The notes beneath the pieces are model-generated. The model was not told the DNA's origin. It saw nothing but the letters and a program-made list of their open reading frames with translations, and made no database searches. The position numbers and the translations under genes are program-made. From NCBI GenBank assembly GCA_002104905.1, contig MCFE01000587.1:1-55546 (forward strand): 55,546 nt of DNA, in the 5' to 3' direction. This stretch comes from Basidiobolus meristosporus CBS 931.73. Lineage: Eukaryota; Fungi; Basidiobolomycota. Below are positions 1 to 55,546 of this stretch, in pieces; positions within the stretch are counted from its first letter, which is position 1, and each line of letters starts with the position of its first letter.

Positions 1-50
1 GACTACATAAGCATATATATACGAAATGAGTGGTAGTTAAGTATGATCTG

Positions 51-110
51 GAGAGGAAAGAAGGGAAGGGGAGGGGGAGGAAGAAAGGGGAAGGGGAAGG
101 GGAGGAAAAA
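51..110. repeat. Polypurine low-complexity tract (GA/GGGA-rich) downstream of the importin beta stop
   Basis: Almost pure A/G run (ggagaggaaagaagggaaggggagggggaggaagaaagggg...) seen directly. Confidence 0.8.
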
Positions 111-187
111 GTGGTAGAATTTCATTAGAGTCTAGTTGAGATCATTCCTCGAACGGCGCCGTGGAGGAAAAAATATTAAAATGGGAT

Positions 188-3106
188 TTAGGAGGAGGCA
201 CGCTTAACCATCTCTCTAGCCCATTTAGCAACCTCCCGAGTAGCAGCAGAGGAATGTCTGCTGGATCTGCCCTCTTTCAAGCAAGTAGCTATCCAGCTAG
301 CGCTCAAAAGCTGTTTGATCTGTCCACCTGGGAAGGCCTCGGAGAGATCTCCAAGTAAGCCAATCATGCTTCTGGTGATGGACTCGGTTCTCTCGGAATC
401 GCTGTAAACCATACCCATGAAGGCGAAGATATGCTCGAGGTGAGGAAGAAGGAGAGCGACCTTATCTCCAGACTTGAGTCCCTGGGTGATACCGACATAT
501 GCCTCGATGATGCCCTCCCGGAGCTGGTTGATGTAATCAATCATATCATAAGAATTGGTTTGAACAACTGTCATACTGCAAGCTTGTTGAAGCATGCCCA
601 TGGAGACGTTCACGTAAGCTTCATAGTTGCCACCAATAGCCAAGGCGATATCTCCGAAGCAAGAAAGAATATTTGGCTTCACGTTACGGTGCAACACGGA
701 GCTTTGAAGGTTCTGAACAAGCAGAGTCATGAATGTGTCGCAGTATGGAAGGACTTGTTCACCAAGAGCTCTGCACACATCCCCAATAAGTCCCACAGCA
801 ATCGAGCAAAGTTGATGTTCCTCGTGGTTCTGAAGTGCAGAGTAGAGGAATGGTGAGAAGGACTCCAGGTAGCGGGCAAAATCACCCTCCAATGAGGTGG
901 TGATGGCACTGACGCAAAGGAAAATATCCTCCAAGATGGTAGACTGTTTGCCAGAGTTATTCAACAACTGGATCATGGTGGTCATGATTCTATCCGAGAT
1001 GGCAGCGATCTCCTTTCCGACCTTTCTAGAGATGTTGGTCAGAACGGCACAGAGATTGGACTGCAATTCCAAATGGTTATTTTTCTCGTCAATACCAATG
1101 ATTTGGTTTTGTTGCGCGATAGTAGCATCAAGTCTATCGAGGATTGCTACGGAGAGCTGAGAGATGATTGGAAGGCAATCTCTAGCGCTGGTGGTGACAA
1201 GAGTGGAAATGGCTTCATAGGCAGAAGTGCGAGCATTGGCCTCGTTGTTGCTAGTGTCAGTGATGCGCATGAGGGCAGTAATGACTCCTTCGAAGTAAGG
1301 AGAAAGTGCGTATGTGTCAGCATCGGGGTCGTCACCCAATTGCTCAGAGAGGGTCATTAATGACCAACAGCAGTTAGACACAATTCTTGGAGAATCAGTC
1401 AATCCTTGGACAAGTGCGGAGACCAAGCTATTCAGGTGCACATCAGGTTTGATGCATTCGATCAGACTGTCACAAACACGGCCCAAGGTCCAGGCAGCAG
1501 TGTCTTTGACTTGAACCACTTGATCATTCATTAATTCGAGCAATACTGGGAAGGCCTGGGCAACCAATGGCTCCAATAATTGAGCAGCAGGTCCGTTTAA
1601 GATGGACCCAAAAGCCATGACGGAAGCCTCACGGAATCTCCAATCGGGATTACGGATGTGACCCTCAACGAAAGGAATAACCAAGGAAACGATGTCATTC
1701 TCAACGCACTGTGCGAACAAGGAGAGACAGGTAGCAGCTGCCATAGCAATATTCCATTCATCTTCATCAGCATCTTCCTCCTGCTTGGTCAGGAGGTTGA
1801 GGAGGACAGGGATGATTTGTGGAAGTGCGATACGAGCAAAGTTGTGGCTAAAGCGCTCAGGCTGTTCGCCAAACTCAACGGCCTCAGCTGCCTCGATGGC
1901 AATTTCGATTTCCTCTTCACAAACGGTTGACCAGAATTCAACGGCTTGGAGAGAGACCTTCTCCTCTTCGTGGTTCATTCCGAAGATGGTCAATTTGAAA
2001 AGAGCCTGCTCCATGTAGAAGCCCATTTTATCGTAGTATAACTGCATGATACGGACTAGACATTCGAATGCAGCGGTCTGGACTTGGACTTCGGTAGATT
2101 GAGTGGCTTCGCAGACAACTTGCATGATATAGTTACGTTCACCCTCACGCTCAAAGTTCTCTCGAACGAACTCGAGAGAGTTGTGAAGTGCAGTGATGGC
2201 GGCATAGCGCACCTCGTTGCTTGGCTCTTCCTTGCGAGCACCAGTGACAACGGCAGTCAAGATTTGGTTAGCCTGAGTAGCAAGGATTTCGGGGTCGATG
2301 GTTTCACAGATAAAACCAATTGCTTGAAGAGTGGACTGTTTAAGGTTGGTGCTGTTGGTATTGGTAATATTGTCCAATAGAATCTTGATCAAATCGGGCC
2401 ATTGGGCACGAGGAACTTCAATGGCAGCAATAGCGGAGATAACCTATGGGGGTTGAATTATGCTTAGCCATTGACGGCTCTTGCCATTGTGTAGAAAGCG
2501 CTAAATACGAACCTGTGCAGCAACAGAACCGGCTTTGAGGTCAGGCGAAGCCAAAGTGTTCAACACCTGTAGCAAGAAGTGAGTCCGAGGTCATCTGGTG
2601 TCCGGGATAGAGACAATAAACTACTTACAGCCTGCTTTACTTGGGCCTTATTATTAGGGTCAATAGCCAGCCATCTCTGAGTCAACTCCTCCTTACGATG
2701 CTCCTCCTAAAAACCGGTTAGCAACTCAACCAACAGGAAGGGTGTAGTTTGTCGGCAAGTACCCTAGCAACAAGTGTATTTTTCAACGCCAGACCGGCTG
2801 CGGTTCTAATATGAGGCTGGGCTTGCTCGTTGGCAAGCTCTTGGCATAACAACACCACATATGCGGGCTAGAGAGATGAGCAACCGGTTAGTTAATCCAA
2901 CAATATGACACAGATGTAGAAAAATCCCATACGAAGTTATCCTTGGAAGCAACTTCAAGATGCTTAGTAGCCTCCTCACGGATGTGCTGGTCTGCGGAAA
3001 CAGGAGGAAAACGTTAGACACTACACAAAGCCATACACAACAAGTGAGCAAAAGCCGTACCAGGAGAGAGGGTATGAGCGAGAACTTCACCAAGATTAAA
3101 ACTCAT
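188..3106 (-). CDS. KAP95: Importin subunit beta-1 (karyopherin beta, HEAT repeats), multi-exon
   Basis: The long 3' exon has importin-beta HEAT motifs (DWRFREASVMAFGSILNGP, DEWNIAMAAATCLSLFA). Short 5' exons splice with canonical GT-AG to MSFNLGEVLAHTLSPDQHIREEA...ELANEQAQPHIRTAAGLALKN...EELTQRWLAID (IBN_N domain). ATG at 3104-3106. Confidence 0.95.
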
Positions 3107-3702
3107 TTTGTACAGAATTAAGCTATATGGCTAGAGATACTAAAGGTACTAGTCAAACAAGTTGAGGCTTGTTGCTAAAAGTTGAGAACGGAATATCGAG
3201 TTGCTAAATATTCCCTAGGAATCGTGAGACCATGTATTTGTTTGGCCCCACAGCAACGTATTCAAAATACTGGAGATCCCGGATCGAAATTTTTACCAAT
3301 AACAATGCAGATCAATTGAAAAATACGGGATTTTTTTGTTTACGAAGACGGATGATATTGAAAAAAAATCAATGCACGGAAATTGGTTGGTTTTATTCAG
3401 ATAATGTGATAATGCATTCCATATATGAAAAGTTCGGTTGGTTACGACAGCAGAGCAGCTAATTATCGATTGATTCCTATGGAATAGTAATAATGTTGTT
3501 GATGATGATGAGGATGATGGTACAAGCATGATTTGTCATATGGTAGATGAAGATGATTAATCAATCAGCACCGGATGGCATTGGGAATTATCAATCATGG
3601 TCAATTAAGGATTAATCCACACAACCACTTGTTTTGTTTATTTTTTGATGATATTTGATCCTTTAAAGGTGCTCTGCCTGTGGTAATTCCGGATAAACCA
3701 AT

Positions 3703-5055
3703 ATGCTTATAGGAGGAAAGCGTACTTCGTCGGACGAACCTTCGGATTCCCGTCAAACCCCCGGCGTGGAGGGGCTTCCAAGCAGCAGTAAGCGTCAGAA
3801 GATTCTTAGTCCCGTTGTGAGGGGAACTCCTACACCCAGTCGTGCCTCCGATAATTGGCTAATCTCGTGGGATACCCCGTCAACCAAGAACACAGATTCT
3901 AGCGTTCACAGAGCAAACGGCAGCACTAGAGGATGTTTGTTGGATTCAAGTGATGTCTTCGGCCCTGAAGATGAGCCAGCGTACACCGAGTACGAGGTTG
4001 AGCAGCTAAAAATAAACTTCGAAGAGCAACTGCAGCAAGAATTGGAATACTTACGTGCAGAGCTTGAGGAGGCTACTCGTGTCAGGGAGGATTTTGAGGA
4101 TAGGGTACTGGGTTTAAGGCTTCTTATGCTATAACTGGTTTCTAATTCATCACTAGATGATAAGAGCGACAGAGGAGGCTGATATCATCAGAGAAGAGAT
4201 TTTATCGATAGCTGGGGGTGAGGATGACAGTGGCATAGAGGCTGACGAAGCGTTGGAGCAAGAGATTGATTCTCTTGAAAGAGAATTGAAACGTCGAGAT
4301 CAAGACGCTGAGCTGTGGGATCAAGAGATCTTAGCACAGGCAGAGGAGGAAAGGAAAATTCAAGATATGGTTCATGAACAGGCTTCACTGCGTCAAGCGT
4401 TAGAGTTGGAAATGTCGGATAAAAAAGGTAAAGCAATCACCGCAAACAATCGATGGGTTTTCGACTAACCCCATTTGCCAGAAAAATATGAGGCAGATCT
4501 TACGCTTTCGACCATGGAGATTGACGTTCTCAAGGAGTCCTTTCAGGACACTCAGGCTGAGACAGCTCGTATACGCAAGGTGTTTGCACAGCTCAAAGAA
4601 AGATACGACAAACTCAAGAAAGTCTACGAGTCTACACGGAGGGTACTTGCTTGTGGTTGATTCTAAACTATCCATTGCTGACCTCATGTCTTTAGAATGA
4701 AGAGAACCTCGCCAATACAATTCGTAGGCTACAGCAGGATGTGCAGACATCCGAGGAACGCGTTTCAATCCTCAAAACCTATCGAGGCCAGCTTTCTGGA
4801 GAGTGAGTATTTTGTGTAGCCGATGCTTCTCAATGCTGATGCTAACTAGCCTGAAGGGCTGATATGCGTATAGCGCAAGAACGTTCAAAGTACCAGAGCG
4901 ATATCATGGATTACAAAGCAAGGCTTCAGGCGACCCTGGAGGAGGCAATTCAGATGAAGGATGGCTTCGACAATCTGATATCTCAGTTGTCATTGATTAA
5001 CGAGAATGTGGATGACGATGAAGAACTCGACATGTCTCAATCCTACACACAATGA
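3703..5055 (+). CDS. TACC-domain coiled-coil protein (Alp7/TACC3-like spindle or spindle-pole adaptor), about 5 exons
   Basis: Joining the fragment ORFs across GT-AG introns gives an S/TP-rich basic N-terminus, then a coiled coil ending VFAQLKERYDKLKKVYESTRR|NEENL...ADMRIAQERSKYQSD...FDNLISQL. This matches the TACC C-terminal pattern as I recall it. The last acceptor (aag at about 4857) is inferred. Confidence 0.62.
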
Positions 5056-5220
5056 ATGCACTTGAAGCTTAATGGTCATTTCTCTCCCGTGTATATTATT
5101 CTGCATATTAATCTGTGAAGCTTGAACAATGTGAATCGAATAAAAGTTCAACATGTGTTATTTATGTTAATTGATCAGCAAATTGTGAAATGGTCTAAAA
5201 TTTCAATGTTCAACGGTGAC

Positions 5221-6329
5221 ATGTCTCTTGTGGCCCCTATATCGTCATCGAAAACAGAAGGTCTGGTAGCCCGTTGGGCTGTCAATACCTCCAAATGGAG
5301 CCCTTCCGAGGAGGTATGTAGTTGTATTCTATACTGTTTGAAGCTTTCGCGGAAATACTCTTCAGTTCAGTGTTGTTAACCCTTCATGTCTCCTAGGAAT
5401 TTGAGTACTTACTAAGAAAGGTCCAGCCAGAAGAGCAGCAACGAATTAGAAAATTCCACTTCAAAAGGGACGCAAAGTTGGCGCTGGCTGGTCGCCTTTT
5501 GCAGCGTCGCTTTGTTCAAGACTACTTTGAGGTGGAGTGGAAAGATGTGGTTCTAATTAGAACTCCAGAAGGAAGACCCGCTTTGGTATGTATCGAAATA
5601 ACTTGTATATAGGGGCTTCAGGTATTTATTACTGCAAAATTCTTCACAGCAAACACCTTCTCCTATCCTGCCTAGTGGGGCGAAAGTGGACTTCAATATA
5701 TCCCACCATGGGGACTGGGTAGTGTTCGTGGCTGCAGTCGACTATGCAGTGGGCGTGGATGTAGTGCAAGTCAAGCCACCCAGCGAACCACTGGAAAAAT
5801 ACTTTGAAGCCTTTACGGAGCTAGTGAGTACGCTTCCGACTGAAAGCATGCTCCAATGATACTGATGGGATGCTTAATTACTCTAGTTCAGCGATTTTGA
5901 GTGGAAAAACATTAGAGCGGGAAACTCTACGGAGGATATGTTGATGAGATTCTTTCGACACTGGAGTCTCAAAGAAAGCTTTGTCAAGGCTATTGGAACC
6001 GGGTTAAGCTTTGATTTAAATCGCGTGGAATTCAACGAGAGCCAGGAAGGAGACTGGAAGGTAAAGCATCGCTCACATACAAGAATGTGCAATGAATGGC
6101 ATTTAATGGATGTAAATAGGCCAACACCAACTGCATCGTCAAGGTTGATAAGACCATACAAAACAACTGGCGTTTCGAGCAGACTACACTCGACGATATT
6201 CATTGGGTTTCTGTGTGTCTTGGAAGACCAGATGCCACATCGTTGCCCGAAGAAAATGCTGCAAGTGCACCCCAATTTGACATTTTGCTACCGTCGCAGC
6301 TCTACTCACCAGCCTATCCATCGGAATAA
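5221..6329 (+). CDS. LYS5: Sfp-type 4'-phosphopantetheinyl transferase (Lys5/NpgA/AASDHPPT-like), multi-exon
   Basis: The spliced product contains FNISHHGDWVV, AVGVDVV and FFRHWSLKESFVKAIGTGL, which are PPTase signature motifs, plus RDAKLALAGRLL and GRPAL. Confidence 0.88.
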
Positions 6330-6570
6330 ATAAATCCATTTGAATTAAAATAATCTAGCTGGCATAAACTTCATCATGAATGACATTGAGAGCTCTGATT
6401 GGAGGTTTTTGGCCAGCATTGTAGTATCTCTCATGACGAGAATGGCCGGATATGAGGGTTGATGGACGATACGTGGCAATCTATTCGCTGCTAACTAGGG
6501 AAATTGGTAGCCTATACCTTCAATAACAACCAACCCGGCGCACAAGTTGGTTTTCGTTCCCTCCTACAAC

Positions 6571-8008
6571 ATGAGGTTCAACACAGCCATATTGTTTTTT
6601 GTGGCTCTTCTTTCTTGTCAAGCGTTTCAAGTACCTCAACATGTCGTTAACTCCAACCTGATTCGTACCATCGACTTGACTAGCTCTGCCGTTCAAGAGA
6701 CTATTGCTGTCGCTATTATCAATCAACACACAGAACCAGTTAACGAGTACTTTGTTGCACTTCCAAACAACATGAAGCAACATTTGGCACACATCTCTGC
6801 CAAGGAAAAGCAAACCTCGGCCCTCCTCCCCGTTTCTGTTGGTCAATATGATCCTGACACTCAGAGCGTTTACTATAAAGTAGATTTCGCTGCTCCCCTC
6901 GCTCCCAAGGAGAAGCTGGTGGTTGTCATCACTTTAAGTTATACCCATGTTTTGACTCCCTTCCCTGCCGAGGTGCCACAGAATGGAAAGCCTTTGTACC
7001 TTTTCACAGGGAACGTTTTGACTTACTCGCCTTATCGCACAGAAAAGCAAAAGACCAACGTCAAGTAAGTATTTGCTTGGAAATCTTCGCGGAATGTATA
7101 CTGACGCGTTTCGAAGGCTTCCCCATGCGTCTGTTGAGTCTTATACCCATACAGAGCCCGTTGAAGTCAAGGGAGCCAAACTCGTTTATGGACCTTTTGC
7201 TCCTCAAGAGCCATTTGCATTCAGCCCCCTCCGAGTTCATTTTGAAAAGATCCTTCCGATTTTGACTCTCACCAATGTTCGCAGAGATATCGAGGTCAGC
7301 CATTGGGGCAATAACTTAGCCATCGAAGAGCACCAAAACATTAGACATGATGGAGCCAAATTGAAAGGCTTCTTCTCTCGCCTGGATTTCCAAAAATCAG
7401 TGATGTATCAACAGAACCCTCCATCTGCACTCTATTCTTTGAAAACCGCTTTCCCGCCCTCTGCCAGCGATGTGTATTTCAGAGATGAGATTGGTAATGT
7501 TTCGACATCACGCTACGTTGCCTCGAAGGATAGCTTTTTCTTGGATATGAGACCTCGTTACCCTATATTGGGTGGCTGGAATTATACCTGGTATCATGGA
7601 TATAACCTTCCTCTGGAGCAGCATTTGAAAGTAGACAATGGTCGCTATCATTTGAAGGTTGCGTTTGTGGGACCCATCAACGATGCGGTAATGGACGATG
7701 TCGAGGTGAGAATTATCCTGCCTGAGGGGGCTGAAAACGTCGAGGTATCAAGCCCATTTGATATCGACAGAACCGAACATAGCACACATTTTACCTATTT
7801 CGATACCACCGGAAGATATATGCTGGTGTTGAGAAAGAAAAATGTCGTCGCCGAGCATTTCCAAAACATCCTTATTAGCTATGACTACCCCACCATCCGA
7901 CTTCTTCAAAAGCCTCTAGCTGCTTCGACTTTCTTTTTCGTGGCGTTTGTGCTGAGCATGATTGTCTCCAGAACCGAATTCTTCATTTCAAAGAAGAAAA
8001 CCGCTTAA
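6571..8008 (+). CDS. OST1: Oligosaccharyltransferase subunit ribophorin I
   Basis: Signal peptide MRFNTAILFFVALLSCQA, motifs EVSHWGNNLAIEE, YFRDEIGNVSTS and RPRYPILGGW, and a C-terminal TM helix. One intron at about 7066-7116. Confidence 0.95.
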
Positions 8009-8776
8009 ATCGGCCACTTCCGTTTGTTTTCTTTGTCAATGCACAATCTCCCTTTAGTCATTAAACTCAATTCGATGAGATAACATATCGTGTGATTGTT
8101 AACGTCGGAACTGATACGCCTTGTATGCCTGGGATTCTTCTATTAAGCCACTCCAGGACTTGAGAACTTCGAGCCACCATCTAATAAATTAACTACAGTG
8201 CTCAAGGTTTACCTGTGGTGGTCGTCAGATTCCTGCGAGATATATGCGATGATTTAGAACCAATCAGCACACGTGGCCAAGTTTCTCTAATCATGCAAAT
8301 AGGCAATTACCCCAGATATGCACGAATTGGTGGCATTGGGGAAGAAAATGCGGTGAAATAAGTATAGTACGGTCGCTCCTTGCTACTTACGTCAACACAA
8401 TAGCGCACTTTTATATTCGATTATAATATGATTTTGATTTCCCGCAGTAGGTGGGAATATTTCACCATCGACCTCAACACATCCGCTTTCGCACTCGCAC
8501 CCGCACGCGTACGCTATTTTAATTATCCATAATGACGAGTGGGACTGACCAATTTTGCAAATTTGATCTTAATGTCTGGACTTCGATTTAAGCTTGGATA
8601 GTTATCTCTGTCTTCTAGCCATCAAACTACAAACACATACTTTATTCAGACAATAATCCAAGAAGAGAAAGATACTAGACCTTTGTATCGAAAGACCTAA
8701 AATTCCCCCCTATCTCACCCTTCTTTGCTGGTCCCTTCTTACTTGTATCTCTTGGATATTTGCGTTTTCTAGTCAC

Positions 8777-11774
8777 ATGCACGCTTCCTTCTTCGCTAGC
8801 CTTCCCCCGCAGGTCTGGGCAGAATTAAATACTTTTTATTTGCGGAAAATCTCTGTACTAAACCCACCACGCCATTTCTACCCTCAGATTAATTTGTTGA
8901 TTTCAGAAGCATCTGTGCACCTCAATTCCTTCAAAATCCCCTCTTTAACCGGCAAGCCTAGCAATTTCAAGTTCCCTAATAGAGCTAGCTTAAATCGAGT
9001 ACAAGAGGTAGAGCTTAGTCGCATATCACTTAGCACTTACCCGGGAAGTAGAATCTGACCTTATTGATTCTACTTTTGATGTTTAGACTCTCCATGAATT
9101 ACCGGAGTGTATACGTCTGAGCCGACAAGTTCGAAGCTCGGCGACCTCGGGTCTTGCACAAGCCACAAAGCTTCTGCAGAGTACGAATTCTCTAAAGCAA
9201 CTAGATGCCAAACAGATCTTATCGCCCACTCATGGTTGGTCCTAGCATGCTGAATACAAGCCAACGATTCAACTGACTCTTAGGTTCAATAGGTGCTTTC
9301 GGCATGCCTTTGCTCACTACCAAACCTCTGAGGCTACTCCCTGACCCACAACAGAGTGCGAGATCATTGTCACCCGTCTATAGTTTATGGAGAGCAGGTT
9401 CGTTACTTCCGGAACTTTCGCCGCGCCAGCTTGATATTTAAACGAGCCCGGTACATATAGCATTTCGCGTGCCAAATGTCGCTCCAAGACGACACTATTC
9501 GCCTTTTCGCTTCGTAAATCAACGGAGACTCGCGAAACTAGAATCAGAAGCGAACAGCGCTCCAGAAAATGCCAAGAAGCAGGCCATATATTACAAGGTA
9601 TTGCCTTTGGTAGATTAAACAGTTGTCTGCGACTGCGCACTAAGAATTTTTCTCAGGAATTGATCAGTGCGGACTTTCCTGATATTATAATCAGACGATT
9701 CGAATCCAACAAATTCGCCTATGATAACGATTGTTTGACGCTTTACTCAAAAGCACTCGCCCGAACCGATCAGGTGGACAAAATCGTCCCTAGCCTACTC
9801 CAGAAGATCAAAAAGAACGGAGAAGTGGCGACTCTTGCCAGCGGCGAAGGAGGTAATGACTCGTTGAAATGCAACATTAGCGGACCACCTAACTGACCAT
9901 CCTTTAGTTCCCAAGGCCACAGTGGAAAGTATTGTTCAATCAGTCGTCGGTGGACCTGGAAAAACGGTACGAATTGAAAATCCCGGAAGCCTTTCGTCTG
10001 GCGTAGGGATCAAAGAGAACCCCATTCATGTAGTCGTTGACGAAGGTTAGTAGCACGCGCATTTGATTGGTCTGTTTGTGGGGCTGCATACTAAATCAGC
10101 TCTCCTTTGTGCCACAGCTCGTGGATTCATGTTCTGGAGAGCTCTGCGCTGGGTTGGTGTTACCTTCACTTATGCTTTCTGCATATTAACCTTTTTGAGT
10201 CTGGCTCTGGAGAATTCTGGACTATTGAAAGCTGCTAACAATCAAACCGAATACGAACCAAGCACCCAGTCGGTAGTCAAGTTCTCTGATGTCCAGGGAG
10301 TGGAGGAGGCTAAACAAGAGCTCCAAGAGATCGTCGAATTTCTCAAGAACCCATCAAAGTTCTCGGAATTGGGCGGAAGACTACCCAAGGGTGTACTGCT
10401 CACTGGCCCACCTGGTACAGGCAAGACACTACTAGCCCGTGCCGTTGCCGGTGAGGCAGGGGTTCCCTTTTTCTTCATGTCCGGATCGGAATTTGATGAG
10501 ATGTATGTTGGTGTCGGCGCAAGGAGGATCCGGGAGTTATTCGCCGCCGCCAGGCGTAAGGCACCCAGCATTGTTTTCATTGATGAGATCGACGCCATCG
10601 GCTCCAAGCGTAACCCGAAAGATCAGACATACATGAAGCAAACCCTGAATCAGCTATTGGTCGACCTCGATGGGTTCTCCCAAACTGAAGGGGTGATATT
10701 CATCGCCGCCACCAATTTCCCCGAGCTTCTCGACAAAGCACTTGTTCGTCCGGGCAGATTCGATAGAAATGTCAACGTGCCCCTTCCAGATGTCCGCGGC
10801 CGTATCGCCATTTTGGAGCATCACATGCACAACGTTCAAGCCGACAAGGAGGTCGACATCAGCATTATTGCAAGAGGCACTCCCGGATTTTCCGGTGCTG
10901 ACCTTGCCAACCTGGTCAACCAAGCGGCCATTCAGGCCTCTAGAGAAGGAGGAAAGGTTGTCAATTTGAAACACTTTGAGCATGCCAAGGACAAGATCAT
11001 CATGGGAGCTGAACGTAGATCAGCGGTGATCACGGAAGAGAGCAAGCTGCTGACCGCCTATCATGAAGGCGGACATGCCTTAGTTGCTTACTATACTCCA
11101 GGTACAGTCAGAGAAAGCCTGTGATTCACTGATCGGCCATTAACAATGCCTCCACAGGTGCCATGCCACTTCACAAGGCAACCATCATGCCTCGAGGTCA
11201 GAGTCTCGGAATGGTAAGTCCCACTCAGCAGCAATTGATGGAGAATGTGAACTGTGAACTGATCATCGTGAATAGACTGTGCAATTGCCAGAAATGGATA
11301 AAGATTCGTACTCTCGCAAGGAGTACCAAGCAATGCTCGACGTCTGCATGGGTGGAAGAGTCGCCGAGGAGTTGATATTTGGAAGTGAAAATGTCACTTC
11401 GGGTGCGCACAATGATATCATGAAGGCCACGGATGTAGCCAAGCGGATGGTGACCCAATTCGGGATGAGCGAAAAGGTCGGCCCGGTCTCAATCTCGGAG
11501 GACGAGATGAGCCAACTGAGCACTCAAACCAAAATGGTCGTTGAGGGAGAAATCCGTACTTTTGTTGAGGTAATGATTCATTCAAGCCTGGCTCGCTGTG
11601 CAACTGACACTCACGCTAGCCTTTTTTCACCAGATGGCCCAGACGCGTGCCAACAACATCTTGAAGACGCACAAGGAGGAGCTCCATCGTTTAGCCAAGG
11701 CTTTGATCGAGTACGAAACACTGGACCAAGCCGAGATCGAGGCAGCCATCAAAGGAAAGCCCATTGTACGATAA
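8777..11774 (+). CDS. YME1: Mitochondrial i-AAA metalloprotease (FtsH family), multi-exon
   Basis: Walker A GPPGTGKT, Walker [23 protein letters not shown], and HEGGH zinc motif. N-terminal exons ([31 protein letters not shown]) splice in frame from the ATG at 8777. The start is less certain than the rest. Confidence 0.93.
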
Positions 11775-12163
11775 TTTTATCTTGCATTCACCACCACAAC
11801 CCCCTCAGTATTTACTATTGTCACGACACATCCTTTTAATATCCAAAAGATTATTCCCATTCGTATGTTCAAAGTTTTATAAGAGTACTTTAAATGATAT
11901 AATTCTGGGCCAATACTGAGTCATCCAAATAAACCATCTCGGGCATCTTCAATGGCTCCGTTCCAGTGGTGTAGTGCAGTGCAGTGCAGTGTGCTTGCAA
12001 GAGAGTGGAATGGAATGTTCATCAGCGACCACCAAAAAGAAAAATACAACCTCGTCTTGACAAATCGGTAAAAAAAACCCACTCGCAGCCAATGAATCGC
12101 TCTCGATCTTGTCTAACAACTGGTTAAAATTCTTGGTAGTCGCTCGAGGGGACGGAATTCACG

Positions 12164-13551
12164 ATGTCTACTGAGAACCAAGAGCAGAAGAAAACCGCTT
12201 CCAGCGCTCAGGATATCCAAAATCCACAGGACACCAGCAAATTTGGAAGTCGGTTGCTTGTGGACGACGAGCAGGTGTTTGCTCACAACGCCTGGTGAGT
12301 TTCTTCACCCATTGCACTTGGTTGTCGTTGCTTCAAAGGATTTTTCTGATTCTTCCCTATCGCAAGTATAGGGATCATGTTGAATGGGATAGCGACCAGG
12401 AAAAACAGGCAAAAGAAAAGGTAGCAAAGCAGGCCGAGAACCCGGTCTCTGACGAGTTGAAAGGTATATCCCTAGACGATTTACCCTTTCACACTCACGA
12501 GCATGAGATTTATTTGTTCTCGAATACTGTTAGAAAAATATGATGCTGAAGCGGCCAATTTTTGGGATAAATTCTACGCGAAAAATGAAAACAAGTTCTT
12601 TAAGGACCGTCACTGGCTCAAAATAGAATTCCCAGAGCTATTCAGCTCCGAAGAGAGCTATGTACCGTCAATTCAATCCACATCACTCAAATGCTTTTCA
12701 TTGACGAGATCTGCTATTCACAGAAAGAGCGTTTCAACGTAATGGAGATTGGATGTGGTGCTGGTAATACCATGTTTCCCCTGCTGGCCGAGAACAAAGA
12801 TCCCAATTTGTTTGTCTATGGTTGCGACTTCTCGAGTGTTGCTGTAGATGTTGTGAAGGTAAATATCTCTCCACAACGAAGGATAGGTCGGTCAGAAACG
12901 CTGATTCTCGAATAGAATAGTCCCAACTACAACGAAGACAGAAGCAAGGCCTTCGTTTGGGATCTCACCGACACAAACCTTCCAGAATGTGTTGAACCTG
13001 GTTCCATCGATGTGATTGTCTTGGTTTTCGTAGTCTCAGCTATAAATCCCAAGTGTTGGAATCAAGTCGTTACCAACTTGAACAAGGTATGTGTCTATTT
13101 GCCAACGCTATCTCTTTACTGTGCACTAACATAAGCTGGTAAATAGTTGCTCAAGCCTGGAGGAAGAATCCTTTTCAGAGGTATTTGCTCACGCGCAGGC
13201 CAACCAATCGTGGCGATGTTAATTTACGACGTATATTTTAGACTACGGGCGTTATGACCTGGCCCAACTTCGCTTCAAGGGTGGCCGGTACTTGGATGAG
13301 AATTTCTACGTCAGAGGAGACGGAACTCAGGTTTATTTCTTCACATCAGGTATGAGAAACCTCACCAATCCATCGAAACAGCCTCCTAACATCAGCTACT
13401 AGAGGAAATCCAGAGCCTCTTTGGAGAGAAGTTCACGATCGAACAGAATGCCGTTGATAGACGGTTGATCGTCAATCGTCATCGTAAGCTAAAAATGTAT
13501 CGGGTGTGGCTGCAGGGTAAATTCATCAAGCCCTCCCAAGCGGACAGCTAA
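12164..13551 (+). CDS. TRM140: tRNA N3-methylcytidine methyltransferase (METTL2/Trm140 family), multi-exon
   Basis: Spliced motifs FAHNAW|DHVEW, WDKFY...[39 protein letters not shown] and YRVWLQGKF. Confidence 0.9.
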
Positions 13552-13904
13552 TATTCCATCGAGAAGCAAAACTACACTATTGTTAATATCTCTCGTTCAA
13601 TAAATATTCGTGGTTTCCGTAATCACGCTTAGACACCTACTCCTTACGTCACCAATCGATTTACTCGAGTTCGGATGAGGTTCGAATGACATAGCCTTGG
13701 TACCTTTTGGTGATTAGATTCTCTCTCATATTTACTGACAGAACCACTTGGAACACCATTTATAGCATTAACCATTTCTCACGTGATATACCCGAGGAGT
13801 TTGAATCCATCCTTCGTTGATTAGCTAGCCAATTCCTCGTGAAAGAAAACTACACTAACTCTCCAAAAACCAATCGTCAACCAAAATCCATCCTCACGTT
13901 TCCA

Positions 13905-16900
13905 TGGATCGTAGCTCTACAATGTTCCAACCTTCTGAGGCTTCCATGCAAGTTGTAGAAGACACAGGTAAACACGCTTGTGCTGTGTGGTTCAAGGCAA
14001 GGACAGACTAACATCTCGACTCCAGCTATGCTGATGGACAAGACTTGGGAGACAGTTCAATGCAAAAGTATGTCTCTTCAGAATGTTGTCGGTCTCGTTT
14101 CACTCTGTACTAATCCCTACTCTAGCTTTTGCCAAATGGTAATATCCAGTTTGAAGCTGCTCATAGATGAACCGATCTCTTTTGGCTCAACTTTTAGAAT
14201 AGGTTGAACAACAAGCTTTCTGTTAGAGAATTGCCAGCCATTGAAAGTCTATTCCAAGATGTCTCGGACGGCGTGTTGCTCATCAATCTTTTAGTAAGTT
14301 TTTTTTGCCTGGCGTTACCAACCGATGCTGACCGCCATTCTTTCCTCAGGAAATCATTGGAGATACCTCTCTCGGTAGATACAACAAGAACCCTAGACTC
14401 CGCATCCAAAAGGTCGAGAATTGTAACAAGGCCTTGGAATTCATCAAAATCCGTGGAGTCAATCTTACCAACATCGGTGCCGAAGGTAAAACTCTCCTAA
14501 CACGACTCCTTATCGAAGCGACTAGTGTTGACTCGTTTCCCATTCGCTCAGATATTGTCGATCAAAACTCAAAGTTAATCCTGGGAATGATTTGGACCAT
14601 TATTTTGCGCTTCACCATTGCCGAAATTAGGTTAGCGACTTCTCTGGTCGTTCGACTTTTTAGTTCTGTATATTCATCCTACTGCATCCAGCGAAGAGGG
14701 TCTTACTGCTAAGGAGGGTTTGTTGCTTTGGTGTCAAAGAAAGACTGAGCCTTATGATGACGTAAACGTCAGGGACTTCACATACAGCTGGCAAGATGGT
14801 TTAGCATTGTAAGCGATCGGTTGATCTATAGTTCGGTGACTTTCATTTGTATTAATTAATGCTCTTGCTAGCTGCGCCTTGATTCACCGTCATCGCCCTG
14901 ATCTCTTGGATTACCACTCCTTGGATAAGGTAAGATGACTAAGCGGCTAGCGTACGCCAACACATGTATCGACATATTTCCACTATATAGGCAGACCGTC
15001 ATGGAAACACTGCTTTGGCCTTCGAAGTTGCTGAGAGAGAGTTGGGAATTCCTGTAAGTCAGATGTAGAGATATTTCTCTTTGGATGTGTTTATTTATTT
15101 ATCATCATCGGTTATAGAAACTCTTGGATGTTGAGGATGTCTGTGATATGGCAAAGCCTGATGAAAGATCGATCATGACCTATGTTGCTCAATATTTCCA
15201 CGCCTTTTCATCACTTGGTATGGGTTCTCATTTTCTTGGGGACGATCGTCTGGGAGCTAACAAAGATCACACCCAACCTTAGATAAAATCGAAACTGCTG
15301 GTAGACGTGTTGCCAAGTTTGCCGAAGTGGTGCAGTCTGTTTGGGAAATGGAGAATGACTACGAAAGACGTGCTTCCCAGGTTTCTAGTATAGTTGTTAC
15401 TATTCGGATACTTTTCAGTTTTACTGAGCATCTCAATGTTAGTTGATGAACGATTTGGGCGCTATTCAATCAGTTTGGCAAAACTCCAGCTTCGAGGGAA
15501 CTTACGCTGATGCGAAGCAACAGTCCACCGAATTCAATCATTACAAAAATACCCAGAAGCGTACCTGGGTCGCCGAAAAGCATGAAATCGACACCTTGCT
15601 TGGTAACATTCAAACCAAATTGAATACCTACAACCTCAACCCCTACCATCCTCCCGCTGGTTTGACTCTTCAGGTCAGGGCTACTTTATCAGTGGAGAGA
15701 CTTAACTTGTATTCACATCCACACACACTTATAGGATCTTGACGATGCTTGGAATACTCTCCTTGCCTCTGAGGGTGAGCGTAGAAGAGCCATCAACGAA
15801 CAAATTAGACTGTAGGAATTCGTAGTCATTGTCAGTGTTGATGGGTCCTGGCAACTAATTGATTGATGTGCAATTTAGGATCAAGGAAAACTTGACCATG
15901 ACATTTGCCAACCAAGCCAACGAGTTCCAAGACGAGTTGAACTCCATTTCAACTGCATTGACCAATCTCTCCGGTGATTTGGAGGTATGTGGTTGCTTGA
16001 TGTCTAGAAGAACATGGGGCCTTGTTGATGTTCTAACTTACACACCCTATCAATCTTAGTCTCAACTTGAAACCGTCCAACACCTAAGCGCTCGTGTAGA
16101 TCCTTTGAGCTCATCCCTTGAGCAGATCCAGGATATTGACCAACAATGCCGTGAAGCCGGAATTGAAGAGAACGATTACACTGTTTACAGTGCCGAGGAT
16201 CTTGTTTTCGACCTGAACCTCATCCAAAAAGCCATTGCTAAGAAGCGCTCCTTCATAGAAAACCAGGTTAGATGGATCCCTCACATTTGCGCACCTGCAA
16301 GAGTGGCACTGACATTGCCCTTTCTCTCACCTAGGTTGTTTCTCGTAACATGACCAACCTTACCCCAGCCCAGCTTGAAGAATTTGAGTCGACCTTCCGT
16401 TACTTCGACAAAGACAACACCAACACCCTTTCCGCTCTGGAATTCAGAATGGGCCTGGAAAGTTTGGGAATTGTGTATCAAGTACGTGACTTCTATCTTT
16501 ATTGTATATGCTGCCCCTGGACGTAGCTAATCTACCATACCTTATTAGGATGAGGATTTCGAAGCCGTGTTCGAGTACGTTGCTCAAGGAGACGAAACCG
16601 TTTCTTTCGAACAGGTAAGGTCATTCGTTGTGGTTCTCGTTGCGGTCAGGCTCTTACATTCAGCAACTATTAGTTCATTGGTTTCATGGTCAGCATTACC
16701 GAGGATCAAACCACACCCGAGCAATTGAGAGAAGCATTCAGAGCTGTTGCCGGTGAAAAGGTGATGTTACTTGTGTCCCTGAGATACCCATGAGCACGAT
16801 ACTAACACACTTTATGCACTCTATGCAGGACTATGTCACTGAAGTCGACCTGAAGATGACTCACGTACCTGGACCAGTTATTGAATACTTGACTCAGAGC

Positions 16901-16963
16901 ATGCCACAAACCCACGATGGCTATGACTATTCTCAATACTTAGATTCGGTCTTCACCAACTGA
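13905..16963 (+). CDS. ain1: Alpha-actinin (two CH domains, short spectrin rod, EF-hands), very intron-rich
   Basis: CH1 WETVQCK|TFAKW...[26 protein letters not shown]; CH2 [12 protein letters not shown]...SWQDGLA|[29 protein letters not shown]; C-terminal EF-hand [17 protein letters not shown]. The start could be 13905 or 13922. Confidence 0.93.
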
Positions 16964-17043
16964 GGCCAATTTTTCGGAGCATGAATTAAGAAAGCTGGTG
17001 GCCGCACACTTTCCCTATTCATGACCAGTATCAGCCATATAAT

Positions 17044-17742
17044 TTATTCGTGATGTATGTCTTTGTATATCAAGCCCAGAAGCAAAACAATAAAAAACCC
17101 CTTATGGATGGCATAAACGCGCGGGCGTTTATTCGTGACTGTAATGGAAGATGAATGAGCCGTCTTGGGATTTGGAAGGAAATGGCTGAATCCCAGCCTT
17201 TCTCTTTCCTTGCGGAGGATGTTGGTGATCTCCGTTCTATTGACAAACTGGGCGCCCACTTGCCCATAGGTTTCTCTGATGGAAACTTCTATCTGACCCG
17301 GAGAAGAATCGAGATTGGGGGCCTCCTTCCGGATTGCATCGCGGATCACATCATTTCTCTTCAATAGGTCGCTCTCTTCGATGGAGTGGGTATGGTGTAA
17401 TGCAGATGATTGAGCGCGTACGACGGTGACCGTGCTCTGAGGGGTGACTTTAACAACGATTCGGACTCTACATTGGCCAGGCTCACGAACGGTGGTCCTG
17501 CGTCGTTTGTTCGCGGGGACGTGGGGGTTCTTGGTGGATGATTTCTTATGCTTCTCGAAGCGACAGGCATAGGTGGTGGTGACAGCGCCATGCTTCAATA
17601 CTCGTTTCCTACTGTACATCACCCAAAAGTTGGTTGCAAGTCCCCATATCTCCTGGAAATCCTCTAGTTTACGAAAAGAGATTCCATCCGGCGGTACATC
17701 AAACAGAGCCTCTCTCAGTGCTACGTGTCCAGCCGAGAGCAT
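17044..17742 (-). CDS. WRKY/GCM1-fold (FAR1/MULE-type) zinc DNA-binding domain protein, without a transposase catalytic domain
   Basis: 232-aa ORF with YACRF...KRRRTT...GQCRVRIVV...HHTH (C-C-HxH spacing). A tag acceptor precedes the ORF start, so a 5' exon is likely but unresolved. Confidence 0.5.
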   Translation of the reverse strand: MLSAGHVALREALFDVPPDGISFRKLEDFQEIWGLATNFWVMYSRKRVLKHGAVTTTYACRFEKHKKSSTKNPHVPANKRRRTTVREPGQCRVRIVVKVTPQSTVTVVRAQSSALHHTHSIEESDLLKRNDVIRDAIRKEAPNLDSSPGQIEVSIRETYGQVGAQFVNRTEITNILRKERERLGFSHFLPNPKTAHSSSITVTNKRPRVYAIHKGFFIVLLLGLIYKDIHHE

Positions 17743-18759
17743 CTACAAATAAGTGGAGAAGCAGGGAAATCGGGCCGATCACCGCTTAAAAAGCGTTACC
17801 TTCCAAGAGTTCGCCGCTTTAGTCCCATCGAAACAGAAAGGGTCGAAGGAACAAAAATCTCACGCGACCTACGAGCCAATTCGGCAAATCTCTGGAAGAC
17901 GTCTCCACACTAAATCAATCCAAACCTCACCTCCAGTTTAAACACCAAATCAATACAAATCTCAAGTTTAAAGATTGAAATGGATGTGCAGAATCGGGCG
18001 ATTCAGTGTTGGCTAGATCGAGTCAACACAATCCACGCCGCCTGTCCAATCATTCCCGGGGCCCACTCGCAAGAATTCGGAAAGATCGCTGGCGACATGG
18101 CCAAAATCGATCATAGTTGCGTTATTTTGGGATTATAAAGGGCAAAACACCACCCTTAGCAAGTGCTGAACCATCCGAGTCACCACTCGGGCGAAATAGG
18201 TAACAGAAGTCACAACTCCACCAACAACTACGTCCTAGAATCCCTATATATAGTGAAATGCGGAATGAAAGCTGAGGTGCCCATACGTGGAATTTCATTA
18301 ACCGAATTGGATGGCGGATGAGCCAGATAATTAGTACGTACAACCTACAACCTACGCCGTGCAACGCTCACCTCACTGCCTACCATAGCTCCCCTGTGTG
18401 CACTTCAAACAACACTGGCCAGCCAATGGGGCCAGGCGCAACTACACAATATGGGATTGTTTGGATCTATCGATGTTTTCTCCGTATCTACAATGATAAA
18501 CAATTACTGCATTGTTTGGAGCATTTGGCCAATGTATTAGGGCAATGTATTAGGTACATGGAATCGCCTCTTTCATTAAATGTTACTTTAGGATTTTCTT
18601 TTTAATCAGAAATTTTCTTCTCAGCCAATCCTCACCCACTGGTTTTTCCTCTTTTAATTAGCCTGAGATTCTTGGACTCTCCACCTAGCAGTCGTTTTTG
18701 GTTTCTCCTCCCCCCATCTCATCCATTTTTATCCTCTCCCACATACCCTTTAGTACATA

Positions 18760-19844
18760 ATGAAAACCGCTCTGGACCTGCCCCAGCCAAACACCACCAA
18801 AACCAAGAGTAAGTACGCGTTGACTACTGCTCCTGGCTTTGCGCCATTTCTAACCTTGCCCTAGGTGATGAGAAGTTTCGGAAATACCTGAGCTTGTGCA
18901 CTCTGGTCGTTCAGAACAGCTCGCTGGTGCTGCTGCTCCGTTACTCTCGCATCATGCAACAACCTGGACAGCCACTGTACATCGCATCCACTGCGGTGTT
19001 CTTTGCTGAGATCATCAAGTTCTTCGTTTGCTTCTATTTTCTATACAGAGAGTCAGGAAAGTGGTCCATCTTTATGAGCACAGTGAACGAGGAGTTTGTC
19101 GAGAACTTCTCCGACATCTACAAGATGGTCATCCCTTCGGGACTCTACGCCATACAGAACAACCTTCTGTTCGTGGCCCTCTCCAACCTTGAGGCCACTA
19201 CGTTCCAGATCACATATCAGATGAAGATCCTCACCACCGCTTTGTTTTCGGTGGTCCTCCTGGGCAAAAGGCTCTCGCGTGGTAAATGGGTTAGCTTGAT
19301 ACTTTTGATGATTGGCGTGATACTTGTCCAGCTACCCGCCTCTACGAAAGTTGCCACGCCAGCCACCGATGAGGACACCAATCTCATGACCGCGCAAACC
19401 CCATTGATTGGGTTGATTGCCGTGATCACTGCGTGTCTCTCTTCTGGCTTTGCTGGCTGTTACTTCGAAAAGATGCTCAAGAGGAACGCAACCAGCATGT
19501 GGGTTCGTAACATCCAACTCGGTATCCCAGGTACGCTATTCTCCTTGATAGCCATGCTGTTCAACGATGGCATGGCAATCAGCACCGATGGCTTCTTCCA
19601 GGGCTACGATTTCTTGACCTGGATCGTGGTGTTGAATCAAGCGCTCGGTGGCTTATTGGTGGCGGTTGTGGTGAAGTATGCGGACAACATCCTCAAAGGA
19701 TTCGCAACATCACTTTCCATCATCATCTCCAGCGTTGTGTCGTTCTATCTGTTCAACTTCTACCCCTCGCCCCAGTTCGCTTTAGGGGCGCTCATTGTGA
19801 TTACTTCGACCTTTCTGTACGGACGCCCTGAGAGAGTCCAGTGA
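18760..19844 (+). CDS. Nucleotide-sugar transporter (SLC35A; UDP-galactose/UDP-GlcNAc/CMP-Sia family)
   Basis: Motifs LYAIQNNL, TFQITYQMKILTTA, SGFAGCYFEKMLK, SMWVRNIQL and VVKYADNILKGFA; about 10 hydrophobic segments. Short first exon from ATG 18760. Confidence 0.92.
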
Positions 19845-20347
19845 TATCTAATCCCTCATATAGTGAACATACATTAGCACCGACTAGTCCATATATCATA
19901 GCCATGCGGATGAACCACTCATCAAAGCTGAGATTTTGGGTTCCTCCGTTCTATCCTCCCCCTCCCCCTCCCCCTTAATCACGACTGGAAATAGACCACC
20001 CCTCGCCCACGTCCTCACACTACATCCTCTCACCTGTACTTTACAAGCTTGACAGATGGTTATACATTTCAATTTTATCCCTGTTCGAGGTTTTCATTAG
20101 AGGACGTGTACGAACCACTTAAATTATAAACATCACCCATGTATAGACTTCAGCCTTCATGAAACAGTGCTCTTTTCAGAAAGGATGGATTTTTTATTTA
20201 CAATCATATCAATAGTAATCAAATTTGGAATCTAAGGTGTGGTTAATGCGGTGATGATTCTGCTAAGCTACCGCTGTGTGCCGGAGTCTACGGATTGCAA
20301 GAGATGGGTGGATATGTAGGTTGACGATCGTCCGAGCGACGGGGCTC

Positions 20348-23055
<2,708 letters not shown>

Positions 23056-23911
23056 TGTGTAAAGACGGAGGTGAGGATGAAGTCACCGACCCATGGGGGC
23101 TCGGGAATTTATTCGGTTTCAATCACGAACGACAGGGCCCTCAAAAATTCCATCCAGCTACGAATCATTGGTCCCTTGCGAAGGGATTTCTCGACATCAA
23201 ATTTTTTCCCTCACATGGAAACACCCCAGCGGAACGAGCCGCTTTAGAGGGAGATTCGCACTTCTCATTCCATTTTGGCTAAATATCCAGGTCACATCGT
23301 TTACAGTGTCCATGCAAATATCCACCCTCTCCCACCTCGTCCCATTTTGTACGAGCGTGTTGATTATCTACACGAGATAAGATACCGTGGTCGACCAATC
23401 ATCTCCCAATGTGCCTTCTACATCCCTGCTGGTGTAGCTTAACCACCAGATATGGAACTCCTTGCTAAAATAAGGTTTATCTGAATGGCTGAGGTTTATG
23501 CAAGGAATAAGCAACCTTATCAAGCTCAACTGTTATCTTGATTATCTCTGATAGATAATTTATCCGCGGTCACACACACCTTCCCACCCAATCCCAATCA
23601 CCAGGTTGGAGGCCGCGCCCTATATAATTCTCAGTGATTTCCCGTCCGTTTGCCATCAGTAACCTCCAAGATCCTTATGGGGTGGTTGATTGGATCCCTA
23701 GAATAGTTGCTTACATGTTTCTGGATTGCCGTTCATTAGGCTCCCCATGGGTTATGGGAATTAAGCGTAATGCTGAACTGGATGATGAATGGGTGGCCAG
23801 CAATGATAGCATAGGTGGATAGTGTGCCTCAAATACCCATTTCCCAATTTATTCACCAATAGTAGTTAGGACTCCTCCCACCGTCCCTTACCCTGTGTAT
23901 AGAGTGCTTCC

Positions 23912-26410
23912 ATGTTCAAGAGTTGGAAAAAAAAAGCGAGCAGCACAAAGAGCGACTCGAGTGAGAAGCGGTTTAGTCTGTTGGGTTCCAAGAGTTCCCA
24001 GAGCCCTCTCTCTGGCAACTCACCGGAGATCCCCTCTGCGGCATATTCCCAAGTAGGTTTTCTTCCATCGTTTGCGTGGGGAAGGGCAGTCCGTGTTGAC
24101 AAGAGGCTGGTTTCTATAGGATGGGACTGGGTACCAAAGGAAGGTGTCCCAGACCTCGACGTTGCTGACCACCCCTTCGGTGGCGAGTTTAAATAGTCAG
24201 GCTAGCAGCGTGGTAGATCTGGGTGCTACAAGCACTCAGCCATCTGAAGAGCTCAAAAAGTGTTTTTCAAGCCCTGGCCCAGAACGAAACGGTCAGACGC
24301 CCCACAAAGATGCCAACGGTCTAAATGTTTCGGTAAAGAAGGAGACGGGGGTTAGAAGCGAAGGTATTTCGATCATTTCGGAAGGCGTGCACCACCCGAT
24401 TTTGACTTCTTGTTCTGTGGTATAAGAAGAGAAGCGCGAAAGTGCCCCCGTCCAACCGGAGGCACCTCCCACAGCAGCCTCGACCGACTTACAAACGAGC
24501 GAAAGTAGGGTGTCTTGTTGAAGCATCGAGCTATTTCAGATTCCCGACAATTCAAACGTTTTGCCTTTAGATATGGCGTTTATTTACCAGCTTGATAACC
24601 GGGTTCAAAAATTACAAAGTCAGGTGGGTTCGCTATCTCTATCGATTTCTGTTGTCGGCCTGCTTCCCAGCCATGAAAAGTATCACCTCCTTCCCGCCAA
24701 CGTGAATCTCATCTTGCTTTGTTCCCGATGATGATTAGGTCAAAGATATGCGACAGTACTTCAAGGGTCTCCTCAAGCGCGACACTGAGGAGCTAGTCAC
24801 AGCAAGCATCAAGATACAGGCTCTTGCACGAGGACATCTGGTAAGTCAGGTCATCATGTTTACCTCACAAGTGTAGTGGGTGTGGGGGGAGATGGAGGGG
24901 AGGGGAGGAGAGGAAGAGGAAGAGGAAGTGCACACCAGCACTTGTGTGTCAGAATGACATGTAGACTGACTGAATCGCCCGGGTGCCACTCTTGCTGGGA
25001 CTGGGTGGACTGTTTGTAGGTTAGGAAGGAGTATCGGGACTACAAGTTCGTCAAGCTGCGAGGACGTCGACTCATGCAGCGACCAGTGACGCTGAGTCAG
25101 TTGCAGAAGGAGTGCTCACGAGTTGGAGGGCTTGCAGGACAAGAAAGCGGAGGTGAGTGAGGGCTCAGGCTCTGGTGGATGTCAGATGGGTGCGTGCAAG
25201 CATGGCCGATGCGGACCAGCCACCCGTATCGGAAGTGTTTGTGTGTGGACCCATGGACAAACGCCAAGAGTGGCTGACTGGTTGGTTTTCTAGCAGAGTT
25301 CATTCCGATAGCGATACTTACTGTGCGACATTGTTTTACTCCTTCACCACCACCACCACCATCACCATTGCCGTTGTCATTGTCATTGCCATTACCATTA
25401 CCATTACCATCACCACTACCTTGACAATGGTCAATGGTCAATGATCAATGGGTGTGAATGGATATAGACACCGAGCAGGACTTGGCGGCAGCGACGATTC
25501 AGAGAGTGTGGCGGGGCCGAATGGTTCGCAAGCGAGTCGGAGAGTACCAGAGGATGAGGAGTGCAGCCACACGGATCCAGTCATTATGGTAAGCGGGCGA
25601 GGATCAGGTGGAACTAGGCAGTGCTTTGACCCTGACTTCTAACCATATCTCTCCTTTTTCTTTGTCGGTTTTCCGTTTGGTGTTGTGTTGTTCACTTCAA
25701 CTGTGTGCGTGTGCGTGTGCGTGTGCGTGTGTGTATTTGCTGTTTGTGCCTGATCTATTGATGGTGTTCCCATTTCCATTGTTGCTGTTTCTGTTGGGGA
25801 TGGCCACACGGTCGATAGGCGCGGGTATCGTTTACGAGAGGCGAATCCACGCATCATGGTGAAGATCCTGCAGAAGAGGTCAAAGGAGCAACAGAAGTGT
25901 ATCCACCGGCTGACTCGTGAAGTCAAGACACTACAGATCCAGATGGATGAAGAGATCATGATCCAGAAGGAGCATGCGGATTCGTTGAGCTACTTGCATA
26001 CTGAGGTAAGTGATGCAATCTTCTTCGCAGTTGTAGCACTAGTAGTGGCAGTAGCGGTAGCGGTAGTAGTTGTAGAAGTAGGAGTAGGAGTCAAGCTGGA
26101 AGAGGATAAGGAGAAGGAGAAGGAGAAGGAGAAGGATGTGAATGTGAATGTGAATGTGAATGTGAAAGAGCATGAACTAATCGCAAGCAAATATGATATG
26201 TAGGTGCGAGCGCTGAAAGCCGAGAAGGCCATCGCTCCCAAGAAATCCCCGACCACACTTCGGAAGCCTCGACTATCAACAGGGCCACCAGCGGTGGATG
26301 TTTCGAAGTTTGTGTTGCAAGAAGACTTTGCCTATCTTAAGGCCGAAATCGAGTATCTGCATCAGCGTTTGGAGGAGATCAGTAGAAATCCCGTTGCTAA
26401 TAATCCTTGA
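23912..26410 (+). CDS. IQ-motif / coiled-coil protein, paralog A (CEP97-like C-terminal module), multi-exon
   Basis: Spliced: MFKSWKKK... low-complexity region ...FIYQLDNRVQKLQSQ|VKDMRQYF...IKIQALARGHL|VRKEY...ATIQRVWRGRMVRK...AATRIQSLW|RGYRLREANP + coiled coil. Three IQxxxRG motifs. One internal intron (about 25153-25467) may hide an exon. Confidence 0.75.
24624..26379 (+). repeat. Left arm of a ~1.76 kb near-identical inverted repeat
   Basis: Its reverse complement matches 29729-31496 across exons and introns, apart from a few SNPs and microsatellite length changes. Mirrored ORFs in the track agree. Confidence 0.95.
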
Positions 26411-26629
26411 TATATGTATCTACACGGCGCTCACTTTCTATATGTATACCCCAGCAATATCGCCTGTATCTCCGTAAAACAAGCATTTGCAATATATATG
26501 GCAGATGTGGCATTCCTGTATCCACAAGCATCTTTAATGGAATAAATCATTTTGTCCAGCAAATAATTAAAGGTAAGGAACAAAGCATCAAATCCCCAGG
26601 GATCTCATGTACATTAGGTGGTTGATGAA

Positions 26630-27640
26630 TTAGATAATTCTCAACTACATATCGCAAACCAAACCGCATTAGTTACCCGAACGAAACGATAATGGCAATT
26701 GACTTACATAATTACTTGGCACAATACCAATTGTGCCATCACTACGTCGAGCCTGCCACCACTTGCCTTTGGTGTCGACTATATCCAGCACTTCATCTCT
26801 GGTAAACGAGATCTCGTTTGGGTCACTGTCACTTGCCTCGTCTAGTTTCCACAGAAAATCAAGTCAATTAGCTATATCTTTGTTGGGGATTAGAATGGGG
26901 AACCATACACGTATAAATCGCTCGCGCCTTGTAAACGTAATTTGGGTTGTGGATCAAAGAGGGGTAATACCCCATCTCTGTTATGCTCGTGCCAGTGCTA
27001 TGTGTTCTTACGTGGTCGACTTCTTGTAACTGTGGTGAAGATTCACTCTCAATCATATCACTTGAGTACATGGATGGTTGGATATCCACGGGGGGACCCC
27101 CATCGAGTCCCAACCCGACTAGCCAGGCAATCTTTGGGTTGGTTTTGAAGTTAGCGTCGCCAACAACAAGATTTCTATAATGTCCTCCCTCTTACCATTC
27201 CAATAGCAGTCACGATAAACCCTGCCCCAAGGCTCACTATGGGAGTGATTTTGATATAGATTGTGTCGTCGATTTCTATCACTAGAAACGCAATAGCAAC
27301 ACCCAGCAATGGGAGGAACTAGGCATGGGTCAATACTGGGAATACAGTCCTCTACTACACTTTCGACTTACCGCCAGCCGGAACTTCCTAATGCAGCCAC
27401 TGAAAGTAGCCGCAGATATCCCAAATATCAGGCAAAATACATAGATGAGCACAAACCACGTAAAGCCTGAAGCTCGTATAGTGCATGCAGAAGCAAAGGA
27501 GATGATTAACCCACACTACATATCATACAAGCACGTCAGTCTACGAAGGGGTGGCATACATTTTCGTGGTTCCTTACTAGGTTCAGTATCAAAGCTACCA
27601 AGAAGCAAGGGCTTCGCCGTGAAAGCCCCAGATGGTTCAT
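26630..27640 (-). CDS. SHO1: Sho1-like osmosensor (4 TM helices + C-terminal SH3), multi-exon; not resolved by the ORF track
   Basis: Manual splicing gives ...FLVALILNL|CGLIISFASAC...FTWFVLIYVFCLIFGISA...FRLA|FLPLLGVAIAFLV...GAGFIVTAIGM|IAWLVGLG...YKARAIYT|YEASDSDPNEISFTRDEVLDIVDTKGKWWQARRSDGTIGIVPSNY|LRII*. All junctions are GT-AG. Confidence 0.85.
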
Positions 27641-28140
27641 ACCGGATTCAAATGGAACAGGGATAAGGTAAAAGGTCGTCGAGTTGAAGGGATACTTTGA
27701 GCCAACTAAGTGGCCGTTACGGATAATATTTTCATGGATAGCTGGAGTATATTCCACCTGGATGGACGCCAAACGTTGTTAGAGAAATAGCAACAGACTC
27801 CCACTACAGCTAGTTTCGGAGATGATGTAATTTGAAGTGGCATAAAGTTACAAGTCTGGCAGATATGATGAGCTAAACCGATGGCTAAATTAAACCCAGA
27901 TTGTCTACCAACTAGGTATGATTGCACACTCCAACCCTTTCATGAAACTGAATTGGGTTAGCAAAAGAACAGCAGACAAGTCCGATCCAATCTGCCCCTG
28001 ATTCCTTGAAGCATATGCAAAATCTAATCTCAAATTCATCTAATTTTTGTTTCTTGACTATCACCAAGAATATCACCTAGACTGCCTCCCAATAAATTCC
28101 CTTATTCCTTGTCACAGTAGGGCTACCCTCACACTATAGT

Positions 28141-29461
28141 ATGACGCTTGCCGACGAGATAAGGTCCGCCCCGAGAACGGCCGCGTTCGTGGTTTTTTTC
28201 TTGGGTCAAGCGGCCATAATCAACTTTTCTCAAATAGCCGGGTTGGCCTTGAAGCCCATCAACAATGGTTGTTTCAAGCGGTTCATCGATTACACACAGC
28301 GCATGTTCGGTCTGTTGCTGGTGGCCATAACCGAGCTCTTCGCCCCCGCCTCGTTCGTTATAACTGCTGATCCCGACGCGGCAGACATTTTCAACGACAC
28401 TTCTGACCCTTCGCTCCCCCAACTTTCTTTTCCCGAGCGCATTATACTTATCGCAAACCATCAAGTAAGACTATTCCACTGACCCAGCTGCGAGGGCGTT
28501 TCTAATCTTGTTTTGGCTGGTACGCATAGATATACGCCGATTGGATCTATCTATGGTAAGAGGCCCTTGGTCTTCCTTCGTAGCATGGTATACGTATACT
28601 CATACTGGAAATAGGTGTGTAGCATATTTCTCAAGAGCCCACGACGCAATCAAGATCATTTTGAAGGATTCGTTGAAACATGTCCCAATCTTTGGCTGGT
28701 AAGTGTAGACCCATGGAAAATCTCGACTGCCTATTTTCTAATCGCTTTACTTCAAACAGGGTAAATTTCCCTCTTTTACAAGTGTGTCGACACTCGCTCA
28801 TAACATTTTTTTCAAGGGGATGCAATTTTTCGATTTCATTTTTCTGAGAAGGAACTGGTCGGCAGACCAGATCCATCTGGCCAAACACCTGGCCCACCTC
28901 TCGGAAGGGGCCCACCCGTTGTGGCTCATCCTCTTCCCGGAAGGAACCGTCGTCTCGAAGGATACTCGAAAGAGGTCGGCAGCATTTGCGGAGAAGGAGA
29001 AGCTTTCGAACCCAAAGAACGTACTCTTGCCACGGTCGACCGGGATGCATTTTTGTTGCTCCCAGCTAAGAAAATCGGTGGATTATGTGTACGATATGAC
29101 CATTGGCTACGAGGGATTGAACCAGGACCAGATCCCGCAGATCGTATACACCCTGAAGAGCATGTACTTCCAGAATAAATACCCACGCCAAGTTCACATC
29201 CATGTGCGCCGCTACGAGATGAGCGCCATTCCCACCGACGAGGCAGAATTCACCCAATGGATCCGGGCGAGATGGCAAGAAAAAGACGCCCTGATGGAGG
29301 ATTTCTACAAACATGGCCGCTTTCCGGCCACGGAGCACAAGAAAGTCATCCACATCAAGATGAACCACATCTCAGACCTTGTTCAGATCTGGCTCCTCAG
29401 TATCCCGTTAATCGTGGTATCGTGTGCCGTATGGTATTCCATAAGGAACTTTATTTTATGA
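28141..29461 (+). CDS. Phospholipid acyltransferase (LCLAT1/Cst26-like, PlsC family)
   Basis: NHQ|IYADW (HX4D motif), IILKDSLKHVPIFGW, FIFLRRNW, LILFPEGT, LLPRSTG and VYDMTIGY. Confidence 0.9.
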
Positions 29462-29688
29462 TCAGTGGTTGTGTTGGCTTTTTCTCTGTAAAAATCACTA
29501 TCCATTAATATGATGTATCTAGAGAACGATGGTATATTGATTTATAACTCCACGATAAACTCCGAGATATTGTTTGGTTATTCTATCACTAGTGGTATTG
29601 ATATGGATATAGCTATGGATGTGGGATATACGGATTCTCATTCCTGGATACACAGGAAATGTGTAGATGATTTGCTATGGAGTTCTGG

Positions 29689-32480
29689 CTAACTGCTAGT
29701 ATCTTCATGTGCATACGAATCTAAAGCCATCTCTTCCAAACGCTGATGCAGATACTCGATTTCGGCCTTAAGATAGGCAAAGTCTTCTTGCAACACAAAC
29801 TTCGAAACATCCACCGCTGGTGGCCCTGTTGATAGTCGAGGCTTCCGAAGTGTGGTCGGGGATTTCTTGGGAGCGATGGCCTTCTCGGCTTTCAGCGCTC
29901 GCACCTACATATCATATTTGCTTGCGATTAGTTCATGCTCTTTCACATTCACATTCACATCCTTCTCCTTCTCCTTCTCCTTCTCCTTATCCTCTTCCAG
30001 CTTGACTCCTACTCCTGCTTCTACAACTACTACCGCTACCGCTACTGCACTACTAGTGCTACTACTAGTGCTACTACTAGTGCTACAACTGCGAAGAAGA
30101 TTGCATCACTTACCTCAGTATGCAAGTAGCTCAACGAATCCGCATGCTCCTTCTGGATCATGATCTCTTCATCCATCTGGATCTGTAGTGTCTTGACTTC
30201 ACGAGTCAGCCGGTGGATACACTTCTGTTGCTCCTTTGACCTCTTCTGCAGGATCTTCACCATGATGCGTGGATTCGCCTCTCGTAAACGATACCCGCGC
30301 CTATCGACCGTGTGGCCATCCCCGACAGAAACAGCAACGATGGAAATGGGAACACCATCAATAGATCAGGCACAAACAGCAAATACACACACGCACACGC
30401 ACACGCACACACGCACACAGTTGAAGTGAACAACACAACACCAAACGGAAAACCGACAAAGAAAAAGGAGAGATATGGTTAGAAGTCAGGGTCAAAGCAC
30501 TGCCTAGTTCCACCTTATCCTCGCCCGCTTACCATAATGACTGGATCCGTGTGGCTGCACTCCTCATCCTCTGATACTCTCCGACTCGCTTGCGAACCAT
30601 TCGGCCCCGCCACACTCTCTGAATCGTCGCTGCCGCCAAGTCCTGCTCGGTGTCTATATCCATTCACACCCATTGATCATTGATCATTGACCATTGTCAA
30701 GGTAGTGGTAATGGTAATGGTAATGGTAATGGCAATGGCAACGGCAATGGTGATAGTGGTGGTGGTGGTGGTGGTGAAGGAGTAAAACAATGTCGCACAG
30801 TAAGTATCGCTATCGGAATGAACTCTGCTAGAAAACCAACCAGTCAGCCACTCTTGGCGTTTGTCCATGAGTCCACACACAAACACTTCCGATACGGGTG
30901 GCTGGTCCGCATCGGCCATGCTTGCACGCACCCATCTGACATCCACCAGAGCCTGAGCCCTCACTCACCTCCGCTTTCTTGTCCTGCAAGCCCTCCAACT
31001 CGTGAGCACTCCTTCTGCAACTGACTCAGCGTCACTGGTCGCTGCATGAGTCGACGTCCTCGCAGCTTGACGAACTTGTAGTCCCGATACTCCTTCCTAA
31101 CCTACAAACAGTCCACCCAGTCCCAGCAAGAGTGGCACCCGGGCGATTCAGTCAGTCTACATGTCATTCTGACACACAAGTGCTGGTGTGCACTTCCTCT
31201 TCCTCTTCCTCTCCTCCCCTCCCCTCCATCTCCCCCACACCCACTACACTTGTGAGGTAAACATGATGACCTGACGTACCAGATGTCCTCGTGCAAGAGC
31301 CTGTATCTTGATGCTTGCTGTGACTAGCTCCTCAGTGTCGCGCTTGAGGAGACCCTTGAAGTACTGTCGCATATCTTTGACCTAATCATCATCGGGAACA
31401 AAGCAAGATGAGATTCACGTTGGCGAGAAGGAGGTGATACTTTTCATGGCTGGGAAGCAGGCCGACAACAGAAATCGATAGAGATTGTGAACCCACCTGT
31501 CGCTGCAACTTTTGGACCCGATTGTCAAGTTGATAAACGAAATCCTGATCTACTCGACAATATGAGACTTCGGGTATCTTTCATCACGCCAAAAACATCT
31601 ACAATTCTACCTTCATTCGTATCTTGATCACAAGTAATCTGGCTTTGATCTAGCTCCTCATTGATATCTGTGACTTTCTGAGCTTTGAAGAGGCTAGAGT
31701 TAGTTTTGATGGCATAAAATTTCTGAATATGTTTGAGCATACATGTAGAGATAGTTGCGATGTCTTTGTCTTTGACATTGTCTATATCGTTATCGTTATC
31801 GTTATCGTTGTTTTTGGTGTCAAGGTCAGGCACAGGCGACATCGAAACTACTTTTTCGCCAATGCTATCCTCTTCGGGCTTAGTAGAATCCTGAATATGC
31901 TCTGTCTCTCGTGACAAGGAATTCACAACGCCACTTTCGGGTTGCGTAATCGTAGCAAGTTCCTCAGGGCTATCGCTGGTAAGTCCACTTTTAGGCTTGT
32001 CTGGAACGCATTCAACTGCTGCTTGTGAAACGATACTCGATTCCTTGGTGGCAGACAGGACTTGGGAAACATTACTCTCTGAAAGTCTATCAGTTTCTTT
32101 TTTGACACTTGGAACATGATTTTCAAGTTTGTCTTGGTTTTGTGAAACAACAACCGTCTGTTGAACGCGATCGGTATTTACATTGCTGAATTTCGATTCC
32201 ACAGGATTGCTAGAACTATAGGTATTTGCTTTTTGAAGAGGAAGGACCGGGACCCCGTTGTCCTTTCCACTAACTGGCTACGAGAGAATTAAGATTACTA
32301 GGGAGTACTTACTACGGGTGATACCTAACGGGTACATACTGTAGTGAAGGAATAGGATCTGATGTCTTGAACGCGGTTACTCTCGAAACTGCGAGTCTTT
32401 TTCGAACTAAGTAGACCAAAGCGCTTTGCCTCGCTTTGGTCCTCCTTGGTGGTGGTCTTTTTCTTCCAACTTTTGAACAT
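29689..32480 (-). CDS. IQ-motif / coiled-coil protein, paralog B, multi-exon
   Basis: ATG at 32478-32480 opens MFKSWKKKTTTKEDQSEAKRFGLLSSK, followed by a long acidic exon, a 53-nt exon DQDFVYQLDNRVQKLQRQ (31497-31549), and the shared IQ/coiled-coil exons. It ends ...QRLEEMALDSYAHEDTSS*. Confidence 0.75.
29729..31496 (-). repeat. Right arm of the ~1.76 kb inverted repeat
   Basis: Reverse-complement match to 24624-26379. Confidence 0.95.
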
Positions 32481-33206
32481 CGAAGATGCCTGACAAATCC
32501 ACGGTATCAGGCAATAATAGAGAATCAGTCAAATTTCGGGAAAACCAGTCAACTTGTGTACAGAAGATTTCGTGGATTTCCCAATCCATAATCAAAACAA
32601 AACAGTTTTTTTGCTGCGTGGGATCCAGTTCCAATTTGTTGCTTAAGCCACGCCCATGATATTGCATCATTTGCTGGCACCTGGTTATAGTTTGACAAGG
32701 GGACACGTGACCGGCCGGATTTCATCTTGGGATTTGCACCCAATGCGGTGGGCACATGAGACGAATCACAAAGGCGGGAAAGAATGCTTACACGAATCAT
32801 CGCTCGAATCACGAATTGGGCACAAAGACCGATTGACACACCAGCTCCCAATTTGTATGTCCGCTCATATCTCAGTGTACCCCCACTAACAGCCCAATCA
32901 GTAATCAATTTGGAACTCCGTTGGGCAGCACCAATCACCAGCCATGAGTGCTTCTTTGACTTGGTACAATGATCAGTAGTTAATCATGAATATCAGTCCG
33001 GTTAAAAGGTGCAACATTTAGGATGAGCACTCGCAAATATGGCTAAATTACCGTTTGATTGACATTGGTCAAGAGGTTAATTCTAGGCTGATTCGTTTTT
33101 TTTGGTAAGCTGCGAATGGGTGGTATATCAGTGGGATTTCTTCTTGGTTCCCTTATAAACAAACCGTTCTTCAAGCACCGTTTCCAGGTTTCTTTGAGCT
33201 TTGGGA

Positions 33207-34508
33207 ATGAACTCCAATCACCTCGACACGAATGTATATATATCCCTTGTTCTTCATGATTCTCTAGCCCCGTTACTCACCGTGACTTCCTTTTTTCAAG
33301 TTCTCCATAGTTCAAAATTCCTCCGAGTTTATCCCTAGAGATAATTTCCTCGGAGAGTTGCAGCGACTTCAAGAAAATGTGTTTGCTTTAACGAACACCG
33401 TCAAAATCCTGCAGACGAATGTCAATGTGTTACAGAAGGAGAACACCATTCTGAAGAACGAGGTGAAGTCTCTAAAAGAGGCAATAGACACCTCGACCGA
33501 CGACTACCCTACCAATTCCAGAACTTTGGCTCCGTCGCCAGAAGAGGCGCGCAAGATAAAGGTAACGTGGTTTGCTCCTTGACTGCTACCACCCGGGGGA
33601 ATTTCTGATATCTTCTATTCAGGCCTTAATCCGACATTTGACTTCTCATATGAGGGACGATGTATTAGATCTTAATGACGACAAGCTCCGGTTCGACCTG
33701 GCGAAGCCACTGGCCGACCGGAAAAATACCGAGATTTTCCACGCCATAGTCGACTCTGTATTCCAAAGCTCGAACTGCACGCGCGAGTACGCGGAGCAAC
33801 GCGTAAGGAAACGGTTCGACAATCTTCGCGAAGAGTACAACAAAAACGACTTCAAGAAAACCCGAGACAACATTCGAAAAAGGAGGAACAAAAGAAAGCA
33901 CGATGTAGGATATTTTCGCTTCTCCACTCGAAGCCCCGTTTTCCTAACTGTTTTTTCTAAACCCATGTGTAGCTCCTCAAAAAGCGACAAAAGACTTTCT
34001 CGAAATTCCAGGACGATTTCACGCAGGAATTCAAGCCCCAGGATCCGGTGCCCAATTATGAGCGGTATCTGATGCTGGATATCATGTCAAGTGATGAGAC
34101 CGAGGAAGATTCTCTCGGACAGAAGGTCTTCAAACGACACCGGGTGGACCATCGTAGCATGGAGGTAAGTTCAATCATCGTCGCCACCAGTTCCGACCGG
34201 CTATACCTAACTGGCAAACCTTCGACAGGTTAAGCGGTTCCTATACTACCTCGACAACAAGGCCGGTGCCAATCTGGGTAAGCGTCCACTACCCAGCGGT
34301 GAGGAATACTACTCCTTCGAGAGCTCTCTCAGCCAGCCGTTGCAAACGTCCTATGCAAAACACCTTGCAACAAACGCCCCAATTACTGGAAACCAGTAAT
34401 GCCGAGGAATTTGCGCAGACATTTGAGAACTTCAACTTCACTAACCCAGTGAACCTGACCATGCCGCCCGGTTTGCCACAATGGAGTTATACATCCAGTT
34501 TCATGTAA
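33207..34508 (+). CDS. Hypothetical nuclear protein: N-terminal coiled coil, helical basic domain and MSSDE...RS...LD motif (C14orf93-like or TE-accessory-like), multi-exon
   Basis: Exons join in frame across GT-AG introns: LQRLQENVFALTNTVKILQ...RVRKRFDNLREEY...RKRRNKRKHD|LLKKRQ...DIMSSDETEED...HRSME|VKRFLYYLD. The family resemblance is from memory. Confidence 0.55.
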
Positions 34509-35151
34509 TTCATTCACTATGACTTGTTTAGTTTATTTAAGATTATAGTTTAATGTTGTTGAGATTACTTTATCGATTAGAAATTCACTACGAACTTGAT
34601 GTAAATATCCCAAATACTGTACATAACCCTCCAAACAATTGGTGCAAGTAAAATGGCTCGGTTCAGACGATTCCGTGTGTTCGATATCCTCCGGCTAATC
34701 ACATTGTTTATCCGGATCTAGAGTGAAGACTGATCGTATTCGTAAAACGCACTCTAAGCCACATGAAGATAATCATCTTTCTATGCAAGGTGTTAACCGG
34801 GCTATTTAAGGGATGTTGGATCATCGAATTACTTGGAACCATCAATGATGTCGACTTGGTCATGACTACGGCAATACGGAATCTATAGGTCAACTACAGT
34901 GGTTTTTGAATTTTTCGAGTTTCGTCTCTTTGTAGGAAATCGCCGCTACAAAGGACTAGTGTTTTCTTGTGTAATATACGTACTCTTTCACCTGATCTTC
35001 TCCCCCTCACAAAGCCCACCACCCATTTCTCCAATTTTCCTACCGGTGTCCGACCTTTAATTTTGCCTCTCCCTTACCTACGCACTGTCCTCTCCCGATT
35101 CCAAACCCCTTGATCAACGAGATAGTACTGTGCTTCGAGAGGGAATAAGAC

Positions 35152-36458
35152 ATGGATACAGAACCTGAGAATCAGCCGCGTCCTCAAAGCACAACCGGCC
35201 GTCGCACACACTGGTGTCATCAATGCCAAATCGAAATCACCCCCATGATGGCTCCGCATCCAACATGTCCTCACTGTTTAGGGGAATTTGTTGAAGAGGT
35301 AGGCCTCCAATTGAAACTTGTCCCCCAGTCCCCCAGTCCACCCTCTAATCCCCTATTTCCCGTAGATCGAGGACGAAAACGACCCAAGGGATTTCTTCGC
35401 CCAAGTAGAGACGGATGAGGAGTTTGATTTCGGTGAGGGAGCTCCTAACATGGACGGAAGAAATCCGGAGGTCGTCAACATAGTACAGTCTATGTTACAG
35501 CAACTTATAGGCCCCAACGCCTCCTTTACTGTTGAAGCACAAGGACCAACCTTTGCTAGAGGTCCCACAACTTTTGGTGGAAGCACAGAGGCTGGCACCA
35601 ACAACGATGATCCTAATAGACCTACCGTATTTTCCACGAGCTTCAACATTATGGGTGGGGCGCCTGAAGGTGCTGCGCCAGGCACTAACGAAACAACCGC
35701 CGAAGGCGCCCGCGCTGCTTCAGTTGCGAGCTTCTCCAAGTAATTTCCTCAAAGATGTTTCATTCATGGTGATGATAGATATTAATGCACCCTGTTTCCA
35801 GTTTCATCCAACGTCTACTTGGTGGAAACATGGAGTCAACGCAACAAGGAGGTGGCGGTGCCAATGCCAACCCATTATGGAATATTTTCCAGCTTCCCGG
35901 AAACGCTGGTGATTACGTCTTCGGACAACAGGCTCTAGACAACATTATCTCCCAACTAATGGAGCAAGCAGGGTTTGTTTGGTTTGATTCCCCCCAATGT
36001 GTACGACCTGCCACCTAAACCCCCCATTCTTGCCAACCTAGGAGAAACGCCCCGCCACCAGCCCCTGAAGATGTGATCAACAATCTGCCTCGGGAGAAGA
36101 TCACCAAGGCACAAGTGGAGGACGGCATTGATTGTGCAGTATGCAAAGAGGATTTTAACGAGGGAGAAGAAACCACCGGCTTGCCATGCCACCATCTATT
36201 CCATGACGGTTGTATTCGGCCCTGGCTTGAACTGAACGGGACGTGTCCCGTCTGGTAAGTAGCTACCGCACTTGTCGGGTTTGCACCCACGGAACCTGAC
36301 TGAACTTCCATTCTTCTAGCCGGCACTCGCTTATCTCCAAAGAAGGTGCGCCCGACTCCGAAGGCCACGACTCCACAGGTAACCGTGAGCATGAGCGCGA
36401 GCGCGAGCGTGAGTCTCAACCTCCAGGGGCATTTCCGGAGCCTGACCCATTGGATTAA
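35152..36458 (+). CDS. RING-H2 E3 ubiquitin ligase (RNF115/RNF126-like)
   Basis: N-terminal zinc ribbon WCHQC...CPHCLGEFVEE, middle GDYVFGQQALDNIISQLMEQ, and C-terminal RING-H2 CAVCKEDF...[25 protein letters not shown]. Confidence 0.88.
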
Positions 36459-36763
36459 AGCAGATCAATTCCGAGTCAGCCCACTCGCACAATTGCCACC
36501 TCTTGAATCGATCGGAATATAGAGTTTGTACTCAACCAACCTCCATCAGTTTTATTAAAATATTCGATTTCCAATGGTTTTATTGAGTACATACAGAGAG
36601 TCGTCTATGGTTGCTTGGGCAAAACAGTCGGTAGAATTTACAAAATTCCGGGCTTTTGTGAACTGATCTGAGAGTAGAGTAATTTCAATGATGATGTGAG
36701 TGAGGGTGAGGGTGAGGGTGAGGATGAGAGTGGGAGTGTAGGTTGCTGATCAGAAACAGTGTA

Positions 36764-37838
36764 TTATTCAGAGTTGGAGTCGTGGGCTAATTGGTCTTCA
36801 TGATCGCTTTCCGCGTCGCTAGAGCTCACCTCCTTGGCAAGGGCACTGATGGCTTTTGGTTGATGGCGTGGTGTATCTTCGCTCTTGATCTTCTTACTCT
36901 CTCGAGCACCATTCTCGGGGGTTTCGTGAGATCCGTTAGCCCCACTATAAGAAGACATTTCTTTCTCATAGCGCTCTTTGTCTTTCTCGTACATGTCGTA
37001 GTATTTCTACAGTTGTCGCGGGCCGTTAGGGAATGCTCGCTGATCACAATTTGAAGTGAGCGCTTACCTTTTTCTCGGTAGGGTCTAGAGTTTTCCAACT
37101 AGCGGACAGCATCTTGGTTAGATCGCCGAGACTTGCGTCCTGATGCTCTTCCTTGAGCTGTGATCTTTGCAATTGACAGTACATGAAAAATGCATTGGCT
37201 GGTCGTTTAGGTGCGTTGGGATCTTTTTCTGGGCGTTTTGGTGTGACGGTTTCTTTCTCTGGACGTTTGGACTTATCTGCAACTGCCGCGACTTCTGTGT
37301 CGGACTGTCGATAAGAACAGGTACGGTTAGCGCACGAGTTGGTGACCTTCTCGGGAAGGGGCTCTACTTACTTCTGAATGGGAGTCGTCAGCTGTGCCTC
37401 TCTGCGTCTCCTCTAGAATGCCAAACAGGAAACTGGTTCGGTTGGTTAATGACAACGAGTTCAATCAAGTGAAGGGGATGAGATAAAGCAATCATAAGCA
37501 AGGGAAACTGGCCACCTTCTTTCTACTTTCAACCGTTGAACTCTCTTCTTGGCTCGGTTGATTTTAATGGCATATCTTTCATTGGCCTAGGATATTTCGA
37601 GCAGGAGAGGAACCGTTAGGTTTCGATTCAAACAATAGCCTCAGCAAAGTGGGTGGTATGTGCTGAGGGGTGGAGGAATGCGGCGCTTACTGTTTCGATT
37701 TCAACCACTTTTCTCTTCAATTCTTTGTACTTCTTTTTGTACTTCAACTCTATATAAGCGGAAGAAATGGTCAGCTCTATTCTCCTCAGGCAGGGCGTAA
37801 AGTCAGCAGAGAGCAGTTGGACATTTACCATCTGACAT
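36764..37838 (-). CDS. NHP10: HMG-box protein with N-terminal INO80E-type coiled coil (NHP10-like INO80 subunit)
   Basis: Spliced MSDELKYKKKYKELKRKVVEIET... and HMG box DPNAPKRPANAFFMYCQ...LTKMLSASWKTLDPTEKK|...YEKDKERYEKEM. Confidence 0.75.
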
Positions 37839-38404
37839 AGCTAAGGTGGAAATCTGGTGAATCTATAGAAACAAGTAACAAGGGATTCCAACTGATAGTC
37901 TAGCACAACCTTCTATCTAGGAGTGCGTGCTTCCAACAAGATAGGTAAGGTTGGTTAAACAAAATACCGGTATCTACCACAAGTCGCATGGTTTTCCGGA
38001 CTGTAGTCAGATTTTTCCCTCAGTTGGGACCTTTTTTTTTCTTGACTTTGGTCATATCCTCCAGAACCGCACACCATTCACGAATTGAAGTGATTTGTGT
38101 TTAGTTGGTTAGAATCAAGTTAAAATCCAACATGAAAGCCTAGATCAAGAAATAACTTGAGTATGATCCAGTTATGATGCTACCGCGGCCGTGCAAGCCC
38201 AAGCGAGGTAGCCATGCCAAAGTGAGGTGAGGCGAGGCGATACGTATCCACCGGCTCCCGCGCCCACTCGCTCATCCCCTTCATTTCATGATCAAATCCA
38301 CCTTTTTTTTATTCATACATCGATCTCGAGATTTTTCTTGATTATTCGTATGATAGATGTAGTTGAACTTCTTGACTTATTTTTCGCGTTTGATAACCCT
38401 CACC

Positions 38405-39022
38405 ATGAGCACAAATCCACCAAGTCAGACGATCTACCTGCGTAATCTGAACGAGAAGGTCCGCAAAGATGGTAGGAGACAAAGAGCCGCCCCCATTCCG
38501 CCACCGTTCCCTTTACTGACTCGATTTCCTCTCTTCCCCGCCACAGAATTGAAGATGTCTCTTTACGCACTGTTCTCAGCCTACGGCCGTATCCAGGACG
38601 TAGTGGCATTAAAAACGATGAAAATGAGAGGTCAGGCTTTCGTTTGTTTTGAGGAGATCACTTCGGCAACTGCGGCCATCCGCGGTCTCCAAGGGTTCCA
38701 TTTCTACGACAAACCCATGGTAAGTGGAAGTTCAGCGAACACCGCCCCCCCCCCTCCGAACTATCTGAGCTGGAAACTGACCCACGCATGGATTTCTTCG
38801 ATACCTTAGGAAATCCAATATAGCAAAACCAAGTCGAATGTGATCAAACGAATGAACGGCGTCTACGACGATTCCCTCAGGAAGCGCGATCGCGAAGACG
38901 ATGACGAAGGTAAGGAGAAAACCACCTTTTCTTTGGCGTACCCGGTTAACTAACCATGCCTGCTTGGGATTTATTCGGTGACTTTAGATTCCAACCCCAT
39001 GAAGTTTAGAGAGACTCTATAA
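38405..39022 (+). CDS. U2B''/U1A-family snRNP protein, single RRM
   Basis: [10 protein letters not shown] (RNP2), [17 protein letters not shown] (RNP1 with a U2B''-type loop), FYDKPM|EIQYSKTKS, then a stop after a short charged tail. Confidence 0.88.
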
Positions 39023-39128
39023 TGTGTATCATGTCTTAAATACGACTTTAACCTTACCATATCCCACCTTTATATTTCCAATCTCTAAAGAATCTCATCA
39101 AAAATGAATATACTTCAATCTAGACATC

Positions 39129-39180
39129 TATGTATGTATGTATGTATGTATGTATGTATGCGTGCGTGCGTACGTGCGTG
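39129..39180. repeat. Compound microsatellite (TATG)n-(CGTG)n
   Basis: Seen directly. Confidence 0.9.
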
Positions 39181-39753
39181 CATGCTCTTACGATTTAAGT
39201 TAAATTTTCGTTATCATGGAGCGCATGTCGAGATAGACGTCCAAGAGCGGGAGAATACACTGATGGCACTCAAAATCGCCCTCATGAAGACCAACGATTC
39301 ATCTAGAGTTTCATATTAGAACAAACTGATCTCGAGTCGCCACAAATCCTCGGCACGAGATCCGCACTGGTCGCAGCAAGAGGTGTACAGCATTCATGTA
39401 GAACAGGTATCGGCTGATTGGAAGGATTGCCATCTGAACAGAAGATTTTTATCATTGTAATGTAAAGTTGGTTTGTTGAGGTAGAAAAGGGAAGGGAATT
39501 GGGGGTTTTCAAGACAAAAGAGATGGGAAACCCTTATCGATGTGGGATGTTCCCAGAATTATCTATACATTAGTATTAAAGGATGTTTAAATGGTAAGGG
39601 GTTGGATGTTTGTCCTTCCGTCCGATTAAAAAATATGAAGGGATGGGTGGAGGGGCCGCCATATGCAAAATAATTATCTCTCGAGGTACTACGAAACTAC
39701 ATGTATGGAGGGGGGAAAGGGGCAAGTGCAGCAACAGAACGGTGGGAGCAACT

Positions 39754-42097
39754 TCAATGAGAGTCCAGCTCCTCATCCGCTTCTTCATCCTGGGCTAAGA
39801 GTTCGCGGGCACTCTCAGCAAGCATGAGCAATTCGGAAGATAAACATGTTTGTTGGATGAACGGATGCTGTTGAAGCACATGGCTCGGTTAGATGAGTTG
39901 GCGATTTGATGCGTAATTGAAGATTTACCTCCAAGAGTTCAATTGCTGCTGGTCGTTGGCTGGGGTTAAGGTGCGTGCACTCTTTCAAGAAATCCTTGAA
40001 AGAATCTGACCATCCGTCCTCCTCCTTGAGTTGTGGCGATCCATGAGTGGCGATTAAGAATAATGCCTAAAAGGAGTGCTAAGTACAATGGATAGAACAC
40101 AGCCAATTGAACGTATCTAGGAATTACCCGCAGAGGTGGGTACTCAACATATGGTGGTGCACCCTGAGCCATCTCTATCGCCACGATACCCAAACTCCAA
40201 ATATCTACTTTCGTAGTATAGTCTTGGCCTTTCACAACCTCGGGTGCCATCCAATAAGGTGTCCCGATGACCGATTTCCTGGTGGGGTTCGCTTCGTTAA
40301 ATTGCGTAGAATGTCCGAAGTCAGCTGACATGTGGGGGGGGGGAGGGATTGGTTAGAAACCACTAGCTTAGTATGAGCACAATTCCCGTTACTTACCGAT
40401 TTTGATGACTCCTTCCGAGTTGATAAGTATATTATCGCTTCGGATATCACGATGTGCGCGGTTAAGCTGGTGAAGATGAGCCAATCCAGCGAGAATGTCA
40501 CGACACACCGTAGCAATGTGAGTCTCCTTCATGCGGATATCCGGATAGCAAGAAATGATATCTGCAACTGAGCCAACATCCATGTACTCCGTGATGATCT
40601 TCAATGAAAAATGACCATCGTGGATGAGTACCAGGTTCACTCGCTTGTCACCATAGTTCACTTACCCAAAGGGATTGGTCATGCGCATAGCATCCATAAT
40701 ATTCTACCACGTTAGGGTGTGAGCTCATCTTCATCATTAAGATTTCGTTTCGAATTGAGGATAACTTGCTCGTCATCTCTTCAGGGATGATCTTGATCGC
40801 CACCTTGATATGTACTGTTAGTGCTATGCATGGAATAAGCGAGGGGTGGACTGCTGACCATTTTACCGGTAGTCACTTGTTGAGCAACAAACATGTCCCC
40901 CGATTCACCCTCAGCAAACTTCTGCAAGTTTGTGTAGATCTCGCTAGCGTCGCCCAAATCAATAAGATCCGCTAGTTATTCAATTGAGCTTAGTCCCGTA
41001 TTTGAAAAGCGTGGAGTTTACGGTGTACTTACCCAAATCATAAGTATTAACAAATTTGGCCGTTGCCGCGTCCGCTTCAGAAATCACCATGCTGCTGCCA
41101 ACAACGACTGGTGCTGGGGATCTGGGTGAGGAGTTACTCTGAGACTTCCATCGGCCTCCAGATGTTTGAGACTTGAAAGATTGCCGCGTGGATTTATACG
41201 ACTGCGCAAGAAGCTCCGTAGAGTTAGCTTCATCACCTGTAGGGGATAAAGTAGCTCGCTTAAGATAGGATTGCTCTCGATGTGCTTGTATAATTTTTTC
41301 CACTGCATCAGGGTGCGCTTGAACATCGTCCTCGGTAATCCCCGATTCATTGAGCAGAATGACCCATTCAGTTGGCAGTCCCTGTGGTTTATGGGTACTC
41401 CATAAGATACACGCGTACATAGGAAGAGAAGATATTGTCTCTGGTTACCTCGCCCTGGTTGTTGGCGTCAATATGTAATTTGTGCTTCACATTAAACGGA
41501 TGGCTGATTAGTCCAAGTTCTGAAGGGAAACAACCAAGCAGTTAGTCATCGGCGAGGGCTCAGTTTCACCCGTATCAGCACCATACCTATAGGAGTTTTA
41601 TTTACAGTATGCTTCTGGCTATAACTTTGCTGCGACTGGTGCTGTGGTGGAGGCGGCACCAGCGAAGGATGTATATATTTAGTGTTCAGCAAGTCATCAC
41701 TTGGTATAGTTTTATGCCAAACATCAGGAACGCCCTGTACAATGAGAAACAGTTAAAGGTTAAGCACAAGCATGAAGTGCGACGTCAAGTGTTATCTTAC
41801 CATAAATTTCCCACTTTCAGGGTTAAACTCCATATGAACACCATGTTCGATATCAGTTGGCCGCCCAATAGTCTGTATCACACCGTTAGGGAACAGTGCT
41901 TTTCGAGCTTTGTTTAATTGGTTTTTGGAACGACTGAAATGACGAGACAAGGATGGGCCATCGCTGGAGCAGGCCTGGTTCAGCATCGTATCGCTGTGAC
42001 TTAAATTCCGATATCGGGTGCCAAACTCCTCCCGTCTTCCATGCGACCGCTTGGAGCGGTCGCGTTCATTATCGTGGACTGAACAAGCCGACCCCAC
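39754..42097 (-). CDS. PAK/STE20-family kinase with two CRIB modules, multi-exon; 5' end unresolved
   Basis: CRIB1 IGRPTDIEHGVHMEF|GVPDVW and CRIB2 ISHPFNVKHKLHID|GLPTEW. Kinase motifs AEGESG, VAIK, HRDIRSDN, ADFG, GTPYWMAPE and DIWSLG. Stop after EEADEELDSH at 39754. Confidence 0.88.
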
Positions 42098-44364
42098 TTT
42101 GACTGATGTGAAGGCTGAATAAATCGTACGGATACGTTCGCTTCAGCGATTGAGTAAGCTACGGTCCAACTTGCCAAGAAGATTGACAAAGGCGGTGGTT
42201 TCTAGATAAACTAAGCAGAAATAGTGCAGAATATACGATATTCGGGCAAATTTTCAAAATCTATCCTTGAGATAACGAGAATATACTGTTTGATTGGCTT
42301 TACACTGTACGCAAACCACCAAAGTGCTTGTATAACTAAGAAGGGTACGTAGAAATAAATTCGGGATGAGGATCGTGCAATTGAGCCGGGTAACTAGATC
42401 CAAGTGGGGTTAAAATGTGGGTAAAATGGCGAGGGTGTAAGCAAGATAGATATGGAGATAAAGCGGAAAGGAAAAAGAACGTCAAGAGAAGAGAATTGAA
42501 TATAGTGAAAAGGGAAGCAAGGGGCGTAAATCTGATCAATTGGAAAATAGAAATACACAAAAAGGAATCGTGAAAATAGACACCTATCAAAGTCTGCAAT
42601 ATTAATTATCATGGAATCGTCATACCGATAATAACGAGGGTGATTTCAAAGAAATGGATGAGCTGTAGCCCTAACCCTAAAACTCACTGGCTACCATAAG
42701 CAGAGTTCTGTTGTGTTGATTGGATGGGATTGATAAATTCTTCTGGATTATCATGGAGGCTCGATTGTGAAATCTGACACATTGGAGCTTCACTTGATGA
42801 TCCCTTTGGGATCGCGTGTTATTTGTTACTTGATACATGTAGTTTAGCAGTGATCAACATAGCTAAACATGTTTAATCATAAACCATCTAATTGCCCGCC
42901 CTCCCCTATTATATAGTTGATTAATAATCTATGGTGAACAAAACACAAATGAATATATGGTAACATCCTTCTTATATGTGATCGAAGGCTCCGATTGGGC
43001 TTGGGGCAAAAGAAGATTTTGTCTTGAGTACTGACTATCGATGGGCAAGGTACCAAGCTGTCAAGTAATTTATTGTTTACCCCAACAAGTACGACAAGGG
43101 TTGATTCGGCAAACAATAAATGGGTATTGATACATGAATATGAATATGAGTATGTGCATGAGCATGAGCATGAGCATGAGTGTTGTCCAAAAGTATAGAT
43201 AGTGATTAGGCCAGATTCCGCACCCGAGTAGTGCCTTCCTAGTCCTTACTCTTCGTATATTCGGTATTCTTCATGTTCTTTACTACTGTATCGAAACAGT
43301 ATTCTCCAAAGTTAAGGTAGGTCTCAGCGGCGGAGCGGGCAGTACTGTTCTCAATCTTGTTCAAATCAAATCTTCACATGCCGTTATATACTGTGTCAGG
43401 AAGTAAAGAGGGGAAGAAATCTACTAACGTGAGTCCGGTATTACGCTTGACACCTGCAAAAACGGTAGATATGAGCGCAGCATCGATAGCATAATGGAGT
43501 AGACGTCCCGACATGTTAGTAAATATTGCCCCAAAAAGAGTTGCAAGATTGTTGTTAAAGCTGGATTTCCGGTTACGCTCTATCAGCGATGGAACGAATA
43601 TAAAACGTCATGGCGGGAGCGAAGTGGTTGAATTCGATTTTTCGAATGGCCCCACAATCATCTGTATTCAATAGCTTAATTAGCTACATGCATATTTTTC
43701 TCTAAAATGATGAGCCGGCGTCCATATCCGGGTCTGTTCCCGTGCCGGTCCGGACCGTTATCATGCGGACTAATCCGTGACCCAAAAATAAGAAGATCCG
43801 ATCGTTCCTTTGTCACCTCTGAATAATCATGGAGCCTACCAGTAGGTGTAACTTAATTTAGTGGGGGCCCATTAGCATAACACAGCATAGCATGCCGTTG
43901 CGAATGCTGGTAATCGACTCAGACTCCAGTCATATTTCTAATCGACAGCTTATGTGCAATTTTCAGGCGAAGGGATTTCACGAAGAGTGGCTAACATGGG
44001 TAGTATTGAGTAACGCCATGCATGCAACCAAACACTGTTCATAGACAAAACCTTTCTGTACCAACATTTCTTCCCAGGTTACGTAAAACATTAAAAGCAC
44101 ATTCAACATCGAAAGCGTGCCAATAAGGAGTGTGGCTCATCAACTTGACTGAAAATAACTATTTGTAATCATGTTAAAATATGGATTGCTATGTGATTAC
44201 GTTCAGATCAATATAGTATAATACTACAGGAATGGTAATAGGTATCACATTTAACGATTGGTTTCCAAATATTGACTAGTTCTAGGCATATATACAGTCA
44301 CAAGATATTCCAGACCTGAACCATAAATATATGAGAGGCGGGCAAGTGTGGCGTCAGAAATAAA

Positions 44365-44885
44365 TGATAAGAGCAGGTGAAAGATGCCAGAATACAGGTA
44401 CTCCAACACAGTAACACAGCTCAGTATCAGGCTAGAAGCAGTGAGCAAGAGTGTTCGTGATAAAGCTTACTGAATACATATGTGATAAAGTGTATGTCCG
44501 CCATCAGGGGGAAAGGCACTGTGATGGAGTCGAGGCCCTGTGTTGGACACCAAAAACACATCACTGACTGGCTTTCATTGATTGGCAAATCCGATTTTGG
44601 AAGATCAAGTTCGATTCCAAAGATCATTTCAAGGATTAGTGACAGATTTGGGTAAAATCATCAAAAAAAGTATATTGAGAAGGTGGACATATCGTATAGA
44701 TTCCAAAAATACTTTATCCACAATATTTCCGGGTGCTTCATTGGAAATCTGATGCGAAGGTGCAATTAGTCGAGAAGAGAGTAACCATTATAGGTGTATG
44801 CAAACCCACAATTGGGCTCTTTACAAAAAAGGGGTTGCCCTTGCCGCGTTACTACGAATACATACAAAATCCTTGGAAAAGATAG
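44365..44885 (+). promoter_or_regulatory. Cluster of HGATAR sites upstream of nitrite reductase (possible AreA/NIT2-type nitrogen control)
   Basis: TGATAA at 44365, 44458 and 44483, with the last two 25 bp apart, and AGATAG at 44880. Function is inferred from known GATA control of fungal niiA. These short motifs also occur by chance. Confidence 0.4.
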
Positions 44886-45028
44886 GACAGGGAAGTATTA
44901 GGAAAAATTGGCCAATACGAACCTACGTTCGATTTGTATTTATATGGTGTGCGTCGCCAGTAAAAGAGCAAGTTCACTTCCGTATCCGCACTTCACATTT
45001 TTATATATTCCATAGACTATAATTTACC

Positions 45029-48000
45029 ATGGCTCCCAATACGGAATTACTTACACCTACCGATGCTCAACAAACCATTGTGGTGGTTGGCCTCGGTATG
45101 GTCGCCGTTTCCTTCATCGAAAAGGTGCTCAGCTACGACACCAAGCACATGTACAACATCAAGGTCTTTGGCGAAGAGCCTGAAGGTACAGTCCATGTTT
45201 GTGTGACGAGTGACTTGACCACGGGAAGAAACTAACCTTGTTGATTGATTGACTGATTGACAGTTGCCTACAACCGTGTCGGCTTGACTCAGTACTTCGC
45301 ACACAGAGACCCTGCTAAGCAGTTGATGAAGCCTCGCGAGTGGTATGCTGAGAACAACATTGAGGTCCACCTCGGGGATCTCGTCCAGGAGATCGACACA
45401 GTTGGCCAACGAGTCCGTGCTGAGAAGTACGGATGGGTCAACTATGACATCTGTGTCCTCGCTACCGGATCGTCGGCTGCATTGCCACCAGGTGTTCCCC
45501 CCATGGGCAGTGTCGGTGGTATCTACGTGTACCGCACACTCGAGGACCTGGAGCAGATCATTGCCTGGGCCAACCGGGACAACGTCAAGAGAGCCACCAT
45601 TGTCGGTGGAGGGTTGTTGGGACTTGAGGCAGCCAAGGCAGCCAAGGATCTTGGACTAATCTCCACTGTCTATGAGCGTGCTGATCGTTTGATGATGAGA
45701 CAATTGGATGGGGAGGCATCCAGACTATTGGAGGCCGAGATTGCCAAACTTGGACTCACCTCGGTGGTTGGTGATTGTCCCATGGGTTTGGCCCAGGTTG
45801 ATGATGAGTTGGAGCCTAGCAAGAAGAAGATCAGTGGATTCACCACCGCATCCGGAAAGGAGGTCGAGACCGATATGATCATCTACTCAATCGGTATTCG
45901 TCCCAGAGATCAGCTCGCCCGTGAGTCTGATGGCTCACTCAAGCTTGGTGAGCGTGGTGGTATCGCCGTTGACAACCAGCTCCGCACCTCAGCACCAAAT
46001 GTGTATGCCATTGGTGAGTGCGCCAACTTCAATGGAATGTGCTACGGTTTGGTGGCACCTTGCTACGACACTGCCGAGGCAGTTGCCCGCAACATCACCA
46101 CTCACCTCAACGAGCCTGAGGAGAAGAAGGTCACCTTCAAGGGATCCGATATGTCTACCAAGCTCAAGCTGATGGGAGTGAATGTGGCATCATTCGGTAA
46201 CCCCTTCCCTGATGAGGCTACTCACCAACCTCTTGTATACCGCGATCCTTTCGCCGGAGTCTACAAGAAGTACAACTTCACCAAGGATGGAAAGCATCTT
46301 GTGGGTGGTATGATGGTGGGTGACACCAAGGACTACACCAAGGTTCTTGCCATGACCCGCTCATCCAAGGCCATTGACTGCGATCCATCTGAGCTCATTC
46401 TGGGAACTCAGTCGGAAGAGGCAGGGGCCGGAACCGATGCTCTGCCAGATGATGCTCAAATCTGCTCTTGCCTGAACGTCACCAAGGGCGACATCCGCAA
46501 GGCTATCAAGGAGAAGAACTGTGCCAATGTCAACCAAGTCAAGGCATTCACCAAGGCCGGTACTGGCTGTGGTGGATGTGTCCCACAAGTGACTGAGATC
46601 TTCGAGTCGGAGATGAAGTCATTGGGCAAGACGGTCAGCAACTCCTTGTGTGCCCACTTCAAGTTCAGCCGTGCCGAGCTCTACACTATTGTCAAGGTCA
46701 AGGAGCTCAAGACGTTCGAGGAGGTAGCTCGCAACTCTGCTGTAGACCCGGCCACAGCCGGATGTGAGGTGTGCAAGCCAGCGATCGCATCGATCATGAC
46801 CTCTTTGTGGAACGAGCATATCTTGTCAGGAGGTCTTGCCTCATTGCAAGAGACCAACGATCGTTATCTTGCCAATCTTCAGCGTGGTGGACTCTACTCT
46901 GTTGTCCCACGTATGGCCGGAGGAGAAATCACCCCCGAGGGTCTTCAGGCCATCGCAGATGTCACCAAGGAGTACAACCTGTACAGCAAGATCACCGGAG
47001 CTCAGCGTTTCGACTTGTTCGGAGCCAGAAAGGAGGACTTGCCCAAGATCTGGGAGAGACTTGTCGATGCTGGTTTCGAGAGCGGCCACGCTTATGGCAA
47101 ATCTCTTCGTAATGTCAAGTCTTGTGTCGGTAGCACCTGGTGCCGTTATGGACAGCAGGATTCGGTTGGCTTCGCCATCCGACTGGAGAACAGGTACAAG
47201 GGTATTCGCTCGCCTCACAAGCTGAAGGGAGGAGTGTCCGGCTGTATTCGTGAGTGTGCTGAAGCTCAAGGCAAGGACTTTGGCCTCATCGCCACCGAGA
47301 AGGGGTACAATGTGTATGTCGGTGGCAACGGAGGCACCAAGCCTAGACATGCTGACCTGTTGGTGTCTAGTGTGTCTGAGGAGGAGGCCACCAAGTACAT
47401 CGATCGTTACTTGATGTACTACATCATGACTGCCGACAAGCTTCAGCGTACTGCCAGATGGATGGAGAAGCTGCCCGGAGGGGTGAAGTATCTCCGCAAG
47501 GTTATCATGGATGACCACCTTGGTATTTGTGCGGATCTGGACAAGCAGATGCAATACTTGATTGGCACCTACCAGTGTGAGTGGCGCACAGTCGTGAAGA
47601 ACCCTGAGCTCAAGAAGCAGTTTGAAGAGTTTGTCAACACCAAGGAGAGCAGCGGACCCCTCATCGAAATGATCGAGCAACGTGGTGCTAAGAGACCTGC
47701 CGACTGGCCCAAGGTCGTTCCCGCCCTTCCCAGCTTGAAGAGACAAACTGGTACCATGGAGTGGGTCAAGGCTGGATCTGTGGATCAGTTCCCTCTGGAC
47801 CAAGGCAAGGTGATGCTTGTTGGGGATTCGCAGATTGCTGTGTTCCACACCTCGGACGACAAGTGGTATGCGGCCCAGAATATGTGCCCTGTGAAGCGTG
47901 ACCTTGTCTTGTCGGGCGGTATTCTTGGATTCCACGAGAGTGAGTCAGGAGCCGAGTCTTACATCTCCTGCCCTATCCACAAGAAGAACTTCAACCTCAA

Positions 48001-48187
48001 GTCCGGTGCCTGCATCAACGACGAGGCATTCCACATTGAGTGCTTCCATGTCAAGGTTGAGCACGATCAAGTGTATGTCCAACTCCCACCTGCTGACATT
48101 TTGGATGAGGCCCTGTCGACCAAGAAGCATATGATCACGAAATCAATGACTGCTCTTTCGGCAACTAATGGAAGCATGGATTGGTAA
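45029..48187 (+). CDS. niiA: Assimilatory NAD(P)H nitrite reductase (NirB-NirD fusion)
   Basis: FAD and NADH folds (VVVGLGMV, IVGGGLLGLEAA), BFD cysteines (CSCLNV...GTGCGGC, GCEVCKP), siroheme/4Fe-4S ligands (CVGSTWC, SGCIRECA) and a C-terminal Rieske-like domain. One intron at about 45187-45264. Confidence 0.97.
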
Positions 48188-48610
48188 TATAGGGTCCAAT
48201 TGGAGAACCCAACCAATCCCACTGTCTTTTAAAGGCTTTATGTACATATAGACTGAATCGAGTCTTTGAATTACTGCCACCAAGAACATCAGGCCTTGTT
48301 ACTACTATCATTTATTCCCATACTACCAACCAATAAATAGAATGACTACTGCAGGATGCTCCACTTGGCTTTCGTAAACCAAGAGCACTAAGTTTTCTGA
48401 CTACGACTACCTCATTACCATTGATCTTTTCCCGAACATACAATACATCGATGCGAGTCCCATGTTGCATTCACACTCAAGTTCCTTCAGTTGTTCATGT
48501 TTACTCTTGCAAAAGTTCGTTTATTTATACCACTCTGTACGAGTCTGCGATCCAGTTGTTGAGTGTCAAATTGCTGTTTGATTTCAATTTGGGATTGTCA
48601 AAATTTGAAC

Positions 48611-48652
<42 letters not shown>

Positions 48653-48696
48653 AATATGCAATTGATGATGATGCGCCAAGTGGTAAACGAACGGGC

Positions 48697-50347
48697 TTAA
48701 TGCATTCCCTTCTTTTCCTGCGCCGCTTCCTGTAGCTTGGCATCCTTGTCCTCCTTGTATGTGTATTTTGTGGCCAAGAAGCAGAATACGATGTTGGCGA
48801 CAAGACCGATGCCGCAGTAGAGGAAGTACTTGGGGGGACCTTGGATGGAGGTTCCGGCCAAACCCTCTTCAATGGCAGTGACAACCAAGTTACCAAGGGA
48901 GACGGTGAGGAGCCAGAAGGATGAAGAGGTTGACTTCATTTGGCGGCCGACCTGGGTATATGTGAATTGGAGACCGGTGGGGGAGACCATGGTCTCACCA
49001 AGGGAGAGAAGGGCCCATTGGGGCAATTGCCAGGCTCCATGCAGACAGTTAGGGCAGCTGGTGACCTTGCCACTTGCATTACGCTCACCATCGAATCTGG
49101 ACTGCACAATGTATTGGAGACCACCAGACAAAGCAAAGGAGATGATCACAAGGAAGAAGCCAACAGCCATACGACGGAGGAGGTAGAACCGGATACCACG
49201 TCTCTCGAGGAATGGGTAGAGAACCTTGGCGCAGAGGGGAACAAAGATCAGAATGAAGATGGTGTTGAAGATCGATGACTGCTCAGTAGAGATCTCGAGG
49301 GAGCCCCAGTTCTTGTTCATCATCTCATACTGCTCTTGCCATTCAGTACTTTGCTGATCGTAGATCATCCACCAGAACATGATTGGGAGAATCATGCCGA
49401 ACACTTGACCAAACATGCGGATTTCCTCGACGAACAATGGGCCAACCAAGTCCTCGGCGAAGTTCAACCAGTTGCCACGGCGTTGGCGCTCCTCAGGGGT
49501 GGCCGAGGAGTACTTCTTAATGGCGTATACGGTACCCTTGATAGCCTTCCAGGGAAGGAACTCGCCAATGGCTGGGACAACACGGTAATGCTTGAAGCCC
49601 AAGACGAAGATCACCAATGCAATTGCGAACAGAGCAGCGGGAAGGGCAAATGAGGCAAAGTAACACTGTGATCCGAAGCAGCTGACCTTATCCTTGAGCA
49701 TTGGAGTGATGTATTGCGAGAGCAAGGAGCCACTGTTGATGGAAATGTAGAACATGGCGAAGAACCAATCAAGGGCTTTGGTTTGATGAGGGAGATATTG
49801 ATCACCACCGTGAGAAGAGACACATGGCTTGATACCACCGGTGCCGAGAGCAATCAGGGTCAAGGGAAGCATAGCAGTCCATACTGGATAGGCTCCGTAG
49901 TTGCTGATCAATCCGTTGATTGAGAAGACAGCCAAAAGGATGGTACCAATCAGGTATACCACCGACAGGTAGACAATGGTGTGGTACTTGGCTAGCCAGG
50001 AGTCAGAGATGGCCGCACCGAGGAGGGGGAAGAAGTAACACATCATGTTGAAGGCATGTGAATTCACCTTGGCCTGGACCGGGTTAAGACCCACGGCAGT
50101 CTTGAAGTATTGCTTGAAGAAGATTTTTGATACCATAGAAAGTGAACCGTTCGCAGAACTCGTTGGGGATAATGTACCAAACAGCCTTAGGGATCTTATT
50201 TGGATTCTCCAAAAGTTGTTGGTCAAGCTTGGCATTTAGCTCGCGTTCCAATCTTAGAAGTTCCTTTTCGCGACTAGTGAGTTGATCTTCATCGGCAGCA
50301 CCGATTTCCATTTGCTGAAGCTCGTGAATGTCTTTATCGGTGGCCAT
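48697..50347 (-). pseudogene. POT/PTR2 (SLC15-like) peptide transporter, copy 1, with a 1-bp frameshift
   Basis: 1651 nt versus 1650 nt for copy 2. An extra C at 50113 (ttgcttgaaga versus ttgttgaaga) breaks the frame just after the EFCERFTFYG motif. A sequencing error cannot be excluded. Confidence 0.75.
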
Positions 50348-51129
50348 GGTGTGAATATGAGTAGTGATGTGTATTCCACGAGGCACGATGCACCCCTTAT
50401 ATATTTTCAAGGCAAGCGGTCCCCTCGAACAACCTAGCTATCAGAAATCGTGGTCATGCGGACAATTTAGTCGGTGCGAAAGATCGGGATTTACTTTCTA
50501 GGCCAGGGTTAGCTGCCTGATCCTTGTACTCTACAAACTTTATTCGAAGGCAGACTCAATTCATATCCCCAAAAATGGAAACCCATCAGAAATAAGGTTC
50601 ATGGTTCAGCAGTCTTGCCAATCAAATAGACAAGCACCACTAAGGTGTACAGAAAGGATCAAAAACGGAACGCGGTTCTGTTTCAGATAGTCAGCATGGC
50701 TTCACAGTCAGCCTTCAAGTAAGGTACATTCACCAGAAGTGATCACATGTTTGTGAGATTTCATCTGACAACGGTCTGAAGGTACATCATAGTGTATGCA
50801 ATTTAACCTAATTGACAACCACGATGCCTTGGCCATTTCAAGACACTTCATAGACAATAGGCATCCAGAGTGGTGGTTATCTGTCAATACTCGGTTTGAT
50901 ACTGCTGCTGGTATTCTGATAGGAGTCTACTCCAGATGTTTATCAAAGCACAGAGATAAACGCGAGATAGCCAACCCCATAAACGGTATGCGCATAATTT
51001 TGTAAGGCCTATTCCCAACAAATTTTTAGAATTCGATATTGACGAATTGGGCTTACGATCACTGAATCACTTCACTGTCGAGTTCTGTTAAATCTCCCAC
51101 GGATCTTTAAAGGCGGCCTATATATTTGA

Positions 51130-51770
51130 CTACTTGGGTAGCTTATGCATGAAGTCGGGGTTTTTTGAAGCCCAATTGGCAGTGAGTTTTGTGGTGAATG
51201 GGTCGTTAGAGATGTAGCTCTCTTCCCAGTATAAGTCAGAATGATAAGATTGGTTCTGCCAGTTGGACTCTGCAGTTGCGTAGGACTTCAGCACAGCATC
51301 CGATAAATTAGACTTTACTTGGATATTCAAGATCACGCTCACCGTCCCTTATAATCCTTCCATTCCAAAACTGGACAGATCAAATATCAACTCATCATAC
51401 GTGCCTCTCAGTATATCATGGAGTCACCACACTTCACTTTAAAGGCTCAAGGTTAGAGTCCGGGTCAGATGACTATCCAATTAGTCCTGGAATTAAGGGC
51501 AGTGACCACCACGCAATGAATATTCTAAATAGGTGAAATGTGTAGGGATGGCTGAATATCAAAAATAGTCGTGATTTTGGTAAGAATCCATGATGGATCC
51601 TGTTCACGATCAATCGTAGTTGTGACTTCAGTGATCGATTGTGAATCAATTATCCCAAAAGAATCATAGTCGGCGCACGATGCGTCGAAACACAGTCTGC
51701 AATAAGCAAACAAAAAAAAGAGTGCATAATGAGCGTTGATTATGGTATTCCTAATGGATTTATTTCGCAT
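51130..51770 (-). other. Coding-like fragments, possibly a decayed gene inside the duplicated unit
   Basis: Two short ORFs with protein-like composition (RLCFDASCADYDSFGII..., SVILNIQVKSNLSDAVLKSY...) separated by stops. No family recognised. Confidence 0.25.
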
Positions 51771-52270
51771 TGCCGAGTAACGAAAAGTTAGGGAACACCA
51801 ACAGTAAGCTACGGTTTGGTAAATCCAAATACCAAAGAGCTATTTTCTATTACACTTAAATTCCATCTATCCCTCTTTTGTTCTCGTCAATAGTGTACCT
51901 CGAATTTTATTGTAGCTGACATGTTTAGCGAGGAAGCAGAGGATATCATTGGTGATCAATGCGATTGGACACTTCGAAATATATTTTGGTGGCCCTTGGG
52001 TCGAGGTTGCTGTTGAGAAGCGATGCATGGTTCGCATTGGTAATGACAAAGACACAACTTTAGGTATGCAAACCTACTGGCGGATAATATACTTGATCAG
52101 GACGCTACCAGATATACTGATCATTGCGGGCACGATCCTAAATTCAACCTATTTACATTTAGGGTGAGGCACCATCCACCAAGAAGTTGATGACTGCACT
52201 CTCAGCCACTAATGAAGCCAACTTCATATTCCATTGGAGTGCCGGCCAACTCAGGTCTCCTGTTTCATTA

Positions 52271-55200
52271 CTTTATGCACATATAAATTTAATTGAGTCT
52301 TTGAATTACTGCCACTAAGAACATCAGGCCTTGTTACTACTATCATTTATTCCCATACTACCAACCAATAAATAGAATGACTACTGCAAGATGCTCCACT
52401 TGGCTTTCGTAAACCAAGAGCACTAAGTTTTCTGACTACGACTACCTCATTACCATTGATCTTTTCCCGAACATACAATACATCGATGCGAGTCCCATGT
52501 TGCATTCACACTCAAGTTCCTTCAGTTGTTCATGTTTACTCTTGCAAAAGTTCGTTTATTTATACCACTCTGTACGAGTCTGCGATCCAGTTGTTGAGTG
52601 TCAAATTGCTGTTTGATTTCAATTTGGGATTGTCAAAATTTGAACTATATATATATATATATGCATGTGTGTGTGTGTGTATGAATATGCAATTGATGAT
52701 GCTGCGCCAAGTGGTAAACGAACGGGCCTAATGCATTCCCTTCTTTTCCTGCGCCGCTTCCTGTAGCTTGGCATCCTTGTCCTCCTTGTATGTGTATTTT
52801 GTGGCCAAGAAGCAGAATACGATGTTGGCGACAAGACCGATGCCGCAGTAGAGGAAGTACTTGGGGGGACCTTGGATGGAGGTTCCGGCCAAACCCTCTT
52901 CAATGGCAGTGACAACCAAGTTACCAAGGGAGACGGTGAGGAGCCAGAAGGATGAAGAGGTTGACTTCATTTGGCGGCCGACCTGGGTATATGTGAATTG
53001 GAGACCGGTGGGGGAGACCATGGTCTCACCAAGGGAGAGAAGGGCCCATTGGGGCAATTGCCAGGCTCCGTGCAGACAGTTAGGGCAGCTGGTGACCTTG
53101 CCACTTGCATTACGCTCACCATCGAATCTGGACTGCACAATGTATTGGAGACCACCGGACAAAGCAAAGGAGAGGATCACAAGGAAGAAGCCAACAGCCA
53201 TACGACGGAGGAGGTAGAACCGGATACCACGTCTCTCGAGGAATGGGTAGAGAACCTTGGCGCAGAGGGGAACGAAGATCAGAATGAAGATGGTGTTGAA
53301 GATCGATGACTGCTCAGTAGAGATCTCGAGGGAGCCCCAGTTCTTGTTCATCATCTCATACTGCTCTTGCCATTCAGTACTTTGTTGATCGTAGATCATC
53401 CACCAGAACATGATTGGGAGAATCATGCCGAACACTTGACCAAACATGCGGATTTCCTCGACGAACAATGGGCCAACCAAGTCCTCGGCGAAGTTCAACC
53501 AGTTGCCACGGCGTTGGCGCTCCTCAGGGGTGGCCGAGGAGTACTTCTTGATGGCGTATACGGTACCCTTGATAGCCTTCCAGGGAAGGAACTCGCCAAT
53601 GGCTGGGACAACACGGTAATGCTTAAAGCCCAAGACGAAGATCACCAATGCAATTGCGAACAGAGCAGCGGGAAGGGCAAATGAGGCAAAGTAACACTGT
53701 GATCCGAAGCAGCTGACCTTATCCTTGAGCATTGGAGTGATGTATTGCGAGAGCAAGGAGCCACTGTTGATGGAAATGTAGAACATGGCGAAGAACCAAT
53801 CAAGGGCTTTGGTTTGATGAGGGAGATATTGATCACCACCGTGAGAAGAGACACATGGCTTGATACCACCGGTGCCGAGAGCAATCAGGGTCAAGGGAAG
53901 CATAGCAGTCCATACTGGATAGGCTCCGTAGTTGCTGATCAATCCGTTGATTGAGAAGACAGCCAAAAGGATGGTACCAATCAGGTATACCACCGACAGG
54001 TAGACAATGGTGTGGTACTTGGCCAGCCAGGAGTCAGAGATGGCCGCACCGAGGAGGGGGAAGAAGTAACACATCATGTTGAAGGCATGTGAATTCACCT
54101 TGGCCTGGACCGGGTTAAGACCCACGGCAGTCTTGAAGTATTGTTGAAGAAGATTTTTGATACCATAGAAAGTGAACCGTTCGCAGAACTCGTTGGGGAT
54201 AATGTACCAAACAGCCTTAGGGATCTTATTTGGATTCTCCAAAAGTTGTTGGTCAAGCTTGGCATTTAGCTCGCGTTCCAATCTTAGAAGTTCCTTTTCG
54301 CGACTAGTGAGTTGATCTTCATCGGCAGCACCGATTTCCATTTGCTGAAGCTCGTGAATGTCTTTATCGGTGGCCATGGTGTGAATATGAGTAGTGATGT
54401 GTATTCCACGAGGCACGATGCACCCCTTATATATTTTCAAGGCAAGCGGTCTCCTCGAACAACCTAGCTATCAGAAATCGTGGTCATGCGGACAATTTAG
54501 TCGGTGCGAAAGATCGGGTTTACTTTCTAGGCCAGGGTTAGCTGCCTGATCCTTGTACTCTACAAACTTTATTCGAAGGCAGACTCAATTCATATCCCCA
54601 AAAATGGAAACCCATCAGAAATAAGGTTCATGGTTCAGCAGTCTTGCCAATCAAATAGACAAGCACCACTAAGGTGTACAGAAAGGATCAAAAACGGAAC
54701 GCGGTTCTGTTTCAGATAGTCTGTATGGCTTCACGGGCGACCTTCAAGTAAGGCACATTCATCAGAAGTGTGATCACATGCTATGAGATTTCATTTGTCG
54801 CGGGACTGAAGATATATCATCAACTATTCAGTATAGTCCAATCGTTGACTACGATGTCTTAGCCTCTTCAAGACACTTCGCAGACAATAGGCATCCAGAG
54901 TGGTGGTTATCTGTCAATACTCGGTTTGATACTGCTGCTGGTATTCTGATAGGAGTCTACTCCAGATGTTTATCAAAGCACAGAGATAAACGCGATTTGC
55001 CGATTGTTGTATTTTAATGATTGTGGTCAATTTGTGACACCTACATTCCCATCAAATTTCTAGAATTCGATATTGACGAATTGGGCTTACGATCACTGAA
55101 TCACTTCACTGTCGAGTTCTGTTAAATCTCCCACGGATCTTTAAGGGCGGCCTATATATTTGACTACTTGGGTAGCTTATGCATTAAGTCGGGGTTTTTT

Positions 55201-55546
55201 GAAGCCCAATTGGCGGTGAGTTTTTGTGGTGAATGGGTCGTTAGAGATGTAGCTCTCTTCCCAGTATAAGTCAGAATGATAAGATTGGTTCTGCCAGTTG
55301 GACTCTGCAGTTGCGTAGGACTTCAGCACAGCATCCGATAAATTAGACTTTACTTGGATATTCAAGATCACGCTCACCGTCCCTTATAGTCCTTCCATTC
55401 CAAAACTGGACAGATCAAATATCAACTCATCATACGTGCCTCTCAGTATATCATGGAGTCACCACACTTCACTTTAAGGCTCAAGGTTAGAGTCCGGGTC
55501 AGATGATCATATCCAATTAGTCCTGGAATTAAGGGCAGTGACCACC
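52271..55546. repeat. Tandem direct duplication, copy 2 (truncated by the window end)
   Basis: Matches 48236-51510. The last bases (agtgaccacc) correspond to 51501-51510. Confidence 0.93.
52728..54377 (-). CDS. Proton-dependent oligopeptide transporter (POT/PTR2, PepT1/SLC15-like), intact, intronless, 549 aa
   Basis: ExxER motif NEFCERFTFYG, GTGGIKPCVSSHGGDQ, FYISINSGSLLS and WQLPQWALLSLGETMVSPTGLQFTY. The first true ATG is at 54375-54377; the ORF track starts at an upstream non-ATG codon. Confidence 0.95.
   Translation of the reverse strand: MATDKDIHELQQMEIGAADEDQLTSREKELLRLERELNAKLDQQLLENPNKIPKAVWYIIPNEFCERFTFYGIKNLLQQYFKTAVGLNPVQAKVNSHAFNMMCYFFPLLGAAISDSWLAKYHTIVYLSVVYLIGTILLAVFSINGLISNYGAYPVWTAMLPLTLIALGTGGIKPCVSSHGGDQYLPHQTKALDWFFAMFYISINSGSLLSQYITPMLKDKVSCFGSQCYFASFALPAALFAIALVIFVLGFKHYRVVPAIGEFLPWKAIKGTVYAIKKYSSATPEERQRRGNWLNFAEDLVGPLFVEEIRMFGQVFGMILPIMFWWMIYDQQSTEWQEQYEMMNKNWGSLEISTEQSSIFNTIFILIFVPLCAKVLYPFLERRGIRFYLLRRMAVGFFLVILSFALSGGLQYIVQSRFDGERNASGKVTSCPNCLHGAWQLPQWALLSLGETMVSPTGLQFTYTQVGRQMKSTSSSFWLLTVSLGNLVVTAIEEGLAGTSIQGPPKYFLYCGIGLVANIVFCFLATKYTYKEDKDAKLQEAAQEKKGMH

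Follow-up and report, generated by a model that had tools for sequence, protein, structure and literature searches.

Very probable interlocus gene conversion in the 3' part of an inverted pair of IQ-motif genes in Basidiobolus meristosporus

Described cases of homogenized gene pairs

The palindromes of sex chromosomes have arms of tens of kb to Mb that are more than 99.9% identical and are separated by short spacers. On the human Y chromosome, these palindromes reportedly undergo arm-to-arm gene conversion, which Rozen and colleagues are said to have described in 2003. In fungi, an inverted repeat with the 'Centroid' genes YNL018C/YNL034W on Saccharomyces chromosome XIV has been described as a flip/flop repeat (Salzberg et al. 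2022, PMC9731477). The whole 4-kb repeat, comprising two gene pairs, is homogenized, and its 24-kb spacer is found in both orientations (PMC9731477). In mammals, BMP8A/B, DDX19A/B and TUBG1/2 show long-lasting concerted evolution that is limited to segments of the genes, and it has been speculated that selection might favor such homogenization as a way of preserving homo- or hetero-binding domains (Carson and Scherer 2009, PMC2720389).

The window discussed here is the whole stretch of 55,546 nucleotides that was analyzed, contig MCFE01000587.1 of B. meristosporus CBS 931.73. It contains two convergent (tail-to-tail) nine-exon IQ-motif genes, A and B (BmA and BmB; Table 1). The sequence-only reading of this locus had compared it to palindromic loci. 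The likeness holds for the inverted arms, which intrachromosomal conversion would keep alike as in the sex-chromosome palindromes, but the pair is not a classical palindrome: the arms are 1.76 kb long and 98.7% identical, and the spacer of 3.35 kb, with two genes, is longer than the arms. As on Saccharomyces chromosome XIV, a fungal inverted-repeat gene pair appears to have been repeatedly homogenized per species, with paralogs closer to each other than orthologs (PMC9731477). Unlike in Saccharomyces, only the 3' 1.76 kb of one pair is homogenized and the 5' halves are old; in three loci, the 3.35-kb spacer shows no sign of inversion. The mammalian pairs also combine a duplication before speciation with homogenization of part of the gene, introns included (PMC2720389), but they are from animals, whereas A and B form a convergent inverted pair in an early-diverging fungus, with two genes between the arms. 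The literature search returned no paper tying Basidiobolus to gene conversion at this locus. The underlying process is ordinary, textbook gene conversion, known for decades.

Gene models, proteins and relatives

Both genes had been reported to begin with MFKSWKKK, as do the open reading frames found at 23912 (+) and 32480 (-). Exon 1 of either gene has 141 nt (47 codons), with a GT donor after it. The NCBI annotation breaks each gene into three models, two being spurious intronic ORFs; the 5' part of B is consistent with NCBI model P0004. The corrected nine-exon models are listed in Table 1 as a practical output of the analysis. Single exons or annotated proteins were used as search queries, and exons were joined only for frame checks and dN/dS. 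The gene order of the spacer is collinear with that in Basidiobolus ranarum and in the block around a third paralog, C.

Table 1. Features of the A/B locus (positions in the window)
Feature	Position	Strand	Remarks
Gene A (BmA)	23912-26410	+	9 exons, 421 aa; open frame, GT..AG at every intron
Gene A exons 1-5	23912-24052, 24120-24363, 24427-24504, 24571-24623, 24739-24840	+	
Gene A exons 6-9	25020-25152, 25468-25588, 25819-26005, 26204-26410	+	
Exon 4 of A	24571-24623	+	53 nt, just outside the tract; partner in B 31549-31497; 37/53 bases the same
Three IQ calmodulin-binding motifs	24814-25830	+	IQ1 exons 5/6; IQ2 from 25497, exon 7; IQ3 from 25575, exons 7/8
Arm A, homogenized tract	24624-26379	+	1756 nt; introns 4-8, exons 5-8, first 58 codons plus two bases of exon 9
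Microsatellites (hexanucleotide, trinucleotide), intron 6	25345-25451	+	
Further microsatellites	24894-24928, 25703-25731, 26051-26166	+	
Spacer between the arms	26380-29728	.	3349 nt, two genes
SH3-domain gene in spacer	about 26630-27640	-	gene calls, Pfam, spliced minus-strand contigs
Lysophospholipid acyltransferase gene in spacer	28141-29461	+	Pfam Acyltransf_C, 1.8e-19
Arm B, inverted copy of arm A	31496-29729	-	1768 nt
Gene B (BmB)	32480-29689	-	9 exons, 519 aa; open frame, canonical splice sites
Gene B exons 1-5	32480-32340, 32277-31743, 31682-31611, 31549-31497, 31381-31280	-	
Gene B exons 6-9	31101-30969, 30653-30533, 30300-30114, 29904-29689	-	

Gene A is transcribed, and gene B is probably transcribed as well. 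Run X3 holds 37% of the window's words in spliced, RNA-like contigs, in which 8/8 introns of A were reproduced as GT..AG joints. These contigs are nearly identical to the window's own genome, and the run was therefore rejected as a related strain. In runs X4-X6, almost none of the stretch is present.

Exon 7 alone matches Pfam PF00612 with 28 bits (gathering score cut-off 20.3), and the full-length relatives P0003 and P0002 reach 59.6 and 41.9 bits, with three stretches each. On these matches, A and B can be classed as IQ-motif proteins, and calmodulin binding is predicted from the motifs. In Pfam, no domain besides IQ was found, and a PDB sequence search gave nothing significant (best E = 0.26, a myosin IQ region). 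The module shared by both genes had been called IQ/coiled-coil; its IQ part is confirmed by the three Pfam motifs, while the sole support for the coiled coil comes from the long helices that a monomer model shows with confidence. The part that is taken to be converted is this helical half with the three IQ motifs, and the unconverted part, including the N-terminal 146 residues, is predicted to be disordered. Like the PF00612 proteins IQCG and CEP97, A and B carry tandem IQ motifs on a long helix, but there is no similarity outside these motifs. A CEP97-like identity was rejected on the grounds of the disordered N-terminus, the lack of an LRR or other Pfam match, and a profile search that, beyond Basidiobolus, turned up only IQ matches of a generic kind.

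Nine exons arranged as in A and B also make up paralog C (P0002, contig MCFE01000024.1), which lies in a duplicated synteny block. The 22 kb around it contain neither an inverted repeat nor a second IQ-gene copy, and C, unpaired and without homogenization, serves as a control for A/B. An exhaustive search of representatives, with the 62 aa of exon 8 as query, matched nothing apart from paralog C and the fragment model of the window itself. Beyond Basidiobolus, word searches (P0002, P0004) and a two-sequence profile gave only generic animal IQ matches; the animal proteins P0007 and P0008 were rejected as relatives, being unrelated outside the IQ motifs. Among the searches made, neither the N-terminal motif MFKSWKKK..KRFSLLGSK nor the C-terminal helix turned up outside Basidiobolus, the genus to which the gene appears to be restricted.

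Divergence along the genes and in the sister species

The two arms are 98.7% identical: 1721 positions match, 22 are mismatched, and 38 gap columns fall in 4-5 indels. A 1.76-kb inverted repeat of such identity is far beyond chance. As the sequence-only reading had described, the near-identity runs from the exon-4 donor on, introns included, and ends shortly before the stops, at 26379 and 29729, which is 10 codons upstream of the stop in A and 13 in B. The 5' edge was placed between 24620 and 24635. At the other end, the C-terminal tails and 3'UTRs of A and B do not align, and in a blastn comparison of the two gene regions only 28 nt at the start codons match besides the arms. Differences inside the tract are scarcer in exons than in introns: 2/719 in coding sequence, both synonymous, against 20/1024 in introns (Fisher p = 0.0016). 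The microsatellites hold most of the arm-to-arm differences and every indel except one, a single G at 24884.

Upstream of the tract, synonymous sites between BmA and BmB are saturated throughout exons 1-4. Exon 1 has a pS of 0.83 and a dN of 0.60, and the middle parts, earlier said to be unalignable by eye, are indeed hardly alignable, with 23/106 residues in common and a dN of 1.04 in exons 2-3. A short SVKKET-like patch is common to these middle parts. In exon 4, the Nei-Gojobori pS is at or above 1, and the 15 codons quoted earlier carry exactly the 9 synonymous differences counted then, plus 2 replacement differences. In contrast, dS is 0.008 and dN 0 in exons 5-8, and dS is 0.023 in exon 9. 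Uniform divergence after proper alignment, which had been named as an observation that would speak against conversion, is thus absent.

In B. ranarum, the layout A-SH3-acyltransferase-B is the same as in B. meristosporus: L003 carries GARS, A, SH3, the acyltransferase gene and the last exon of B, and L004 carries the 5' half of B beside a RING gene. The assembly breaks exactly at the arms. The comparison covers two species with one genome each and no outgroup. Because both paralogs occupy the same synteny in both species, the A/B duplication is older than the split between them. Signals on the order of duplications are in conflict, as exon 1 sets B nearer to C and exon 4 sets A nearer to B.

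In exons 5-8, the orthologs BmA and BrA have a dS of 1.55, against 0.008 for the two paralogs of B. meristosporus. Exon 9 has a dS of 0.36 between BrA and BrB and is saturated between the species. For intron 4, the sole intron compared between species, identity is 97% for the pair BmA/BmB and 100% for BrA/BrB, whereas between species it is only 47-49% and the intron is unalignable. Contamination of the B. ranarum contigs by B. meristosporus was rejected for this reason. Between species, dN is 0.12 in the 3' half, against 0.43 for the A pair and 0.83 for the B pair in exons 2-3. The trees of different segments are discordant: the protein tree of exons 1-3 groups by paralog, (BmA,BrA) with 100/99 and (BmB,BrB) with 84/92, and the DNA tree of exon 9 groups by species, (BmA,BmB) with 99/98 and (BrA,BrB) with 99/99. 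Together with intron 4, this is the outcome predicted beforehand for related genomes, with 5' halves sorted by paralog and 3' halves by genome. The tails of BmB and BmC are alike (..Y..EDTS type, 5/13 residues); that of BrB matches BrA at 7/13 residues and the B/C type at only 0-1/13. Exons 5-8 of BrB are probably identical to those of A, since the contigs break off within runs where A and B match exactly, 111 and 106 nt after these begin.

Explanations for the homogenized tract

A and B are old inverted paralogs, the 3' part of which has very probably been repeatedly overwritten by non-allelic (interlocus) gene conversion. What characterizes such conversion is found here: within the tract, the paralogs of one species resemble each other more than orthologs of the two species do, adjacent segments give discordant trees, introns are homogenized too, and the duplication precedes speciation, with both copies in conserved synteny. 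Protein selection is excluded as the cause of homogenization, since non-coding introns are also affected. An ancient duplication followed by recent arm-to-arm conversion, as first proposed from the sequence, is therefore supported by synteny, trees, introns and segment dS alike.

A and B arose before B. meristosporus and B. ranarum separated, and under interlocus conversion the 3' part of one copy would since then have been repeatedly overwritten by the other, introns included, at a distance of 3.35 kb. The latest conversion in B. meristosporus, in one event or several, would have covered 24624-26379 and would be very recent. The 5' edge would lie at the donor of exon 4, shortly after the fast-evolving exons 1-3 and intron 3, which is unalignable, and the 3' edge where A and B carry unrelated C-terminal tails; loss of homology probably fixed both. 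Double-strand-break repair using the other arm is the likely mechanism. In B. ranarum, independent events would have had slightly different ends, and one older event, probably directed from A into B, would have given B the tail of A together with about 65 nt of 3'UTR.

The pair is a clean case of gene conversion and a well-controlled natural case of partial concerted evolution in an early-diverging fungus. The unconverted 5' half is an internal control for the converted 3' half, the unpaired paralog C is an external control, and B. ranarum is an independent replicate of the homogenization. Gene trees or duplication dating based on the 3' halves would mislead badly.

The homogenization could itself be selected, if both proteins need an identical IQ/helical stalk and their disordered N-termini target them differently. 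Stalk identity might be under selection, for example, for sharing calmodulin light chains or for co-assembly via the long C-terminal helices. This idea, which is considered unlikely, would explain that the 5' edge of the tract has been kept within about 50 nt in two species with saturated synonymous sites.

It is very improbable that the arms are mainly kept alike by reciprocal crossovers that flip the spacer, instead of by non-reciprocal conversion. Flipping is documented for the Saccharomyces inverted repeat pair (PMC9731477), and inverted 1.76-kb arms at 98.7% identity are a suitable substrate. However, the window, the B. ranarum locus and the paralogous block around C all show one spacer orientation relative to B/C (one genome per species; short-read contigs). 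A single crossover would also swap the tails, whereas BmB keeps the ancestral B/C-type tail beside the acyltransferase gene, and the one tail type shared by both B. ranarum genes is an impossible product of reciprocal exchange.

The chance is slimmer still that the 3' half was recently duplicated in inverted orientation beside an unrelated 5' region, giving a young chimeric gene. The edges of the repeat are sharp on both sides, and the 3' edge may be an old duplication breakpoint, because A's tail is unlike the B/C-type tail. Yet the 5' halves are homologous, with a 47-codon exon 1 that ends at the same intron position in both, a common plan of nine exons and a 53-nt exon of equal phase, and both paralogs are already present in B. 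ranarum, in the same synteny and with orthologs at dS above 1.5.

An assembly artefact, in which reads from one arm went into building or polishing the other, is just as hard to credit. Short-read assemblers cope badly with such repeats, as the breaks in B. ranarum illustrate, and the read support here comes from short-read contigs. However, two physical copies of the arm exist. In the read-derived contigs of run X3, k-mer depth is 323-358 in the arms and 198-208 in the flanks (about 1.65x), both letters are read at 25547, and arm B's letters are carried at 25251, 25780 and 25795. Independent contigs bridge 23900-24664 and 26344-29764, covering 3/4 arm junctions; the one outside this coverage is that between arm B and the 5' half of B (about 31497). 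The assignment of arm variants to flanks and the spacer orientation are taken from the assembly, as short-read contigs cannot span an arm. Moreover, 22 sites and 4-5 indels distinguish the arms, although some of the 22 differences could be allelic because the sample carries two haplotypes at about 0.3%, and the same architecture is found in the second species.

Purifying selection alone, without sequence exchange, has a negligible probability: the 3' half is structured and conserved, with the low dN between species and the deficit of exon differences given above, but synonymous sites and five introns are near-identical within species, and the near-identical introns refute it, while between species synonymous sites are saturated and intron 4 is unalignable.

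A minor observation concerns base composition. GC3 and intron GC are higher within the tract for A and B in both species, and not for C. This may hint at GC-biased conversion, but no more than that, as the two gene halves also differ in protein constraint.

Structure of the inverted repeat and both of its arms

In Basidiobolus meristosporus CBS 931.73 (assembly GCA_002104905.1), the window, which spans the entire contig MCFE01000587.1, carries two convergent IQ-motif genes, A and B (BmA and BmB), in which every intron is of the GT..AG type. Exon 1 (141 nt) and exons 4 to 8 (53, 102, 133, 121 and 187 nt) are equal in length in both genes. Their 3' parts form the near-identical arms of an inverted repeat, 3349 nt apart. 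In the alignment of this tract, 1721 columns match, 22 are mismatched and 38 are gaps; the gaps belong to 4-5 indels, which lie in microsatellites with the sole exception of a single G at 24884. Outside the arms, only 28 nt at the start codons are common to the A and B regions in blastn. The tract begins at the exon-4 donor, its 5' edge lying somewhere in 24620-24635, and its 3' edge is at 26379/26380.

Coordinates of the features of the A/B locus in the window
Feature	Position	Strand	Description
Gene A	23912-26410	+	9 exons, 421 aa; frames and splice signals
Gene B	32480-29689	-	9 exons, 519 aa; frames and splice signals
Inverted repeat	24583-26379 versus 31537-29729		repeat search and blastn
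Near-identical tract, A arm	24624-26379	+	global alignment
Near-identical tract, B arm	31496-29729	-	global alignment
Tract introns	24624-24738, 24841-25019, 25153-25467, 25589-25818, 26006-26203	+	115-315 nt; hexanucleotide microsatellites throughout
80-aa NCBI model	25202-25444	+	ORF within intron 6, across its microsatellite
80-aa NCBI model	30677-30919	-	ORF within intron 6, across its microsatellite

The divergence between the two genes is far from uniform along their length, as the sequence-only reading had proposed. Exon 1 is saturated (pS 0.83, dN 0.60), dN reaches 1.04 in exons 2-3, and exon 4 retains 37 of 53 identical bases, with pS of at least 1 and dN 0.15. Exons 5-8 have a dS of 0.008 and the first 58 codons of exon 9 a dS of 0.023, both with a dN of 0, and the last 10-13 codons and the 3'UTR give no alignment. 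Inside the tract, only 2 of 719 exonic sites differ (25547 and 26374, both synonymous), and 20 of 1024 intronic sites, or 11 without the intron-6 microsatellite.

The finding is real. Contigs derived from the reads of the source sample (runs X1 and X2) reach a k-mer depth of 323-358 within the arms versus 198-208 for the flanks. They contain both letters at 25547 as well as the arm B letters at 25251, 25780 and 25795. One contig joins the 5' half of A to the arm (23900-24664) and another spans the entire spacer with both arm ends (26344-29764), so that three of the four junctions are bridged.

Over ~4.1 kb of unique sequence in 23900-29800, contigs from a pair of runs on a single sample disagree at ~12 sites, both with one another and with the window, and there is also a 3-nt indel at 28394. 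The culture that was sequenced thus contains two haplotypes, roughly 0.3% apart. This is comparable to the exonic arm-to-arm divergence, and with two such haplotypes in the sample, a few of the arm differences might be allelic.

Gene conversion in two species, and a third paralog without an inverted partner

The layout of the locus in Basidiobolus ranarum (GCA_040143965.1) equals that of the window. One contig (L003) carries GARS, A (P0003, 422 aa), SH3, acyltransferase and the inverted last exon of B before it ends, and a second (L004) has the RING-finger neighbour together with the 5' half of B (P0006), ending 89 nt into intron 4. Exact runs shared by A and B lie at these contig ends (106 nt at 8571-8676 of L003, 111 nt at 8270-8380 of L004). 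A k-mer assembler that enters a collapsed repeat ends contigs in such a way, and in this assembly the interior of the B. ranarum B arm is apparently either collapsed or absent.

The sequence-only reading had proposed an ancient duplication followed by gene conversion, with 5' halves grouping by paralog and 3' halves by strain. Both were borne out, with species in place of strains, and the pattern is replicated across the two species. The exon 1-3 protein tree unites the orthologs (BmA,BrA 100/99; BmB,BrB 84/92), whereas the exon 9 DNA tree unites the copies within each species (BmA,BmB 99/98; BrA,BrB 99/99). For intron 4, identity is 97% within the BmA/BmB pair and 100% within the BrA/BrB pair, versus 47-49% between species, and the orthologs BmA and BrA have a dS of 1.55 in exons 5-8. 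Judging from these comparisons, A and B had already arisen by duplication when the two species diverged, and interlocus gene conversion (concerted evolution) has since homogenised their 3' parts independently in each lineage.

In B. ranarum, exact identity starts ~25 nt inside exon 4 and ends ~65 nt into exon 9. Downstream of this, A and B are only ~90% identical (dS 0.30-0.36) through the remainder of exon 9 and the tail, as well as for ~65 nt of 3'UTR, which points to an older event. A ..Y..EDTS-type tail is common to BmB and the third paralog, BmC, whereas the tail of BrB is of the BrA type (7/13 matching residues versus 0-1/13 for the B/C type), so that, by parsimony, A was probably the donor and B the recipient in this older event. 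In B. meristosporus, the abrupt 3' edge coincides with the switch from the A-type to the B/C-type tail, so that this edge may be where homology ends, possibly at the breakpoint of the original duplication, and not a tract end placed at random.

Database queries were single exons or database proteins, and exons were joined only within scripts. Searches with single exons and family proteins did not find the family outside Basidiobolus. A third copy, paralog C, lies on contig MCFE01000024.1 (P0002, 480 aa). It is divided into nine exons in the same way as A and B, and its identity to them in the 3' exons is 55-67%. Its block (10001-18943; C, acyltransferase, SH3, nucleotide-sugar transporter) mirrors window 18700-32500 (B, acyltransferase, SH3, A, GARS, transporter) but lacks GARS and an A-like copy, and no inverted partner was found in the 22 kb around C. 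The window acyltransferase is 68-73% identical to the C-block copy versus ~80% to the B. ranarum ortholog, a picture indicative of a duplication, either segmental or of the whole genome, before the two species separated.

The nearest precedents are an inverted repeat on Saccharomyces chromosome XIV that has been homogenised repeatedly (PMC9731477) and mammalian gene pairs with segment-limited conversion for over 100 million years (PMC2720389). The A/B locus is thus a new example of an already known process, not a new kind, now with a replicate across two Basidiobolus species.

Protein organization and the extent of conversion

Of the IQ/coiled-coil module that had been proposed, the IQ part was recovered by Pfam as three IQ motifs, with no other domain. 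For the A protein of B. ranarum, AlphaFold gives a model (mean pLDDT only 54, six-sequence alignment) in which residues 1-146, corresponding to the unconverted exons 1-3, are predicted to be disordered. Long helices are predicted at 147-204, 251-296, 299-361 (pLDDT 87-95) and 390-420, corresponding to exons 4-9, essentially the converted part. These helices could pair as coiled coils, and the IQ region could bind calmodulin.

The simplest reading of the 3'-only conversion builds on the established homology-dependent repair. The disordered 5' half would no longer offer usable homology because it evolves fast and is rich in indels, whereas the constrained helical half would be similar enough for the other arm to serve as a repair template, with the introns carried along. 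In both species, the tract introns exceed the corresponding introns of the unconverted paralog C (59-134 nt) in length by a factor of 2-5; introns 1-3 measure ~60 nt in every copy. In A and B of both species, the tract has elevated GC3 and intron GC, and its introns are GC-richer than introns 1-3, neither of which applies to C. This would fit GC-biased conversion without proving it; the long, GC-rich introns may reflect such a bias or insertions spread by conversion.

Transcription and annotation

Run X3 is listed as 'DNA?', yet its contigs are RNA-like, being spliced at every intron of three genes in 23900-29800, and one loose end carries an Illumina adapter. The run behaves as a transcriptome almost identical to the genome of the window. 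Its spliced contigs exactly reproduce eight of eight A introns, hold both letters at the exon-7 site 25547 and, in one case, reach A's private tail. Based on these two last features, A is transcribed, and B probably is too. In the NCBI record, each IQ gene is cut into three models (217, 80 and 153 aa for A; 312, 80 and 177 aa for B).

Within the spacer, the SH3-domain gene (26630-27840, minus strand) is annotated at just 124 aa. Its B. ranarum and paralogous-block relatives measure 233 and 235 aa, and three additional introns are observed in the spliced contigs (27132-27195, 27319-27371 and 27516-27577).
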